Position numbers and translations under genes: made by a program. Positions 1 to 64,000 of a DNA stretch of 64,000 nucleotides are shown here, in pieces. The notes beneath the pieces are model-generated. The model saw only the letters and a program-made list of their open reading frames with translations, made no database searches and was not told the origin of the DNA. This stretch comes from Deltaproteobacteria bacterium (GTDB lineage Bacteria; Myxococcota; JACRCW01). Positions within the stretch are counted from its first letter, which is position 1. Each line of letters begins with the position of its first letter. The stretch covers positions 1 through 64,000 of the forward strand of contig JACRCW010000076.1 in assembly GCA_016218805.1 (NCBI GenBank). Reading direction: 5' to 3'.

Positions 1-1088
1 TGGCTGCCTTCGCCGCCCTTGGGTGCGGGCGCCTGGGACGGGCGGCGGACCACAAACGCCTTGCGCTCCGTACCGCCCTCCACCCGCACGCCCACTTCCA
101 TGCCCACCTTGGGATCTTCCGTCTTGAGGTAGCCCAGCAGGCGCGCGCGGCCGTGTCCCACGTCGGCGGCGGAGGTCACTTCGCCCTCATCCCCGTTGGG
201 AAGGAACAGGCGCGAACCGGGCGGCGGCGCGGGGGTCTCCGTCTCCAGCGCAATGAGGTAGCGGCGCTGCTTCATGTACGTGTCCATGCGCGCCACCACT
301 TCCTGACCCACGTAGCAGCCCTTGCCAAAGTGCAGCGTGTCCACGAGCCCCGCCTCCAGCGGGTTGTGTTCCTCATTCAGCTCCGGGCCGTACAGTGGCA
401 GGCCCGCTTCCAGGCGCAGCGCGTTGTACGCCGTGGACCCGCCAAACCGCGCCCCGCGGCCAACCAGCCAGTTGCACACGCGCGGGGCCACGCCGGTGGG
501 CATGATGAGCCGCACCGTGAGGCCCGCCACTGTGTCACTCTTGGCGGCCAGCACCTGCACGCCGCCCAGGTCCAGCTGCATCAGCTCATGCAGGTCCGCA
601 AACGCCACCAGCGGCGCATGGCACAGCTCCGCCGCGCGCGGGCCCAGCACATCCAGCTGCACGGTGGCGGCGGTGAGGTCCACCACCTCCACGTCTTCGC
701 GGATGACGTACTGGGCAATCCACGCGGCAATTGCCTCCGCGCGGCCCGCGCTCCCCACAATCATGTCTCCGTCACTGGCGGCGTGGACAACAACGCGATC
801 CACGATGCGTCCCTTGCCGTTGGTGAACGTGGTGGCGGCGCCCTTGCCCTCCGGTAGCGCCAGCAGGTCATTGGTGGTCAGCCGCTGCAGCAGGTCCCGG
901 CGGTCCTGCCCGTTGAGTTGCAGGCGCGCGCACCGGCTGCGGTCCACCACGAGCACGTCCGCGCGGCCGGCCTCCACCTCCGCGTTGGCATCACCGTAGT
1001 CCGCCACGCTGCATCCCGTGGGCGCCCACGGCTCACCGCGTCCACCGTGCCCGTTGTGCCAGCTGCGCATCTCTTCCGTCATGTCCAT
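1..1088 (-). CDS. ygfZ: YgfZ/GcvT-family folate-binding protein (3' end runs off the window)
   Basis: Manual translation gives MDMTEEMRSW...DRRDLLQRLTTND...LHFGKGCYVGQEVVARM, containing the KGCYxGQE signature. Missing from the ORF track because it has no stop codon in the window. Confidence 0.88.
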   Translation of the reverse strand, partial: MDMTEEMRSWHNGHGGRGEPWAPTGCSVADYGDANAEVEAGRADVLVVDRSRCARLQLNGQDRRDLLQRLTTNDLLALPEGKGAATTFTNGKGRIVDRVVVHAASDGDMIVGSAGRAEAIAAWIAQYVIREDVEVVDLTAATVQLDVLGPRAAELCHAPLVAFADLHELMQLDLGGVQVLAAKSDTVAGLTVRLIMPTGVAPRVCNWLVGRGARFGGSTAYNALRLEAGLPLYGPELNEEHNPLEAGLVDTLHFGKGCYVGQEVVARMDTYMKQRRYLIALETETPAPPPGSRLFLPNGDEGEVTSAADVGHGRARLLGYLKTEDPKVGMEVGVRVEGGTERKAFVVRRPSQAPAPKGGEGS

Positions 1089-1137
1089 CACGCTCCGCGT
1101 GCCTCATACCCTCCGGTGCGCAGCGGTGCATGTCTGC

Positions 1138-2223
1138 TCACCGCGCCACCTTGGCGCCCTCCGCGCGACGCCACAGCAGCAGGGCGGCCACCAGCGCCAG
1201 GCCCGGCCCCAGTCCCGCGGCCAGCCATGACGGCAGCAGCGCACGTCCCGCCAGCATGTCCGCCAGCATCAACGCCAGCTGCGCGCCCGCCACGGCGATT
1301 CCCCCGACGAACAACAGCCGCTCCACGGGCGCTTCGCGCCGTTGCCGCGCCGCCAGCGGCACCGCCAGCAACCCCAGCAGGAACACCATCATGGGATCAG
1401 TCACCCGGCGCAGCAGGGCCAAGCGGTAGGCCGTGGCGTCACGCCCGCCCGCTTCACGCTTCTCAATGGCGCGGACCAGGCCCACCAGCGTGAAGTGTTC
1501 CGGGTAGCCCATGGGTGCGGACAGCGCGGCCGCCGCCGCGGGCAGGTGCAGCGTGCGCGTGCCCGCCGGTTCAAACGCGGGGGAGGGCGGCAGCGTGGTG
1601 ATCACGGATCCCTCCAGCGTGAAGTCGCCGGGCGTGGGCGCGGCCTGCATGCGCGCGGCCACCAGGCGCTGCCGCACGTGCAGCTCGTCGTCAACCAGCA
1701 CGCCCATGACACGTTCATACGCGTCCCCCGCGGCGGGTTGGGCGCGCGCGTAGATGGGGCCCGCGCGGAACCATTCACTGCGGTGGTGAAAATCCCAGAA
1801 GCGCCCGGTGCGCAGGTGGAACACGTCCTGCGCCAACCGCAGCGCCTGGCGGCCCATGGGGGGAATCACCCATTCGGCAAGTGCCGCGTGCGTCACCGCC
1901 GCGGCCCCGCTGACGACGAGAACCGCCGGCAACGCGGTGGACCGCAGCGACCGCCCCGCCGCCGCCAGGGCCGCCATCTCCGCGCGCCGGTTGAGCAACC
2001 CGAGCGCGGCCAGCGCGCCCAGCACCACGCCGGGCCCCAGCATCAGCGCCATCACTTCCGGTGCGCGGTAGACGTAGAACAGCGCCACCTGAGACCACGT
2101 GCCCGCGGCCAGCCACCGCGCGCTCTCCATGCTGTCCATCACCACAAACAGCATCCACCCCGCCAGCACCACAAACACGGTGCGCGGCCAGGTCATGGAG
2201 AGCACGTAGCGTTGGGCAATCAT
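1138..2223 (-). CDS. lptG: LptF/LptG family LPS export permease (LptG-like)
   Basis: MIAQRYVL start, three N-terminal and three C-terminal TM segments, 'RRAEMAALAAAG' motif; tandem with the upstream paralog. Confidence 0.8.
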   Translation of the reverse strand: MIAQRYVLSMTWPRTVFVVLAGWMLFVVMDSMESARWLAAGTWSQVALFYVYRAPEVMALMLGPGVVLGALAALGLLNRRAEMAALAAAGRSLRSTALPAVLVVSGAAAVTHAALAEWVIPPMGRQALRLAQDVFHLRTGRFWDFHHRSEWFRAGPIYARAQPAAGDAYERVMGVLVDDELHVRQRLVAARMQAAPTPGDFTLEGSVITTLPPSPAFEPAGTRTLHLPAAAAALSAPMGYPEHFTLVGLVRAIEKREAGGRDATAYRLALLRRVTDPMMVFLLGLLAVPLAARQRREAPVERLLFVGGIAVAGAQLALMLADMLAGRALLPSWLAAGLGPGLALVAALLLWRRAEGAKVAR

Positions 2224-2224
2224 G

Positions 2225-3331
2225 TCAGGTCCACCGCGTGGCGCGCGCACGCCACGCCCAGGCCAGCAACGCCGCGCCCAGCAGGTTGGGGACATTGGCA
2301 CCCAACCACGGCGGCAGGATGCCCTGCAGCACCAGGTTGCGCCCAAACCCCAACAGCCCGAAGTACAGCGCCACCAGCAACGCGCTGCCGATGTATGCGC
2401 GCCCGCGCGCGGTGGGCGCGCGTTGCCCGCCAAAGATCCCGCCGAGCATGCACAGGAGGATCATGCCCCACGGCAGGGACAGTTTCTGCCAGAGGTGGAA
2501 GCGGAGCTTGTTGTGGGCGTCGTCGTGCTCGCTGGAGGACGCGGCTTCCCACAGCCGGTTCAGCGGCCACGCCTGCCACGCGTGCAGCGTCATGGCCTCC
2601 TCACCCACCCAGGACGCCACGTCCACCGTGAGCTCCGCGTGGTCAAACGTCATGCGGTTGAGGTCAGACGGTTTGTCCGCGGGCAGGATGGCTTCGCCGC
2701 GGTCCGCGGACACGTGGATGAGCCCCACGCCGGCAGGGCGCACGTCCACGGAGCGCGCGGTCAACACCAGCGGCCCGTTGGCCAGGTCACGTCCCACCAC
2801 CACGTCTGACAGCGTGGCGTTGCCCTCCGCGTCAAAGGCCGCGCCACCCACGTACACGCTGGCCAGGTTGCCCACGTGGTTGAACGTGCCCGGTGCCAGC
2901 GTCCGTGCAAACGCGCGCGTACCCAGGAGCGCCACGTCACGTGCGTAGTGCGCGGTGCCCCACGGTTCGCCCCAGATCCCGGCGCACAGCACCAGCAGCG
3001 CCATCACCAGGCCGGACAGCAGCGCCGGGCGGAACACGCGGTGCGGCGGGATGGCGGCCGCGCCCATGGCGGTGAGTTCGCCGTCTTCCGCCAGGCGGTC
3101 ATATGCCACCACGCAGCCAAAGATCCCGCTGGCCCCCAGCGCCATGCCGGAGAAGCCCGGCGCCAGGTCCGCAATCAGCGACGCGAGCAACCCCAGGTCA
3201 CGCCAACTGGTGAGCACCATCTGGCTCACGCGGGACAACTGCCAGAGGCTCACCACGGTTCCCACAACCAGCGTGACCGCAAACAGCGGCCACGCCACGC
3301 GACGCAGGAGGTAGGAATCCGCCACGCGCAT
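2225..3331 (-). CDS. lptF: LptF/LptG family LPS export permease (LptF-like)
   Basis: 'DSYLLRR' N-terminus, 'RLAEDGELTAMGAAAI' motif, C-terminal 'WLGANVPN'. Confidence 0.82.
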   Translation of the reverse strand: MRVADSYLLRRVAWPLFAVTLVVGTVVSLWQLSRVSQMVLTSWRDLGLLASLIADLAPGFSGMALGASGIFGCVVAYDRLAEDGELTAMGAAAIPPHRVFRPALLSGLVMALLVLCAGIWGEPWGTAHYARDVALLGTRAFARTLAPGTFNHVGNLASVYVGGAAFDAEGNATLSDVVVGRDLANGPLVLTARSVDVRPAGVGLIHVSADRGEAILPADKPSDLNRMTFDHAELTVDVASWVGEEAMTLHAWQAWPLNRLWEAASSSEHDDAHNKLRFHLWQKLSLPWGMILLCMLGGIFGGQRAPTARGRAYIGSALLVALYFGLLGFGRNLVLQGILPPWLGANVPNLLGAALLAWAWRARATRWT

Positions 3332-3401
3332 GGGACGCGCCCAGCGTGTACCTTGACGCGGGGCCGCCCGTCATGCGGGCGTGCCGCCTGGAGGTGCAAG
3401 C

Positions 3402-4322
3402 ATGGTGCGCAGGATGTGGTGGGTGCTGCTGCTGGCGTGGGGCGCGGACGCGTGCGCGCAGCCGCCGTGCGCCAGCCCCGTGTTCGAGGCGCAGGGGCAC
3501 CGGGGCGGACGCGCCAGGCGTCCCGAGAATTCGCTGGCGGCCATGGAGTACGCCCTGTCGCGCGGGGTGACCACGCTGGAGATGGACGTGGCGGTCACGC
3601 GGGACGAGGTCCTGGTCCTGGCGCACGAGCCGTGGCTCCCCAAGGACCGCTGCCTGGACCCGGACGGCAACCCGGCGGCGGATGTGCCCATCAACACGCT
3701 CACGCTGGCGCAACTGTCCCGCTACGACTGCGGCAGTCTCAAGCACAAGGACTTCCCCGACCAGGTGACCGTGCCCGGACCGCTGGCCACGCTGCGCGAG
3801 GTGTTCGCGGTGGGTGAGCGCCTGAGCGGGGCGCGCATCCATTACAATATTGAACCCAAGATGGACCCCGCGGACGACGACAAGACGCCGAGCGCGGAGC
3901 GCTTCATGGACCTGTTGCTGGCGGACATTGAGGGCGCGGGGGTGCACGACCGCGTGATCATCCAGTCCTTTGACGCGCGGCCGCTGCGCGAACTGGTGTT
4001 GCGCGGGAGCACGCTCAAACGCGCGTTCCTGTGGCCCACCGCGCAGCCCAGTGTGATGTCCACGGTGTTCTCCGCGGATCCGCTCACCATGGCGGACGCG
4101 CTGGGGGCGGAGATCCTCTCCAGCTATGACCCGGTCACCACGCGCCCGCTGGTGGACGCGGCGCACGCGCGCGGCGTGGCCGTGGTGCCGTGGACGGTCA
4201 ACAAGCGCGACCGCATGGCGAAGCTTGTGGACATGGGTGTGGACGGCCTCATTTCCGACGACCCGGACCTGCTGATGGAAGTGGTGCGCGAAAAGAAGCC
4301 GACGCGCGGCGTGTGCTGGTGA
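3402..4322 (+). CDS. Glycerophosphodiester phosphodiesterase, exported
   Basis: GHRGG..PENSL, LEMDV, HEP, IQSFD, WTVN and GVDGLISDDP motifs; signal peptide; GGAGG RBS. Confidence 0.9.
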   Translation: MVRRMWWVLLLAWGADACAQPPCASPVFEAQGHRGGRARRPENSLAAMEYALSRGVTTLEMDVAVTRDEVLVLAHEPWLPKDRCLDPDGNPAADVPINTLTLAQLSRYDCGSLKHKDFPDQVTVPGPLATLREVFAVGERLSGARIHYNIEPKMDPADDDKTPSAERFMDLLLADIEGAGVHDRVIIQSFDARPLRELVLRGSTLKRAFLWPTAQPSVMSTVFSADPLTMADALGAEILSSYDPVTTRPLVDAAHARGVAVVPWTVNKRDRMAKLVDMGVDGLISDDPDLLMEVVREKKPTRGVCW

Positions 4323-4325
4323 CGC

Positions 4326-5090
4326 ATGGATGACATTCCGCAGTTGCACCGGTTGACGTGGGAGGAAGCGCGGGACCTGTTTGCGCGCTCCCCCGTGGTG
4401 TTGTGGCCGGTGGGCAGCACGGAGCCGCACGGCCCGCACCTGGCGCTGGAAACGGACGTCATCATCGCGCGCGGCATGGCGCACCGGGCGGCGCGGTTGT
4501 TGGACGCACGCGGCACGCCCGCGTGTCTGCTTCCCTCGCTGCCGCTGGGCGTGACCGAGTTTGGGCGCGGTTTCACCGGCGCGTTGTCCATCCCCGCGGA
4601 CGTGCTGGTGGAGCTGGTGGTGGCCACCGCCCAGGCGCTCCAACGTGACGGGGCGCGTGCGCTGGTGCTGGTCAACGCGCACCTGGAACCGGATCACCTG
4701 CGCGCGCTGCACAACGCCGCACACCAGGCCTGCGCCCGCACCGGCCTGCCGGTGTGTTTCACTGACAAGACGCGCCCGTCGGTGGCGCGCGCCTTGGGTG
4801 ACGAGTTCCGCAGCGGCGCATGCCACGCGGGCCGCTATGAGACTTCCATGGTCCTTGCCGAGGACCCCACCGCGGTGCGCCGTGATGCTGCGCTGGAGCT
4901 GCCGCGCGTGGACATTTCGTTGGCGCGCGCCATCCGCGCGGGCAAGACGTCCTTCAAGGAAGCGGGTGGTGAGCGCGCGTACTTTGGTGCGCCTGCGGAA
5001 GCCACCGCGGAGGAGGGTGACGCGCTCCTGGAGACGCTGGCGCGGTTCATTGTGGCGGACCTGGATGCGATGCTGGGGCCGCACGCATGA
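4326..5090 (+). CDS. Creatininase/amidohydrolase family protein
   Basis: PVGSTEPHGPHL..TD, VNAH and HAGRYETS motifs. Confidence 0.9.
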   Translation: MDDIPQLHRLTWEEARDLFARSPVVLWPVGSTEPHGPHLALETDVIIARGMAHRAARLLDARGTPACLLPSLPLGVTEFGRGFTGALSIPADVLVELVVATAQALQRDGARALVLVNAHLEPDHLRALHNAAHQACARTGLPVCFTDKTRPSVARALGDEFRSGACHAGRYETSMVLAEDPTAVRRDAALELPRVDISLARAIRAGKTSFKEAGGERAYFGAPAEATAEEGDALLETLARFIVADLDAMLGPHA

Positions 5091-5950
5091 CGGGTGAGGC
5101 GCCGCCCGACAAGCCGCTCCGCCCGCCCGCGGCGCTGTTGCTGTTGCAGGACCTGGTGTTCCTGTTGGCGGTGTCACTGGCACACGGCACGGGTGCTTGG
5201 ACCGCGTGGTGGTGCGCGGTGCAGGTGCCGTTCCCCTTGGGCTTCCCTGTGGCGGTGGGGTTGTACCCGCTGGTCACGCTGCTGGTGGTGATTGCGCTGG
5301 ACCGGACCGTTCCCGCCGTGCCCGTGGGCAGACACGCCATGGGCAGCCCCGCGTTCATCCTGTGGGGGATCCACCTGGTGCTCTACCGCGTGGTGCGCAT
5401 CCCGCCGGTGATCTGGCTGGTGCGCTACTCCAACGTGTTGCGTTTCATCTGGCTGCGCGGCCTGGGTGCGGACGCGGCGTTCTCCGCGCAGATGAGCGGG
5501 GACGTGAACCTGCTGGATCACCGCCCGCTGGTGCTGGGGGCCGGGTGCCTGCTGGGGAGTGAGGTCATGGTGACCACCCACATGGTCATCCGCGGCGAGC
5601 TGCGCGCGGAACCGGTGACCGTGGAGGAGGACGCGGTGGTGGGGGCGCGGTCCGTGCTGGGGCCGGGGTGCCGGGTGGGCCGGCACGCGGTGGTGGAGGT
5701 GGGCGTGCTGCTCGGGCCGGGGTGCAAGGTCGGTGAGCGCGCGCGTATCGGCGGGGCATCCACGCTCGCGCGTGATGTGGAGATTGGTGACGGCGCGTTC
5801 ATTGAGCAGCGCAGCCACGTGGAAGCGGGCACGCGCATCGGCGCGGGAGAGCGGTGGGGTGGTTGTCCCGCGCAGCGTGTTCTTTCCGCGGAGGACGCAC
5901 GCGCGAAGGGCTCGGCAGGAGCCTCGCCCTCCCGGGAGGTCCAATCATGA
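5087..5950 (+). CDS. Membrane-anchored hexapeptide-repeat (left-handed beta-helix) acyltransferase-like protein
   Basis: N-terminal TM helices followed by [LIV]GxxxxV hexapeptide repeats and 'WGGCPA'. Confidence 0.7.
   Translation: MTGEAPPDKPLRPPAALLLLQDLVFLLAVSLAHGTGAWTAWWCAVQVPFPLGFPVAVGLYPLVTLLVVIALDRTVPAVPVGRHAMGSPAFILWGIHLVLYRVVRIPPVIWLVRYSNVLRFIWLRGLGADAAFSAQMSGDVNLLDHRPLVLGAGCLLGSEVMVTTHMVIRGELRAEPVTVEEDAVVGARSVLGPGCRVGRHAVVEVGVLLGPGCKVGERARIGGASTLARDVEIGDGAFIEQRSHVEAGTRIGAGERWGGCPAQRVLSAEDARAKGSAGASPSREVQS
5909..5934. repeat. REP-like palindromic element GGCTCGGCAGGAGCCTCGCCCTCCCG, located in the CDS tail
   Basis: The same ~25-bp motif with a GGCTC-N5-GAGCC hairpin recurs at 16681, 47530, 47679 (inverted) and 47827. 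Confidence 0.75.
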
Positions 5951-5964
5951 TCGACGTGCATGGC

Positions 5965-7431
5965 TCAAGACCGCGCGGATGCGCCGGTCTCCTTGCCCAG
6001 CAACGCACCCAGCTCCGGATCATCCAGGCGCACCCGCAGCACGCGCTCCTTGGCCAGCGTGACCAGGCCCGGCGTCCCCGGAACCGGCCGCACGTGCCGC
6101 ACCTCCGTCCAGCGGACGTCCACCACGCCGTGCCCCCGCGCTTCTGAAAAATGCGCGGCCAGCTGTGCGGCACGCAGCAACGCCCGGTCACGCCCGGGCC
6201 GTTCAGCGTCCAGCACAAGAATCACGTGACTGCCCGGCGCGTCGCGCGCGTGCAGGAACAGGTCGTTCCCCCGCGCCGTGCGGTGTGTCAGCAGATCATT
6301 GTCCGCGCGGGTGCGGCCCACCAGCACCACGTATCCCTCCGGCGTGGTGAAGCGGCGGAACGGCTGCCGTCGCGAAGGCCCGCGTTTCTCGCCGCGTGCC
6401 GGCGCCGCCGCATCCGCGCCCACCACCGCCAGCGCTTGCGCCTCCGCGCCTTCCGCGCGCGCATCCAACGCTTGCAGCGCCGCGGTCAGCGCTGCCGCAC
6501 GCACCCGCGCCTGTTGCAGCCGCGGCGTCACGTTGGCGCGCGTCCGCTCCAGGCGGCGCGCGCGGTGGAACAGGCGCTCCACGTTCTGTTGCACGCCCAG
6601 CGCCGGCTCCACCGCAATCACCAGTGTTGGCGCCTCCGGATTGTACGCGTCCGCCAGCGTCCACTCCGTCGCGCCCCGCGGGAGCGATCCCATCTGCACC
6701 TTGGCGCGTTCCGCGGCCGCGCGCAGGCGGTCTTCTTCCTCCGTGCGGCGCAGGTCGGACTCCAGCGCGCGCACCAGCCGCGTCTCGCGGTCCAGCGCCG
6801 CGCGCACGCGCCGTCGCACAGAGACATCCACGGGCGGCACGGTGGGTGGGGCGTGCGCTTGGCGCTGGTCCAGCGCGGCGTGCGTGGGCAGCGCGGCCCA
6901 CGGATCATCCGGCGCGCGCGCGCGAATCCACGGTGCTGCATCAAACGCGTCAGGCGCCTTCACCGCGACAAACGGCTTGCCCACCGCAAGACCGCGCGGC
7001 GCAAGCCGCGCAATGAGGGATGCGCCCAGCACCTTGCCCGCATCATTCACCAGCAGCACGTTGGCGTGCGTACCCGCCCAGTCCAGCACCAGCCGAAGCG
7101 GCGTGCTCAGCGTGTGGAACACCATGGACGCGTGCGCACCCGCACCCGTCTCCACGGCCGCCAGGCGCGTGTTGGCCAGGTACTTCCGCAGCAGACCCTG
7201 GAACGCGGGCGGCTGCGCATCTTCATCGCGCCGCGGTGGAGCGGAGGCCAGGTGCCAGGCGGGAGCGGACGGGTCCAGCAACAGCGCGTGCGTGGTGCCG
7301 TGCGCGTGCAGTTCTACGACGACACGGCCCTCTGCAACGCGCATTTTCTGAACGCGGGCGTCTGTGCCCCAGCCCAGCAGCTCGGCCGCAAGCGCATCCT
7401 GCACCGCCGGAGAAAGCCACCACGGGCGCAT
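5965..7431 (-). CDS. NFACT family (Rqc2/RqcH/FbpA-like) protein
   Basis: N-terminal 'FQGLLRKYL', coiled coil 'QQNVERLFHRARRL', C-terminal NFACT-R 'VLVGRTRADNDLL...FLHARDAPGSHV...AAQLAAHFS'. Confidence 0.88.
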   Translation of the reverse strand: MRPWWLSPAVQDALAAELLGWGTDARVQKMRVAEGRVVVELHAHGTTHALLLDPSAPAWHLASAPPRRDEDAQPPAFQGLLRKYLANTRLAAVETGAGAHASMVFHTLSTPLRLVLDWAGTHANVLLVNDAGKVLGASLIARLAPRGLAVGKPFVAVKAPDAFDAAPWIRARAPDDPWAALPTHAALDQRQAHAPPTVPPVDVSVRRRVRAALDRETRLVRALESDLRRTEEEDRLRAAAERAKVQMGSLPRGATEWTLADAYNPEAPTLVIAVEPALGVQQNVERLFHRARRLERTRANVTPRLQQARVRAAALTAALQALDARAEGAEAQALAVVGADAAAPARGEKRGPSRRQPFRRFTTPEGYVVLVGRTRADNDLLTHRTARGNDLFLHARDAPGSHVILVLDAERPGRDRALLRAAQLAAHFSEARGHGVVDVRWTEVRHVRPVPGTPGLVTLAKERVLRVRLDDPELGALLGKETGASARS

Positions 7432-7519
7432 GCGCAAGCCCCCCAAAACGCCAGCGGCTGGCACCCGTGAGGGATACCAGCCGCTGGTCCATCAGAAACT
7501 GCTGAAACGCGTTCAGGCC

Positions 7520-7621
7520 TTACTTCTTCTTCTTGGCGGCCTTCTTCTTGCCCTTCTTGGCGCCGCGCTTCGCGGTCTTCTTGGCGGCCTTCTTGGCCTT
7601 CTTCTTCTTCTTCGCAGCCAT
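7520..7621 (-). CDS. 33-aa Lys/Ala-rich small basic peptide MAAKKKKKAKKAAKKTAKRGAKKGKKKAAKKKK
   Basis: ATG..TAA in frame, GAGGGA RBS just upstream, Lys encoded only by AAG (host-like codon bias); below the ORF-track length cutoff. Confidence 0.75.
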   Translation of the reverse strand: MAAKKKKKAKKAAKKTAKRGAKKGKKKAAKKKK

Positions 7622-7690
7622 CGTATCCCTCGCGATCTGTGTGGTTGGTCATAGGTCGTTGATTGTCATCTCGACCGACCGAAACGGAGA

Positions 7691-7718
7691 TCTATAGAAG
7701 TACGGTGAAGTATGTCAA
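7691..7718 (-). promoter_or_regulatory. Candidate sigma70 promoter for the small basic ORF
   Basis: Minus strand reads TTGACA-N16-TATAGA inside an AT-rich divergent intergenic region. Confidence 0.4.
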
Positions 7719-7776
7719 CTGTATTTCAACATACGTGACATGACACTGCGTCATGTGCGGACGAAGGAGAGCGCTC

Positions 7777-8097
7777 ATGGGGTTTGATGCGGTGAAGAAC
7801 CACGTCCGTTTCAATGCGGAGAAGCTGTCCAAGAATGGCGTGTTCTCCGACGAGAAACTGGCGATGGTGGATGTGTACTGCGCGCGCGCGGGACAGCAGC
7901 AGCGCACGCATGCGCACGCGCATGCCGCAAAGTGTTACGTGATACTTGAAGGGCGCGCGAAGGTGACCATCGGATCAGACACGCGCGAGATCAGCGCGGG
8001 TGAGATGGCGTTCGCACCGCGAGGCGTGGAGCACGGACTGGAATGCGTGGGCCCCGCGGACCTGGTTGCGTTGGTGTTCATTGCGGGAGCGTTGTGA
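7777..8097 (+). CDS. Cupin domain protein
   Basis: HAH...YVILEG...G....PRGVEHG cupin motifs; AAGGAG RBS. Confidence 0.85.
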   Translation: MGFDAVKNHVRFNAEKLSKNGVFSDEKLAMVDVYCARAGQQQRTHAHAHAAKCYVILEGRAKVTIGSDTREISAGEMAFAPRGVEHGLECVGPADLVALVFIAGAL

Positions 8098-8143
8098 TGG
8101 CGGGCGTTGGCGCGTCGTCGCGGTGGGCCTAGGGTGCGCACGC

Positions 8144-9019
8144 ATGATGCGCTCAAGCGTGGTGGCTGCGGGTCTGGTGGTGCTGGCCGCGTGCGGGAGC
8201 GCGTCCACCGCCGCGCGTGATGACCATGGCGCGCCGCGGCATGCGGAAGGCGGCGCGGGCGTCTCCAAGCCGGAAGACAAGAAGCCCGCGGCGGATGCCC
8301 GGCCCGCGGGTGAGACGGCGGTCTCGCGCAACCTGGTGGCGGTGGATGACTCCGTTCCCGCGGCGCCGGACCTTGCGCAGAAGCTGGTGGGGCCGCGGCT
8401 GGCCGTGGAGAAGGAGATGCACGAGGTCCTGGGGCAGTCCGCGCGCGCGCTCACGCGCCGCCGCCCCGACGGGCCGGATGGATTGATGGGAAACCTGCTG
8501 GCGGACGTGATGCGCACCGCCGCAGCGGAATCCACGGGCAAGCCCGTTGATGTGGCGTTCACCAACAAGGGTGGCGTGCGCGGTGACCTGCCCAAGGGTC
8601 CGCTCACCCGCGGTGACATCCTGGAGGTGATGCCGTTCGACAATGGGATTGTGGTGCTGGAGATCAGCGGTGCGGAGTTGCAGGAGGTGCTGGACCGCTC
8701 CTCCACGCATGGCGGGGACCCGTGGTCCGGTGTGAGCTTCCGGATTGTGGACCGCAAGGCGGTGGACGTGAAGGTGGGTGATGCGCCGCTGGACCTGGCG
8801 CGGACCTACCGGCTGTGCACCAACGACTACATCGTGGACGGCGGCGGCCGGTATGAGGCGCTCAAGCGCGCGAAGAACGTCAACCGCACGGGCATCCTCA
8901 TCCGGGATGCACTGCTTGCGCACGTGCAGCGTGAGACTGAAGCCGGGCGGCTGGTTGACTCAACCGTGGGCGGGCGCATCTTGTCCGTGGATGCGCCGCC
9001 GGAGGCCAAGCCTGAATGA
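8144..9019 (+). CDS. 5'-nucleotidase C-terminal (substrate-binding) domain lipoprotein
   Basis: Lipobox LAAC; 'GNLLAD', 'NKGGVRGDL', 'MPFDN' and 'TNDYIVDGG' motifs. Confidence 0.88.
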   Translation: MMRSSVVAAGLVVLAACGSASTAARDDHGAPRHAEGGAGVSKPEDKKPAADARPAGETAVSRNLVAVDDSVPAAPDLAQKLVGPRLAVEKEMHEVLGQSARALTRRRPDGPDGLMGNLLADVMRTAAAESTGKPVDVAFTNKGGVRGDLPKGPLTRGDILEVMPFDNGIVVLEISGAELQEVLDRSSTHGGDPWSGVSFRIVDRKAVDVKVGDAPLDLARTYRLCTNDYIVDGGGRYEALKRAKNVNRTGILIRDALLAHVQRETEAGRLVDSTVGGRILSVDAPPEAKPE

Positions 9020-9930
9020 TGTTCACCCGCCGCACCTTCCTGATGGGCACCCTGGCGGCGGCACCGCTGCTGACCGGGCGCCGCGCGCGTGCGGCGGCCG
9101 CGCCGGCGGGCGCCACCACCATCACGCTGTTGCACACCAATGACACGCACAGCCGGCTGGACCCGTTTCCCGGCGGCCAGGGCAACCTGAGTCACCGCGG
9201 GGGCATTGCGCGGCGCGCGCATCTCATCCGCGCCATCCGCAAGGAGAACCCCAACACGCTGGCGCTGGACGGGGGTGACACGTTCCAGGGCACGCCGTTC
9301 TACAACAAGTACCTTGGCACGCTGGACTACGAACTGATGTCCATGGCGGGATACGACGCGAGCGCGGTGGGCAATCACGACTTTGACGGCGGGGTGGACG
9401 GGCTGGTCAAGGCGGCCGCGTTGGCGAAGTTTGACCTGTTGGCCTCCTATGACGTGAAGCAGGGCGCGCTGAACAAGGTGGTGAAGTCCAGCGTCATCCG
9501 GACGGTGGGCGGTCTGAAGGTGGGGCTGTTTGGTTTGAGCGTGGTGCTGGATGGGTTGGTGAACCCGCGGTTGTGCCAGGGTGTGCGCTACCAGGACCCG
9601 GTGGAGGCAGCGCGGCGGCAGACGGATGAGTTGCGCAACGCCGGCTGTGACCTGGTCATTGCGCTCAGTCACCTGGGTCACACCGGCTACCTGGGCGAAC
9701 CGGGTGACCTGCACTGGCCGCAGAAGGTGGCCGGCGTGGATTACGTGGTGGGCGGGCACACGCACACGTTCCTGGAGAAGCCGGAGCGGGTGAAGGGCCC
9801 GGGTGGTTGGGAGACGGCGGTGATGCAGGTGGGTTTTGCCGGTGTGAGCCTGGGCCGCGCGGACATCACCTTCCAGGGGCGCAACCGGGTGGAGCTTGCC
9901 GGGTTGGCGCTGGACGTGCGGGCGGTCTGA
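9016..9930 (+). CDS. 5'-nucleotidase N-terminal metallophosphoesterase domain, Tat-exported
   Basis: TRRTFL twin-arginine signal; HTNDTHS, DGGD, GNHDFD, LSHLG and GGHTH motifs. Confidence 0.9.
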   Translation: MMFTRRTFLMGTLAAAPLLTGRRARAAAAPAGATTITLLHTNDTHSRLDPFPGGQGNLSHRGGIARRAHLIRAIRKENPNTLALDGGDTFQGTPFYNKYLGTLDYELMSMAGYDASAVGNHDFDGGVDGLVKAAALAKFDLLASYDVKQGALNKVVKSSVIRTVGGLKVGLFGLSVVLDGLVNPRLCQGVRYQDPVEAARRQTDELRNAGCDLVIALSHLGHTGYLGEPGDLHWPQKVAGVDYVVGGHTHTFLEKPERVKGPGGWETAVMQVGFAGVSLGRADITFQGRNRVELAGLALDVRAV

Positions 9931-9986
9931 AGCGCGCGGTCGCGTTGCAGGGTATTTGGAGAACCTACGCTCAGGCCCATCAGGAC

Positions 9987-10282
9987 CGAGGCGGATCCAA
10001 GTCTGAGCCGGCATCTGTTCCACGAATGCCACGTCCGGGCTGCAGGCACGCTTGGCGTGCATGCGTACCCGCCCCCTTCGGGGGGCGGCCGGCGACGTCA
10101 GTCGCCGGGGGTGGGGGCCCGCCAATGGGTTTGGTCCCAGCCGGGGATGACGGTGGCAGCGGACCCCCGGCGGGTAGATGGGCTTGCCTGCGGCAGGCCC
10201 GCCATGCGTCGTGGAGCGGGCCTCCGTTGCTCCGCGCCACAACTTCTCGCCTACCCGGTTGCTCAGGTTGGAATCCGCCTCG
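9987..10282. mobile_element. 296-bp non-coding element with self-complementary ends and an 8-bp flanking direct repeat (MITE-like or structured RNA)
   Basis: Ends CGAGGCGGAT...ATCCGCCTCG, extending imperfectly for ~25 bp; ATCAGGAC at 9979-9986 and 10283-10290; many internal hairpins. Confidence 0.6.
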
Positions 10283-10283
10283 A

Positions 10284-11024
10284 TCAGGACCGCGCGCCCT
10301 TGTTGCGCACCAGCGCGGCAATCTCCGGGTCCAACGCAAGGTTGCGGACCGATCCGCGCAGCCGGGCCGCTTCGCGTTGCGCCAGACGGAGCGGTTCAGG
10401 CATGCGGCGTCCGCGGCACAGCGCCAGGGTGAGCGCCGCAGCTTCCGGCAGCGTCATCCCGCGTCCCACGCTGACATAGACGGGTGGCGCGCCCAGGCGC
10501 GTGCGCACCGCCATTCCCACCAGTTCACCGTTGTTCTCATCCACCAGCGGGCTGGAGCTGCCGGGTTCCTTGGGCACGCGCGGGGGTTCACCCATCAGCA
10601 GTTGCGGGCACACGCCCAACACCGGGACCTGCAGCCACAGTCCCAGGTGGCACGCCATGCCAATGCGGCGCGGGTGCGCGTGACCGTGGCGGTTGACCAC
10701 CACCAGGTCCGGCGCGTGGGTGAGGCCAGAGAAGGCGTCCACCAGCGGCGGGATTTCGCGGAAGGAGAGGTAGCCGGGCAGATAGGGGAAGGTGGCCACG
10801 GTGGTGCGCGTGGCCACTTCCACCACCTCAAAGCTGGATGAATCCACCACCACCACGGCGGTGTAGAGCCGGTCGTCGCCCTTGTCGAAGTCAACGATGG
10901 CGCCCGCGACGGTGCGCGGCATCCCGCGCAGGCGGCCGGGGAGCAGTTGTGCGCGCAGCTCCTCCTGCAGGCGCGTGGCCTCCGGGACGGACTGCGGCCA
11001 CGGGTGCAGGGGTGGGATCTTCAT
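10284..11024 (-). CDS. nfi: Endonuclease V homolog with substituted catalytic residues
   Basis: PYLPGYLSFRE wedge, HPRRIGMACHLG, PVYVSVG and RMPEPLRLA motifs; the catalytic Asp positions read I and N. Confidence 0.85.
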   Translation of the reverse strand: MKIPPLHPWPQSVPEATRLQEELRAQLLPGRLRGMPRTVAGAIVDFDKGDDRLYTAVVVVDSSSFEVVEVATRTTVATFPYLPGYLSFREIPPLVDAFSGLTHAPDLVVVNRHGHAHPRRIGMACHLGLWLQVPVLGVCPQLLMGEPPRVPKEPGSSSPLVDENNGELVGMAVRTRLGAPPVYVSVGRGMTLPEAAALTLALCRGRRMPEPLRLAQREAARLRGSVRNLALDPEIAALVRNKGARS

Positions 11025-11030
11025 CTGCGC

Positions 11031-12314
11031 TCACATCCAGCGCAGGTAGCTGCGGACCATTTCGCGGACCATCAGGTCCGTGGGCAGACCCTTCTTGCGG
11101 GCCAGCTCATCCAGGCGGTCCAGTTCCTCACGCGTGAGGTGGATGCGCAGTTCGCTGTCCAGCTTGGTGCCCGTGCGGGAGATCTGCGTGGGCCGGTGCA
11201 CGGAGGGAACATTTGCCGCCGCCTGGTCCAGCGAAATCTCATTGCCCTTGCTGTCCTCCGTGATCGGCGTGGCGCCCACGTCCTCGGGCTCCATCACGTC
11301 ATCCGGCACGGCGCCGGCTTGCGCCACGCGCTGCAACAGCTGCTGCTCGGCCTCCGCTTCGTCGGAGAACAGCTGCTTCATGAAGTTGGACAGGTGGATG
11401 TTGGAGGGCGTGAACTCCTGCGTGGCCAGGAACTGGTCCACGTCATACTGGAAGTCCCACGCGCTCTGGTAGCGCTTCTCGCGGTCCTTCTCCAACGCCT
11501 TCATGAGGATGCGCTCCACCGGCTCAGGCACGTCCTCCTTGAAGTAACTGGGCGGGTAGATCTTCCCGTCAATGATGGCCTTGAGGATGGCCATCTCGTT
11601 TTCGCCGGTGAACAGCTTGTATCCGGTGACCCACTCGTAGGCGACGACACCCAGCGAGAAGATGTCCGAGCGGTGATCGAGCGGTTTGCCCATGCACTGC
11701 TCGGGGCTCATGTAGCTGAGCTTGCCCTTGATCTCGCCGGCGCGCGTCTGCTCAATCTGGCTGGCCGCCTTGGCGATGCCGAAGTCCAGCACCTTCACGG
11801 TCCCGTTGAACGAGACCAGCACGTTCTCCGGCGTGATGTCCCGGTGGACGATGTTGAGCGGCTTGCCGTACGCGTCCGTGCGGTTGTGCGCAAAGTACAG
11901 CCCTTCACACACAGACGAAATGATCTTGAGCGCGTAGACCAGCGGGAAGGTGATGCCCAGCTTCTCTGCCTTGGGAATGCACCGGCTCATGTCCCGGCCG
12001 GTGATGTACTCCATGGCAATGAAGTAGCTTTCACCGATGCGGCCCAGGTCATAAATCTGGACAATGTTGGGATGGTTGAGCTGCGCTGCCAGCTTGGCCT
12101 CATTGAGGAACATCCGCACAAAGCTGACCTGGCTGGAGAGGTGCGGCCGGATGCGCTTGATGCAGATGGTCTTCTCAAACCCCTCCACGCCTTCCTGCCG
12201 CGCCAGGAAGATCTCCGCCATACCCCCGACCGCAATGCGGTTGATCAGGGTGTACTTGCCGAACTTGGTGCCCTTGATGGCCGGCGCAGACACGTCAAAA
12301 ACTCCCGGGGTCAC
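11031..12314 (-). CDS. Hanks-type Ser/Thr kinase with C-terminal ribbon-helix-helix-like domain
   Basis: GGMAEIF, IKRI, HRDITPEN, DFGIA and YMSPE motifs; C-terminus LRIHLTREELDRLDELARKKGLPTDLMVREMV. Confidence 0.9.
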   Translation of the reverse strand: MTPGVFDVSAPAIKGTKFGKYTLINRIAVGGMAEIFLARQEGVEGFEKTICIKRIRPHLSSQVSFVRMFLNEAKLAAQLNHPNIVQIYDLGRIGESYFIAMEYITGRDMSRCIPKAEKLGITFPLVYALKIISSVCEGLYFAHNRTDAYGKPLNIVHRDITPENVLVSFNGTVKVLDFGIAKAASQIEQTRAGEIKGKLSYMSPEQCMGKPLDHRSDIFSLGVVAYEWVTGYKLFTGENEMAILKAIIDGKIYPPSYFKEDVPEPVERILMKALEKDREKRYQSAWDFQYDVDQFLATQEFTPSNIHLSNFMKQLFSDEAEAEQQLLQRVAQAGAVPDDVMEPEDVGATPITEDSKGNEISLDQAAANVPSVHRPTQISRTGTKLDSELRIHLTREELDRLDELARKKGLPTDLMVREMVRSYLRWM

Positions 12315-13642
12315 AGCTCGGCGCGCCGCAGCACCTTGGCCAGCGCCTTGTCGGCGTCCTCGACGATCACCCCCAGGTCAATGGGAATGAGGTCGCGGTC
12401 CTTCACCACCAGGTCCCCGTCAATCATCACGTGCTGCACGTCTGAGGCGCGCGCCGAGTAGACCAGCATGGTGTACGGGTCATGCCGCGGGCGCAGGTGC
12501 GGCGAATCCAGGTCCAGCGCGATGAGGTCCGCCTTCTTGCCCACCTCCACGCTGCCCACGTCACGGCCAACGCCCAGCGCTTCCGCTCCGCCAATGGTGG
12601 CGAGCTCCACGACCTTCTGCGCGGGGACGGCTTTCACGCCGGAGCGGTGCTTGGGCAGCAGCGCGGCAAGCCGCATCTCCTGGAACATGTCCAGCGAGTT
12701 GTTGCAGGCTGCGGCATCAGAGCCCAGCGCCAGGTGGATCTGCTGGTCAATGAGTTCCGGCAGCTTGGCCACCCCGGAAGCGAGCTTGAGGTTGCTGGTG
12801 GGGCAGTGCGCAACGCGCGTCTCGGACTCCTTGAGCAGCTTCATCTCACGCGCCGTGAGCCACACGCAGTGGGCCAGCACCACGTCATGTCCGGTGAGCC
12901 CCAGGTCATACAGGTAGGCCACGTTGTCCGTGCCGTGCTTCTCGCGCACCTGCTCAATCTCGGCGGTGTTCTCGGAGGCGTGCGTGTGCAGCAGGCAGCC
13001 GGAGTCCCGCGCGCGGCCGACGACCTCGACCAGCAGTTCCTCCGTGCAGCTGAGCACGTAGCGCGGTGCGTACGCGTAGCGCAGCCGGCCGTTCTCACTG
13101 CCGTGCCACACCTTCTTGACACGTTCCGCTTCAGCCAGGGACTCGCGCGTGTTCTCACGCATGGGACCGGGGCGGCCCTTGCCCGCGTCCATCATGGACT
13201 TGCCACAGAACAGCCGGAAGCCCACCTCCTTGGCCGCCTCAAAGATGGCCTCGGTGTGGTGCACGGTGCCCATGTCCAGGCACGTGGTGGTGCCGCCCAG
13301 CACCAGCTCCGCAATGCCCAGGCGCGCGGAGGCGTGCAGCGTGTCCAGCGAATGCGCGGCCTCCAACGGCCAGATGCGTTCTTCCATCCACTCGGTGAGA
13401 TCCATGTCCTCCGCCTGGCCGCGGAAGATGGACTGGCACAGGTGGACGTGGGCCTGCACCAGGCCCGGCATCAGCAGGCGGCCGTTGAGGTCCAGGCGCT
13501 GGATGAACTCGCCCGGGCGCGCGGTGAGGTTCTCGCCGATTTCGGAGATGCGGCCGTCACGGATGATGACATCCGCCTTGGGCAGGATCTCCCGCTTGGC
13601 ATTCATGGTGAGGACGGTGGCGTCCTTGAGCAGGTAGTTCAC
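12311..13642 (-). CDS. Amidohydrolase, MTA/SAH/5'-deoxyadenosine deaminase-like
   Basis: PGLVQAHVH, HTHASE, AHCVW, HCPTSNLKLASG and LGSD motifs. Confidence 0.85.
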   Translation of the reverse strand: MNYLLKDATVLTMNAKREILPKADVIIRDGRISEIGENLTARPGEFIQRLDLNGRLLMPGLVQAHVHLCQSIFRGQAEDMDLTEWMEERIWPLEAAHSLDTLHASARLGIAELVLGGTTTCLDMGTVHHTEAIFEAAKEVGFRLFCGKSMMDAGKGRPGPMRENTRESLAEAERVKKVWHGSENGRLRYAYAPRYVLSCTEELLVEVVGRARDSGCLLHTHASENTAEIEQVREKHGTDNVAYLYDLGLTGHDVVLAHCVWLTAREMKLLKESETRVAHCPTSNLKLASGVAKLPELIDQQIHLALGSDAAACNNSLDMFQEMRLAALLPKHRSGVKAVPAQKVVELATIGGAEALGVGRDVGSVEVGKKADLIALDLDSPHLRPRHDPYTMLVYSARASDVQHVMIDGDLVVKDRDLIPIDLGVIVEDADKALAKVLRRAEL

Positions 13643-13715
13643 GGCATTCCCAGTGGCGGCCGCGGTGTGGACACCGCGGCCGGCGAAGGCAGGCAACAAT
13701 TGAAGGGATGGAGTC

Positions 13716-14192
13716 TCACGATGCGCTCCGGCGGCGGCGCACCGCGGGGGGGCGGCGGGTCAGTTGGCCGCCGCTGAAGGCGGCCGGCAGCAGTGCGCGC
13801 ACGGTGGTGCGGCGCAGTTCTCCGGCGTGGTTGCACAGCAGGACCTTCAGGCCGGGCCCCAGCTCATGCATGACCTGGCGGCAGGCGCCGCACGGCGTGG
13901 CGGGCGGCGAGGAGCCCGTGGCCACCGCCATGACCTTGAAAGCGCTCTGCCCGGCGGCCACGGCGGTTCCCAGCGCAACGCGCTCTGCGCAGATGCACAG
14001 CGGGTAGGAGGCGTTCTCCACGTTGCAGCCGGTGAACACCTGGCCGTCCGCCGCCAGCAGCGCAGCGCCCACGTGGTAGCCGGAGTACGGAGCGTACGCG
14101 CGCGCGGACGCCTCCAGCGCCCGGCGCACCAGCGCCGCTTCCTGGTCCCGGGTCCCGCCCCGCGTCCGCCTGGTGGTCCGCCGTGCCATCAT
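13716..14192 (-). CDS. cdd: Cytidine deaminase
   Basis: AYAPYS, VGAA, GCNVENASY, CAERVA and PCGACRQ motifs. Confidence 0.93.
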   Translation of the reverse strand: MMARRTTRRTRGGTRDQEAALVRRALEASARAYAPYSGYHVGAALLAADGQVFTGCNVENASYPLCICAERVALGTAVAAGQSAFKVMAVATGSSPPATPCGACRQVMHELGPGLKVLLCNHAGELRRTTVRALLPAAFSGGQLTRRPPAVRRRRSAS

Positions 14193-14448
14193 GCTCCTGC
14201 CGGCCGGGGCAGCCCTGCGCCCCCCATGCACGGACGACATTGTTTGTCAAGTCCGTGTTGTTTGTCGGCACCATACCTGCCCACCCCCGCCAGCCACAAG
14301 GAAAAAATCACAAGTCCTTGCCAGAACGGGCTTTCCGGGCGCCGGGACCCCCCCGCCGGTTGACCGAGCAGCGAGGTGGTGGGGTCTGCTACATCGCTCC
14401 GGATCCCAGTCTGGGCGAGGCCGGGCAACCGGTGGGAAGGCGAGGCGC

Positions 14449-16650
14449 ATGCGGCACGGAACGTGGAGCGGCGTGGCGGGGTTGCTGGCGGTGGTGGCGC
14501 AGGGCTGCGGGGACTGCAGCGGCGTGGGGCCGGGCGGTTCTGACGGCGGGTTCTTGGGCGGCACCAGCGGGTTTCCGGGGACGTCCACCAGCAGCAGCGG
14601 TGGCAATGATCCGGTGGTGGGCCTGGAGGTGGATCCCCCGTCCCTGAGCCTGACGGTGGCCTGGGGGTCACCGCAGGTGCGGGAGCTGCACGCGCGCCTG
14701 GTGCGCCAGAGCGGCGCGCGGGACAACGCCACCGGCGTCAGTTGGACCAGCGCGGATCCCATCATTGCGCGCGTGGGTCCGGACGGGCGTGTGCAGGTGA
14801 CCGCGCAGCGCGCCGGTACCACCACGCTCACCGCCGCCGCGGAGGGCAAGACCGCGGAGGTGCCGGTCAACGTGGTGATCACCGGGGACCGCGTGCTGCC
14901 GGGGGCGCCGGGCAACGCGCCGGTGGACTTTGCCCAGTCCAGCTGCGGGCCCAACAGCGCCAGCCCCACGTTGCTGTACCCGCTGGACCAGGTGATCATG
15001 CCGCTCAACCTCCCCAGCCCCGTCATCCAGTGGTCCGGTGGCGACGTGGAAGTGCACCGCGTCACCGTGGGCGGCACCAACGCCACCGTGGTGCTGTACG
15101 TGGCCGGCACCGCCCGCGAAGCCACCGTGCCCGAGGACCTGTGGAACCTGCTGGTCACCAGCCACGCCGGCGGCCAGCTGACCATTGTGGTGGACGCGCG
15201 GGTGGACCGCTCGCAGTGCGGGGCGTCCGCGTCACGCACGGTGAAGCTGGCCAGCGCGGACCTGTCCTCCACCGTCTATTACTGGGCGGTCAGCGTGGGG
15301 CAGATCATCCGGTTGGACGTGGGCGCCAACCGCGGTTTCCGCCTGGACATTGAGCCCGCCAACGGTGACGGCAACCGCTGCAACGCCTGTCACGTGCTCA
15401 GCCATGACGGCCGCAAGCTGGCCTTCACCTACTACGAGGGCAGTGGCCCCGGCGGCGTGGTGCCCACGGACAATCCGCGCACGCCCGCGTTTGAACCGTC
15501 CTCTGAGCGGCGGTGGAACTTTGCCACCTTTGACCCCACCGGCCGGTTGCTGCTGACCAACTGGGAGAAGACCTTCAAGCTGCGCAACGCGGACACCGGT
15601 GAAACGCTGCAGCCGGTGGGCGTGGCCGAGGCCGCGCATCCGACGTGGAGCCCGGACGGGACGCGGATTGCGTTTGCCGGGAACATTGGGCTGGGCGGCG
15701 GGGCCGCCGGGTGGGAGATTGACTTTGACCGGTCTGACCTGATGCTGCTGCCGTTTGACACCGCGACGGAGAACTTCGCCTCGCCGTCGCTGCTGGTGGC
15801 GGGCAACGGCAAGGCGCTCAGCTACCCGTCATGGAGCATGGATGGCAGCCACCTGGCCTACGGACAGGGGCCCTACAGCCGCTCCGCCGCGCCGGACGGG
15901 TCCTCGCTGTTTGAGGGTGACCTGATGATCATCCCCGCCGCGGGTGGCACGCCGGTGGAGCTGGCCACGGCCAATCCGGAGCACAACAGCTACATGCCCA
16001 CCTTCAGCCCGTTTGTGGAGGGGGGCTACCAGTGGGTGGCGTTCTATTCTCGCCGGCCGTACGGCCACCACGTCACGGACCCGCGGCGCCCGCAGATCTG
16101 GGTGGCCGCGCTGGACGAGCACATGCAGCCCGGCACCGACCCCAGCCACCCGCCGTTCTGGCTGCCCGGCCAGGACGAGGTGACCTCCAACCTGTCCAGC
16201 TACTTTGCCAAGTCCCCGTGCCGCGAGACGGGCGGGCAGTGCACCACCGACGTGCAGTGCTGCAACGGGCAGGTGTGCCGTCCCACGCCCGAAGGCGCGT
16301 ACGTGTGCACCCCGCCGGGCAGCGCGTGCGTGTTGGCCGGCGGCGAGTGCGCGTCCGACAACGACTGCTGCCCCGGTGCGGGCAGTTGCACGCACAGCGG
16401 CGAAGGCGCACCGGGTATCTGCTCCACGGGCGGGCAGGCGTGCCGCCAGGTGGCCGAGTCCTGCACCGCCGACGGAGACTGCTGCCCGGGTGCCGGCACC
16501 TGCCGCGCCAACGACCAGTCCCAGCTGGTGTGCACGCCCGGGGCCACGGGGTGCAAGCGCGAGAACGAACCGTGCACCAAGGACGACGAGTGCTGCCCCG
16601 GCGCGGGCCTGTACTGCATGAACAACGTGTGCGCGCAGCCCGGCGGCTGA
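14449..16650 (+). CDS. Lipoprotein: Ig-like domain, TolB/PD40-like propeller, four C-terminal Cys-rich repeats
   Basis: Lipobox AQGC; 'VSWTSADP' Big_2-like segment; PTWSPDG and PSWSMDG repeats; C-x6-C-x5-CC repeats. Confidence 0.75.
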   Translation: MRHGTWSGVAGLLAVVAQGCGDCSGVGPGGSDGGFLGGTSGFPGTSTSSSGGNDPVVGLEVDPPSLSLTVAWGSPQVRELHARLVRQSGARDNATGVSWTSADPIIARVGPDGRVQVTAQRAGTTTLTAAAEGKTAEVPVNVVITGDRVLPGAPGNAPVDFAQSSCGPNSASPTLLYPLDQVIMPLNLPSPVIQWSGGDVEVHRVTVGGTNATVVLYVAGTAREATVPEDLWNLLVTSHAGGQLTIVVDARVDRSQCGASASRTVKLASADLSSTVYYWAVSVGQIIRLDVGANRGFRLDIEPANGDGNRCNACHVLSHDGRKLAFTYYEGSGPGGVVPTDNPRTPAFEPSSERRWNFATFDPTGRLLLTNWEKTFKLRNADTGETLQPVGVAEAAHPTWSPDGTRIAFAGNIGLGGGAAGWEIDFDRSDLMLLPFDTATENFASPSLLVAGNGKALSYPSWSMDGSHLAYGQGPYSRSAAPDGSSLFEGDLMIIPAAGGTPVELATANPEHNSYMPTFSPFVEGGYQWVAFYSRRPYGHHVTDPRRPQIWVAALDEHMQPGTDPSHPPFWLPGQDEVTSNLSSYFAKSPCRETGGQCTTDVQCCNGQVCRPTPEGAYVCTPPGSACVLAGGECASDNDCCPGAGSCTHSGEGAPGICSTGGQACRQVAESCTADGDCCPGAGTCRANDQSQLVCTPGATGCKRENEPCTKDDECCPGAGLYCMNNVCAQPGG

Positions 16651-16680
16651 GTGGGTGACGACGCGACGCGCGGACGCAGC

Positions 16681-16716
16681 GCTCGGCAGGAGCCTCGCCG
16701 GAGCCTCGCCCTCCCG
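16681..16716. repeat. REP-like element with an internal 11-bp duplication
   Basis: GCTCGGCAGGAGCCTCGCC-GGAGCCTCGCC-CTCCCG, lying between convergent genes. Confidence 0.7.
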
Positions 16717-16786
16717 ACGGGATTCCGTGGCTGACTCTCCGTGAGTTCACTCGGGCCCGGCGGGAGCCTCCTCCCAGGTGGTCCGC

Positions 16787-17374
16787 TCAGCCGCCGGACG
16801 CGTACGCCGCGTGCGTGAGCACGCGCTCCAGCGCCAGGCGCAGCGCGCGGTTGATCTGCACCGGCGGCCCGGACAGCGACGGGTCCACCTGGTCCAGCCG
16901 CCGGCGCCAGTCCGCAAACACCGGCATGGGCACCCGCCCGGCCGCCACGTCATCCTGCGCGCGCTCCATCACGTCACGCCGGTACTCACCCAGCCGCCAG
17001 CAGGCGGCCAGCTCAGGGTCACCGCGCTTGTCCCGCGTGCCCGCAAACCCGAACAGCCGGCACACGCCGGGCCGCACCGCGTAGATACTGCAACGGCCCG
17101 CGTCGCCGCCGTGGTGGTGGTGGAAGATGCACCACGCGTTCTCCGCGGCGCGCGCGCGCTCCAACGCGTGCTCCGCCTCACCCCGCGCCAGCAGGTCCAG
17201 CGCCAGCGGCGTCATTTCAGCCGGCGTGGCGGACACCGCGGGGTTCTGGCAGCAGGCACCGCATCCGTCCGGGCAGCGCAGGCCCGTGGCCGCCGCAAAG
17301 CGCGCGGTGGCGTCATCCATCTCCTGGAACACCGCAAGGATGCCGCGGCGCGTGCTGTGGAGGCGGTCAGCCAT
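16787..17374 (-). CDS. YkgJ family cysteine cluster protein
   Basis: CPDGCGACC...CIF...CSIYAVRPGVCRLF. Confidence 0.88.
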   Translation of the reverse strand: MADRLHSTRRGILAVFQEMDDATARFAAATGLRCPDGCGACCQNPAVSATPAEMTPLALDLLARGEAEHALERARAAENAWCIFHHHHGGDAGRCSIYAVRPGVCRLFGFAGTRDKRGDPELAACWRLGEYRRDVMERAQDDVAAGRVPMPVFADWRRRLDQVDPSLSGPPVQINRALRLALERVLTHAAYASGG

Positions 17375-17489
17375 GGCGGAACCGGGCGGGCTGTACCGGG
17401 GCGGTGGCGCGTCCGCCAGCTGCCGTGGTTGCGGGTTTGCTTGCGCCCAAGTTACTCCTGTTTCCGCTGTGGTTGACCCAGGAGCGCAG

Positions 17490-18779
17490 GTGACCACCCG
17501 TACTGACGACGACACGCGTTTGGAGGGCCGGCTGGCGCTGGCCATTGCCGGCGTCAAGCGTGTGCCCCGCTCCGCCGCGGTGCTGGCCATCCGCGTGCAC
17601 GCGCGCCGCGGTGGATCACCCATCTCCGGTGCGGACGTGGATGCGGTGCGCCTGCAGGCCATGTCCCGCCTGCACGCGGCGTTGGCGCCAACGGATGCGG
17701 TGCACGCGCGCGGCGGGCTGGAGTTCGTGGTGGTGTTGGAGCGGTTGGAGAAGGGGCCGTTCTTCGTTCACGTCGCGGATGAGCTGCTGCAGGTGCTGTC
17801 GCGTCCCTACCAGGGACTCAAGCAGCTGGACGCCGTGGCCAGCATTGGCATCAGCCTGTGCCCGGACGACGGGGACACGCCCGCGGCGCTGATCCGCGCG
17901 GCCACTGCGGCGGTGGAGGGTGCGGCGGGCGCGGGCGGGAACCTGTTCGGGTTCCAGTCCGCCACGTCCAACCAGGCGGCCATGCGGCGCCTGCAGGTGG
18001 AGCGGGGTCTGCGCGGTGCGTTGGAACGCGGTGAGTTCTCACTGCGCTACCAGCCGCAGGTGGACAACCGCAGCGGCACCGTCCTGGGCGCGGAGACGCT
18101 GTTGCGCTGGGAGACCACACTGCCCGGCGGGTGCGGGCCGGCGGAGTTTGTGCCGTTGCTGGAGGACAGCGGGCTGGTGGCCCCCGTTGGCGCGTGGGTG
18201 CTCCAGGAGGCGTGCCGGCAGGGCGCGGCCTGGCGCAAGCAAGGACATCCGCTGCGCTTGTCCGTGAACATCTCCGCCAAGCAGCTGGCCATCCCGGGCC
18301 TGGAGGACCAGGTGCACGCCGCGCTGCAGAACGCCGGCCTTCCCCCGTCACTGCTGGAAGTGGAACTGACGGAAAGCGTGATGGTGGAGGACGCCCACCA
18401 GGCGCGCGCGCGCCTGGAGAAGATGCGCAAGCTGGGCGTGCGCGTCGCCGTGGATGACTTTGGCACCGGGTACGCCTCACTCAGTTACATCCGGCATTTC
18501 CCCATGGACACGCTGAAGATTGACCGTCAGTTCATCAAGGGCCTGCCCATGGGCCATGAGAACGCGGCCATCAGCAGCGCCATCATCGCGTTGGCGCGGT
18601 CGCTGCGGCTGGAGGTGGTTGCTGAGGGCGTGGAGCAGGAGGCCGAAGAGGAGTTCCTGCGCTCCGTGGGCTGCCACGTCATCCAGGGCTACCGTTACTC
18701 CAAGCCGCTCACCGCGCCGGAACTGGAAGCCTGGCGGGCCGCCCGCCCCGCCGCTGCGCCGGCAGCCCGCAAGCGGTAA
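17490..18779 (+). CDS. Degenerate GGDEF + EAL c-di-GMP phosphodiesterase
   Basis: The GGDEF motif reads GGLEF; the EAL domain has YQPQ, ETLLRW, SVNIS, ELTES, DDFGTGY, KID, AEGVE and QGY. Confidence 0.85.
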   Translation: MTTRTDDDTRLEGRLALAIAGVKRVPRSAAVLAIRVHARRGGSPISGADVDAVRLQAMSRLHAALAPTDAVHARGGLEFVVVLERLEKGPFFVHVADELLQVLSRPYQGLKQLDAVASIGISLCPDDGDTPAALIRAATAAVEGAAGAGGNLFGFQSATSNQAAMRRLQVERGLRGALERGEFSLRYQPQVDNRSGTVLGAETLLRWETTLPGGCGPAEFVPLLEDSGLVAPVGAWVLQEACRQGAAWRKQGHPLRLSVNISAKQLAIPGLEDQVHAALQNAGLPPSLLEVELTESVMVEDAHQARARLEKMRKLGVRVAVDDFGTGYASLSYIRHFPMDTLKIDRQFIKGLPMGHENAAISSAIIALARSLRLEVVAEGVEQEAEEEFLRSVGCHVIQGYRYSKPLTAPELEAWRAARPAAAPAARKR

Positions 18780-18831
18780 CCTTCCCGCGCCGCGGTGCAA
18801 CAGACAGCGTCGGGAACGGCAGGAGGACACC

Positions 18832-19776
18832 ATGGCTCGACGGCGGATGCTGGTGGTGATGAACCCGTCCGCGCATGACTGGGAGGCGCGGGACCGGTGG
18901 CCGCAGCTGGAACCGGTACTGGCGGCCACGGGTGAGCTCACACTGCTCAACACGGTGGCCGACAACGCCGAGACGGTGGCGTCCGTGGCGGAGAAGGTCC
19001 GCGCGGGGTTTGACCGCGTGGTTGCGATTGGGGGCGACGGCACCGTGCGCCTGGTGTGTTCCGGGATCCTGCGCGGTGCGCCGCAGAAGCCGCCGGAGCT
19101 GGCGGTCATTCCCTTTGGCACGGCCAACAACGTCTCCAAGAGCCTCAAGCTCCCGTTGGATGACCTGCGCGCCATGGCGCAGATTGCCGGGGGTGAACGG
19201 CTCACGGGGTTGGACGTGTGCTGGGCGGCCCTGGACTCCCCGTCCGGCAAGAGCGAGCACGTGTGGGTGAACTGTGTGGGCGTGGGCATGGATGCCGACG
19301 TGGTGGCGGCGCGCGGGCGGTACCGCGGACTGGGGAGTTACACGTCTTACGCGGCGGCCATGGCGGAGCGTGCGCTGGAGCAGCGCAGCCTGGATGTGGC
19401 GCTGACGCTGGACGGCGCGGCCACGCAACACCGCGTGTTCAACGCGGTGGTGACCAACGTGCCGCTGTACGCGGGCGCGCTGGCCATGCCCAACGCGCGG
19501 ATGGATGACGGAATCCTTGACGTGTACCTGTTTGGCCGCAACGAGTACGGCTCCAAGGTGCTCTCCTACTTCATCAAGCAGGCGGACATCCTGGACCTGG
19601 GCGTGTCTGGCCTGCTGGACGAGGTGACGCAGAACCAGCGCGAGTTCCACGGCCGCGAGGTGCGCATCCGCCTGGCGTACCCGCGCGCGGTGCAGGTGGA
19701 CGGCGACGCCGTGGGCGAGGCCAGCGACATGGTCCTGCGCGTGGTCCTGCAGTTGCGGACCGCGTGCGGCACCTGA
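18832..19776 (+). CDS. Diacylglycerol/lipid kinase family protein
   Basis: MNP, GGDGTV, PFGTANN, MDDG and QVDGD motifs; AGGAGG RBS. Confidence 0.9.
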   Translation: MARRRMLVVMNPSAHDWEARDRWPQLEPVLAATGELTLLNTVADNAETVASVAEKVRAGFDRVVAIGGDGTVRLVCSGILRGAPQKPPELAVIPFGTANNVSKSLKLPLDDLRAMAQIAGGERLTGLDVCWAALDSPSGKSEHVWVNCVGVGMDADVVAARGRYRGLGSYTSYAAAMAERALEQRSLDVALTLDGAATQHRVFNAVVTNVPLYAGALAMPNARMDDGILDVYLFGRNEYGSKVLSYFIKQADILDLGVSGLLDEVTQNQREFHGREVRIRLAYPRAVQVDGDAVGEASDMVLRVVLQLRTACGT

Positions 19777-19780
19777 GGGA

Positions 19781-20680
19781 TCAATCCGCGGCGATGAACG
19801 CGTCGGGGGCGCCTTCGGTGGGCATCATCCCGCGCGCGATGGGGACGGTGCAGTTGCAGTAGTCATACAGGCACGGCCGCGGCCCAGCGTGCGGGTGAAA
19901 GGTGCCGTCCAGCAGGTTGCCCAGGGCTTCCGTGCGGCGGCGTCGCGCGGGGTAGCACCGGTAGGCGTTCCCCTGGTCATCCACGATGAAGTAACGCGCC
20001 CCCGCCCAGCACGGCCGTCCCTGGAATGAGGGCGCCACCATGCCGGTGCGGTTGTGCCCGCCCAGGCGCACCAGCTCACGCACCTGTTCCTGGCCGTACG
20101 CCACCACGCGCCCATCCTGCTTGTCCGGCTGGACCTTGAAGGGGATCCCCGCATCCTCAAAGCGCGCGCGCAGCGCGGGCAGGCGCGGCAGATTGGCCGC
20201 GGTGGCCACGCACGTGGCGCACACGGACGACGACGGGCCGATGCGGCCGGCCACGTGGCGCAGGCGTTCGATGAAGTGCGCGACCGTGCCGTGGCGGCCG
20301 GAGGGGTCCTCTTCGCGTACGTACTCCAAATGCAGGCTGGCACTCAGCACGCTGAGGCGCTCACCCGCGGCGTCCAGGAATGCATCCAGTTCGTTGCGCG
20401 GTGCGGAGAAGTTGGTCACCACACCAACGCGGAAACCGCGCGCGGCCAGCGCGCGCACCACGTCGAGAAACTGCGGGTGGATGAACGGTTCGCCGCCGCT
20501 GAGTTTTACTTCCCATGCACCGGGCAGTGCCACGAACGCATCAATGAACCGCGGCACATCCCGCGCCCACCGGCCGCGGTCATCCTTGAAGCGCTGCGTG
20601 CAGTAGCTGCAGCGGTAGTTGCACGTGGTGTTCATGTTCCAGCTGATGACACCCTCATCAGGAGGCGCGGTTGGCGTCAC
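19781..20680 (-). CDS. Radical SAM protein with C-terminal Cys-rich (twitch-like) domain
   Basis: CNYRCSYC and SGGEP; C-terminal CWAG...RC...C..YCNC. Confidence 0.88.
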   Translation of the reverse strand: MTPTAPPDEGVISWNMNTTCNYRCSYCTQRFKDDRGRWARDVPRFIDAFVALPGAWEVKLSGGEPFIHPQFLDVVRALAARGFRVGVVTNFSAPRNELDAFLDAAGERLSVLSASLHLEYVREEDPSGRHGTVAHFIERLRHVAGRIGPSSSVCATCVATAANLPRLPALRARFEDAGIPFKVQPDKQDGRVVAYGQEQVRELVRLGGHNRTGMVAPSFQGRPCWAGARYFIVDDQGNAYRCYPARRRRTEALGNLLDGTFHPHAGPRPCLYDYCNCTVPIARGMMPTEGAPDAFIAAD

Positions 20681-21616
20681 GCGTCCTCCACCGCGGCGGT
20701 GCCGCGCATGGGCACGCCCTCAATCATCCCGCGGTTGGCCGGCACGGCGCACGGACAGATGGTGTAATGGCACCGGCTGGGGCCGCCGCGCAGTTGCACG
20801 CCGCTGTTGACGTCACCGAGGAGGCCTTCCCCCACGCGCTTGGCGGAGCGGCAGGACCACGCGGTGCCGTCCTGCATCAGCACCAGGTAACGCGCACCGG
20901 TCCAGCAGCGCCGTCCGGTGTACGCCGGTGCAAGGTTGGCCGCGCGCCGTGCCTCCGCCAGTGCAAGGTCACCCACGATGTCACGGACGCGGTCCACCTG
21001 GGCGGGCGTGTACGCGTGCACACCGCCCTTGACCTTCATGAGCTGCGGGAAGAACGCAAAGCCGGCCGCGCGCGCAATCCCGCGCCGCCCGCACCTCATC
21101 CAGCCGGTCCGGGACCAGCACGCAGTTCACCACCACGCGCGCATCATCCGCGAGCAGCGGCCGCAGCGACGTCAACTTGGTGATGAAGGTCTCCGGCGCG
21201 GTGAACTCAAGATGCAGGCTGGCGGAGAGGACGGACAGCCGGCCGTGCGTAAGTTCTGCAAAGCGGCCCAGCACGGGCAGCGGGGCGGACAGGTTGGTCA
21301 GCGTGGACACGCGGTGCCGCGTGCGCATCAGCGCGGGAACAATGCGCTTCATGAAGCCGCGGAACGCGAACGGCTCGCCGCCGGTGGTCTTGATCTCCCA
21401 CGTCCCCGGAAGTGACCCGAGAAACGCGAGCATCCGGTCCAGGTGCTCGTCCGTGGGATGGCCCTGCCGGTGCTCCCGGGATTGAATGCAGTAGGAGCAG
21501 TGGTAGTTGCAGACGCCGCACACCTGCCATTCCACCGTGGGGACGTGTGGCCAGGGCGGTGCCGCGGGTCCGTCCTCCACGGGTGGCTCCGGCGCAAGGC
21601 TCAGCCGCACGCTCAT
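20677..21616 (-). pseudogene. Radical SAM paralog interrupted by a frameshift near 21078
   Basis: The N-part (CNYHCSYC, TGGEP) is in one frame and the C-part (CWTGARY...C..ICPC) in another; joined, they are collinear with the neighbouring paralog. Confidence 0.8.
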
Positions 21617-22725
21617 GCGATCACCCGCAGCGGGTGGGGTGGCGGTGCTTCCGCGCCGCGACCGGTGGCGCGGCGCCAGGCGTCCTCACCGAACAACGCG
21701 CGGAACCGCTCCGACAGCTTCACGTTCTGGTTCAACTTGCCACATTGCCGGCAGCTGTCGGCGTATTCGCCCCGCAACAGGCGCAGGCGCCAGGACTGCC
21801 ACGCCGGGCCGCCCCACAGACCACTGAAGCGCACGCCATCACCAAGCTTCCCGACGACGATCTCCGTGTTGCAGCAGTACAGAACCGTCCCATCCACGGC
21901 GACGCGCGCATAGTGCGGTCCCAGGAAGCAACCGACCTCCTCAATGGGCGCGGTGTGCTCGCCCCCGGTGCGCAGCTGCATCTCCAGCACGTCCAGGTTG
22001 GTGGGGACTCCCAGGGCGCGCGAACGATTCTGCGCGGCATGAAGGCCGTCACCGAGGAGGCGCGCGCGCTGTTCATGAGTGATCAGCGCGGCCTCCGTCC
22101 CGTGGGACAGGCTGGCCAGCTTGAAGTTCACCTGCGCGGCGTGGAACCGGTCCGCGAACTCCACCATTTCGGCGAGCTCGTGCGCGTTGCACGCGGCGAT
22201 GACCTGCACGTGCTTGAAGCGGCGCCCCGCGTCACGGAAGCGGTGGAGCATGGCGTGCAGGCGGTGCCAGTGCGCGGGACCGAACGACGGGTGGAACGCG
22301 AGATACGCGTCCTGCGACGCGCCGTGCACGCCGATGAGGAGCTGGTCCACGCCCAACTGGAGAATGCGGTCCGCATCCGCCGCAACGAGGTTGGTGATGA
22401 CGGTGAGGTGCAGCCCGCGCCGTTTCACATCGGCGAGGATGTCGTAGACCGCGGGGTGCGTGAACGGTTCCCCCATGCCGGAGACGATCACGGACTCAAG
22501 TCCGCCCAGGGCCTGGATGTCGTCCAGGAGAGTGTGCAGCTGCGCCGGTTCCGCGCGCTGGCGCTTCCACGCGACCGGCCGCGCTTTGCGCAGCAACGGG
22601 CTGTGGTCCCAGCAGGTGATGCAGTCGGTGTTGCACGCGTTGGTGATGTCCAGGTGGACGGTCTGTGGGCCCAGGGTGAGGACCCCATCCGTCACCGCAC
22701 GCAAGCGCCGCCTGGCGGGCGTCAC
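21613..22725 (-). CDS. Radical SAM / SPASM-twitch domain protein
   Basis: CNTDCITC and SGMGEP; C-terminal C...DGTVLYCC...CRQC. Confidence 0.88.
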   Translation of the reverse strand: MTPARRRLRAVTDGVLTLGPQTVHLDITNACNTDCITCWDHSPLLRKARPVAWKRQRAEPAQLHTLLDDIQALGGLESVIVSGMGEPFTHPAVYDILADVKRRGLHLTVITNLVAADADRILQLGVDQLLIGVHGASQDAYLAFHPSFGPAHWHRLHAMLHRFRDAGRRFKHVQVIAACNAHELAEMVEFADRFHAAQVNFKLASLSHGTEAALITHEQRARLLGDGLHAAQNRSRALGVPTNLDVLEMQLRTGGEHTAPIEEVGCFLGPHYARVAVDGTVLYCCNTEIVVGKLGDGVRFSGLWGGPAWQSWRLRLLRGEYADSCRQCGKLNQNVKLSERFRALFGEDAWRRATGRGAEAPPPHPLRVIA

Positions 22726-24392
22726 GCGCGGGCCTCGGAGCGCAGCCGTTCACGCAGGCGCGCGGCAAGCGCGGCGTTGCCGAGCTCACCGTCCGTCTGC
22801 GTGTCCGTTGCCAGGCGCGCCAGTCCCGCCAGGTCCACGCCGGCTGCCGCGGCCTGGTCCGCCACGGACATGAGCAGGTCTGCAAACGCGCGCGGGGACA
22901 GCTCACGCTCCGTTCCGAACGCGCGTACCAGCGCGGCGAGGCCGGTCCATTGCCCCGTTGTTGCGCGGTGATGCAGCAGGAGGCACAGCGCATCCGCCAC
23001 GGCCGCGGTGGTGGTCCCCTGCGAGCGCATGCGCCGGCCGAGGGCCTGGGCGACGCGTGTCACCGCGGGCGTGGGGGCACCCGCGCGCGCGGCGGAGTCC
23101 ATCAGCGTGCGCGTCATGCTGAGCGCCGGTGCCGCGCGGTCCACCGCGTCCTCGTCCGGGTGGAGCGCCACCCACAGGTCCACGGCTTCCGCCAGGGAAA
23201 CGCCGCGCGTCCCCAGCTCGCCCAGGAACTCGTCGGTGAGGGCGCCGTGCACGCCGCGCACCAGCGACGGCGGCAACACCAGGGACAGCACCTCAGCGGC
23301 CGCATCGCGCGCGTGATTGGTGAACACTTCCGGGGCCGCTTCCCGCAAGCGCGCAAGGCTGACGGGATCCAGCAACTGCTCCACCCCGCGGCGCACGGAC
23401 GCCGCGTCCCGCGCCTGCGCCGTCAGCGCCGCGCCGCGTTCAACCCACGACGACACGCGCGCCTGCTGATCATCCGCGACCTTTTCCTGCGGAATGAACA
23501 GCGCCGGTACGCCCGCCAACGCGAGTTCGTGGAGCGTGTTGAAGCCGGCGGCGGACACCGCGGCATCCACGCCGGAAAGGTGCGGACCCAGGCCGGGCGC
23601 GGTCCAGAAGGTGACCCGCGGGCCGTGGCGCGCGGGCCCGCGGTGCAACGGGCCAGCGGCGACAACAGCGTGCACGTCCGGGCGCTCGGCAACGAGTTCC
23701 AGCACCGCGTCGACGACGGCATCGACCCCCGGATCACCGCCACCCCCGGCGGACACCAGCAGGCACGTCGCGCCGGTGGGAACACCCAGGCGGCGGCGCG
23801 CCTCGTCACGCGGCAACAGCTCAAAGCGCTCCGTCAGCATGACGGGACCCACGTGCCTCACGCGCGCGTCATCCAGACCGAGCGCATCCGCCACGTCAAC
23901 GGAGCCCATGCCCGGCGGATCCTCCGGGACAATGACGCGATCATAGAGCTGCGCCATGGCGCGGAAGGACGCCCGCTGCGCGAACTCCTCCTTCACCGGC
24001 CGCAGCACCAGCGCCTTGTGCCGGCACAGGTCCAACACGCCCAGCAACTCCTGGAAACTCCCGTTGGGAAACGTATCCACCAGGAGGATGTCCGGGCGCA
24101 GCAGCCCTACCGAATGCCACACCCACTGCTTGGCGAGCCCCAGGTACGCCGGCTTGGGAATGCCTGCCTCGTCGACGATGGACTTGCTGGGCAGCTTGAA
24201 TCCCGCGAAGCCCTCATGGAACAGCAGCGTGTCCGCTTCAGACGTGGTGAGAAACCACTGCTGCGTGCGGATGCCCGCCAGCACGGAGTAGCGCCGGATC
24301 CAGCGGTTGATGGCCACCATGCGGGACAGGTGACCCAGGCCGCTCCCGTTGACGGCGTAGGACACAATGGACAGGTGCCGCGGCGCCTCCAC
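22722..24392 (-). CDS. GT-B glycosyltransferase (GT28 C-terminal-like) with helical C-terminal extension
   Basis: NGSGLGH, VSAGGGG, SAAGFNTLHE and DDQQAR motifs. Confidence 0.8.
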   Translation of the reverse strand: MEAPRHLSIVSYAVNGSGLGHLSRMVAINRWIRRYSVLAGIRTQQWFLTTSEADTLLFHEGFAGFKLPSKSIVDEAGIPKPAYLGLAKQWVWHSVGLLRPDILLVDTFPNGSFQELLGVLDLCRHKALVLRPVKEEFAQRASFRAMAQLYDRVIVPEDPPGMGSVDVADALGLDDARVRHVGPVMLTERFELLPRDEARRRLGVPTGATCLLVSAGGGGDPGVDAVVDAVLELVAERPDVHAVVAAGPLHRGPARHGPRVTFWTAPGLGPHLSGVDAAVSAAGFNTLHELALAGVPALFIPQEKVADDQQARVSSWVERGAALTAQARDAASVRRGVEQLLDPVSLARLREAAPEVFTNHARDAAAEVLSLVLPPSLVRGVHGALTDEFLGELGTRGVSLAEAVDLWVALHPDEDAVDRAAPALSMTRTLMDSAARAGAPTPAVTRVAQALGRRMRSQGTTTAAVADALCLLLHHRATTGQWTGLAALVRAFGTERELSPRAFADLLMSVADQAAAAGVDLAGLARLATDTQTDGELGNAALAARLRERLRSEARA

Positions 24393-24399
24393 GGTTTCC

Positions 24400-25695
24400 T
24401 CAGCTCGCGTCGCGGAAGTCGGAGGCCGCGGTGCGGTCCGACGCCACCGCGGAGATCGCGTCGTCGTGGTGGGAGTGGATGTCGTGGTGGTGAGACCAGC
24501 CGGGGTGGTGCGAATGCCAGTGGTTCACCTCCGGAATGAAGTTCCCGTCCAGGTGGCCGTCCGTCATGTAGTCCCACCACAAGAAGTCACCGATGGGATT
24601 CCAACGGTGGTAGTCGTTGTAGACGACGATCTGGCGGTAGGTGCCGTCGTAACGGTCCCAGCGCTTGTTCCAGTTCTGCGAGCGGTCGCGGAAGCGGCGT
24701 TGGTAGTCCTCATCGGAGAAGCGGCGGCCCTGGTTCTTGGGGAGCACCAGCTTCTGCATGTCCCGCAGGTTCTTGGCCCGCATCTGCTCCATGGCTGCGC
24801 GCGGCTTCACCACCATCTCCTGGTGCACGCCCTCCAGGTAGCGCGTCTTGGCATCCACACCGCTGATGCGCTTGCTGGCCAGCTGCAGGTCGGGCGTGGG
24901 ACACAGCTTGAAACGCTCCGTTTCGTCCAGCGGCTGCAGGTGCTCACGCACGCGTGCACGGACGAGCCCCAGGTGTTTCTGGGGGAGTGCGGCCAGGGCG
25001 GCATCAGCCTGTTGACGCGCGTTGACCAGGTCCGTGATGCGTTTCTGCACGGCCATCAGGTCCGCCTCCTGCTTGCGCAGCGAATCGTAGTTGGCGCGGT
25101 CTTCGCGGTACCGGCGCAGCAGCGCGGCGAAGTCGGTGGCCTGGAAGCGGGGCCCCTCGGTCTCCACGATCTCGTCCGCACGTTTCCAGTGGCGGTAATA
25201 CGACAGGTTCCACCAGCCGTTCTTGTACGCGGGCGTGCCGTACCCGGTGGCCACCAGTTCCTTGAACCCGTTCTCCGACTCCAGCGCGCCCACTGCGTCG
25301 CGCAGCGGGGCGATGTACTCGCGGTGCTCCTCCAGCTTGAGACGCAACTCGGTGGCCTTGCGGTCGCGCTGCTGGAACAGCGGGTCCGCGTCAATGCGCG
25401 CCACCGCCGCCTGCAGCTCCGCGCGCTCGGCGTTCATGGCGTTGGCCACCACGTCGGTGCGGATGGTCGGCAGGCCCAATGCGTGCGCCGCGCCGTCCAG
25501 GGCGGCGGGATCCAGGCCGGGCACCATCAGCTCGGAGAGGTGGCGCCACGCTGCGTCCAACTCGCCGCGCAGCGCGGTCACACTCTCCTGGTGCGTCTTC
25601 TCCGCGGCGGCCATGCGCTGCAGTTCCTGGTCCACCTGCGCGTTCTGCTGCGCGGCGGCACGGACCACGTCGCGCGCGGTGTATTCGCGTGTCAT
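24400..25695 (-). CDS. Hypothetical coiled-coil protein with Trp/His-rich C-terminus
   Basis: Long ORF with host codon bias, overlapping the upstream gene; ends WHSHHPGWSHHHDIHSHHDD. Confidence 0.75.
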   Translation of the reverse strand: MTREYTARDVVRAAAQQNAQVDQELQRMAAAEKTHQESVTALRGELDAAWRHLSELMVPGLDPAALDGAAHALGLPTIRTDVVANAMNAERAELQAAVARIDADPLFQQRDRKATELRLKLEEHREYIAPLRDAVGALESENGFKELVATGYGTPAYKNGWWNLSYYRHWKRADEIVETEGPRFQATDFAALLRRYREDRANYDSLRKQEADLMAVQKRITDLVNARQQADAALAALPQKHLGLVRARVREHLQPLDETERFKLCPTPDLQLASKRISGVDAKTRYLEGVHQEMVVKPRAAMEQMRAKNLRDMQKLVLPKNQGRRFSDEDYQRRFRDRSQNWNKRWDRYDGTYRQIVVYNDYHRWNPIGDFLWWDYMTDGHLDGNFIPEVNHWHSHHPGWSHHHDIHSHHDDAISAVASDRTAASDFRDAS

Positions 25696-26033
25696 GGGCG
25701 GGCTCCCTTGCGGCGCACCACCTCGTCAAGGAACCGGTTGGCGGCCCACTCCAGGTCCTCCACCGTCTCAATGTTGGTGTCATCAATGACAAAGAAGTAC
25801 AGGCGCCCGGCGTCGGCCCATTCGCCCAACCGGCCAATCTCGCGCGGATCCAGGTCGTCAAAGTCGTCCGCCTGGTGCGTCATGTACTCGTAGCCCACGC
25901 GGGACTGGGGGTCCCAGCCATCCGCCTGGAAGGAGACGTCATCCTCCTTGAAGGGGACGTTCTCCTGGACCTGGAAACCACGGCTCTGAAACACGCGCTT
26001 GAGGACGGCGCAGCCCTGTTGTTCCGTCAGCAT
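25692..26033 (-). CDS. Hypothetical protein, possible PD-(D/E)XK-like fold
   Basis: 113 aa with E..ADGWD..VGYEY pattern; stop overlaps the next start. Confidence 0.65.
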   Translation of the reverse strand: MLTEQQGCAVLKRVFQSRGFQVQENVPFKEDDVSFQADGWDPQSRVGYEYMTHQADDFDDLDPREIGRLGEWADAGRLYFFVIDDTNIETVEDLEWAANRFLDEVVRRKGARP

Positions 26034-26078
26034 GCGTCGAGGAGTAGCGGTGACCGGACGGCGTGTAAACGGCCCGGG

Positions 26079-26810
26079 TCAGGGGAAGCCGGTGGTGAAG
26101 CGCAGCGCGTCCAGCACCGCGTCCAGGACCAACACCCCCAGCGAGCCATCCACGACGCCGCGCATGGCCGCTTCACCGACGCCCGAGGCGTCCGGCCGCG
26201 CGCGCAGTCCGGCCCGCGCCCCCAGCAGGGTCACCGCCGCGCCGAACAGCGCGGCCTTGATCAGGGCAAAGGTGATGTCCCCGGCGCGCAACGCATCCAG
26301 GACGATGAACGTGGCGGGCTCGACGGAGAATGCGAGCTTCATGGTGACCGCACCCGCCAACTCCCCGACCACGAGGGCAGGCGGGGCAAGCAGGACAGCC
26401 GCCAAGAACGCGCCCAGGACGTCCGGCGCCGCCAGCACGCGCAGCGGGTCCTCCCCCATCAGTGCCAGCGCGTCCAGCTGTCCGGTGGCCTTGCGCGTGG
26501 CAATGCGCGCGGCCAAGCCCGCGCCGCCGCGCGCCGCCATCATCACGCCCACCATCAGCGGTGCGAACTCCGTGGTCATGAGGACCAGGTACTCCGGCCC
26601 GATGAAACCCTGGTCACCCAACACGCGGCGCGCCTGCCACGCCGCCTGCCAGCACAGGCTGGCGCCCACAAACCCCACCGCCGCGCACACCAGCAAAAAG
26701 CTGCCGGTGAACGTGGCGTCGGCAGCGGCCAGCGCGCGGCGCAGCGGAACATCACGCCGCACCAGGTGGTGCAGCAGGGACCGCGCCAGGGTGAATGCGC
26801 CGTCACTCAT
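26079..26810 (-). CDS. MlaE-family ABC permease (divergent copy)
   Basis: EFAPL, R.GAGLAARIA, QLDAL and VGEA motifs. Confidence 0.8.
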   Translation of the reverse strand: MSDGAFTLARSLLHHLVRRDVPLRRALAAADATFTGSFLLVCAAVGFVGASLCWQAAWQARRVLGDQGFIGPEYLVLMTTEFAPLMVGVMMAARGGAGLAARIATRKATGQLDALALMGEDPLRVLAAPDVLGAFLAAVLLAPPALVVGELAGAVTMKLAFSVEPATFIVLDALRAGDITFALIKAALFGAAVTLLGARAGLRARPDASGVGEAAMRGVVDGSLGVLVLDAVLDALRFTTGFP

Positions 26811-27577
26811 CCGGCCCATCCCACGGTGAGCGCGTGGTTGAGCACCACAATGACGACGATGGAGACGACCGCCGCGCGCATCACGGCGCGCCCCACGCCG
26901 TCCGCGCCGGCGTCCGCAGACATTCCAATGGCGGTGGCGGCCAGCGCGGAGAACAGCCCGTACATGGCGGCCTTGGCCAGCCCCAGCAGCAGGTCACTCC
27001 ACAGCGAATACTTGTGAATGGACCCCCACGTGGTCCACGGGGTGACGTCGCCAAAGGCCCAGGCGAACAGCGTGGCGGAGCCGAGCGACACCGCGTCGGA
27101 CCAGGCCATCAGCAGCACGGCGGCCAGCGGCATGGCGAGGATGCGCGGGGCCACCAGCACGGCGTGCACGTCCACACCGAGCGCGCGCAGCGCGTCCACG
27201 CGGTCGGTCGCTTTCATGGCGGCCAGCTCCGCGGCGTGCAGTGCGCCCAGGCGCGCGGACAGCGCCAGGCCCATCAGCAGCGGGCCCACTTCGCGCACGG
27301 CGGAGAAGTAGGCCGCCCACCCGTACACCTCCGGGGCGCTGTACCGGCGGACGTAGCCCATCCCCTGCACGGCGACGATGCACCCGACGCTGATGGAGGC
27401 GAACACGGTGAGCGGCAGGCACGCCAGCCCGCTGCGCTCCACCTGGCGCACCGTCTCGCGCAGCGGGACCCGGAAGCGCAGCGCGGCGCGGGCCGCGCGC
27501 AGGGCCCCCAGCAGCATGGCACCCGTCACCTGGGTGACGACGAGCACCGGCCGGCCAACGGCAGCGAGCGCGCTCAT
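26807..27577 (-). CDS. mlaE: MlaE-family ABC permease
   Basis: VREVGPLL, AAELAAMK, DALRALG, VAPR and GADGVGRA motifs. Confidence 0.85.
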   Translation of the reverse strand: MSALAAVGRPVLVVTQVTGAMLLGALRAARAALRFRVPLRETVRQVERSGLACLPLTVFASISVGCIVAVQGMGYVRRYSAPEVYGWAAYFSAVREVGPLLMGLALSARLGALHAAELAAMKATDRVDALRALGVDVHAVLVAPRILAMPLAAVLLMAWSDAVSLGSATLFAWAFGDVTPWTTWGSIHKYSLWSDLLLGLAKAAMYGLFSALAATAIGMSADAGADGVGRAVMRAAVVSIVVIVVLNHALTVGWAG

Positions 27578-28263
27578 GCGGCCAGCTCCGCGGCCCAGCC
27601 GCCGGCGTCACCCGCCAACGCATCCAGCCGCCCGCCCCGCATGACCCACACGCGGTGTGCGCGTGCCGCCACCCCGGCGAGATCATGCGTGGTCCACAAC
27701 ACGGCGGCGCCCCGTCCGCGCGCCGCGCCCAGGATCAACTGCACCACGCCCGTCGTCGTCACCGGGTCCAGGCCCGCGGTGGGGTCGTCCAGGATGAGCA
27801 CCGCCGGCTGGGACACCAGCGCGCGCGCCAGGGCCGCCCGCCGCTGCATGCCCCCGCTCAACTCCGCCGGGATCTTCCCCACCGCATCTCCCAGCCCAAA
27901 CTCGTCCAGGAGACCACCGACGCGCGTGCGCACCTGATCCTCCGGCAAGCGTTGGCGCCGGAGCCGCCAGGCCACGTTGTCTAACACGGTCAGGTCATCC
28001 AGCAGGCCGGGCGCGCCCAGCAGCACGCCGGTGCGCGCGCGCACCGCCTCCCACCCGTCAGCGCGTGACGACACGCCGTTCACGCGGACCTCGCCCTCCG
28101 ACGGGTAGAGCCCACACAGCGCGCGCACCAGCAGGCTCTTGCCGCAGCCGGCGGCGCCCACCAGGGCGCCCACTTCGCCGGCGGCCAGCGCCAGGCCCGC
28201 ACCGTCCAGGAAGACCCGCGGGCCCGCGCGGAGCACCAGCCCCGCCGCGGCCAGCGCCGTCAC
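27574..28263 (-). CDS. ABC ATP-binding protein (MlaF-like)
   Basis: Walker A GAAGCGKS, LSGGM, LDDPTAGLDP, THD. Confidence 0.85.
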   Translation of the reverse strand: MTALAAAGLVLRAGPRVFLDGAGLALAAGEVGALVGAAGCGKSLLVRALCGLYPSEGEVRVNGVSSRADGWEAVRARTGVLLGAPGLLDDLTVLDNVAWRLRRQRLPEDQVRTRVGGLLDEFGLGDAVGKIPAELSGGMQRRAALARALVSQPAVLILDDPTAGLDPVTTTGVVQLILGAARGRGAAVLWTTHDLAGVAARAHRVWVMRGGRLDALAGDAGGWAAELAA

Positions 28264-29945
28264 GAGCGGTCCCCGAAAAACCGCAGCAGCCGGCGCAGCC
28301 GCGCCTTGGGCAGGCGCCCCTCCAACAGCACGTACGTGCTGATGGCGCCGACGAGGATGAACGACATGGCGAGCGCGACGGCGGGAATCACCGGAATGCC
28401 CCACACGCGAATATCCAGCTTGTTGAGCTCACCCACGGCAGCGGTGGTCAGCGCCGCCACCAGGCCCGCCGCCACCACGCTCAGTCCGACGAGCCGCACC
28501 GCCCGCGCCAGTTGCTCCAGTCCCGGGCCGGACGCGCGCACGGTCAGCTTGCCCGCCTCCAGGTCCAGCAGGATCTGCGACATCTGCAGCGGGAGGTCCT
28601 GCGCAAAGCCGATGAGCTGCAGCAGCATGCGCGGCGCGCCGCCCTCAAGCTTGCGCGGGTCATAGCGCTCCTTGAGCAGGCGCGCGGCGTACGGGAGGGC
28701 CACCGCCGTGACGTCCAGCTGCGGGTACAGATCCCGCATCACGCCTTCAAAGGTGACCGCCGCCTTGCCCAGCACGGCAAACTCCCGCGGGATGCGGATG
28801 TGGTGCTGGATGGTGAGGTCCATGATGTCCCGCATCAGCGCCTGGCTGCGGATGTCCTGCAGCACCAGGCCCATGTAGCGGTCCAGCAGGCGCGCCAGGT
28901 CCTGCTTGAAGGCGCCCAATGACACGCGCTCTTCGGCCTCTCCCATGCGGTACAGCAGGCGGGCCAGGCTGTCCGCATCCCGCAGGCTCACGGCGAGCAG
29001 CAGCGCCACCAGGCGGTCCTGCGCGTCCCGCGGCAGCCGCCCCACCAGGCCAAAGTCCAGCAGCGCCACCGTCCCGTCCGGCAGCACCAGCACGTTGCCG
29101 GGGTGCGGATCGCCATGGAACAGCCCGTCCACAAACACCTGTTCAAACGCGGCGCCAATGAACCGCTCGGCGATGGCGCGGCGGTCAGCGTCCGTGGGGA
29201 GGTCATTGAGCCGGGTACCGCGGAAGCGCTCCATGACCAGCACGGTGCGGCTGGACAGCGCCGGGTGGACGCGCGGCACGCGCAGCAGCGGCGGGTCCTT
29301 CTGCAGCGCCAGGAACGCCTGGATGTTCCGCAGCTCCAGGGTGAAGTCCAGCTCGCTCATCAGCGCCGCTTCAAACTCCTGCACCACCAGGCGGCTCTTG
29401 TAGATGCCCGCCTCCTCAAACACCGCGTCAAACACCGAGGCCAGCGTGCCCAGCAGCGAGATGTCCGCCGTCATGCGGTCCTTGATGGCGGGGCGCTGCA
29501 CCTTGACCACCACCTCCTCACCAGAGGCCAGCGTGGCGGCATGAACCTGCGCAATGGACGCGCTGGCCAGGGACTCCGGCGCGAACTCGCGGAACACCTC
29601 CTCCAGCGGGCGTCCCAGCGCGGTCTCCACCTGCCGGCGGATCACGTCAAACGGCAACGGCGGCACATTGTCCTGCAGGCGCGACAACGCGACGATGAAC
29701 GAGGGCGGCAGCAGGTCCGTGCGCGTGGACAGGATCTGCCCGAGTTTCACAAACGTGGGACCGAGGTCCTCCAGCAGCCGCGCAAAACGCTCCGCCGACG
29801 AGGAAACGTCCGCCGCGGCGTGGGTCCCCGGGGGGCCGTTGACGGCGGCGTCCTTGAGCGGGCGGCTGCGGTGCACAAGGTGCCCAAACCCGTGGCGCAT
29901 CACCACCCGGGCGATCTCACGAAGACGGGCAAGGTCCGTGGGCAT
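28260..29945 (-). CDS. ABC1/UbiB/AarF family atypical kinase
   Basis: LGPTFVKLGQ, ASASIAQVH, VKVQRP, FHGDPHPGN and LDFG motifs; C-terminal TM helices. Confidence 0.92.
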   Translation of the reverse strand: MPTDLARLREIARVVMRHGFGHLVHRSRPLKDAAVNGPPGTHAAADVSSSAERFARLLEDLGPTFVKLGQILSTRTDLLPPSFIVALSRLQDNVPPLPFDVIRRQVETALGRPLEEVFREFAPESLASASIAQVHAATLASGEEVVVKVQRPAIKDRMTADISLLGTLASVFDAVFEEAGIYKSRLVVQEFEAALMSELDFTLELRNIQAFLALQKDPPLLRVPRVHPALSSRTVLVMERFRGTRLNDLPTDADRRAIAERFIGAAFEQVFVDGLFHGDPHPGNVLVLPDGTVALLDFGLVGRLPRDAQDRLVALLLAVSLRDADSLARLLYRMGEAEERVSLGAFKQDLARLLDRYMGLVLQDIRSQALMRDIMDLTIQHHIRIPREFAVLGKAAVTFEGVMRDLYPQLDVTAVALPYAARLLKERYDPRKLEGGAPRMLLQLIGFAQDLPLQMSQILLDLEAGKLTVRASGPGLEQLARAVRLVGLSVVAAGLVAALTTAAVGELNKLDIRVWGIPVIPAVALAMSFILVGAISTYVLLEGRLPKARLRRLLRFFGDRS

Positions 29946-30009
29946 CCGGTTGCTCGTCTTAGGTTGCCGCGGGGCGCCTGTCAGCTTTCCGGCGCGGCGC
30001 CGCGGCCCG

Positions 30010-31350
30010 TCAGAAGCGCGGTGGCCACTGCGTGAGCCGCCGGGACCGGTCACCCGCATCAAGGGGCTTCAGCGCCATGGTCGCTCCGCCGGGCCCGAGG
30101 CGGTAGGCGCGCGCGGGGCTCCAGTCGTTCAGCTGCGCGGAGAGGTCCGTGCTCCCGGCGACCAGGTCCGGGCCGATCATCCCGTACGGAGCGATCCGCA
30201 GGACCTGCCGGTTCCGCGCCAGGTCCACCACGATGCCTCCGAGCCGGTAGTCGCCCTGGTCACCGAAGTAGCGCAGTTCCGCGTAGGTTCCGTCGTCAGA
30301 GACCCACCACGGGAGGAGCATTTGCGGGTTGCCGCCGCGGGGGAGCTCCACCGCCGTCACTGCGTGGCGCTCGCCGGTGGACCAGCGCACCCATGCAAAC
30401 GTGATCTGATCGGCCTCCATGAATTCCACCAGCGCCACGTCCTGGCTCGTGGCGGCAAGGACGGGTACGCGGCCCAGGTGGACGGGCTGGGAGAGCAAAG
30501 GTTCATGACCGGGTGTCAGGGCGTGCAGATCACCGGCGGTGGACAGGAAGACCAACGGGTCACTGCGGCGGAACGGCTGGGCCTGCCACATCACGGTGAC
30601 GAACGGCGGCATCAGGACACGCCCCTCCAGGACCCGCTGGACTTCCTCCGTCACGACGTAGACCCGGTCCGGGGTTGAACAACCACCGGAGGTGCCAAAC
30701 ACCAACGCGCGGCCCACGACGTTGCGGTTCCAGTTGACATCCCAGGATTCTCCCTCAGGCGACTCAAACAGCGTGGCGTACGCGCCGGAACCGGTGCTCA
30801 GCAGCAGAAAGCGCGCCGCGTGGCCGTCTTCGTTGGGACGCCGGAACAGGACCTGCACCACCACGCGGTCATCGTCCCAGGGTTCCACGGACACCACGAC
30901 GGGACCCTGTTCCGCGCCGTCGTGAACCTGGAAGGCCGGGCCCGGTTCAGACGCGTCGGGGGAGAGGGTGCGTATCCAAGGCCCGTGCTCCGCCGCCAGC
31001 TCCGCAATGACAACGTCGCGCGTCGCCGGTCGGTAGAGCGCAACTCCGGCGTGGTGGCCCGGGGGCAGCGCGAAGTGGCGGAGGTCGGTCACGTTGGAGA
31101 TGCGGCGAACGCTCACCCCGTGGGCCTCCGACAGGACCAGCAGGTCCCATTCCGGGTGAAACGCCAGCACGCGGCCGGGCGGCAGGCGCTGCGGATCACC
31201 GTCCGCCAGGTCCACCACCGACGTCACACCGCCGGGGCCCAGCGCCAGCACCGGCAGGCTGCGGCGCGCGGAGGCGCCGTGGTCCGCTTCAACGTGTTGC
31301 TGCCATGGGCCGCATCCGGCCAGCGCGGCAAGTACCAGTGGCTTCCACAT
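30010..31350 (-). CDS. Hypothetical lipoprotein, beta-rich
   Basis: Lipobox MWKPLVLAALAGC; GGAGG RBS. Confidence 0.65.
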   Translation of the reverse strand: MWKPLVLAALAGCGPWQQHVEADHGASARRSLPVLALGPGGVTSVVDLADGDPQRLPPGRVLAFHPEWDLLVLSEAHGVSVRRISNVTDLRHFALPPGHHAGVALYRPATRDVVIAELAAEHGPWIRTLSPDASEPGPAFQVHDGAEQGPVVVSVEPWDDDRVVVQVLFRRPNEDGHAARFLLLSTGSGAYATLFESPEGESWDVNWNRNVVGRALVFGTSGGCSTPDRVYVVTEEVQRVLEGRVLMPPFVTVMWQAQPFRRSDPLVFLSTAGDLHALTPGHEPLLSQPVHLGRVPVLAATSQDVALVEFMEADQITFAWVRWSTGERHAVTAVELPRGGNPQMLLPWWVSDDGTYAELRYFGDQGDYRLGGIVVDLARNRQVLRIAPYGMIGPDLVAGSTDLSAQLNDWSPARAYRLGPGGATMALKPLDAGDRSRRLTQWPPRF

Positions 31351-31550
31351 GGTCACCTCCCTGGGGCGTGCCTGCACGGACCGCGCCGCACGTCCACGGC
31401 AGGGTGTTTCCGATGACGCGCGGTCAGGATGACGCCGCTGCCCACGCCATCCACACAGCACAACACGGCCCTCACACCGGCCAGCACGTATTGTGGTTCT
31501 TACGCAGCAGGCCTTGAGGGACGTGCACGATCCTGCCGCTGGGGCGTCCC

Positions 31551-34500
31551 TCAGTTCTCCGGCGCGGACGGTGCCGTCGACGGACCCAGCGCGCGCTCTC
31601 CGCGCAGCGCGTCCGCCTCCAGGCGCGCCCGGCGCGGTGACCCGGCGGGCAGGGCGGCCGCGGCCAGGGCAAGCGCGCGCGGGCGGGCGACGGGGAACAC
31701 CGCGCAGAAGCGCTGCAGCGCGCGCGTGGCGGCTGCCACCAGCGCCGGGGGTGTCGTCGGGCGGACCGCGGGATGGAGCAGCGCCTCCAGGGCGCAGGCC
31801 CAGCCCTCCATGGTGTACGCGGCGGTGGGGCGGTTGCGTTCCATCAGGGCCACGGCCGCCGTGGCGTCGTCCACGGCGCCCCGCACATCGCCCGCGTGCG
31901 CGCGGCACAGCGCACGGATGCCCAGGCCGTGCAGGTGTTCGGCCTCCACGTGGGCTTCCTGCGCGCACGCAATGGCCGTCTCCACAATGGCGCGGGCCTC
32001 CGCCTGGCGGCCCGCACGCTGCAACACCGCGGCCACCAGGGACCCGGCCCCCGCGCGCGTATGCACGTCTCCGCGCCGGGTGCCCGCGTCCAGCGTCCGC
32101 CGTGCAATGTCCAGCGCCTCGGGCAGGGCGCCGCGCGCCGTGAGTGAGGCAATGAGCACCGTGGTGGCCTCATCGCACCGGCGCACGTCGCCGAGCGCGC
32201 GGTACAGGTCGTCGCCGTCGCGCGCCAGCGCCTCCGCGCGCGCCAGCTCACCCCAGCCCAGCAGCACCAGCGACGCGGTCAGCTTCACCCACCCGCGCGC
32301 GGCGCGGTCCTCCACGCGCGCCGCCACCGCCGCGGCGCGGCGCAGGAAGTCCCGCGGGATGGCGCCCGGCCCCAGCAGCGACGTGCCCACCGCCATGTTC
32401 CCGTACGCGCGCGCGAGCTCACCGGAGTCAACCCCGGTGTCCGCGAGGTTGAGGCAGGCCAGCGTGGCGTGGAGGGTGTGCGCGGGGTCGTTGAGGAAGA
32501 AGCACACCGGCCCCAGGCGTTCAAAGGCGCGCGCGGCCTCCATGCGCACGGCCAGGCGGGCGGCGTTGTTCTCGGCCGGGCGGACCAGGCGCCGGGCCAG
32601 GTGGACCGCCGTGGCGCCCAGCACCGCCAGGGTGGTGGCCGGCGTGGAGCGCGGCACCCGGTGTCCCATCAGCCGCAGCGCCCGCTCCAGGTGGTCGCGC
32701 GCCTGCTCAATGGCGCCCAGGTTGAGCAGCGCCTCGCCGCGCAGGCGCGCCCAGCGCGCGTGCTCCGGCCGCCCGGGTGTCGTCGTCGGCGGGGACAGCG
32801 CTTCGGCCTCATCCAGGAAGCCCAGGGTTTCACGGTAGGCCCCGGCCAGCAGGGAGACCTGCGCGGCGTGGCCCAGGTGCAGCGTGGCCCGCGGTGCGTC
32901 CCCCGCGCGCCCAAAGTGAAACGCCAGCAGCGCGTGCGGCGGCGCGGCGCCGTCCGCCAGATGCGCCAGTACCCGTTCCCCCACGGCGCGGTGCAGCTCA
33001 CGCCGCTGGGAGACGAGCATCTGCTCGTACACCGCCTGGTGCACCAGCGCGTGACGGAAGGCGTGGGTCCCCGCGCCGGCGTCGCCCTCGGCGACAATCA
33101 GCCCGGCCTCGCGCAGGCCCGCCACGTGTTCCTCCAGGCGCGCGCGGCCCGTTGCCGGCGGCAGCAGGTCGCCCACCGTGTCAGCGTCAAACACCCGGCC
33201 CACCGCGCTGGCCACCTTCAGCACCAGTTGCTGTTCCTCAGGCAGGCGGTCCACGCGCGCCGTGATGACGCCCTGGACCGTGCGCGGCAGGGCCAGCGCG
33301 TCGTCACCGTGCGCGGCCAGGTGACAGACGCCGTCTTCCATGACCAGCGCGCCGGCGTCCCGCAGCGCCAGTGCCACCTCCTCGGAGAAGAACGGGTGCC
33401 CGGCGGACCGCTGCATCACCGCGCCCAGCACGTCGTCACCAATGGAGCGGCACGCCAGGCGCTGGCCCACCAGTTCGCGCGTCTCCGCCGCGCCCAGCGC
33501 ATCCAGCACCAGGTGCACCGCCCCCGCTTCGCCCAGCAGGGCGCGCAGTTCTGCGGGTGCGGGGGTGCCCGGGGGCCGCGTGGCCACGACGAGCTGCACC
33601 TGCGGCAGTGCGCCGTGCACGCGCATGGCCAACTCCCAGCTGGCGGAGTCCAGCCAATGCGCATCCTCCAGCACCAGCAGCATGGGGCTGCGGCGGCAGG
33701 CGCGGCGCACCACCCCCAGCAGCATCTCGCGCGTGGAATGTGACCGGGCCTCCACACTCATGGCCGCCGTGATGGGCGTGTCCGGCAGATCCACCGCGAG
33801 CACCGGGCCCAGCAGCGGCACGCGTTCCACCGCCCACGCGTCCCCGGCAACCCATTCCAGCACGCGCGCGCGCCGCACCTCCGCGGAGGCGCCGGATGGG
33901 ATCTGCAGCACCTCGCGCAGCACGGGGCGCCACGCGTGGTGCGGTGCATGGCGCTCCACCGCGTCCGCCGCGCCCACCAGGCACGGAAGACCCGCCGCGC
34001 GCGCGCGCTCCAGCAGCCAACCCACCAGGCGGCTCTTGCCCAGGCCCGCGTCGCCCTCCAGCACCACCGGACCCTGCGCGCGGCCCTCCAGCGCCGCGGT
34101 GACCACTTCCCGCAGCGCCTCGCGCTCGCGCTCCCGTCCCACCATGAGCGCCGTGGCAATCACGTGCCGCGTCACCTCTGCCTGCGGCCGCCACACCGCA
34201 ATGGGTTCCGCCTTCCCCTTCACCTTGACGGGTGGCAGGTCCAGCAGGCGTACGCGCGCGCCCGCGTAGGCCGCCGTGACGCCGTCACACAGGATGTCCT
34301 CCGGTGCGGCCTGCATCAGCCGCGCGGCCAGGTTCACCACGTCGCCCATCACCGTGTACTCGCGCCGGCGGGTGCTCCCCACCACGCCGCAGAACGCGTG
34401 CCCGGTGGCAATGCCCATGGCGTGGCGGACCTGGTGACGGCGCATCACGTCCTGCAGCGCCAGCGCGCAACGCACCGCGCGCTCCGCGTCGTCCTCGTGG

Positions 34501-35453
34501 GCCAGCGGCGGCAGCCCCCAGGCCACCACCATGCTCACGCCTTTCTCGTCCACGCTGATCTTGTTGACCGTCCCCTCCGTGCGGTCCACCTGCGCCTGGA
34601 TGCCGCGCATGATGATGTCCGCGCGCACCAGCGGCGTCTCGTGCGTGGCGTTGGGGAAGTTGATGAACAGCACGCTCACCGTGCGCAGCTCGCCCACCCA
34701 GCCAGGGAGGCCTGCGTCCAGGCGCGCCAGCACGCTCTCACCCACGTAGCCGCGCAGTGCGCGCTCCGCCGCAGGGCCCACCTCCAGCTCCGGGGGCAGC
34801 GCCGCGGGGGGGACGGCGTCCTGCCCCAGCACCACGCGCGCGTCGCCGGGACCGGGCGCCAGGCGGGTCCCGGTCAACCATGGCGCCAGGCCGGGACCGA
34901 TGACGACCTGGCCCGGCTCCACCGCACCGCTGAACGTGGCGATCTCCTTGAGCGGAGGCCCGGTGACCAGCAGGTCCCAGCGCCCGCGGATCCCCCCGAT
35001 GTGCGCCAACCGCACCTCGCCACCGGCGAGGCTGATCTTGACCGCCAGCCGCTCCCCGTCGGGTGCTTCGCGCCCGGAGAGCCATTCCTGCATGCGCAGC
35101 CCGGCGTCCACCGCGCGGGCCGCGGCCGCTGCCAGGGTGTCCGCACCTACGGGGAACGCCACCACCAGTGCGTCGCCCGCGAATTTTACGACGTCACCAC
35201 CGCGGGCGAGCAGGATGTCAATGAAGGCGCCGAAATGGGTGTTGAGGATGGTGGTGAGGCGCTCCGCACCCGCCGCCGCGCCGCCGCGCGCCAGCCGCTC
35301 CGCCAGCCGCGTGAATCCCGAGATGTCCGCCAGCATCACCGCGCCCTGGAAGCGCTGTTCCGCCGCGCCGGGCTCCAACCCGGCACGCGCAACGTGGTGC
35401 TCCACCACAAGGCGGGGCAGGTAGGGCAGGGGCGAGGTGTCCGGGTTCGCCAC
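31551..35453 (-). CDS. Class III adenylate/guanylate cyclase (two catalytic domains) + AAA/STAND ATPase + TPR region
   Basis: LADISGFT, KFAGDA, DEKG, REYTVMGDVVNLAARL; Walker A GDAGLGKS; LEDAHWLD; GHPFF. Start codon is uncertain. Confidence 0.88.
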   Translation of the reverse strand: MANPDTSPLPYLPRLVVEHHVARAGLEPGAAEQRFQGAVMLADISGFTRLAERLARGGAAAGAERLTTILNTHFGAFIDILLARGGDVVKFAGDALVVAFPVGADTLAAAAARAVDAGLRMQEWLSGREAPDGERLAVKISLAGGEVRLAHIGGIRGRWDLLVTGPPLKEIATFSGAVEPGQVVIGPGLAPWLTGTRLAPGPGDARVVLGQDAVPPAALPPELEVGPAAERALRGYVGESVLARLDAGLPGWVGELRTVSVLFINFPNATHETPLVRADIIMRGIQAQVDRTEGTVNKISVDEKGVSMVVAWGLPPLAHEDDAERAVRCALALQDVMRRHQVRHAMGIATGHAFCGVVGSTRRREYTVMGDVVNLAARLMQAAPEDILCDGVTAAYAGARVRLLDLPPVKVKGKAEPIAVWRPQAEVTRHVIATALMVGREREREALREVVTAALEGRAQGPVVLEGDAGLGKSRLVGWLLERARAAGLPCLVGAADAVERHAPHHAWRPVLREVLQIPSGASAEVRRARVLEWVAGDAWAVERVPLLGPVLAVDLPDTPITAAMSVEARSHSTREMLLGVVRRACRRSPMLLVLEDAHWLDSASWELAMRVHGALPQVQLVVATRPPGTPAPAELRALLGEAGAVHLVLDALGAAETRELVGQRLACRSIGDDVLGAVMQRSAGHPFFSEEVALALRDAGALVMEDGVCHLAAHGDDALALPRTVQGVITARVDRLPEEQQLVLKVASAVGRVFDADTVGDLLPPATGRARLEEHVAGLREAGLIVAEGDAGAGTHAFRHALVHQAVYEQMLVSQRRELHRAVGERVLAHLADGAAPPHALLAFHFGRAGDAPRATLHLGHAAQVSLLAGAYRETLGFLDEAEALSPPTTTPGRPEHARWARLRGEALLNLGAIEQARDHLERALRLMGHRVPRSTPATTLAVLGATAVHLARRLVRPAENNAARLAVRMEAARAFERLGPVCFFLNDPAHTLHATLACLNLADTGVDSGELARAYGNMAVGTSLLGPGAIPRDFLRRAAAVAARVEDRAARGWVKLTASLVLLGWGELARAEALARDGDDLYRALGDVRRCDEATTVLIASLTARGALPEALDIARRTLDAGTRRGDVHTRAGAGSLVAAVLQRAGRQAEARAIVETAIACAQEAHVEAEHLHGLGIRALCRAHAGDVRGAVDDATAAVALMERNRPTAAYTMEGWACALEALLHPAVRPTTPPALVAAATRALQRFCAVFPVARPRALALAAAALPAGSPRRARLEADALRGERALGPSTAPSAPEN

Positions 35454-35530
35454 GGCGTGGGACCATACCGCAGGTTCCAGCCTGACCCAGCCCTTGTGAC
35501 CGCCACGGCCCGGGCGGCAAGGTTGCACTC

Positions 35531-36187
35531 ATGCCCGGGCATGCGCTCCTCGCGGTGGTGTTTGACATGGACGGTGTGCTGCTGGACTCGCAGGCGGCGC
35601 ACCTGGAGGCGTTCCGGCAGTTCGTGCGCGAGCACGGCGCCACTGTCGACGAGACGCTGCTGCGGCGCACGTTTGGCATGCACAACCGCGACATTCTTCC
35701 CATGCTGCTGGGCCGCCCCCTGCCTGCCGACGAGCGCGCGCGCCTGGCCGACGAGAAAGAGGCGCTCTACCGCCGCCTGGCGCGCGGGCGGCTGCGGGAG
35801 GTCCCCGGGGCGCGCGCGCTGGTGGACGCGCTGGCGGCGGCGGGCATCCCCCTGGCGGTGGGATCGTCCGGACCGCGCGCCAACGTGGAGCTGGCCGTGG
35901 AGGAGCTGGGCATGCGCGGGCGGTTCCGCGCGCTGTGCACCGGGGATGACATCCGCCACGGCAAGCCGGACCCGGAGGTGTTCCTGCTGGCGGCGCAGCG
36001 GCTGGGCGTGGAGCCGGAAGGGTGCGTCGTCGTGGAGGATGCGCCGGAGGGCGTGGAGGCCGCGCGCGCCGCGGGCATGCGCGTGCTGGCGGTGACCACG
36101 TCACGCGCGGCGGCGCAACTGGGGCGCGCGCACCGCGTGGTGGATTCGCTGGTGGGGCTGGGGGTGGCGGACCTTGAGCGGGTGTGA
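35531..36187 (+). CDS. HAD-superfamily phosphatase
   Basis: FDMDGVLLD, GKPDPEVF, VVEDA and AAGM motifs. Confidence 0.9.
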   Translation: MPGHALLAVVFDMDGVLLDSQAAHLEAFRQFVREHGATVDETLLRRTFGMHNRDILPMLLGRPLPADERARLADEKEALYRRLARGRLREVPGARALVDALAAAGIPLAVGSSGPRANVELAVEELGMRGRFRALCTGDDIRHGKPDPEVFLLAAQRLGVEPEGCVVVEDAPEGVEAARAAGMRVLAVTTSRAAAQLGRAHRVVDSLVGLGVADLERV

Positions 36188-36227
36188 CGCGCGCCGTCTG
36201 CCGCAAAGGTCCGTGTGACGCCGGCCG

Positions 36228-36680
36228 TCACTTCCCCTTGTATGCGGCTTTCAGCTTCTTCACGTCCAGCTTGTTCATCTTCAGCATGGCTGCCATGGCC
36301 CGCTGGGCTCCATCCTGGTCCTTGCCGCTCAGGCACTCACCCAGGGCGCGGGGAATCACCTGCCAGCTCAGTCCCCAGCGGTCCTTGAGCCACCCACACC
36401 GGCCCGGCTCGCCGCCGTCAGACAGCTTGCGCCAGTAGTAGTCCACCTCGCGCTGGTCCTTGCAGTCCACGTAGAGCGAAACGGCCTCCGTGAACGTGTG
36501 AATGGGACCACCATTGAGGGCCATGAACGGTTGTCCTTCCAGTTCAAAGCTGACGGACATGGGAGATGCGCTCGTCACGCGTGAGCCCTTCTTGAACACG
36601 GAGACGTAGTAACGGGCGGCCTCTTCGGCGGTGCCGTCAAACCAGAGAAACGGGGTGACGCGCTGGGTCTTGATGGGCAT
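36228..36680 (-). CDS. VOC family (PhnB / 3-demethylubiquinone-9 methyltransferase-like) protein
   Basis: TPFLWF, ALNGG and CGWLKDRWGLSWQ motifs. Confidence 0.9.
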   Translation of the reverse strand: MPIKTQRVTPFLWFDGTAEEAARYYVSVFKKGSRVTSASPMSVSFELEGQPFMALNGGPIHTFTEAVSLYVDCKDQREVDYYWRKLSDGGEPGRCGWLKDRWGLSWQVIPRALGECLSGKDQDGAQRAMAAMLKMNKLDVKKLKAAYKGK

Positions 36681-36682
36681 GG

Positions 36683-37051
36683 TCAGCTCCTGTTGGCGAG
36701 TGTGGCGCCGGCCCAACTGGCGGGCAGGCAGATGGCGATGAGGGACAACGGGTACCAGTGATGGCCGAGGTTCCACTGCGCGGCGGCGCCAAGGCTGCTG
36801 AGCAGCATCCCCACCCCGCCGAGGATCAGGGCATGTTTCACGGGCGAGAAGGGAGCCAGCCGGGCCGTGACCCAGCCGCCACCCACGGCGCACACCGTCC
36901 GGTACGCCAGGGCCAGGGCAAACAGCCCGTCACCCATGTCCTGGCCAAGCGGAGGAAACACGCCGCTGGCGTGCATGATGCCGTCCAACACAACCGCGAG
37001 GAAATTGGCCCCGACTCCGGCCACCACCGCACCGACGCTCCTGAGTTTCAT
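36683..37051 (-). CDS. Small membrane protein
   Basis: Four hydrophobic segments; translationally coupled to the ArsR gene. Confidence 0.75.
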   Translation of the reverse strand: MKLRSVGAVVAGVGANFLAVVLDGIMHASGVFPPLGQDMGDGLFALALAYRTVCAVGGGWVTARLAPFSPVKHALILGGVGMLLSSLGAAAQWNLGHHWYPLSLIAICLPASWAGATLANRS

Positions 37052-37404
37052 GGTTGCTTTCTCCGAGGGTTGTTCCCGCGCTCCGCCGGCGCAAACGCCT
37101 TCAACCGCGTGGCCCAGATGCGCGCATACGCGTCCATCCATTCCGCGGCCTTGGTGAAAGTGGCCAATTCCATCCGGCGGGGCCCCAGGCGGTTGCCGGG
37201 CTCTCGCGAAATGAGGCCCGCGGCCTCCAGCACCTTGAGGTGCTTGGAAACGGCCGGTTGGCTCATCCGGTACGGGCGCGCCAGTTCACTCACCGTGGCC
37301 GGACCCAGGCTGAGCTGCTCCAGGATGGAGCGCCGGGTTGGGTCCGCCAGCGCGGCCAGCGTCCGGCTCAGCACATCAGACGGAATGGGGCGGGAGTGTT
37401 TCAT
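37048..37404 (-). CDS. ArsR/SmtB family regulator
   Basis: ALADPTRR, SQPAVSKHLKVLE.AGLI. Confidence 0.9.
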   Translation of the reverse strand: MKHSRPIPSDVLSRTLAALADPTRRSILEQLSLGPATVSELARPYRMSQPAVSKHLKVLEAAGLISREPGNRLGPRRMELATFTKAAEWMDAYARIWATRLKAFAPAERGNNPRRKQP

Positions 37405-37419
37405 AACCTGGTGGTTATG
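37402..37419. promoter_or_regulatory. Probable ArsR autoregulatory operator
   Basis: Perfect inverted repeat CATAACC-N4-GGTTATG overlapping the ArsR start codon. Confidence 0.65.
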
Positions 37420-37500
37420 TACGGAACAGGGCACCTCCCGTCAACCGCGCGGATCCGCCGTGCGCTGCCAACGTCCTCTCACGTCGTCATCCGGGCGGTC

Positions 37501-38343
37501 TTACGCGGATGTACCCGGGGTCTCCCGTTGGCCGCGCACGAACCACCGCACGCAGAAGGCGGCGGCGCAGGCAGTCACCAGGATGCCGGGCGCGCTGGCT
37601 TCCACCCCGTAGGCTCCACCTGAGCGCAGGGCCTCCGGCGCTTTTGTGTAGGACCACAGCGACTGGGAGGTGAGCAGGGACTGCACCAGGTTCCATCCCA
37701 CGTGCAATCCAATCACGGCGGCCAGGGAACGGGACGCCAGCAGCGTGTAACCCAGAAGCCATCCCGCGAGAGAAACGCTGAGCACGGCCCACACCGTCCA
37801 GTGCGGGTTGAGCGTATGCGCCAGGCCGAACACGGTGCCCACCGCCAGCGCCACCGCATGCGGGCCCAGGGCGCGGACTCCGACGAGAAAGGGCCAGCCC
37901 CGGAAGGTGTATTCCTCCCAGGCCGCATTGAGGATGGTGGCCACCAACACGCCAAGGAGCCACAGGATCAGCTCGGTTCCTTCCAGTTTCAGCGTGAAGT
38001 CCGCCAGGCCCCCAGTCAGCACCACCAGGCCAAAGGCGCTGGCAAACAGCGCGCCGCCCGCCAACGTTGCCGTGAGACCGGCGCGCAGGTCCGCGCGCCC
38101 GGCGGGAAACAGATTGATGCGGTCATCCGCCAGCGGGCGCTGACGTCGCCACAGCAGGCGGGTCACGGCCATGGTGGCTCCCAGGGCCGCCGCGCCAGCC
38201 AGGGTTCCGCGCGCCACCGAGCGCTCCCCCAGGAAGGCCAGGGCCTCCCAGCAAACCACCTTCAACAACACGCTGAGCCCAATGAACCCCAACGCCGCCA
38301 GGATGGCCGCCGCTCGGCCTGCGCGAGGTGCGGAGAAAGTCAT
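37501..38343 (-). CDS. CPBP/Abi (CAAX-type) intramembrane metalloprotease
   Basis: EEYTFRG, FGLAH and HVGWN motifs. Confidence 0.9.
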   Translation of the reverse strand: MTFSAPRAGRAAAILAALGFIGLSVLLKVVCWEALAFLGERSVARGTLAGAAALGATMAVTRLLWRRQRPLADDRINLFPAGRADLRAGLTATLAGGALFASAFGLVVLTGGLADFTLKLEGTELILWLLGVLVATILNAAWEEYTFRGWPFLVGVRALGPHAVALAVGTVFGLAHTLNPHWTVWAVLSVSLAGWLLGYTLLASRSLAAVIGLHVGWNLVQSLLTSQSLWSYTKAPEALRSGGAYGVEASAPGILVTACAAAFCVRWFVRGQRETPGTSA

Positions 38344-38539
38344 GAATTCATCCCGGTCTCTTCCGGCGCCCGAGGCAGATAACAGATGGGCAGGGATGGG
38401 CACCAGCGGTGCGGCGCAGTCGCCAGGCCCGCGCGCGCCCGGTTGGCACCGCGTATCCTTGCTGGCGGTGGAAACAGCGGGATGACCTCAGGTCACTCAT
38501 GCCGCCAACCTTCAACCTTTGAACTGTTCTTGAGGTCCC

Positions 38540-39772
38540 ATGACTGACTTTTCCTGGCACGCCGCGCGTTCTCTCGCCGTTCTCGTCGCCTGGGCCGGCT
38601 GCACGGTCGCTCCCGGCAGCGGTGCCGACGCCGACGGCGGCCCATCCTCCTCCGGCGGCGCTGTGTCCTCCGCTTCACGGTGGTCGTCCAGTGCCCCGGC
38701 CGCCAGTTCCTCCGCCCCCGGTTCCTCGTCGGGCGGAGGCGCTTTCTTCCGGCTCACGCTCCGGTGGAGTGATCTTGCCGAGGGCTATGACGGCAAGACG
38801 TTGTACGCGCGCCTTGAGGACAATCCTGTGAGCGGTTGGCGCCTGCTGGCGTCCGGGCAGGCCGTTGTGGTGAACCGCCAGGCCACTTTGGACCTGGGGA
38901 CCGTGCTGCCCGCAGGCCAGAACGCCGGGCTCTTTGTCTCCTGGTACCTCGACGCCACCGAAGACGCGCTGTGTGACCCGTTCCGCCTGGGTGACTGGGC
39001 GTCGCTCGCGGTCCTGCCCACCCACGTGGCCGCTGACCAGGCGCTTGACCTGACCATGGACGCGCAGCAGGGCCCCGTGGAGATTGCCTGCCAGCACTTC
39101 TCGCACACCGGCCCGTACACCCTGACGCTTGTCGGCACCGGTGCGCCGGGCCAGACCAGCTACGCGGCGTTGTGGGACACCCAGACGGCGGACGTGGTTG
39201 CCACCCGGCAGCTCACGGCCACGCAGGCGGGCCGCGTTGTGGGGGTGATGGAGGGGCGCCTGCTGGATGGCCACTCCTATGAGTTGGACCACTATTTGGA
39301 TGTTGACGGTGACCGCGGGTGCGGAGTGACGGAGACGGTGCGTCGCTACCACGTGTCCACGGCCGCACGCATGGATGTGCGGGTGGACTTGGATGGCAAC
39401 GGTGACCCGGGCGCGTGCGCGTCATTTGCCGGTCCCTTCAGCATCACGTTGACCGTGTCCGGCTACACGCCACCCCAGCCGCAAGTGGGGACCGCTGAAC
39501 TCCGCGGTTTCATCAGTGACGTGAACAGCACCGTGCAGGGGGAAATCCCGTATTTCGGCTACACGCTGAATCCCACCACACAGCGGCTTGGTGACGAACT
39601 GCTGCTCAGGCACTCCTATGCGTACCGCTTCTACCTGGACCTGGATGCCAGCGGGCAGTGCTCCGGTGGAGACGCCGTGTGGCGGGGGACCTGGTCTGAG
39701 GTGAACGCGGACCTCACGCAGCGGCTCACGCCGGCGGACCAGGACCCGGCGGGCTGTTCCAACGGGCCGTGA
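38540..39772 (+). CDS. Hypothetical lipoprotein with three repeated Ig-like, Dx[DN]xDG-type domains
   Basis: Lipobox WAGC, Ser-rich linker, repeats YLDATEDALC / YLDVDGDRGC / YLDLDASGQC. Confidence 0.7.
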   Translation: MTDFSWHAARSLAVLVAWAGCTVAPGSGADADGGPSSSGGAVSSASRWSSSAPAASSSAPGSSSGGGAFFRLTLRWSDLAEGYDGKTLYARLEDNPVSGWRLLASGQAVVVNRQATLDLGTVLPAGQNAGLFVSWYLDATEDALCDPFRLGDWASLAVLPTHVAADQALDLTMDAQQGPVEIACQHFSHTGPYTLTLVGTGAPGQTSYAALWDTQTADVVATRQLTATQAGRVVGVMEGRLLDGHSYELDHYLDVDGDRGCGVTETVRRYHVSTAARMDVRVDLDGNGDPGACASFAGPFSITLTVSGYTPPQPQVGTAELRGFISDVNSTVQGEIPYFGYTLNPTTQRLGDELLLRHSYAYRFYLDLDASGQCSGGDAVWRGTWSEVNADLTQRLTPADQDPAGCSNGP

Positions 39773-39912
39773 GGGCGCCGCGCGCCTGGCCAACCGGCTT
39801 GTGCCTGCCGCGCCGGCCCGCCGCTTGTCAATCCGCGTGTCCGCCGTCCGCCCGCGCCACAACGTTTTCTCCTTCTGCTAACAGGGCCAGCGCCGCCACC
39901 CGGAGGGATCCC

Positions 39913-40602
39913 ATGGAAACGTTCGCCGCCGCCGTTCCGTCGGGACCCGACCGCCGCGCCGAACGCCCGCGCGCTGCCAACGGCGCCGGGCACCGCCACT
40001 ACATTGCCATCACCGGCAGCATTGGCGTGGGGAAGAGCACGCTGACGGACTTCCTGTGCCGCACCTACAAGGTGACGCCGTTCTTTGAGCCCAACGACGA
40101 GAACCCCTACCTGGCGGACTTCTACGCGGACATGCGGACCTGGGCCTTCCGCAGCCAGTTGTTCTTCCTCACGCACAAGTTCCGCATCCACCAGGAACTG
40201 GACCGCAATCCCGGCACGGTGGTGCAGGACCGCACCATCTACGAGGACGCGGAGATCTTCGCGCGCAACCTGCACCTGTCCAAGCACATCGACGCGCGCG
40301 ACTGGGCTGTCTACCAGGAGCTGTACCGCACCATCCTGCGCAGCCTGCGGCCGCCGGACCTGATGATCTACCTGCGCTGCAACCCGCGCACGCAGCGCCA
40401 ACGCATCCGCGAACGCGGCCGCGACATGGAGCAGTCCATCCCCACGGCGTACCTCAAGCGCCTGGGCACGCTGTATGAGGAGTGGTTCGCGCGTTTTGAT
40501 TCCGCGCCCAAGGTCGTCATAGAGACCGACCGCATGGACTACCTCAGCGACCTGGTGCACCGGCTGGACGTGCTCAAGGAGATCGAGCGCCACCTGGTGT
40601 GA
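39913..40602 (+). CDS. Deoxynucleoside kinase
   Basis: GSIGVGKST, NPYLADFY, QDRTIYED and RGRDME motifs. Confidence 0.92.
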   Translation: METFAAAVPSGPDRRAERPRAANGAGHRHYIAITGSIGVGKSTLTDFLCRTYKVTPFFEPNDENPYLADFYADMRTWAFRSQLFFLTHKFRIHQELDRNPGTVVQDRTIYEDAEIFARNLHLSKHIDARDWAVYQELYRTILRSLRPPDLMIYLRCNPRTQRQRIRERGRDMEQSIPTAYLKRLGTLYEEWFARFDSAPKVVIETDRMDYLSDLVHRLDVLKEIERHLV

Positions 40603-40661
40603 ATCTCCCCGCGTCCCGCGGCATCCGTCGGGGAACAACCCAACGCAGGGGAGGCTGAACC

Positions 40662-41123
40662 ATGAAGGAAGGCGAAGAGGCGCCGGGCTTTGAGCTGGAA
40701 GGCTCTGACGGCAAGAAGCACACGCTCAAGGATTTCAAGGGCAAGCCGCTGGTGGTGTACTTCTACCCCCGGGACAACACGCCGGGCTGCACCCGTGAAT
40801 CATGCGATTTCACCGCGGGACTCACCGCGTTCCGCCGTGCGGGCGCGGAAGTGGTGGGCATCAGTCCGGACAGCGTGAAGAGCCACCTGGGCTTCATTGA
40901 GAAACAGGGGCTGCGGCACCTGCTGCTGGCGGACCCGGAGCGCCAGGTGTCGACGGAGTGGGGCGTGTACCGGGAGAAGGTCCTGTACGGGAAGAAGTCG
41001 CTTGGGATTGTGCGGTCCACGTTCATTGTCGACGGGAAGGGCGTGGTGCGGAAGGTGTTTGACAAGGTGAAGGTGGACGGTCACGTGGACAAGGTGCTGG
41101 CCGCGCTCAAAGAGCTGGATTGA
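40662..41123 (+). CDS. bcp: Peroxiredoxin Bcp/PrxQ
   Basis: YFYPRDNTPGCTRESCDF. Confidence 0.92.
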   Translation: MKEGEEAPGFELEGSDGKKHTLKDFKGKPLVVYFYPRDNTPGCTRESCDFTAGLTAFRRAGAEVVGISPDSVKSHLGFIEKQGLRHLLLADPERQVSTEWGVYREKVLYGKKSLGIVRSTFIVDGKGVVRKVFDKVKVDGHVDKVLAALKELD

Positions 41124-42148
41124 TGGCGGCGCGGCCGCACCCCGGGCAGCTGACCCTGTGGACGGCGGCGGTGACCGCTCCGGAACCGGTGGAACCCGCG
41201 CCGCCGGGTGAGGGCGTGGTGGAACTGGCCGCGCGGCTGCCGCCCGGGGTCCGGTTGGGGACGTCGTCATGGGCGTTTCCCGGGTGGGCGGGCCTGGTGT
41301 ACGCGCGGGACCATCCGCAGGAGCTGCTGGCGCGTGAGGGACTGCGCGCGTACGCGCGGCACCCGCTGCTGGGCTGCGTGGGCCTGGACCGGACGTACTA
41401 CGGCCCCGTTCCCGTTGAGCAGCTGCAGGCGTGGGCGGGGCAGGTGCCCGCCGCGTTCCGGTTTGTGGCCAAGGGATGGGAAGAGGTGACGCTGCCCGCG
41501 TTCCCGGATCACCCGCGCTACGGCCGCCGGGCGGGCCAGCCCAATCCCCGGTTCCTGGACGCCACGGTGTTCCGTGACGAGGTGCTGGCGCCGCTCGTCG
41601 CTGGCCTGGGACCCTTGCTGGGCGCGGTGGTGCTGGAGTTCTCACCCATGGATCCCGCGCGGGTGAACGGTCCGGTGGGCTTTGCCACGCAGCTAGGGCG
41701 CTTCCTGGCCGCGGCTGCAGCACCGGTGCCGGTGTCCGTGGAACTGCGCAACCCGGAGTTGCTGACGCCTGAATACGTGACCGCCCTGCAGGAGACCGGT
41801 TCCGGGCACGTCTGCAACCGCTGGAGCCGGATGCCGCCCCTGGCCCGGCAGTGGGCGGTGACCGGGCTCCCCGGCCGCGGCCCGGTGATCCTCCGCCTGC
41901 TGCTGCCGCCGGGCCGGACCTACGCGGAGCGCCTGGCCCAGTGCACGCCGTTTGCCCAGCTGGTGGACACAGACCCCAGCATGCGTGACGACGTGGAAGC
42001 GCTGGTGCGGGCCGCGCTGGCGGCGGGGCGGGAGGTTCTGGTCGTCGTCAACAACAAGGCGGAGGGCTCCGCGCCGCGCACGGTGGAGGCGCTGGCGCGG
42101 CGGCTTGTCGGCGGCGGGGTTGACGCGAGGGCCCCCGTCGGGAAATGA
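41123..42148 (+). CDS. DUF72 family protein
   Basis: LGTSSWAFPGW, DRTYY, VELRN and NNKAEGSAP motifs. Confidence 0.85.
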   Translation: MAARPHPGQLTLWTAAVTAPEPVEPAPPGEGVVELAARLPPGVRLGTSSWAFPGWAGLVYARDHPQELLAREGLRAYARHPLLGCVGLDRTYYGPVPVEQLQAWAGQVPAAFRFVAKGWEEVTLPAFPDHPRYGRRAGQPNPRFLDATVFRDEVLAPLVAGLGPLLGAVVLEFSPMDPARVNGPVGFATQLGRFLAAAAAPVPVSVELRNPELLTPEYVTALQETGSGHVCNRWSRMPPLARQWAVTGLPGRGPVILRLLLPPGRTYAERLAQCTPFAQLVDTDPSMRDDVEALVRAALAAGREVLVVVNNKAEGSAPRTVEALARRLVGGGVDARAPVGK

Positions 42149-42176
42149 AGCGTTGATCCGGGCACAGGGGACACGA

Positions 42177-42911
42177 ATGGCGACGAAGAAGAAGACAGGC
42201 AAGGCGCGCACCACCGCCGCGAAGTCCAAGTCCGCGCGGAAGCCCGCGGCATCCAGCAAGCGCGCCACGCCGAAGAAGAAGGCTGCGCCGAAGAAGAAGG
42301 CTGCGCCGAAGAAGAAGGCTGCGCCGAAGAAGAAGGCTGCACCGAAGAAGAAGGCTGCACCGAAGAAGGTGCCCGCGCCAACGAAGAAGGCTGCGCCCGT
42401 CGTTGCCATCAAGGCCAAGGTGGCCCCGGACCGCGAGCGCACGCCAGTGAAGGATCCGGTGAAAGCGCTGGCCGATGCGGCCATCCGGGCCGTGCAGCAA
42501 CGCGTGGCCAGCACCCGTCCAAAGCCGGCGAGCGCGCCCAGGCCCTCCGCGCCCCCTCCTGCGCCGGCGCCGCGTCCCACGCCGCCGCCCGCGTCAGAAC
42601 GCCGCGAACACCTGCGGGTTCCCTATGGAGCCTGGGTGAACGTGGTGCGCGCGGGCCGGCAGGAATTCTGCCTTGCCCGGGACATCTCCATGGGCGGGTT
42701 GTTCCTTAAGGCCAGTCCGCCGCCCGCCCTCGGTGAACCGGTGCAACTGCTGCTCCTCATTGAGAACGAGTCCGAACCGCTGATGCTGGGTGGCATTGTT
42801 GTCCGCCGCTCCGAGGGCGAGGGCGGCTTTGGCGTCCGCTTCAGCAACCTGGACGCGCGCTCCGCCGCACGCCTGCGCGACCTGGTGGCGGACACCGCGG
42901 CCGACGTCTGA
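42177..42911 (+). CDS. Histone-H1-like Lys/Ala repeat region fused to a C-terminal PilZ domain
   Basis: (PKKKAA)5 repeats; PilZ motifs RREHLR and DISMGG, plus GFGVRF. Confidence 0.85.
   Translation: MATKKKTGKARTTAAKSKSARKPAASSKRATPKKKAAPKKKAAPKKKAAPKKKAAPKKKAAPKKVPAPTKKAAPVVAIKAKVAPDRERTPVKDPVKALADAAIRAVQQRVASTRPKPASAPRPSAPPPAPAPRPTPPPASERREHLRVPYGAWVNVVRAGRQEFCLARDISMGGLFLKASPPPALGEPVQLLLLIENESEPLMLGGIVVRRSEGEGGFGVRFSNLDARSAARLRDLVADTAADV
42270..42368 (+). repeat. 18-bp coding tandem repeat CCGAAGAAGAAGGCTGC[G/A], 5.5 copies
   Basis: Read directly from the sequence. Confidence 0.95.
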
Positions 42912-42933
42912 GGCCCGCTCCAACTGGAACTCC

Positions 42934-43017
42934 GTTGACACGCCAGTCAGCACGCTGGCTGGGCGGTTGACGTTCACATCGGCCCGCCCCTACGTTTGCA
43001 TTGACGCATCAGTCAAT
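42934..43017. promoter_or_regulatory. Two TGAC-N6-GTCA boxes flanking a sigma70-like promoter upstream of tetR
   Basis: GTTGAC-acgcca-GTCAGC (42934-42951) and ATTGAC-gcatca-GTCAAT (43000-43017), with TTGACG-N18-TACGTT between them. Confidence 0.6.
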
Positions 43018-43029
43018 TGGCGCGGAGGC

Positions 43030-43707
43030 ATGGGCATGGGCAGGGCGGTGGTGCGGGCGCAGAAGTCCCCGGGGCGGAGCGCCGGCAAGGACGCGGCGGA
43101 TGACCGCGCGCGGGACAAGCAGCGGCAGATCCTGGACGCGGCGGTGCGTGTGTTTGCGCGCAAGGGGTTTCACGCGGCGCGAATCTCGGACATCGCCAAG
43201 GAAGCCGGCGTGGCCTACGGGCTGGTGTACCACTACTTCACCAACAAGGAGGAAGTGCTCAACTCCATCTTCCAGCGCAACTGGAGTGTCGTGGTGAAAA
43301 TGATGGAGTCGGTGGAGCAGCAGCACCGCGGTCTCAAGGCGCGCCTCACGGCCATCGTGGACTTCATGATGAACGTCTACAAGATCTCGCCGGAGACGGT
43401 GGACCTGCTGGTGCTGGAGTTTGGCCGCAGCAGCCGGCTGGCGCAGACGGTGCGGCACCCGCAGGTGGACCGAAGTTGGACGGTGCTGCAGCACATCCTG
43501 GAAGCGGGCCAGGCGGACGGCGAAGTGCGCACGGATACCGACGCGCGCCTGCTGACGACGCTGTTCCTGGGCATGGTGGAGACGGGGCTGGCGGCGTTTG
43601 TGACGCGCATGATGCAGCGCGACGACGCGATGCTGGAGGAGATGAAGCGCGCGATTGTGTCCACGTTTGTTGAGGGCGTGGCACCACGGGGGAACGGCGG
43701 GAGGTGA
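43030..43707 (+). CDS. TetR/AcrR family regulator
   Basis: ILDAAVRVFARKGF...IAKEAGVAYGLVYHYF.NKE. Confidence 0.92.
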   Translation: MGMGRAVVRAQKSPGRSAGKDAADDRARDKQRQILDAAVRVFARKGFHAARISDIAKEAGVAYGLVYHYFTNKEEVLNSIFQRNWSVVVKMMESVEQQHRGLKARLTAIVDFMMNVYKISPETVDLLVLEFGRSSRLAQTVRHPQVDRSWTVLQHILEAGQADGEVRTDTDARLLTTLFLGMVETGLAAFVTRMMQRDDAMLEEMKRAIVSTFVEGVAPRGNGGR

Positions 43708-43711
43708 ACAC

Positions 43712-44869
43712 ATGGATTTCCGCTTGAACGACGAGCAACGGGCGCTGATGGACAACGCGGAGAAGGTGGGCCGCCGGCTGGTGTACCCCAGCGTGCGCGA
43801 GCGTGACCGCACCGGGCGCTGGGACCCCGCCCTCTGGAAGGGCATGGGGGAGGCGGGCCTGCTGGGACTGCCGTATCCCGAGGAATACGGCGGGTCCGGG
43901 CTCAGCTGCCTGGACACCTGCCTGGTGAAGGAGGCGTTCTCCAAGGGCGCGCATGACGGCGGTGTGACGCTGGCCCTGGGAGCGTCCATGATCCTGTGCG
44001 GCGTACCCATCTGGAAGCTGGGCAGCGAAGAGCAGCGCAAGCGTTACCTCCCGAAGATGACGACGGGCGAATGGCTGGGAGCGTTCTGCCTGTCCGAGCC
44101 CGGCAGCGGCAGCGACGCGGCCTCCATGAAGACCCGCGCCGAGAAGAAGGGTGACCGCTACATCCTCAATGGCACCAAGATGTGGATCACCAACGGGCCG
44201 CTGGCGCACCACATGATTGTGACGGCGGTGACCGACCCCACGCAGAAGGCGTTTGGCATCAGCACTTTCATTGTGGACGCGGATTGCAAGGGTTTCCGCG
44301 TGGGCCAGCACATTGACAAGCTGGGCATGCGCACCTCCATGACCTCCGAGATCATCTTTGAGGACTGCGAGGTCCCCGAGGAGGCGCTGCTGGGCCAGGA
44401 GAACTTTGGTTTTGTGACGACGGCCAAGCTGATCCTGGGCTGGGAGCGCACGTGCCTGCTGGCGCCATTTGTGGGTTCCATGGAAGGCGCGCTGGAGGCG
44501 TGCGTGGAGTACGCCAAGACGCGGCAGCAGTTCGGGCGGCCCATTGGGAAGTTCCAGGCCATCCGGCACAAACTGGCGGACATGAAGGTGTGGCTGGAGA
44601 TTGGCCGCAACCTGGTCCACAAGGCGGCGTGGATGATTGACCAGGGCGAGGAGCCGCTCGTCGAAGCGGCGGTGGCCAAGCTGTACATCAGCGAGATGGG
44701 CCAGCACTTTGCGCGCGAGGCGATCCAGATCCACGGCGGCAACGGCTTCACGACGGAATACGAGCTGGAACGCATGTACCGCGACTGCATGCTCGCCACC
44801 ATCGGCGGCGGCACCAGCGAAGTGCAGCGCAGCATCATCGCGCGGTCGATCATGAACCTGGGATACTGA
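43712..44869 (+). CDS. Acyl-CoA dehydrogenase
   Basis: FCLSEPGSGSD, NGTKMWITN, RQQFGRPI, QIHGGNG and IGGGTSEVQR motifs. Confidence 0.95.
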   Translation: MDFRLNDEQRALMDNAEKVGRRLVYPSVRERDRTGRWDPALWKGMGEAGLLGLPYPEEYGGSGLSCLDTCLVKEAFSKGAHDGGVTLALGASMILCGVPIWKLGSEEQRKRYLPKMTTGEWLGAFCLSEPGSGSDAASMKTRAEKKGDRYILNGTKMWITNGPLAHHMIVTAVTDPTQKAFGISTFIVDADCKGFRVGQHIDKLGMRTSMTSEIIFEDCEVPEEALLGQENFGFVTTAKLILGWERTCLLAPFVGSMEGALEACVEYAKTRQQFGRPIGKFQAIRHKLADMKVWLEIGRNLVHKAAWMIDQGEEPLVEAAVAKLYISEMGQHFAREAIQIHGGNGFTTEYELERMYRDCMLATIGGGTSEVQRSIIARSIMNLGY

Positions 44870-44881
44870 GCGGAGGAACGC

Positions 44882-46027
44882 ATGGACTTTGGACTCAGCG
44901 CGGAGCAGCAGGCGTTCCGGGATGCGTTTGAGAAGTTCTGCCAGGACAAGATTGCGCCGCGGGCAGCCGCGGTGGACCGCGCCGGTGAATTCCCGCGCGA
45001 GAACTACCGCGCGCTGGCCGAGCACGGGTTCCTGGGGCTGGGCTACCCCGAAGACGTGGGCGGCACGCCGGTGGACCCGCTCTGCAACTGCTTTGCCGCG
45101 GAATCACTGGCGGCGGCGTGCGCGTCCACGTTCCTGGCCGCGGGCGCATCGCGGGACCTGTTTGGCACGCCCCTGGTGCGGTTTGGCACGGAGGAGCAGA
45201 AGAAGCGCTACCTGCCGGGCATTGCGGCGGGTGACAAGGTGGGTTGCATGGCGCTCACGGAGCCCGGTGCCGGCAGCGACGTGGCGCGCATCCGCACGCG
45301 CGCCAGGAAACACGGCAGCGGTTGGCAACTGTCCGGCGAAAAGGCGCTCATCACCAACGCGCCGGTGGCGGACTGGGCGCTGGTGTTTGCGGTGACGGAC
45401 CCCGGGGCCGGCTACGGCGGCGTGTCCACCTTTGTGGTGGACCTGGCGGCCAGGGGCGTGAAGCGGTCCGCGCCGTACCGCAAGACGGGCCTGCGCGGTT
45501 CACCCACCGGTGGGCTGACGTTTGACGACGTGGAACTCCCCGCCGACGCACTGGTGGGCGCCGAGGGCGCGGGTTTCCTCCAGGCCATGCAGACGCTGGA
45601 CAAGGGCCGCGTGGGAATGGCGTGCTTTGGCATTGGGCTGGCGCGCGCGGCCATGGCGGCGGCCATCAAGTACGCCTCGGAGCGGGAGACGTTTGGCAAG
45701 AAGCTGCAGCAGCACCAGGCCATCCACTTCAAGATTGCCGACATGCAGGTGCAGATTGAAGGCGCGCGCTGGATGACCTGGCGCGTGGCCCTGGACGGTG
45801 GCGAAGGCGACACCGGCCTGCGTGAGATGGCCAGCGTGGCCAAGCTGTTTGCCACCGAGATGGCGGTGCGCGTGACCGACCAGGCGCTGCAGATCCACGG
45901 CGGCTGGGGCTACACGGAGGACTTCCCCGTGGAGCGGTACTGGCGCGATGCGCGGCTAGGTCCCATTGGCGAGGGCGCGAGTGAGATTCAACGCGAGATC
46001 ATTGCGCGCGCGCTGCTGGGGTTCTGA
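44882..46027 (+). CDS. Acyl-CoA dehydrogenase
   Basis: [24 protein letters not shown] and [10 protein letters not shown] motifs. Confidence 0.95.
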
Positions 46028-46029
46028 GG

Positions 46030-46071
46030 GAATCCTCTGCGCGGCGGCGGGCTCTCAGTTCACGGAGTCCC
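46030..46071 (+). promoter_or_regulatory. Upstream motif shared with the methyltransferase operon (ECF-promoter-like GAAYCC-N16-CTCYCA)
   Basis: 30/42 ungapped identity to the reverse complement of 50026-50067 by manual alignment. Confidence 0.55.
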
Positions 46072-46086
46072 GCACCCGGAGGTGTC

Positions 46087-47436
46087 ATGAAGCTGGCCCG
46101 TTCCACCGTTGTGGCGCCCGTGCCCGGGAGCGAAAAGCTGTTGATGGTGCAGCCGCTCACCGGGCAGGTGGCGCTGTGGGAAGGGGAAGACGCGCGCCGG
46201 GTGGCCGCGGTGGACCGCGGCGCGGAGTTGCCGGCCTGTCTGCCGCTGGTGGACATGCGGGAAGCCGGGTTTGCGGTGTCCTCGGACGAGGAGGAAGCGG
46301 ACCTGCGGTCGGCCGCGTACGCGGAGTACGTGGAGGAGGTGCTGCGCACGCCCACGCAGCTCATTGTGGTGCCGAGCTTTGGCTGCAACCTCAAGTGCAC
46401 CTACTGCTACCAGGAAGTGTTTGACCCGACAGGCGGCGGGCTTATTGCGGCGGACACCATTGACGCGCTGTTCCGCTACGTGGACCGCTTCCACGGCGAG
46501 GATGACCCGCGCCCGTACCTGACGCTGTTTGGCGGCGAGCCGTTGCGGGACACGCCGACACACAAGGACCGCGTGGAGCGCATCCTGGCGCGCGCGCGTG
46601 CGCGCGGCATTGGCGTGGCGGTGGTGACCAATGGGTACGACCTGGAAGCGTACGTGCCGCTGCTCTCCGCCGGCGGCATCCGCGAGGTGCAGGTAACGCT
46701 GGATGGCCCGGAGCCGGTGCAGGACCTGCGGCGTCCGCACGCCAGCGGGGCGGGGACGTTCCAGCGCGCGGAACGCGGCGTGGATCAACTGTTGAGGAAC
46801 GGCGTGCCGGTGAACCTGCGCGTGGTGGCGGACCGGGACAACCTCCCGTCACTGCCGGCGCTGGCGCGTGTGGCGCAGGAGCACGGGTGGCTGGACCTGC
46901 CGGGTAGCCTGTTCAAGACGCAGGTGGGTAGGAATTACGAACTGTTCGGCTGCGCGAGCGGCCAGCGCCGCGACCAGCTGTATGACCGCGTGGAGCTGTG
47001 GGCGGATTACGTGGCGCTGGCGGAGAAGGACCCGGTGCTGCGGAAGTTTCATTCGCCGCGGTTCCACGGCATCCGGCACCTTGCGGACACGGGGGAGTTC
47101 CCGGTGGCCAACTTTGACGCGTGTCCCGCCGCCAAGAAGGAATGGGCGTTTGCGCCGGATGGCGGGTTGTATGGGTGCACCGCCACGGTGGGGAATCCGG
47201 CGTATCGCCTCGGCACGTACGCGCCGGAGGTTGTGCGGGATGAAACGGCCATTGGGCGGTGGCGGGAGCGCAGCGTGTTCACCATTGAGAAATGCAAGGA
47301 CTGCTCGGTGGCGGCGGTGTGCGGCGGCGGATGCGGCGCGATTGCGGCCAACCGCACGGGGGACATCCGCGGCGCGGATTGTCGTCCGGTGGCGGAGTTG
47401 TTTGGCATTGGGGCAAGGTTCTACGGGTTGGGCTGA
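46087..47436 (+). CDS. Radical SAM/SPASM protein, peptide-maturase-like
   Basis: CNLKCTYC and FGGEP; SPASM C...YGC...CKDC....VCGGGC...C; ~90-aa N-terminal extension. Confidence 0.9.
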   Translation: MKLARSTVVAPVPGSEKLLMVQPLTGQVALWEGEDARRVAAVDRGAELPACLPLVDMREAGFAVSSDEEEADLRSAAYAEYVEEVLRTPTQLIVVPSFGCNLKCTYCYQEVFDPTGGGLIAADTIDALFRYVDRFHGEDDPRPYLTLFGGEPLRDTPTHKDRVERILARARARGIGVAVVTNGYDLEAYVPLLSAGGIREVQVTLDGPEPVQDLRRPHASGAGTFQRAERGVDQLLRNGVPVNLRVVADRDNLPSLPALARVAQEHGWLDLPGSLFKTQVGRNYELFGCASGQRRDQLYDRVELWADYVALAEKDPVLRKFHSPRFHGIRHLADTGEFPVANFDACPAAKKEWAFAPDGGLYGCTATVGNPAYRLGTYAPEVVRDETAIGRWRERSVFTIEKCKDCSVAAVCGGGCGAIAANRTGDIRGADCRPVAELFGIGARFYGLG

Positions 47437-47910
47437 CGCAGGGACTCCCGCTTTGCCACGGGCTGCTGCGGACGCCTGCCTTGCCCAAGGGGTGGCGGCG
47501 GCGTTGGCGGCCACGCAACCCGTCAACGTGGCTCGGCAGGAGCCTCACCCTCCCGATGCGCCATTGGGTGCGGAACAGTCAGTGACGCTCGCGCATGTAC
47601 TTCTGCGCAGCCATCCGCGGCGCGGATTGTCTTCCGGTGGCGGAGTTGTTTGGCATTGGTTGGCGCAAGAAGCCACCTGGGAGGGCGAGGCTCCTGCCGA
47701 GCCACGTCACGCGTTCCTCCAACGGGCATTCCGTGCTCGCAAGAGCGCCCGCGTCAGGACGCCTGGCCTTGCCCGAGTGGAGGCTGGTCGAGGGTCGTCG
47801 TCGGCGGCCACGCAACCCGTCAACGTGGCTCGGCAGGAGCCTCGCCCTCCCGATGCGCCATTGGGTGCGGAACGGTCAGTGACGCTCGCGCACGTACTTC
47901 TGCGCAGCCA
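47364..47910. repeat. Tandem duplication of the convergent intergenic region plus both gene ends, containing three REP copies
   Basis: 47364-47411 matches 47612-47659; 47506-47613 matches 47803-47910 (108 bp, 3 mismatches); REPs at 47530, 47679 (inverted) and 47827. Confidence 0.9.
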
Positions 47911-48805
47911 GCGCGGCGATGGTGCCGTCCGCCACCGCGGTGGTGATCTGCCGGAACTTCTTGGCGCGCACGTCGCCCGCCACGTACAGGCCCGGCACCG
48001 GCGTGCTCATGTCGTCGGCCGTTTCCACGTAGCCCCACTTGTCCAGCGGCACCACGCCCTTGAGCAGCTCCGTCTGCGGCACCATGCCGATGAAGATGAA
48101 CACACCGTCCGTGCTGAGCATCCTGCGCTCGTGGGTCTTCACGTTCTCCACCACCAGGGTCTCCAACGTCTTCTCGCCGTGGAACCCGCGCGGCTCATGG
48201 CTCCACAACACCTTGATCTTCGGGTTGTGCAGCGCCTCCTCCGCGGTGGATGCCTCTGCCTGGAACTGGTCAAACTGGTGCACAATCGTCACGGTCCTCG
48301 CAAACTGCGTGAGGAACAGCGATTCCTCGACGGCCGAGTTCCCACCACCGATGACGTGGATGTCCTTGCCCTCAAAGTACGCGCCGTCGCACGTGGCGCA
48401 GTACGAGATGCCGGCCCCGCGGAAGCGGGCCTCACCCTCCAGGCCCAGGTGACGCGGCCGCGCGCCGGTGGCCACAATTGCGACGGGAGCCGTAACGGTG
48501 TCCTCGTCGTCCAGGACAAACCGCTTGACGTCCGCGCGCAGGTCCATGTCCGTGATTTCCACGGCGCGGCGGACCTTGGTGCCAAAGCGCTCCGCCTGCT
48601 TGGCAAACGCCGCCGCCAATTCCGTTCCTTTGATGTCCTCAGGAAAGCCCGGGTAGTTGGACACCTTGTGGGTGGTCTTCACCTGCCCACCGGGCACGCT
48701 CTCATCCAGCACCAGCGTGCGCAGCCGCGCGCGCGCCGCGTAGATGGCGGCGGCCAGGCCCGCGGGTCCGCCTCCCACAATCACAACGTCATGCGTGGTT
48801 TCCAT
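47876..48805 (-). CDS. trxB: Thioredoxin-disulfide reductase
   Basis: GGGPAGL, NYPGF, CATCDG, GGGNSAVEE and AGDVR..QITTAVADG motifs. Confidence 0.95.
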   Translation of the reverse strand: METTHDVVIVGGGPAGLAAAIYAARARLRTLVLDESVPGGQVKTTHKVSNYPGFPEDIKGTELAAAFAKQAERFGTKVRRAVEITDMDLRADVKRFVLDDEDTVTAPVAIVATGARPRHLGLEGEARFRGAGISYCATCDGAYFEGKDIHVIGGGNSAVEESLFLTQFARTVTIVHQFDQFQAEASTAEEALHNPKIKVLWSHEPRGFHGEKTLETLVVENVKTHERRMLSTDGVFIFIGMVPQTELLKGVVPLDKWGYVETADDMSTPVPGLYVAGDVRAKKFRQITTAVADGTIAALAAQKYVRERH

Positions 48806-48817
48806 GTTGCCTCCCCG

Positions 48818-49150
48818 TCACGCAAGAACCGCTTCAATGGCTGCCTTCAGCTCGCTGCGCTTGATGTCACCGCTGAAGCGTGACCCGACCTCCTTGCCGC
48901 CCTTGAAGAACAGGACGGTGGGGCTGCCGCTGACGCCCAGCTTGGTGGCCAGCTCGCGGCTCCCCTGTCGGAAAATCTTCAGGAAACGCGCGCGCCCCGC
49001 GTACTGCTCCGCCAGCGCGTCGTACTTGGGCGCCAGCGCTTCGCACGGGGCGCACTCCGTGGAGAAGAAATCCAACAGCACGGGCTGCGGCGAGGCGAGC
49101 ACCTCGGATTCAAACTGGGCCTGGTCGATGGTCTTGACGTGGTCACTCAT
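48818..49150 (-). CDS. Thioredoxin family protein (CAPC active site)
   Basis: VLLDFFSTECAPC...PTVLFFKGG. Confidence 0.88.
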   Translation of the reverse strand: MSDHVKTIDQAQFESEVLASPQPVLLDFFSTECAPCEALAPKYDALAEQYAGRARFLKIFRQGSRELATKLGVSGSPTVLFFKGGKEVGSRFSGDIKRSELKAAIEAVLA

Positions 49151-49174
49151 GGGTCTTCCTCAAGGCGGATGGGG

Positions 49175-49211
49175 CCCCCGGGAGGCGCGCCACCGCGGCG
49201 CGCTCCGGGGG
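49175..49211. other. GC-rich stem-loop between the peptide gene and thioredoxin
   Basis: CCCCCGGGAGGCGCGCC-accgc-GGCGCGCTCCGGGGG; no clear U-tract. Confidence 0.6.
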
Positions 49212-49225
49212 TTTCGGCCACATCT

Positions 49226-49330
49226 TCAGTCGTGGCAGCCGGACACGATGCGCGACGACTTCGCGCAGCACTGCGCCGTCTTCTCCGGACCGGCGCTACA
49301 ACAGGCTTTCTTCCTGGTCAGCATCTTCAC
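49226..49330 (-). CDS. 34-aa Cys-rich peptide MKMLTRKKACCSAGPEKTAQCCAKSSRIVSGCHD (candidate RiPP precursor or metalloid-binding peptide)
   Basis: GTG start overlaps the methyltransferase stop (GTGA); AGGAGG RBS 9 nt upstream; five Cys. Alternative ATG start at 49324. Confidence 0.72.
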   Translation of the reverse strand: MKMLTRKKACCSAGPEKTAQCCAKSSRIVSGCHD

Positions 49331-50013
49331 GTGCTTCCACCTCCTTCCCCGACAGGGGGACTCTGCTTGAAGCCCCGCAGCGTGAGGCTTCGCACCACCA
49401 CGCCGCCTTTCTCGTACGGCTCGGAACGCTCCACCACGTCCACGCGCGCAAACCCCGCGCGGGAGATGGCGCCCAGGTACTCGGCCTCTGGGACGGCGCC
49501 GCCGTAGCAGGCCGCCCACGCGGCGGGGTCCTCGCGCACCGCCTGGGGCAACTCCTGTTCGGCAATCACGTCAGACACCACAAAGCGGCCACCCGGGCGC
49601 AGCACGCGGTGGACCTCGCGGTAGACGGCTTCCTTGTCGCGCGCGTGGTTGATGGTGCAGTTGGAGATGACCACGTCCGCCGCGGCGTCAGGCAGGTCCA
49701 GGGACGCCAGGTCACTGCGCACAAAGCGCACGTTGCGCTGGTAGGGCGGCACCGCAGCGCGCGCGGCGGCCAGCATGGCGTCCGTGCGGTCCACGCCAAT
49801 GGCGGCACCCTTGTCCCCAACGCGATCCGCCGCGCGGATGACGTCACGCCCGCGGCCGCAACCCAGGTCCACCAGCACCTCGCCGCGCTGGGGCGCGGAA
49901 ATGTCAAATGCACTCCCGCAGGACAGCGAACCGGCGCAGCAGGAGGTGGCCAGCGCGCCGTAGCGGGCTTCCACGGCGTCCTCGAGCGTTCTGGGGGCGG
50001 GACAACAGGACAT
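49327..50013 (-). CDS. SAM-dependent methyltransferase, arsenite methyltransferase (ArsM)-like
   Basis: LSCG, VDLGCGRG, VISNCTIN, RVLRPGG and WAACYGGA; these Cys positions match the ArsM/AS3MT pattern. Two extra N-terminal CC pairs. Confidence 0.8.
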   Translation of the reverse strand: MSCCPAPRTLEDAVEARYGALATSCCAGSLSCGSAFDISAPQRGEVLVDLGCGRGRDVIRAADRVGDKGAAIGVDRTDAMLAAARAAVPPYQRNVRFVRSDLASLDLPDAAADVVISNCTINHARDKEAVYREVHRVLRPGGRFVVSDVIAEQELPQAVREDPAAWAACYGGAVPEAEYLGAISRAGFARVDVVERSEPYEKGGVVVRSLTLRGFKQSPPVGEGGGST

Positions 50014-50025
50014 GATGGCTCTCCA

Positions 50026-50067
50026 GGGAATCCGCCGTGTGGGAGCCCCCGGCGGCGCGGAGGGTTC
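50026..50067 (-). promoter_or_regulatory. Upstream motif shared with the radical SAM gene
   Basis: Minus strand reads GAACCCTCCGCGCCGCCGGGGGCTCCCACACGGCGGATTCCC. Confidence 0.55.
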
Positions 50068-50156
50068 ACGCCTCCCGGGTACGCCCCGGTGTCGACGGGA
50101 ACAACCTCACGCCCGGGAAGGCCGGGCTGGATCTGCGCCTGCACCGGGCGGTGCGC

Positions 50157-51362
50157 TCACTCGTACCGGAGCGCCTCCACCGGATCGACGAGCGCGGCGT
50201 TGCGCGCGGGCAGCACGCCACTGAGCACGCCCACCAGCGCGGAGAAACCCATGGCCACGGCCACGATCCAGGCGGAGAGCTCCACCGGGAGGTCAGGCAC
50301 CACGTTACGCGCGATGGCGATGATGCCCGCGCCCAGCCCCAGCCCGACGAGCCCGCCCACCAGGCTGATGACCACCGCCTCAACGAGGAACTGCAGCAGG
50401 ATGTCCGTGCGCGTGGCGCCCACGGCGCGCCGGATGCCGATCTCCCGCGTGCGCTCCTTCACGCTCACCAGCATGATGTTCATGATGCCAATGCCACCCA
50501 CCACGAGCGAGATGGAGGCGATGGCGAGGATCACCAGCGTCATGGTGCGCAGCAGGTCGTTGACGGTCTCCAGCAGGTCATCCTGGCTGCGGATGGTGAA
50601 GTCCTCCTGGAAGTTGTGACGCGCGGAAAGCACCTCGCGGATGTCGTCCATGGCCGCGGCGGTGCTGCGGCGGTCACGGCTGCGGCACAGCACCTGCGTG
50701 ACGCCGTCCAGTTGGAACAGGTCCATGGCCGTCTGGGCGGGGACGTACGCAATGTCATCCCAGTCAAACCCGAACGTCTGCCCCTTGGGCGCCATCACAC
50801 CGACGATGCGGAAGGGCACGTCCGTGATCTTGACTGTGCGCCCCAGCGGGTTCTCCTCGCCGAACAACTCGCGCACGATGGTGGTGCCCACCACCACGAC
50901 ATGGCGGCCCGCCAGCGCGTCCTCGTCATCAAAGAAGCGGCCGGACTGCACGTGCAGGTTGCGCATGTCCGGGTACATGGCGCTGGTGCCGAACACCGCG
51001 ACATCCCGCCGGCGATCCAGGTAGCGCAACGTCCCGCCGCCGAAGACGATGGGGCTGACCGCGTCGAGCGTGCGCGCGCGCCGCTCGATGGCGCGGGCGT
51101 CCTCCAGCGTGATCTTGCGCGGGTTGTTCAGCGGCGGCGGACCCATGCCCTTGCGCTCGGTCTTGCCGGGAATGACCTCAATGAGGCTGCTGCCCAGCCC
51201 GGAGAACGCCTCGGCCAGGTAGGTGCGCACGCCGTCACCCAGGCCGACGAGCAGGATGATGCTCAGCACACCGATGATCACGCCCAGTGTGGTGAGGAAC
51301 CCGCGCACCGGGTTGGCGCGCAGCGCGCCGAACGCCGCGACCACGTGGTCCAGCGTGTTCAT
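50157..51362 (-). CDS. MacB/FtsX-type ABC permease
   Basis: GGIGIMNIMLVSVKERTREIGIRRAVGA; C-terminal PVEALRYE. Confidence 0.93.
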   Translation of the reverse strand: MNTLDHVVAAFGALRANPVRGFLTTLGVIIGVLSIILLVGLGDGVRTYLAEAFSGLGSSLIEVIPGKTERKGMGPPPLNNPRKITLEDARAIERRARTLDAVSPIVFGGGTLRYLDRRRDVAVFGTSAMYPDMRNLHVQSGRFFDDEDALAGRHVVVVGTTIVRELFGEENPLGRTVKITDVPFRIVGVMAPKGQTFGFDWDDIAYVPAQTAMDLFQLDGVTQVLCRSRDRRSTAAAMDDIREVLSARHNFQEDFTIRSQDDLLETVNDLLRTMTLVILAIASISLVVGGIGIMNIMLVSVKERTREIGIRRAVGATRTDILLQFLVEAVVISLVGGLVGLGLGAGIIAIARNVVPDLPVELSAWIVAVAMGFSALVGVLSGVLPARNAALVDPVEALRYE

Positions 51363-52078
51363 CCGGCGGCCTCCGCGCGCGGCACCGGCCCGTCCTCCAC
51401 GACGGCGCCGTCCACCAATGACACGCGGCGGCGGGTGTACGCGGCCACCTCCGGGTCATGCGTGACCACCACAATGGTGGACCCCGCGGCGTGGAGTTCA
51501 TCAAACAGCGTGATGATCTCGCGGCCGGTGCGCCGGTCCAGCGCGCCGGTGGGTTCGTCCGCCAGCAGCAGCGCGGGCTGCGTGACCAGCGCGCGCGCAA
51601 TGGCCACGCGCTGACGCTGCCCGCCGGAGAGTTCATTGGGGCGGTGCGTGACGCGGTTGGCCAGGCCCACGCGGTCCAGGGACTGCAGCGCCAGGCGGCG
51701 GCGTTCACGCGCGGACAGGCCGCGGTAGCGCAGTGGCAGCTCCACGTTCTCCAGCGCGTTGGCGCGCGACAGCAGGTTGAAGTTCTGGAAGATGAAACCG
51801 ATCTTGCGGTTGCGCACGTTGGCGAGACGGTGGTCCGGCAGCGCGGAGGCCTCTTCACCGTCCAGCGCGTAGGTGCCCGCGGACGGGCGGTCCAGGCAGC
51901 CAATGATGTTCATCAGCGTGCTCTTGCCACTGCCGGACGGCCCAATGATGGCCACGTACTCGCCGCGCAGCACCACGAGGTCCACCCCGGCCAGTGCCAC
52001 CACCCGGCTGTCCGCCTGGCCGTACTCCTTGCGGATGCCGCGCATGGCGATGACGGGCGGTGGTGCCGGTGCGCTCAT
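51359..52078 (-). CDS. ABC ATP-binding protein (MacB/LolD-type)
   Basis: GPSGSGKST, LSGGQRQRVAIARAL and DEPTGALD motifs. Confidence 0.95.
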   Translation of the reverse strand: MSAPAPPPVIAMRGIRKEYGQADSRVVALAGVDLVVLRGEYVAIIGPSGSGKSTLMNIIGCLDRPSAGTYALDGEEASALPDHRLANVRNRKIGFIFQNFNLLSRANALENVELPLRYRGLSARERRRLALQSLDRVGLANRVTHRPNELSGGQRQRVAIARALVTQPALLLADEPTGALDRRTGREIITLFDELHAAGSTIVVVTHDPEVAAYTRRRVSLVDGAVVEDGPVPRAEAAG

Positions 52079-53313
52079 GGCCGGGCCGCGGCGTCCGGCG
52101 TGGACGTGTCCGGTGCCGCCGGCCGGGGTGGGCGGCCGTCCTGCAGGCCCGCCAGGCCGCCCGGGAGCGTGGCCGCGCGTGCCAGGGGCACGGGGCGCGC
52201 GCGCACGCCCTCGCGAATGGCCGGGTCGTTGGGCGCATGCACCACGCGGTCCTGCGGGTCCACGCCGGACAGGACCTCGGTGACGTCGTCGTTGTTCGCG
52301 CCGGTGCGGATCTTCCGGCGGCGCAGCGTACCCGCGCCCTGCGCGTCCACGTCCGCCACCACCATCACGGTGCGCTCCACGCCGCGCCCCTGCACGGACA
52401 TGGTGGGGAGGATGGTGGCGCCGGATACCACCCGCTCCACCACCGCCACGTTGGCCGCGGCCCCCACGCGCAACGGCGGTGCGCCCTGGAGTTCCACCTC
52501 AATGCGCAGCATGCGCGAGAGGCGCTCGTCCCGGCCAATGGCGGGCGCCACCGCGCGCACCACGCCGGGCAGTTCCTCTGTCCGCAGCGAGTCAAACGTG
52601 ACCAGCACCGGCTGGCCCACGCGGACGCGCGGCGCATCCACCTCGTCAATGGGCGCGGTCACGTACACGTGCGTGTCATCCACCAGGTCAAACAGCGGAA
52701 CGCCCGGCGTCACCTGCGTCCCCACGGCGACAAACACGTCCTGCAGCACGCCACCAAACGGTGCGCGCAGCTCCATGCGCGCCAGCGCCAGCCGCGCCTG
52801 CGTGATGGCCGCTTCCGCCTGCCGGACCTGCGCCTCGGCCAGGCGCACGCCGTCACCCGCGGCGGCGGTCTCCACTTCCAGGCGTTCCAGTTCCACCTTG
52901 GGCGCACCGCCGCGCTCTACCAGTTGGGCCGTGCGCTCCTGCATCCGCCGGGCGCCGTCCTGGCGCGTCCGCGCGGCGGCCACGCCGGCACGGGCCACCT
53001 CCACGGCCGCTTCCGCCTGCGCCAGGCGCGCGCGCGCATCCCGCGGGTCCAACGCCAGCACCAGGTCCCCGCGCGCCACGCGGTCACCCCGGCGGCGCAG
53101 CACGCGCTCCACGGTGCCCGGCAGTTCGCCGCGGACCAGCGTGCGCTGGTCAGGCGTCACTTCACCCGCGCTGCTGCCGTTGATGACAATCCGGACGTCA
53201 CCCTTCTCCAGCGCAATCACCGTGACGTCCACCGGAGGGCGCGGACGCGTGAGCCACCACGCCGGGACACCGACGAGGCCCACCAGCACCAGCAGCGTCA
53301 GCACGCGCTTCAT
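52075..53313 (-). CDS. Efflux periplasmic adaptor (MacA-like)
   Basis: N-terminal TM anchor, lipoyl half-motifs, coiled-coil hairpin, 'LRAPFGG' and 'IDEVD'. Confidence 0.88.
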   Translation of the reverse strand: MKRVLTLLVLVGLVGVPAWWLTRPRPPVDVTVIALEKGDVRIVINGSSAGEVTPDQRTLVRGELPGTVERVLRRRGDRVARGDLVLALDPRDARARLAQAEAAVEVARAGVAAARTRQDGARRMQERTAQLVERGGAPKVELERLEVETAAAGDGVRLAEAQVRQAEAAITQARLALARMELRAPFGGVLQDVFVAVGTQVTPGVPLFDLVDDTHVYVTAPIDEVDAPRVRVGQPVLVTFDSLRTEELPGVVRAVAPAIGRDERLSRMLRIEVELQGAPPLRVGAAANVAVVERVVSGATILPTMSVQGRGVERTVMVVADVDAQGAGTLRRRKIRTGANNDDVTEVLSGVDPQDRVVHAPNDPAIREGVRARPVPLARAATLPGGLAGLQDGRPPRPAAPDTSTPDAAARP

Positions 53314-53434
53314 CCACGCTCCGGGGAGGAGCATCATGTTTGAGGGGCGCGTCGTCCAGTAATCCTTTGTCCGAGTTGACGGACGAGCCCCGGTGGCCGG
53401 CCCGCGTTACAGCTTCATGGTGCAGCACCCGTCA

Positions 53435-56400
53435 TCAGCAATGCGCGTTCAGCCACCGCTGAGCGCGGTCCACCACGTCCCTCACCCGTGCCGCGTCCCA
53501 CGTCCCCGGACCCGGCAGGCTCCACTCCAGTCTGAACGGGGACGCGGCGCCTTCCACCACCGCCAGGAAGCGGGCGAGCCACGCCGCCGTCTCCACCCCA
53601 CCGCGTAGCGCGGCGCCGGCACCGAGCAGCAGGTCAACGTGGCGGGCCGCGGACTGGACCTCAGCCGCGTCAACGACGAGGGGCTCCTCCAGCAGGCGCA
53701 GCGCCTGGGCCACCTGGCCCGCGGCGGCGGCCCGGTCCGCGTCACGCAGTTGGCAGCGGAACCGCAGGAGTAGGGGTGAGGTGGGTGTGGGGTCATCCGG
53801 CAGGGGCGCCAGCAGCAGGCCCAGCGGCTCCAGGTCACACGCCAGGGTGGCCGGCGCGGCGGCGGGGGCGGCGGCCAGCAGGGCGCGCGCCTCGTCAAGG
53901 CGCCCGGTAAGCGCCAGCGCGTGGGCCAGCACGTGGACGTCGTGGCAGGAGCGCTGCCCCGGCGGAATGTCCCCGGCCAGCGCGAGGGCGGCGGTGGTCT
54001 CGCCACGTCGCAGCAGACGTTCCACACGCATGGGGCGGGTGGCGGCATACGCGCGGACCGCGTCAATGCGGCCGAGCAGGGGCTCCACGTCGTCGTCAGC
54101 CAGCGCGTACCATGCAATGGCCTCCAGCCGCTCCGGTGTTGCGGACCACCGGTCTTCCAACCGGCGGCGGGTGGCCGCGTCAGCACGCGCCCAGTCACGC
54201 AGCTCCGCCAGGTCCGTGTTGGCGGGCCGCCCGCACGTGAACGGATCCTTGATGGCGACGACGGTGGAACGCCACACGGCCCCGCGCGCGCGTAGCGCGG
54301 GCAGGTGCGCAGCCGACGCGTGCAACTCCACGCCCTGGTCCGTGAAGGCGGCCACCGCAACACGCGTTCCGTCGTTATGGCCAACCAGGCACGCGCGCCC
54401 GGCAAACACGAGCCGATCACGCACCTTGAGGTCTCCGTCGGTGAGCGTGAGCGACGTGCGGGTTTCCGGACCCCACCGGACCACGAGGTCCCCGGATTCG
54501 GGCAGGGCGCACGCGGCAACCTGGCCGATGTGCGTGTCCGCCGCGTCGCCCAGGACGGTGCCGGTGCGCGACCGTCCGCCGTGCGCGCGGACGATCCGCA
54601 GTTCGCGCGGGCGGGCGTTGTAGGCGTCCATCTCCACCAGGGCGGATGGCCCGCCGTCCGGCCGGGCCACCACCGCTTCCACAAACGCGGACGGCGCGGA
54701 CCATGCGGCAACCTCCGCCCCGTCGGCGGCGAGCACCCGCGTGACCCCGCCTTCGCTGCCGGCCGGCTCCAGCACCCGGCCGCGCGCCCGGCTGGCAAGC
54801 CGCACCGGCAGGCGGTTCATCTTCATGCGCCGCACCACCTTGAGCGTCCGGCTGTCCACGATGGTGGTCACCGTGTCCGGCCCCGCGCTGTCGCACCGCC
54901 ACGTGCAGCCGGCGTCCCCCAGGAAGAGCACGCGGTCCAGGCTCTCGCCGCTGGGCGGGGCGGGAAGCAGATCCCACGCAAGCACGTCCCACGTGGTGGC
55001 GGAGAGCACCAGCACGTGGCCCGTACGGGAGCACAGCCACAGGGACCTGCCGGATGCGGCCAGGGCCAGGAGCGTGAAACCGGGCGGCAGCCGCAGGTGT
55101 GCGCGCGCGCGGACCGTCCCGTCCGCTGCGTCCAGGCACCACACAAACAGGTGCGCGCCCCAGGCGCACGCGAAATACGCCCGCCCATCGTCGTCCACGC
55201 ACGCGTTCACGGAGTCCGGCTCCAGGTGCTCCGGGAAGAACGGCATCCGCGCCGCCGGGTCCGCGACCGCTTCGGTGGCCGTGCGCGCGTGGCCGCGGAC
55301 GGCGCGGGTGACCTGCTCCGCCAGCGCGGCCGGCACCCGCGCATCGTTCTCCCGCCGGATCTCGCCCAGCGCGGCAAGCGCGTCGTACGCCCGCCCCTCG
55401 GCGAGCGCCTCGCGCACGAGCCCCAGGCGGCGCGCCGCGTTCCGCTCGGCCTCCAGGGCACCCGTCCGCGCGCTCAGTTCGTCCCGGAGGGCCGGCGTGA
55501 CGTCGTGGGACGGCGCGGTGCGCAGCGCGTCCAGCGCGGCTTCATGGTCACCCCGCGCGGCCAGTGCGGCGGCGGCGTCCAGCGCGGCCTGCACCGCGCG
55601 GCCGTGGAGCGCGGCCACGGCGTCGTCCACGGATGCGGTCACCTGGCGGCCCGCCCGGAACGACCGGGCCACCTCCAGATGTGGTGCCAGCGCGGTCTGC
55701 GCTTCCTGCGCTCGGTCCTCCGCGAGCAGGCGGCGCGCCTCGGCCAGGGCCCGCAGCGCGGGGACCGCTGCTGCACGCCGTGATCCCGCGCGCGGGAACT
55801 CGGCCAGCCACGCAATCTCGTCGGACCCGGCCTGCCGGCCCACCTCAGTCAGCAGCTCGTCATCGTCCAGCGCGGCGAGCGCGACCAGTCCGTCCGCGGG
55901 AGCGGCCGCGCGCCATGCGCGCACCAGCCGCGCCACGGTGTCCGCGCGCTCCTTCGCCTGCAGGGCCGCGGCCACGCGCGCACGCAGCGTCTCCAGCGCG
56001 GGATCCACCACGTGGTCGCGGGTGGCATCACGCAGCAGCGCGGCGGCGGCGACGGGATCGCGCTCCAACAGTTGTTCCACGGCGGGCGCCACCAGCAACG
56101 CACGCGCATGCGCGTCCGCCAGGCGCCGCCGGACCGTTCGCGCATCCACCTCAGCCAACACGCCGCGGGCCACGCGCGAATCCGGCCACCGCGCCAGTAA
56201 CGACGTCGCGGCCGCGCGCGCCGCGTCCTCAGGGCCGTCATCCATCCGGCGCTGCAGGTCCGCTTCCAGCGGTTCCCGCTCGCGGCGGTCGTCGTCCGCC
56301 AGGCGTTTCTCCAGCGCCAACAGGTCCGCGTGCACGGCACCACGGCGCCGTGCCTCGGCGAGCTGCGCGCGCGCGTCCGCGTGGTTGCCCGCCGCCAGCG

Positions 56401-57139
56401 CGCGTTCCACCAGGCGCGCGTGCACCTCTCCCGCGCGCGGATGCTCCAGGTCACGCAACCCGCTACGTGCCCGTTCAGCGTCCCCGCTGCGCGCCGCGGC
56501 CAGTGCGAGCAGCAGGCGGACGTCCGCGTCCGCCGCCGCCACTGCCGCGACGGGGAGCGCCAGCGCATCCGCGTCCGCGGCCAACGTGTCCACGAGCAAT
56601 TCCAGCAGCGCCCGCAGCCGCGCCGGCGAAGGCGCGGCCGCCCAGGCGCGGCGCAGGCAGTCGCGGGCGGTGTCGTAGTCGTACGCGGCCAGCGCGTTCT
56701 CAGCCGCGCGGGTGAGCGAGGCCGGGTCCTCCGCGGGTACCGCATCCGCCGCCGGTGCGGTCTCCACGACGGCGCGCGGCGGGGCGGCCACCGGCACCGC
56801 CGCGGGTCCCGCATCCAGATGGAAGCGCGCCCATGAGCGCGATTCGTCATCCAGTGCGTCCAGCACCGCGTGGCACAACCCGCGCCCGGTGGGAACATGC
56901 CGCAGCAGCACGGCGCCCTCATCAAGCACGGGTTCCAGCACGTCCCGGTGATCCCGGATGAGCACGCCAATGAGACGCGACTTGAGCTCGTAGCGGCGCC
57001 GCGCCTCGGGCTCGGGCAGGCCGCGCTCCGTCGGGTTGACCGCGCGGATGACCGCGGCCAACTCCTCAATCGGCGGTCGCACCCGCCCGCGCAGGATGGC
57101 GTCGACCGTCCGGTCCGCCTTCGGGTCTTTGCGCGGCAT
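53435..57139 (-). CDS. Large hypothetical protein with TPR-like helical regions and a central beta-rich region
   Basis: 1234-aa ORF co-oriented with its neighbours; Ala/Arg-rich helical repeats. Confidence 0.7.
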   Translation of the reverse strand: MPRKDPKADRTVDAILRGRVRPPIEELAAVIRAVNPTERGLPEPEARRRYELKSRLIGVLIRDHRDVLEPVLDEGAVLLRHVPTGRGLCHAVLDALDDESRSWARFHLDAGPAAVPVAAPPRAVVETAPAADAVPAEDPASLTRAAENALAAYDYDTARDCLRRAWAAAPSPARLRALLELLVDTLAADADALALPVAAVAAADADVRLLLALAAARSGDAERARSGLRDLEHPRAGEVHARLVERALAAGNHADARAQLAEARRRGAVHADLLALEKRLADDDRREREPLEADLQRRMDDGPEDAARAAATSLLARWPDSRVARGVLAEVDARTVRRRLADAHARALLVAPAVEQLLERDPVAAAALLRDATRDHVVDPALETLRARVAAALQAKERADTVARLVRAWRAAAPADGLVALAALDDDELLTEVGRQAGSDEIAWLAEFPRAGSRRAAAVPALRALAEARRLLAEDRAQEAQTALAPHLEVARSFRAGRQVTASVDDAVAALHGRAVQAALDAAAALAARGDHEAALDALRTAPSHDVTPALRDELSARTGALEAERNAARRLGLVREALAEGRAYDALAALGEIRRENDARVPAALAEQVTRAVRGHARTATEAVADPAARMPFFPEHLEPDSVNACVDDDGRAYFACAWGAHLFVWCLDAADGTVRARAHLRLPPGFTLLALAASGRSLWLCSRTGHVLVLSATTWDVLAWDLLPAPPSGESLDRVLFLGDAGCTWRCDSAGPDTVTTIVDSRTLKVVRRMKMNRLPVRLASRARGRVLEPAGSEGGVTRVLAADGAEVAAWSAPSAFVEAVVARPDGGPSALVEMDAYNARPRELRIVRAHGGRSRTGTVLGDAADTHIGQVAACALPESGDLVVRWGPETRTSLTLTDGDLKVRDRLVFAGRACLVGHNDGTRVAVAAFTDQGVELHASAAHLPALRARGAVWRSTVVAIKDPFTCGRPANTDLAELRDWARADAATRRRLEDRWSATPERLEAIAWYALADDDVEPLLGRIDAVRAYAATRPMRVERLLRRGETTAALALAGDIPPGQRSCHDVHVLAHALALTGRLDEARALLAAAPAAAPATLACDLEPLGLLLAPLPDDPTPTSPLLLRFRCQLRDADRAAAAGQVAQALRLLEEPLVVDAAEVQSAARHVDLLLGAGAALRGGVETAAWLARFLAVVEGAASPFRLEWSLPGPGTWDAARVRDVVDRAQRWLNAHC

Positions 57140-57154
57140 CGCGGGCCTCGGTGG

Positions 57155-59089
57155 TCAGGACGGGGGCGGCACGTCGTCCAGCCGGTAGATGACAAACGAC
57201 GGCGTCCGGTACAGCTCCGGCAGGTTCCACGGCGGGTGCCGCGTGCGGCGGATGGCCACGTGCGCGCCGAACTCGCGGCCCAGGCGGCGCGCGTCGTCGT
57301 CGGTGAGGCGTTCGTCCAGCGGGTCCAGCCGCGAGAAGTGCGTGAAGCCCACAATGGGCGCCGGCTCCCACCCGTACAGGCGCAGCTTGCGCTGGAACGT
57401 CTCCACGTACGCCGGGTGGTGGAACGCGGCGTCCCCCTCCTGGAAGTCCACCGCCGGAATCTGGTTGGAGAACACCCGCAGCCCCATCTGCGTCAGCGGC
57501 ACCATCACCACGTCGCCGCGCGGCAGCGTGCGCGCACACCATTCCTGCACGTCGCGCCATTCGGACATGGCGCCCTTGCGCGGCCCGTAGGTCATCACCA
57601 CGCCGCGCGCACCCAGGTGCAGCGCCGCCAGCAGACATGCCGCCTGGAACAGCATCCGCCGCGTGAAGCCGCGGTGCGGGCCCTCCGCCCGCCGGATCCA
57701 CGCCGACAGCACCGCCACCGCCGCAAACAGACCGAACAGACCCTCAATGAAGTAGAAGCCCCGCGGTGCCGCCTCTGCGCTGGCCACCGGCAGTTCGCGC
57801 ACGCCTGACAGAGTCAGCGCTCCGGGGATGGCCACCGCCAACGCCGTCATCAATGCCACCATCCGCCCGCCCGGCTGGCCGCCGCGGTAACGCAGCACCA
57901 TCCACAGCGCCGGGGCCAGCGTCAGCCAGTACGCGGGGCGGTACAGCGCCGCCACGCCCAGGCCCATCAGCATCATCACGCCGGTGGCCGCCGCCATGCG
58001 CGCATCCGGGAGGTCCGGCCGGTCCACCGCACGCACCAACTGCACGCATGCGCGCGCCAGGAACGGCGCCCCGGCCAGCGCCATGATCCAACTGAGGCGC
58101 ATGAGGTGCAGACGCAGGATGAACGGGTGCGGGTGAATCTCCACCAGCACGCCGCCCACCATGGCCACCAGGATGGACAGCCACACCATCCGCGCCAGCG
58201 TGCCCGCGTCGGCCACCGGCTGCGTCGGCTGCGCCAGCGCCCACAACGGCCACGCCGTGGCGACGGGGAACAGCAACATCAGCCAGTCCAGCATGCCCCA
58301 GGTGGACGGCCAGAAATGGGACGGGAACCAATCCTTGATGGCCTGCGCGTAGCCTGCCGGCGGCGTGCCGCCCAGCGCGCCCACTTCGCGCATCCACCAC
58401 AGCGTGGGCAGGCTCAACAGCACGGCCACCACGCCGCCCAGGATCACCTGCCCGCGCAGCGCGCGGTCCCGCAGCAATGGCAGCTGCACCAAACCCAACA
58501 CCAGCATCAGGTGCACCGCGTGCATGCCGTGGAAGTTGAACAGCACGCCCAGCACCACCCACGCCGCCACAATGCGCCGCCGCGCCACCAGCAGCAGCGC
58601 CCACAGCGCCATCACCTGCGCCAGCGCGCCATGCGTGAGGTAGATCTCGCTGACAATGTCCCAGCCGAACGTGGTGGACTGCACCGCCAGCACCGCGGCC
58701 GTCCAAAGCGCCGCCACCCCGTCGTCAAACAGCACCATCCCCAACCGCCACCCCAGCCAGCAGGTGGCAAACCGGAACGCGAGAAACAGCGCGAACATCA
58801 GCACCGGCAGCGGCACGTAGCGCGCCGCGTAACCCACCGCGGGGAAGAACGCCGTCGTGTACGTGTTCACCAGGTCGGAGATGAACGGGTCGCGGTCAAA
58901 GGCGTCATCCCCCGCCCAGTGGCGGATGAGCGGGATTTGCAGCCCGTGGTTGATGAACCCCACCAGGTAGCCCTGCGTGAGGATGGAGCCGGCCGTGATG
59001 AGCAGCAGCCACAGGAGGGGGCGCTGCGGCGCGCGGCTCCACAGCGGGATGCGCAACTCGGGCAGCGGTGCCGGTGCGGGCGCGGACAT
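57155..59089 (-). CDS. Polytopic membrane protein (GT-C-like architecture possible)
   Basis: About 14 hydrophobic segments, early 'DPF' loop, soluble C-terminal domain. Confidence 0.7.
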   Translation of the reverse strand: MSAPAPAPLPELRIPLWSRAPQRPLLWLLLITAGSILTQGYLVGFINHGLQIPLIRHWAGDDAFDRDPFISDLVNTYTTAFFPAVGYAARYVPLPVLMFALFLAFRFATCWLGWRLGMVLFDDGVAALWTAAVLAVQSTTFGWDIVSEIYLTHGALAQVMALWALLLVARRRIVAAWVVLGVLFNFHGMHAVHLMLVLGLVQLPLLRDRALRGQVILGGVVAVLLSLPTLWWMREVGALGGTPPAGYAQAIKDWFPSHFWPSTWGMLDWLMLLFPVATAWPLWALAQPTQPVADAGTLARMVWLSILVAMVGGVLVEIHPHPFILRLHLMRLSWIMALAGAPFLARACVQLVRAVDRPDLPDARMAAATGVMMLMGLGVAALYRPAYWLTLAPALWMVLRYRGGQPGGRMVALMTALAVAIPGALTLSGVRELPVASAEAAPRGFYFIEGLFGLFAAVAVLSAWIRRAEGPHRGFTRRMLFQAACLLAALHLGARGVVMTYGPRKGAMSEWRDVQEWCARTLPRGDVVMVPLTQMGLRVFSNQIPAVDFQEGDAAFHHPAYVETFQRKLRLYGWEPAPIVGFTHFSRLDPLDERLTDDDARRLGREFGAHVAIRRTRHPPWNLPELYRTPSFVIYRLDDVPPPS

Positions 59090-59094
59090 GGCGC

Positions 59095-59484
59095 TCAGCC
59101 CCGCCCCATCAACGGGTGGTGCGAAATGGCCACGCGGTTCCCCTCCGGGTCGCGCGCGTACGAGGTGTGGTCCGTGCGGCCCTCCACCGGCGCCCCCGCC
59201 GCCTCCAAGGCCGCCTCCAGGCGCGCGCGCTCCGCCTGGTCCACGCGCACCGCAATGAGAAACGGCCCCGCGCCCACGCCCCACACCCGGTGCGGCGCTT
59301 CGTCCGTGTGCTCCACCATCAGCGCCGCTCCCGCCCCCAGGTCCAGCCACACGCTGCGCAGGCTCCCGTCGTCGCGGAAGTGCCGCTGCTGTTCAGTGAA
59401 CCCCAGCACGTCCCGGTAGAACGCCACCACGCGCTCCACGTCCCGCGCGCCCAGCGCCACGTGGTGCAACACCCGCCCGCTCAT
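59095..59484 (-). CDS. VOC/glyoxalase family protein
   Basis: LHHVAL, FYRDVLG and YARDPEGN motifs. Confidence 0.9.
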   Translation of the reverse strand: MSGRVLHHVALGARDVERVVAFYRDVLGFTEQQRHFRDDGSLRSVWLDLGAGAALMVEHTDEAPHRVWGVGAGPFLIAVRVDQAERARLEAALEAAGAPVEGRTDHTSYARDPEGNRVAISHHPLMGRG

Positions 59485-60623
59485 GCCACCGCCCAGCCCT
59501 TGCGGCGCAGCAGCCCGCCCAGCCGGCGGATCCCCTCCACCACCACCGCGTCGTCCTGCGCAAAGCTGATGCGGAAGAACCCGTGCGCTGACGGACCAAA
59601 TGCCTCCCCCGGCACCATCACCACGTCCTCCTCGTCCAGCAGCGTCTCGGACAGCTCTTTGGTTGTCACCGGCAGCTTGCGCAGGTCCAGCATCACGTAG
59701 AACGCGCCCTCCGGCCGCGGCGGGGTAAGCCCCAGGTGCTCCTTCACCGCCGCCAGCGTCACGTCCAGCCGCCGCCGGTAGATGTCCCGGTGGCGGAACA
59801 GCGCCCGCCGCTCAAACGCCGCCAGCGCAATGTACTGAGACATGGACGCCGCACACGTGGCGCACAGCTGGTGCAGCTTGAGGGCCGGCGAGTACGCGTA
59901 CTCAGGCAGGATGGTCCAGCCCACGCGCAGGCCCGTCATGGCGCAGTTCTTGGACATGCTCCCCACCGTGATGGCGCGCCGCGTCCACCGCGCCGGGGAA
60001 GGCGCTGGCGTGTCGCCGTGGTGCAACTCGCGGTAGACCTCGTCCACCAGCAGCGTCACGCCGTTGTCCTCCGCAATGGCCGCCAGTTCCCGCGCCACCG
60101 GCTCAGACAGGGCCCGCCCCGTGGGGTTGCCCGGGGACACCACGCACAGCATCCGCGTGGCGGGTGTGAGCGCCGCGCGCACCGCGTCCGCTCGCAGCGC
60201 AAAACCGTCCGCGGGGTCCATGGGCACGCTCACCACCCGCGCGCCGAACAGCCGCGCAATGGGCCCGTAGATGTTGAACGCGGGGTCCAGCACCACCACT
60301 TCGTCACCGGGGTTGAGCAGCGCCGCCAGGCTGATGAACACCGCCTCCTGGCTGCCCTGCGTCACCAGGATGCGCTCCGGCGCGGCCTCCACGTCGGAGC
60401 GGAACGCCGCAATGTGCTCGCGCAGCTCCGCCAGCCCCGCGTTGCGCGTGTAGCCCTGCGGCCCGCTACGGAAGCGCTTGAACCCGTCATCCACCAGGTC
60501 CGCGTCCGGGTGGATGGACGGTTCCCCCAGGCCCAGGTTGAGGGACGTGGGACGTTTGCGGTCATTCAGGGCCCGTATGAATGACGGGGGTATCTGCGCG
60601 AGGACCTGGTTGACGGGCTCCAT
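59481..60623 (-). CDS. PLP-dependent aminotransferase class I/II
   Basis: NLGLGEP, PGNPTG, DEVY, SMSKN.AMTGLRVG, GAFY and PGEAFG motifs. Confidence 0.93.
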   Translation of the reverse strand: MEPVNQVLAQIPPSFIRALNDRKRPTSLNLGLGEPSIHPDADLVDDGFKRFRSGPQGYTRNAGLAELREHIAAFRSDVEAAPERILVTQGSQEAVFISLAALLNPGDEVVVLDPAFNIYGPIARLFGARVVSVPMDPADGFALRADAVRAALTPATRMLCVVSPGNPTGRALSEPVARELAAIAEDNGVTLLVDEVYRELHHGDTPAPSPARWTRRAITVGSMSKNCAMTGLRVGWTILPEYAYSPALKLHQLCATCAASMSQYIALAAFERRALFRHRDIYRRRLDVTLAAVKEHLGLTPPRPEGAFYVMLDLRKLPVTTKELSETLLDEEDVVMVPGEAFGPSAHGFFRISFAQDDAVVVEGIRRLGGLLRRKGWAVA

Positions 60624-60693
60624 GCCGCTCCCTGTAGTGGCGACGGGGCCCGCGGGGAAGCGCCGGCCGTCCCCGCTGTGGCATCATGGCCCC

Positions 60694-61293
60694 ATGCGAC
60701 CCATCCTCCCCCCCGCCCTCCTGCTGCTGGCCGCCGGCGCCGCCCACGCCCAGGACCTCCGTATCCAGTGCCCATCCGGTACCCGCGCCGTGCTGGAGAG
60801 CGAAACCACCGTCCTGTGCAAGCCCAAGACCGCCCCGGCCCCGGCGGAACCCGCGCCAGCCCCGGCGGAGCACGTGGTGGTGCAGGAGGGCCCGGTCCGC
60901 ACCACCGTGGTGGGCAGCGGCTCCATGGAGCTGACGGGGCTGCATTCGGTCCCGGAGGTCTGCGGCCTGGGCACGCTGGAGGATGACGTGGTGGAGGCCG
61001 CCAAGGAGGCCGTGTACCTGGCGGTGAACCACTGCCTGGAGGAGACCGAGGCCGTGGCGCCCGTGCGCCCGCCGCGGTGGGTGGGCTTCAAAGTGGAGGC
61101 GGTGAGCGAGAAGAGCCACACCGTCACCGTCCCCCCCGAGGCGTGGGCGCTGCCGGTGCAGACCTGTTTGCTCAAACGGCCGCCGCGGTTGCCCAAGCTG
61201 GTGCGGGGGCGGAGCTTTGTGGCGTACTACCGGATTGTGGCAACGCCGCAGGATAAGCCGCCGCCGCCCCCGTGCGTGGCACAGCGGCCGTAG
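60694..61293 (+). CDS. Hypothetical secreted protein
   Basis: Signal peptide ending AHA; host-like codon usage. Confidence 0.6.
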   Translation: MRPILPPALLLLAAGAAHAQDLRIQCPSGTRAVLESETTVLCKPKTAPAPAEPAPAPAEHVVVQEGPVRTTVVGSGSMELTGLHSVPEVCGLGTLEDDVVEAAKEAVYLAVNHCLEETEAVAPVRPPRWVGFKVEAVSEKSHTVTVPPEAWALPVQTCLLKRPPRLPKLVRGRSFVAYYRIVATPQDKPPPPPCVAQRP

Positions 61294-61506
61294 GCACACT
61301 ACAGCGCTTCACGCCGTCGAGAGTACTGTGCATTCGGTTCGGAATCCAAGATGTGTCAGACTGGTGGAGGCCCCGGTATTGGGTCGCGTTGGGACAACAT
61401 CGATCCAACGGATGTAGACCATATTTGGTGTATGGGGTGGTGCTTCCTGCGATTGGGTGGAGTGGGGGCAGCGGTTTGTCTGTATCCAGTTGAAAGGGGG
61501 CACGCG

Positions 61507-62196
61507 ATGGTGAGGTGCACTTTGACCGCCGCGGTCTTGGCTGTGCTGTCTGGCTGCCGCTGCGATTGCGACCCGGCGGGGCCATTTGGAAACGACATGG
61601 CGGTTCCGCCTGAGCACGCATTCCTTGCCGAGTTCGCAGACAGCGCGAACTTCGGCGGTCTCTTCTCTGTCAGCAAGGCAGTCGCCTGCGCCGAGCAGCC
61701 GACTTCAGACCCCTCGTGTGTCTGGATCGGCGAACGGGTCAACATTGAGCCCGTCGAGGTCTATTTCGGGGTCCCATCCACCTCGACGTACCATCCGGCT
61801 GGCGATTTCTATCGGGCGCTGCGCATGTACACCGGTTCCGAGGACGTGCGGGTTTATTTTGTGTTGACGGCTAGCCCCATCTCGCTAGACGCATCCGTTC
61901 CCGGCACGGTCTGTGGTGTCAGCACCGATGGGATTATCAGCAGGCAGAATGACGCACCTCCCTGGGTGCTGTCCCCAAACGGACAAATGGCGGTGGACTC
62001 CAGCTGCATCACCAGCCAAGCGCGCAATATTGGCGATGGGGGAGTGAACGAAGAGGGCCGCACACTTCGAGAACTGGTGGAAGGCAATCCGTGGTGCACG
62101 TTGCCTGTGTCGGTGGTGGAGGGGGATTTGTCCGCTTCTGCAGCGAGAGTCCCAACGAGGGGCGGCTTGGATCCGAGTGGCGGTTTCTGTCGCTGA
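61507..62196 (+). CDS. Hypothetical Cys-rich lipoprotein in a lower-GC segment
   Basis: Lipobox LSGC; purine-rich RBS AAGGGGG. Confidence 0.6.
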   Translation: MVRCTLTAAVLAVLSGCRCDCDPAGPFGNDMAVPPEHAFLAEFADSANFGGLFSVSKAVACAEQPTSDPSCVWIGERVNIEPVEVYFGVPSTSTYHPAGDFYRALRMYTGSEDVRVYFVLTASPISLDASVPGTVCGVSTDGIISRQNDAPPWVLSPNGQMAVDSSCITSQARNIGDGGVNEEGRTLRELVEGNPWCTLPVSVVEGDLSASAARVPTRGGLDPSGGFCR

Positions 62197-62434
62197 ACCA
62201 GCCCCCATCCCGCGCCTTTCCTGAACAGGCTGTCACCCGCTCCCGCCGGCGGCAAAGGCGGACCACTACCCACATCTGACGGCACAGAGGCAGACGGCGG
62301 GCGGTCGGCGCGCAACCGTAGGCCGGTCGAACAGCGACTCCGGCCCATCGAACACCGATCACCTGCCCTCCGGCCCCCCACCGCCGGCACCCCGGAGCGC
62401 GCGCGAGGCCGCTCGGAACCCCACTGCCGGGTGC

Positions 62435-62589
62435 CCGGAGCCGCTCTGCAGCCCACCCGGACGCCCAATGCAGGGTGCCCGGAAGTGGTCTGCAGGACCC
62501 TCCGGCGCCCCGTTGCAGACCCTCCGGAAGCGCTCTGCAGACCCCCCGGAAGGCCGCTGCGGAGCCGTCGGACCTACATTTCAGAGGGG
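62435..62589. repeat. Degenerate 22-bp-period array (CCGGA-N7-TGCAG-N5), 6-7 units
   Basis: Units start at 62435, 62457, 62479, 62502, 62524, 62546 and 62568. Confidence 0.75.
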
Positions 62590-62758
62590 TCGATGGGCGA
62601 TTTCGGGTGGAAAACCGCCCGCCGATTGGCCTGCAAACCCATCCCGACCCCCATCCGCCGGATGACGGAGCAATTCCGGGTTGTGCGCGGGTGAGCCTGG
62701 CTGGCAGCTTCCCCCGCCCAAATCAGGAAGCACCACAGACCACGGGAGGGTCGCCACC

Positions 62759-63544
62759 ATGCAGCTCGCAGAGATCAGTCAGTTGGACCTGTACTTCCTT
62801 GCTCAACTCGTCGGCAGCGCCCTGAAGGACCACCACGGCGTCATCCACCGCTTCATCAAGGAGGAACACGGCGAGCACTGGTTGGATGCCTACAACGCCG
62901 GCACCCGTGACTTCCGGGCGTCCGTGGATTCGGCCATCAAAGAGGAGACGGAGGCAAATGCTGCGGTGGGGGAGCAGGCGGCGCTTCGCGGCAAGTTCAC
63001 GTCATGGCGGCGCCTTTTGGAGAACTGTGCCAGGCGGGCGGGCGTGCAGACCGAGGTGGACCGGCTGCTGAAGGCAGCGGGCTACGGTGACGGGACCCCC
63101 CGCAGCACCAAGGAGTTCAAGGATTTCCTGGTGATCGTGGGTCCCAAGTTGAAGGTGCATGAAGCCCGCTTCCGCAAGCTGGGCGCGTCTCCCAAGGCGC
63201 TGGCGTTCCCGGGGACGATGAGCGTGGCGCTGGACACGGCCGGTGCCAAGGTTGTCAAGGAGGTGGCAGAAGCCCGGACTGCGCGGGAAGCAGTGCGCAC
63301 CCAATACGACGCGATGATCACCCAACTGCGCCTGGTGGACCACGCCGCGCAGAGTGCCAGCGCCGATGCGGCGCTTGAGGAGGACAAGGAGGCATTGGCC
63401 AGGGCCAACGCGTTGCTGAACCTGCTGGACGCCGCCGAGGGTCAGGCCAAGGTGGAGGCGCGCAAGAAGGCGACTGAGGAGGAGATCCCGGAGAGCATCA
63501 CTCTCCCGGTCAACCCGGATGCCGCCACGCCCGAACCGGCGTGA
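62759..63544 (+). CDS. Hypothetical all-helical protein
   Basis: GGGAGG RBS, good codon bias, amphipathic helices. Confidence 0.75.
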   Translation: MQLAEISQLDLYFLAQLVGSALKDHHGVIHRFIKEEHGEHWLDAYNAGTRDFRASVDSAIKEETEANAAVGEQAALRGKFTSWRRLLENCARRAGVQTEVDRLLKAAGYGDGTPRSTKEFKDFLVIVGPKLKVHEARFRKLGASPKALAFPGTMSVALDTAGAKVVKEVAEARTAREAVRTQYDAMITQLRLVDHAAQSASADAALEEDKEALARANALLNLLDAAEGQAKVEARKKATEEEIPESITLPVNPDAATPEPA

Positions 63545-63638
63545 CCGGGCAGACCGCGCGGAAGCGCACCGGATAGGGGAGGCCGCGTTTCCAACGCTTC
63601 AGCGCGCCCCCTCCCATTTGGCTGCATTCCCCCGGCGG

Positions 63639-64000
63639 TCACGGCATGGCAACGAACCGCGCCCCGGCCGTGGCCGAGTTCCCGACGTCATCCATGATCT
63701 CCACCTGCCATTGGTAGCCCGTTCCGGACGTGAGCGCCGGCGGTGAGGCGCGGCCGTCATAGTTGTACGTCACCGACAGCGTGCCCGCGGCGAGGTCCCA
63801 CGCGTCCCAGAACCGCGGGTATCCGGCGTCCGGCGACAAATGGACGTAATACGTATGCACCGTGGGCACCGGGTTGGGCGCCAGCCAGGTGAAGGTGGGC
63901 ACCAGCGTGCCGGCCGCGTTGCCCAGCGGGGAAACGGGCCGGGGCAGAACCAGCGTCTCTCCCACGGTCCCCGTGACCCGCTCCACCGTGCCGTCGTCAT
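63639..64000 (-). CDS. C-terminal part of an extracellular beta-sandwich (FN3/Ig-like) protein; start lies outside the window
   Basis: PTFTW...YYVHL...LTSGTGYQWQVEIMDDVGN. Confidence 0.65.
   Translation of the reverse strand, partial: DDGTVERVTGTVGETLVLPRPVSPLGNAAGTLVPTFTWLAPNPVPTVHTYYVHLSPDAGYPRFWDAWDLAAGTLSVTYNYDGRASPPALTSGTGYQWQVEIMDDVGNSATAGARFVAMP

Follow-up and report, generated by a model that had tools for sequence, protein, structure and literature searches.

A candidate five-gene cassette joining a small cysteine peptide with a radical SAM/SPASM enzyme, an ArsM-like methyltransferase, thioredoxin and thioredoxin reductase

Described systems and the layout of the locus

Several described systems share parts with the locus analysed here. 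SCIFF peptides and their maturases CteB/ScfB (PDB 5wgg, 5why) bring together a radical SAM (rSAM) enzyme that has a full SPASM domain and an N-terminal RRE-like domain and a short Cys peptide without a dedicated protease or exporter. PapB, NxxcB and QhpD, maturases of ranthipeptides and QHNDH that form thioethers from Cys to carbons of Asp, Asn or Glu, are likewise SPASM enzymes, whose substrates have a Cys two residues ahead of an Asp or Asn at the modified end, and in mycofactocin biosynthesis (MftA/MftB/MftC) an rSAM/SPASM enzyme works at the C-terminal end of a short intracellular peptide that is conserved. ArsM/AS3MT methyltransferases have a class I SAM fold and use thioredoxin (Trx) and thioredoxin reductase (TrxR) as their physiological reductant, and the arsinothricin (ArsL/ArsM) and arsenosugar (ArsS/ArsM) pathways pair an rSAM enzyme with an ArsM-type methyltransferase. 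Traits of all these systems recur in the window, the 64,000-nucleotide stretch of a Myxococcota contig (JACRCW010000076.1) that we analysed, where genes for a short ArsM-like methyltransferase (MT), a Cys peptide, Trx and TrxR follow one another and the rSAM gene converges on them. The original prediction had placed all five genes correctly:

46087-47436, plus strand: putative rSAM/SPASM peptide maturase, 449 aa (PF04055; SPASM, TIGR04085), with an RRE-like N-terminal domain at about residues 1-62
47876-48805, minus strand: thioredoxin-disulfide reductase (TrxR), 309 aa (TIGR01292), redox motif CATC
48818-49150, minus strand: cassette thioredoxin (Trx), 110 aa (PF00085), active site CAPC
about 49175-49211, minus strand: G+C-rich hairpin between the Trx and peptide genes, from a fold computation, of uncertain role
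49229-49330 (49226-49330 with the stop codon), minus strand: precursor peptide, 34 aa, MKMLTRKKACCSAGPEKTAQCCAKSSRIVSGCHD, with leader MKML and core AQCCAKSSRIVSGCHD
49340-49345, minus strand: AGGAGG ribosome-binding site of the peptide ORF, read directly from the sequence
49327-50013, minus strand: short ArsM-like SAM methyltransferase (MT), 228 aa, below the NF008823 cut-off, with Cys25/26, Cys32, Cys119 and Cys169

The rSAM enzyme stays below the cut-offs of the models for the described maturases. It was rejected as a SCIFF maturase (TIGR03974, 70.1 bits, cut-off 425) and as a member of its best NCBIfam match, the RiPP maturase TIGR04463 (117.3 bits, cut-off 525), and it differs in the same way from the PapB/NxxcB/QhpD group (NF047865, 87.7 bits, cut-off 340; TIGR03906, 69.2 bits, cut-off 453), from the arsinothricin and arsenosugar enzymes (NF040538, 123.4 bits, cut-off 500; NF038099, 85.3 bits, cut-off 400) and from the mycofactocin enzyme (TIGR03962, 56.6 bits, cut-off 265). 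The cassette peptide is unrelated to SCIFF, having three conserved Cys and its core at the very C-terminus, and to our knowledge SCIFF loci, unlike the cassette, are not linked to an ArsM-like MT with Trx and TrxR. PapB, NxxcB and QhpD work on repeated CxxxD motifs, whereas the cassette peptide has a single C-terminal motif, at which a thioether is only predicted; Asp and Asn are the acceptor residues of these enzymes, matching the alternation of D and N at the last core position among the peptide orthologues. In mycofactocin the RRE is a separate protein, whereas here it is fused to the enzyme, and the cassette has neither the peptidase nor the glycosyltransferase and a Cys core rather than Val-Tyr. 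As for the arsenic systems, the MT is shorter than ArsM/AS3MT, lies outside the canonical ArsM clade and any ars operon and always comes with a peptide and an rSAM maturase, and ArsL and ArsS, as far as we know, do not belong to the SPASM/RRE peptide maturases and work without a peptide. Searches of Pfam, NCBIfam and the literature found no model or paper describing the five-gene set, in keeping with the earlier view that the combination is uncharacterised.

The peptide gene and its linkage to the enzyme genes

The peptide ORF is the 3' portion of a 97-aa ORF call (49226-49519). An AGGAGG (49345-49340, minus strand) lies 9 nt ahead of its GTG start (49330-49328), and this GTG overlaps the TGA stop of the MT gene (49329-49327), so that the GTGA coupling is real; the start is also supported by the orthologues, whose first residues, MK[S/L/M]L, fall at the corresponding position. 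The predicted 34-aa ORF with a strong ribosome-binding site, coupled to the ArsM-like MT, was therefore read as described. The stem-loop predicted after the peptide also exists, but it is not statistically remarkable: the 91-nt fold has -39.8 kcal/mol (z -1.87), 5 of 200 shuffles were equally stable and the hairpin is unexceptional for 70% G+C DNA, with no T tail and no T-run terminator called at this position. The peptide matched no Pfam or NCBIfam family at E values up to 0.01.

Across phyla the peptides share the core A-Q-C-C-[A/S]-K-x-S-x4-G-C-H-[D/N]-stop, always at the extreme C-terminus. From the CC/CC/GCHD motif originally proposed, the second CC and the GCHD are conserved, but the first CC is lineage-specific and is missing from most Bacteroidota and Spirochaetota peptides. 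Among 82 distinct core DNA sequences, the Ala before QCC, a residue under no evident constraint, was kept in all 82 by means of four codons and the Ser at core position 8 in 81 by means of six; the same residues are thus specified by several codons, which shows that selection acts on the protein. The expectation that the peptide would be conserved in other genomes was in this way borne out at the protein level.

The five genes were found together in Myxococcota, Spirochaetota, Bacteroidota, Ignavibacteriota, Fibrobacterota and Clostridia, in an order that varies, and the carriers are mostly anaerobes. All five were present in 58 of the 80 loci fetched with a DNA pattern for the peptide core and in 28 of the 44 loci derived from the rSAM enzyme, 30 of which had the peptide; the co-occurrence of the rSAM enzyme with MT, Trx and TrxR that the original prediction called for is therefore found. 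The commonest order was MT-peptide-rSAM-Trx-TrxR (45/80), while the arrangement of the window, with a convergent rSAM gene, was seen in three of these loci. Additionally, a profile search with the rSAM enzyme gave at least 585 relatives among the 600 matched stretches listed, and among these matches the peptide lay directly 5' of the rSAM gene in 45 of the 46 loci kept, as counted with a loose, motif-free regular expression and leaving out loci of the Anaeromyxobacter type; the 46th has no upstream DNA. The cassette goes beyond chance, because in several phyla the core recurs with this set of four enzyme genes beside it. Neither a protease nor an exporter is recurrent among the neighbours of the cassette, which fits an intracellular product, and the accessory neighbour genes have to do with thiols or sulfur, coding for rhodanese, a GST-like protein, an FAD disulfide oxidoreductase and DUF302.

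The rSAM/SPASM enzyme and its modelled complex with the peptide

The rSAM enzyme matched PF04055 (71.1 bits) and the SPASM model TIGR04085 (48.4 bits, above its cut-off of 27). Its CX3CX2C motif (C100/C104/C107) is invariant in all 68 orthologues, as are C289, C346, C364, C406, C412, C416 and C432; at least 90% of them also have C403. By the spacing of its motif the enzyme carries a seven-Cys SPASM domain, in line with the full domain originally proposed. The AF2 model (pLDDT 94.5) has a beta3-alpha N-domain, with three strands followed by helices at residues 8-60. CteB was the best match of the enzyme both by sequence and by fold, 5wgg being the closest solved structure (E 3.2e-17, TM 0.67, 476 aligned columns).

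The enzyme was also modelled together with the peptide. The complex reached an ipSAE of 0.84 (0.85, 0.83 and 0.84 in the three runs) as against 0.01 for the best of three controls, a mark that 116 of 157 solved complexes attained, as did 2 of 215 mismatched pairs; both figures are approximate, since our own alignments were used and ligands were included. The runs share at least 35% of their contacts and the partner has a pLDDT of at least 44, the fold of the peptide itself being uncertain (pLDDT 44-58). The high score may reflect a structure already familiar to the predictor, since a similar complex has been solved for CteB and its peptide (5wgg). In the model, peptide residues 1-6, with the MKML leader, contact rSAM residues 26-32, 52-60 and 332-338, the leader pairing with the strand at 26-32, and residues 31-34 (GCHD) contact 279-284, 345-346, 364, 366 and 415-416, next to the invariant C346, C364 and C416 and the invariant strand Q279, G281, R282, N283 and Y284. 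This modelled geometry, with the leader on the RRE-like domain and a Cys near the auxiliary cluster, is similar to that of CteB. The controlled model thus agrees with the earlier proposal for the N-terminal extension, which we take to be a probable RRE-type leader-binding domain.

A possible route for the peptide and its alternatives

Taken as a whole, the locus is probably one copy of a conserved, self-contained cassette of five genes that makes and processes a small ribosomal Cys peptide inside the cell and is tied to thiol chemistry of the ArsM type. The original proposal of a Cys-peptide system joining the peptide to the MT, the rSAM/SPASM enzyme, Trx and TrxR is supported by the genes themselves, their linkage across phyla, the MT cysteines, the nearly invariant core and the rSAM fold with its modelled docking. 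Of the two readings offered with it, a RiPP pathway with a reduction arm and a metalloid-handling system that has the peptide as substrate or carrier, either may apply. What the modification is, what the MT acts on and what the cassette does in the cell we infer. The RRE-like domain would hold the N-terminal MK(S/L/M)L leader, the enzyme would bring the invariant C-terminal G-C-H-D/N beside its first auxiliary Fe-S cluster, and it most likely puts a radical-mediated modification on this end of the peptide. The leading guess is a thioether of the CteB/PapB/QhpD type that would link Cys32 with a carbon of the last residue, Asp or Asn. Against it, C289, the extra invariant Cys that distinguishes the enzyme from CteB and lies in an insertion relative to it, could occupy the iron site that must stay open in thioether synthases. 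The MT, with its private CxPC Trx and TrxR, may run a cycle of methylation and disulfide reduction like that of ArsM, acting either on the vicinal Cys pair that is left in the peptide or on a thiophilic ligand, such as an As(III)-like metalloid or a sulfur species, carried on those thiols.

Both members of the reductant pair keep their redox motifs. TrxR exceeded the TIGR01292 cut-off (349.7 bits, cut-off 343.45), and CATC is present in 93 of the 96 cassette TrxRs. Trx has the thioredoxin fold (PF00085, 76.4 bits) and was rejected as a canonical TIGR01068 thioredoxin with WCGPC (68.7 bits, cut-off 96.8), its active site being CPPC in 91 of 97 cassette Trx, CAPC in 5, including that of the window, and CSPC in one.

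The MT aligned to CmArsM (4fr0/4kw7, E 8e-31), its C32, C119 and C169 corresponding to C72, C174 and C224. Of 102 cassette MTs, 102, 101 and 102, respectively, have these cysteines, and 99 have C25/26. The MT retains the metalloid-binding tetrad of ArsM, and in this respect the predicted ArsM likeness stands, although membership of the NCBI ArsM family (NF008823/PRK11873) was rejected by score (186.1 bits, cut-off 263). Such a complete tetrad, together with the Trx/TrxR reductant, could also mean an arsenic or antimony methylation module, in which the three peptide thiols act as a carrier like ArsD or glutathione that supplies the short ArsM with As(III), each oxidative methylation is followed by re-reduction of the enzyme through Trx/TrxR and the rSAM enzyme only matures or pre-organises the carrier. 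The peptide core (A-Q-C-C...G-C) is similar to the A-M-C-C-S-T-G-V-C site in the ArsD of the same genome, a likeness of short motif only, since the peptide had no match to the ArsD profile (NF033727) and was rejected as an ArsD metallochaperone; an Atlas cluster auto-named ArsD/methyltransferase fusion is a lead only. We consider such a module unlikely: another contig of the genome (C42) already carries a canonical arsR-arsD-arsA-acr3-arsC-arsM operon, whose ArsM, with 353.7 bits, clears the cut-off of 263, no ars gene was found in the 20 further ORFs scanned in the window and none recurs beside the cassette, and known arsenic methylation gives a SPASM peptide maturase no part. Furthermore, 14 of 16 non-cassette ArsM-type sequences, that of the same genome included, form one supported clade (98/93) that excludes the 52 cassette MTs in the tree, the other two (L007 and the long-branched L020) falling among these.

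A further reading is that the peptide gives rise to a redox cofactor or low-molecular-weight thiol, like mycofactocin or PQQ, with the C-terminal residues cross-linked by the rSAM enzyme, methylation by the MT and recycling of the disulfide by Trx/TrxR. The near-invariant core at the extreme C-terminus, the absence of an exporter conserved with the cassette, the mostly anaerobic carriers and the thiol and sulfur accessory genes all speak for it, but a cofactor also seems improbable, as there is no recurrent peptidase to free it and the retention of all four ArsM cysteines by the MT would be left without explanation; a Cys-to-Sec variant of the peptide was looked for and not found, which weighs little either way. 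Lastly, a secreted RiPP (an antibiotic or metallophore tailored by the MT) has the typical architecture of rSAM/SPASM, RRE and short peptide, and its export may be possible in this window, where a same-strand adaptor/ATPase/permease operon (a MacB-type ABC exporter with an HlyD adaptor) ends 143 nt before the start of the MT gene, but it is very unlikely, because these genes are not beside the cassette in its closest relatives (L025-L028) nor recurrent, there is no leader peptidase and the core is nearly unchanged over six or more phyla, whereas natural-product RiPPs diversify their cores.

Against the intracellular five-gene cassette that we favour, the genes are not always together. The rSAM gene of L052 stands alone within 6 kb on either side, and in some Myxococcota the cassette genes are split, as in L067 and L116, separated by about 750 kb within a single contig.

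The peptide gene and its neighbours

The original prediction placed a short cysteine-rich peptide among genes for an ArsM-like methyltransferase, a thioredoxin (Trx), a thioredoxin reductase (TrxR) and a radical SAM enzyme (rSAM) with a SPASM domain, and all five genes are present and arranged in that way. The cassette adds a new and widely conserved version to the rSAM/SPASM peptide maturases, one tied to an ArsM-type methyltransferase and to a thioredoxin system of its own, and it joins radical SAM peptide modification, ArsM-type methylation and thioredoxin reduction in one fixed unit. The combination had been proposed not to be a characterised pathway, and we found no description of it in Pfam, in NCBIfam or in the literature searched in full text; passages of PMC13188914 list only selenoproteins of the ArsM type, and passages of PMC11462812 deal with ttrA in Anaeromyxobacter.

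Genes of the cassette and adjoining exporter genes
46087-47436, plus strand, rSAM/SPASM enzyme, on which the four minus-strand cassette genes converge
47876-48805, minus strand, TrxR
48818-49150, minus strand, Trx
49229-49330 (stop 49226-49228), minus strand, peptide ORF, 34 aa
49327-50013, minus strand, ArsM-like methyltransferase
50157-51362, minus strand, MacB-type ABC permease, directly upstream of the methyltransferase gene on the same strand
51359-52078, minus strand, ABC ATPase
52075-53337, minus strand, HlyD/RND-type adaptor

The peptide ORF is the 3' tail of a mechanical 97-aa call (49226-49519). Its GTG start at 49330 overlaps the TGA stop of the methyltransferase gene (GTGA) and is preceded, 9 nt 5', by an AGGAGG site, which bears out the claimed ribosome binding site and coupling. 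A G+C-rich hairpin, also predicted, is present 3' of the peptide gene, although equally good folds were obtained in 5 of 200 shuffles. The scan of 47300-50300 gave no sigma-70 promoter and three terminator-like sites (1.6 expected), with none 3' of the peptide gene.

The convergent intergenic region between the rSAM and TrxR stops (47437-47875) contains a local duplication. A 115-nt pair of copies (47499-47613 and 47796-47910, 96% identical) takes in the final 35 nt of TrxR. A second pair, of 48 nt (47364-47411 and 47612-47659, 98% identical), duplicates a stretch of the rSAM 3' end, and the two copies meet at 47612/47613. A 29-nt element occurs three times in the same region; it is scattered over the genome (22 matches at ≤3 mismatches, 0 for the reversed control) and is thus a REP/MITE-like repeat. 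Elsewhere in the window, two large ORFs of 1234 and 731 aa in 53435-59350 (minus strand) had no Pfam match at E ≤1e-5, and an ORF at ~42170-42911 (plus strand) carries a histone H1-like N-terminal run of KKKAAP repeats and a C-terminal RxxxR ... DxSxGG pattern that we take to be PilZ-like.

Conservation of the peptide and linkage of the five genes

No Pfam or NCBIfam model matched the peptide. Across carriers it is ~31-45 residues long and consists of an MK[S/L/M]L leader, a variable basic linker and the 16-residue core A-Q-C-C-[A/S]-K-x-S-x4-G-C-H-[D/N]-stop; the first CC, originally counted as part of the motif, proved to be lineage-specific and lies outside this core. The unconstrained core Ala was found in all 82 distinct core DNA sequences, with all four codons used, and the core Ser in 81 of the 82, with six. 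Since both residues are kept despite varied codons, selection at the core operates at the protein level, and the question raised in the original prediction of whether the ORF is conserved is answered positively. Gene callers mostly miss it, and a natural 43-aa orthologue used as a protein-search query returned only 18 called proteins, all "hypothetical" or without name. Two matches to longer, fused forms, one of them behind a CcdA/DsbD-like N-terminus, seem to be gene calls that are too long or frameshifted rather than real fusions. Selenocysteine variants gave no matches, whether sought in genome contigs as G-U-H-[D/N] or in metagenome contigs as C-U or U-C at the vicinal pair. In the Anaeromyxobacter-type loci L035, L037, L039, L040, L043, L046, L055 and L056, a second, solitary peptide gene stands ~2-3.5 kb 3' of rSAM.

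A search with rSAM gave 54 related loci, 44 of them orthologue-grade (36-70% identity). Of these 44, 30 have a peptide with the same C-terminal core, and in 28 the complete set of five lies within 6 kb to either side. The 14 without a peptide are mostly short contigs or split gene sets, as for L067 and L116, which lie on one contig with ~750 kb between them. Gene orders include MT-PEP-rSAM, Trx-TrxR-MT-PEP-rSAM, PEP-Trx-TrxR-MT-rSAM (MT, methyltransferase; PEP, peptide) and the convergent form of the window. A second search, with the degenerate DNA pattern QCCAK-x6-GCHD-stop, matched at least 120 stretches, the carriers among the matches listed being Bacteroidota, Spirochaetota, Myxococcota, Ignavibacteriota, Fibrobacterota and one Margulisbacteria MAG. 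Eighty of these loci were fetched with flanks; all five genes were found in 58 and the order MT-PEP-rSAM-Trx-TrxR in 45, in a set that shares some contigs with the rSAM-based one and is not independent of it. The rSAM enzyme thus co-occurs with the methyltransferase, Trx and TrxR genes in other genomes (28/44 and 58/80 loci with all five), a point on which the original prediction had been made to depend.

Because the peptide DNA pattern forces the motif, we added a search with an rSAM profile, which found at least 585 relatives among the 600 stretches listed; the best 80 were kept and an upstream peptide was looked for with the loose expression CC-x6-12-C-x1-4-stop. Within these best 80, a peptide stands immediately 5' of rSAM in 45 of 46 non-Anaeromyxobacter-type loci, the DNA of the 46th ending without the upstream part, and the carriers extend to Clostridia. 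The same sample has the form AQCCSK in 14 loci, and a last residue that is D in 38 loci and the window and N in 7; these two groups are separated in rSAM only by clade markers and a C-terminal extension, and by no active-site column.

Clustering of 1,152 neighbouring ORFs revealed no sixth gene common to several phyla. Lineage-specific accessories are a rhodanese (26 loci), DUF5714, DUF6125, a GST-like protein, an FAD disulfide oxidoreductase and a second Trx in Anaeromyxobacter-type loci, and DUF6132, DUF302 and MarR in Bacteroidota loci. Nothing equivalent to the MacB-type ABC exporter, or to the TetR and acyl-CoA dehydrogenase genes 5' of rSAM, was seen in the closest loci, and these genes therefore fall outside the conserved set.

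At E ≤1e-40, rSAM was found in 2 of 41 genomes (the window's own and 40 relatives). The other carrier, G002, has an MT-PEP-rSAM form of the Bacteroidota/Spirochaetota type that is 44% (rSAM) and 53% (methyltransferase) identical to the window, while the copies closest to the window (65-70%) are in MAGs labelled Anaeromyxobacter or Myxococcales. This patchy occurrence suggests that the cassette moves as one unit. The carriers named include cultured, non-pathogenic strains: Anaeromyxobacter terrae SG22, A. soli SG29, A. oryzisoli SG63, Desulfitobacterium sp. Sab5 and Sinanaerobacter chloroacetimidivorans BAD-6. A core that is almost unvarying over the lineages sampled (Myxococcota, Bacteroidota, Spirochaetota, Ignavibacteriota, Fibrobacterota, Clostridia and a Margulisbacteria MAG) points to something fundamental in the biochemistry of anaerobes.

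The radical SAM enzyme and its modelled complex with the peptide

The best NCBIfam match of rSAM, TIGR04463, falls short of its cut-off (117.3 bits vs 525), which places the enzyme outside every curated family, and the SPASM domain model is passed (48.4 bits vs 27). Over 68 orthologues, the CX3CX2C cysteines C100, C104 and C107 and seven more (C289, C346, C364, C406, C412, C416 and C432) are invariant, and ≥90% retain C403. The AF2 model (pLDDT 94.5) shows an N-domain with three strands and multiple helices. The nearest solved structure, both by sequence (E 1.9e-14) and by fold (Foldseek E 3.2e-17, TM 0.67), is the thioether synthase CteB (5wgg), followed by anSME, ChlB and SuiB; C289 lies in an insertion relative to CteB and might sit at the open iron site.

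Co-folding of rSAM with the peptide, a check suggested in the original prediction, was modelled in the presence of three 4Fe-4S clusters and SAM and gave an ipSAE of 0.84, the best of three controls reaching 0.01. Of 157 solved complexes, 116 come up to the mark applied, as do 2 of 215 mismatched pairs; these figures apply only approximately here, and as a CteB-peptide complex is already solved, the pass may in part reflect the predictor's familiarity with that similar complex. The runs share at least 35% of contacts, with a partner pLDDT of at least 44. In the model, peptide residues 1-6 contact the N-domain at strand 26-32 and helix 52-60, and residues 31-34 (GCHD) lie against rSAM 279-284, 345-346, 364, 366 and 415-416, adjoining the invariant strand Q279, G281, R282, N283, Y284 and also C346, C364 and C416, three cysteines that by the usual SPASM assignment ligate auxiliary cluster I. 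In CteB, the substrate Cys binds at auxiliary cluster I. This controlled complex model supports the predicted binding of the peptide by rSAM.

The methyltransferase arm and the possible role of the cassette

The methyltransferase aligns to CmArsM structures (E 8e-31), its C32, C119 and C169 matching C72, C174 and C224. Among 102 cassette methyltransferases, C32 is retained in 102, C119 in 101 and C169 in 102, and an N-terminal Cys (C25/26) in 99. The protein is short and scores 186.1 bits against an ArsM cut-off of 263. In an arbitrarily rooted tree of 68 rows (52 cassette methyltransferases and 16 non-cassette ArsM-type rows), 14 of the 16 form one supported clade (98/93) with no cassette methyltransferase inside, the other two, L007 and the long-branched L020, falling among the cassette proteins. 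The own genome also has a textbook operon, arsR-arsD-arsA-acr3-arsC-arsM, on contig C42 (L199:6916-11956), where the ArsA, Acr3, ArsD and ArsM models are all passed (ArsM 353.7 bits), so that it holds two ArsM-type genes in different contexts. The window ORFs scanned include no ars gene near the cassette. Score, tree and separate operon argue against a detoxifying ArsM and indicate, at the sequence level, that the cassette methyltransferase is a distinct paralogue.

The redox motif is CxPC in the cassette Trx (CAPC in the window, CPPC in 91 of 97 orthologues) and CATC in TrxR (93 of 96). Each oxidative ArsM methylation leaves a disulfide that is reduced by Trx/TrxR. Plain thiol S-methylation would require no reductant. 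For this reason, we read methyltransferase, Trx and TrxR as one arm, which by this analogy may act on a thiol-held lone-pair element or in the peptide's own thiol chemistry.

In our leading model, rSAM would modify the peptide at its C-terminal Cys-His-Asp/Asn, and ArsM-type methylation/reduction would take place on, or with, the vicinal Cys pair. Conserved linkage, the conserved peptide and the modelled docking support the original prediction, which had been hedged between a peptide-modification pathway and metalloid handling. If the methyltransferase acts on the peptide, this would be a new kind of RiPP tailoring or yield a peptide-derived thiol cofactor.

A more specific reading, which we consider rather improbable, is a peptide-scaffolded metalloid pathway of anaerobes. 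Here, the three invariant peptide thiols would hold As(III) (or Sb, Se, Te), the SPASM enzyme would make a carbon radical on the peptide, leading to thioether caging of the site or to attack on the metalloid and a peptide C-As bond, and the miniature ArsM, with its own Trx/TrxR, would methylate the metalloid held there. This would yield a peptide-bound organo-metalloid ("arseno-RiPP") or amount to a methylation route that depends on the peptide. Atlas clusters of such short methyltransferases carry the automatic name arsenite methyltransferase. Were the metalloid pathway true, many short "arsM" genes of anoxic soils and sediments would belong to a peptide pathway and not to classical detoxification, and arsM surveys of paddy soils and sediments would need rereading if the methyltransferase acts on metalloid.

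Lastly, two cassette-type methyltransferases have Cys-rich tails that recall the peptide's motifs. That of L007 (genome G037, contig C22), with no peptide or rSAM within its 1.5-kb flanks, ends ...GRKVGCCCCG, and that of L006 (genome G002, contig C133) ends ...SCGCHGGS.
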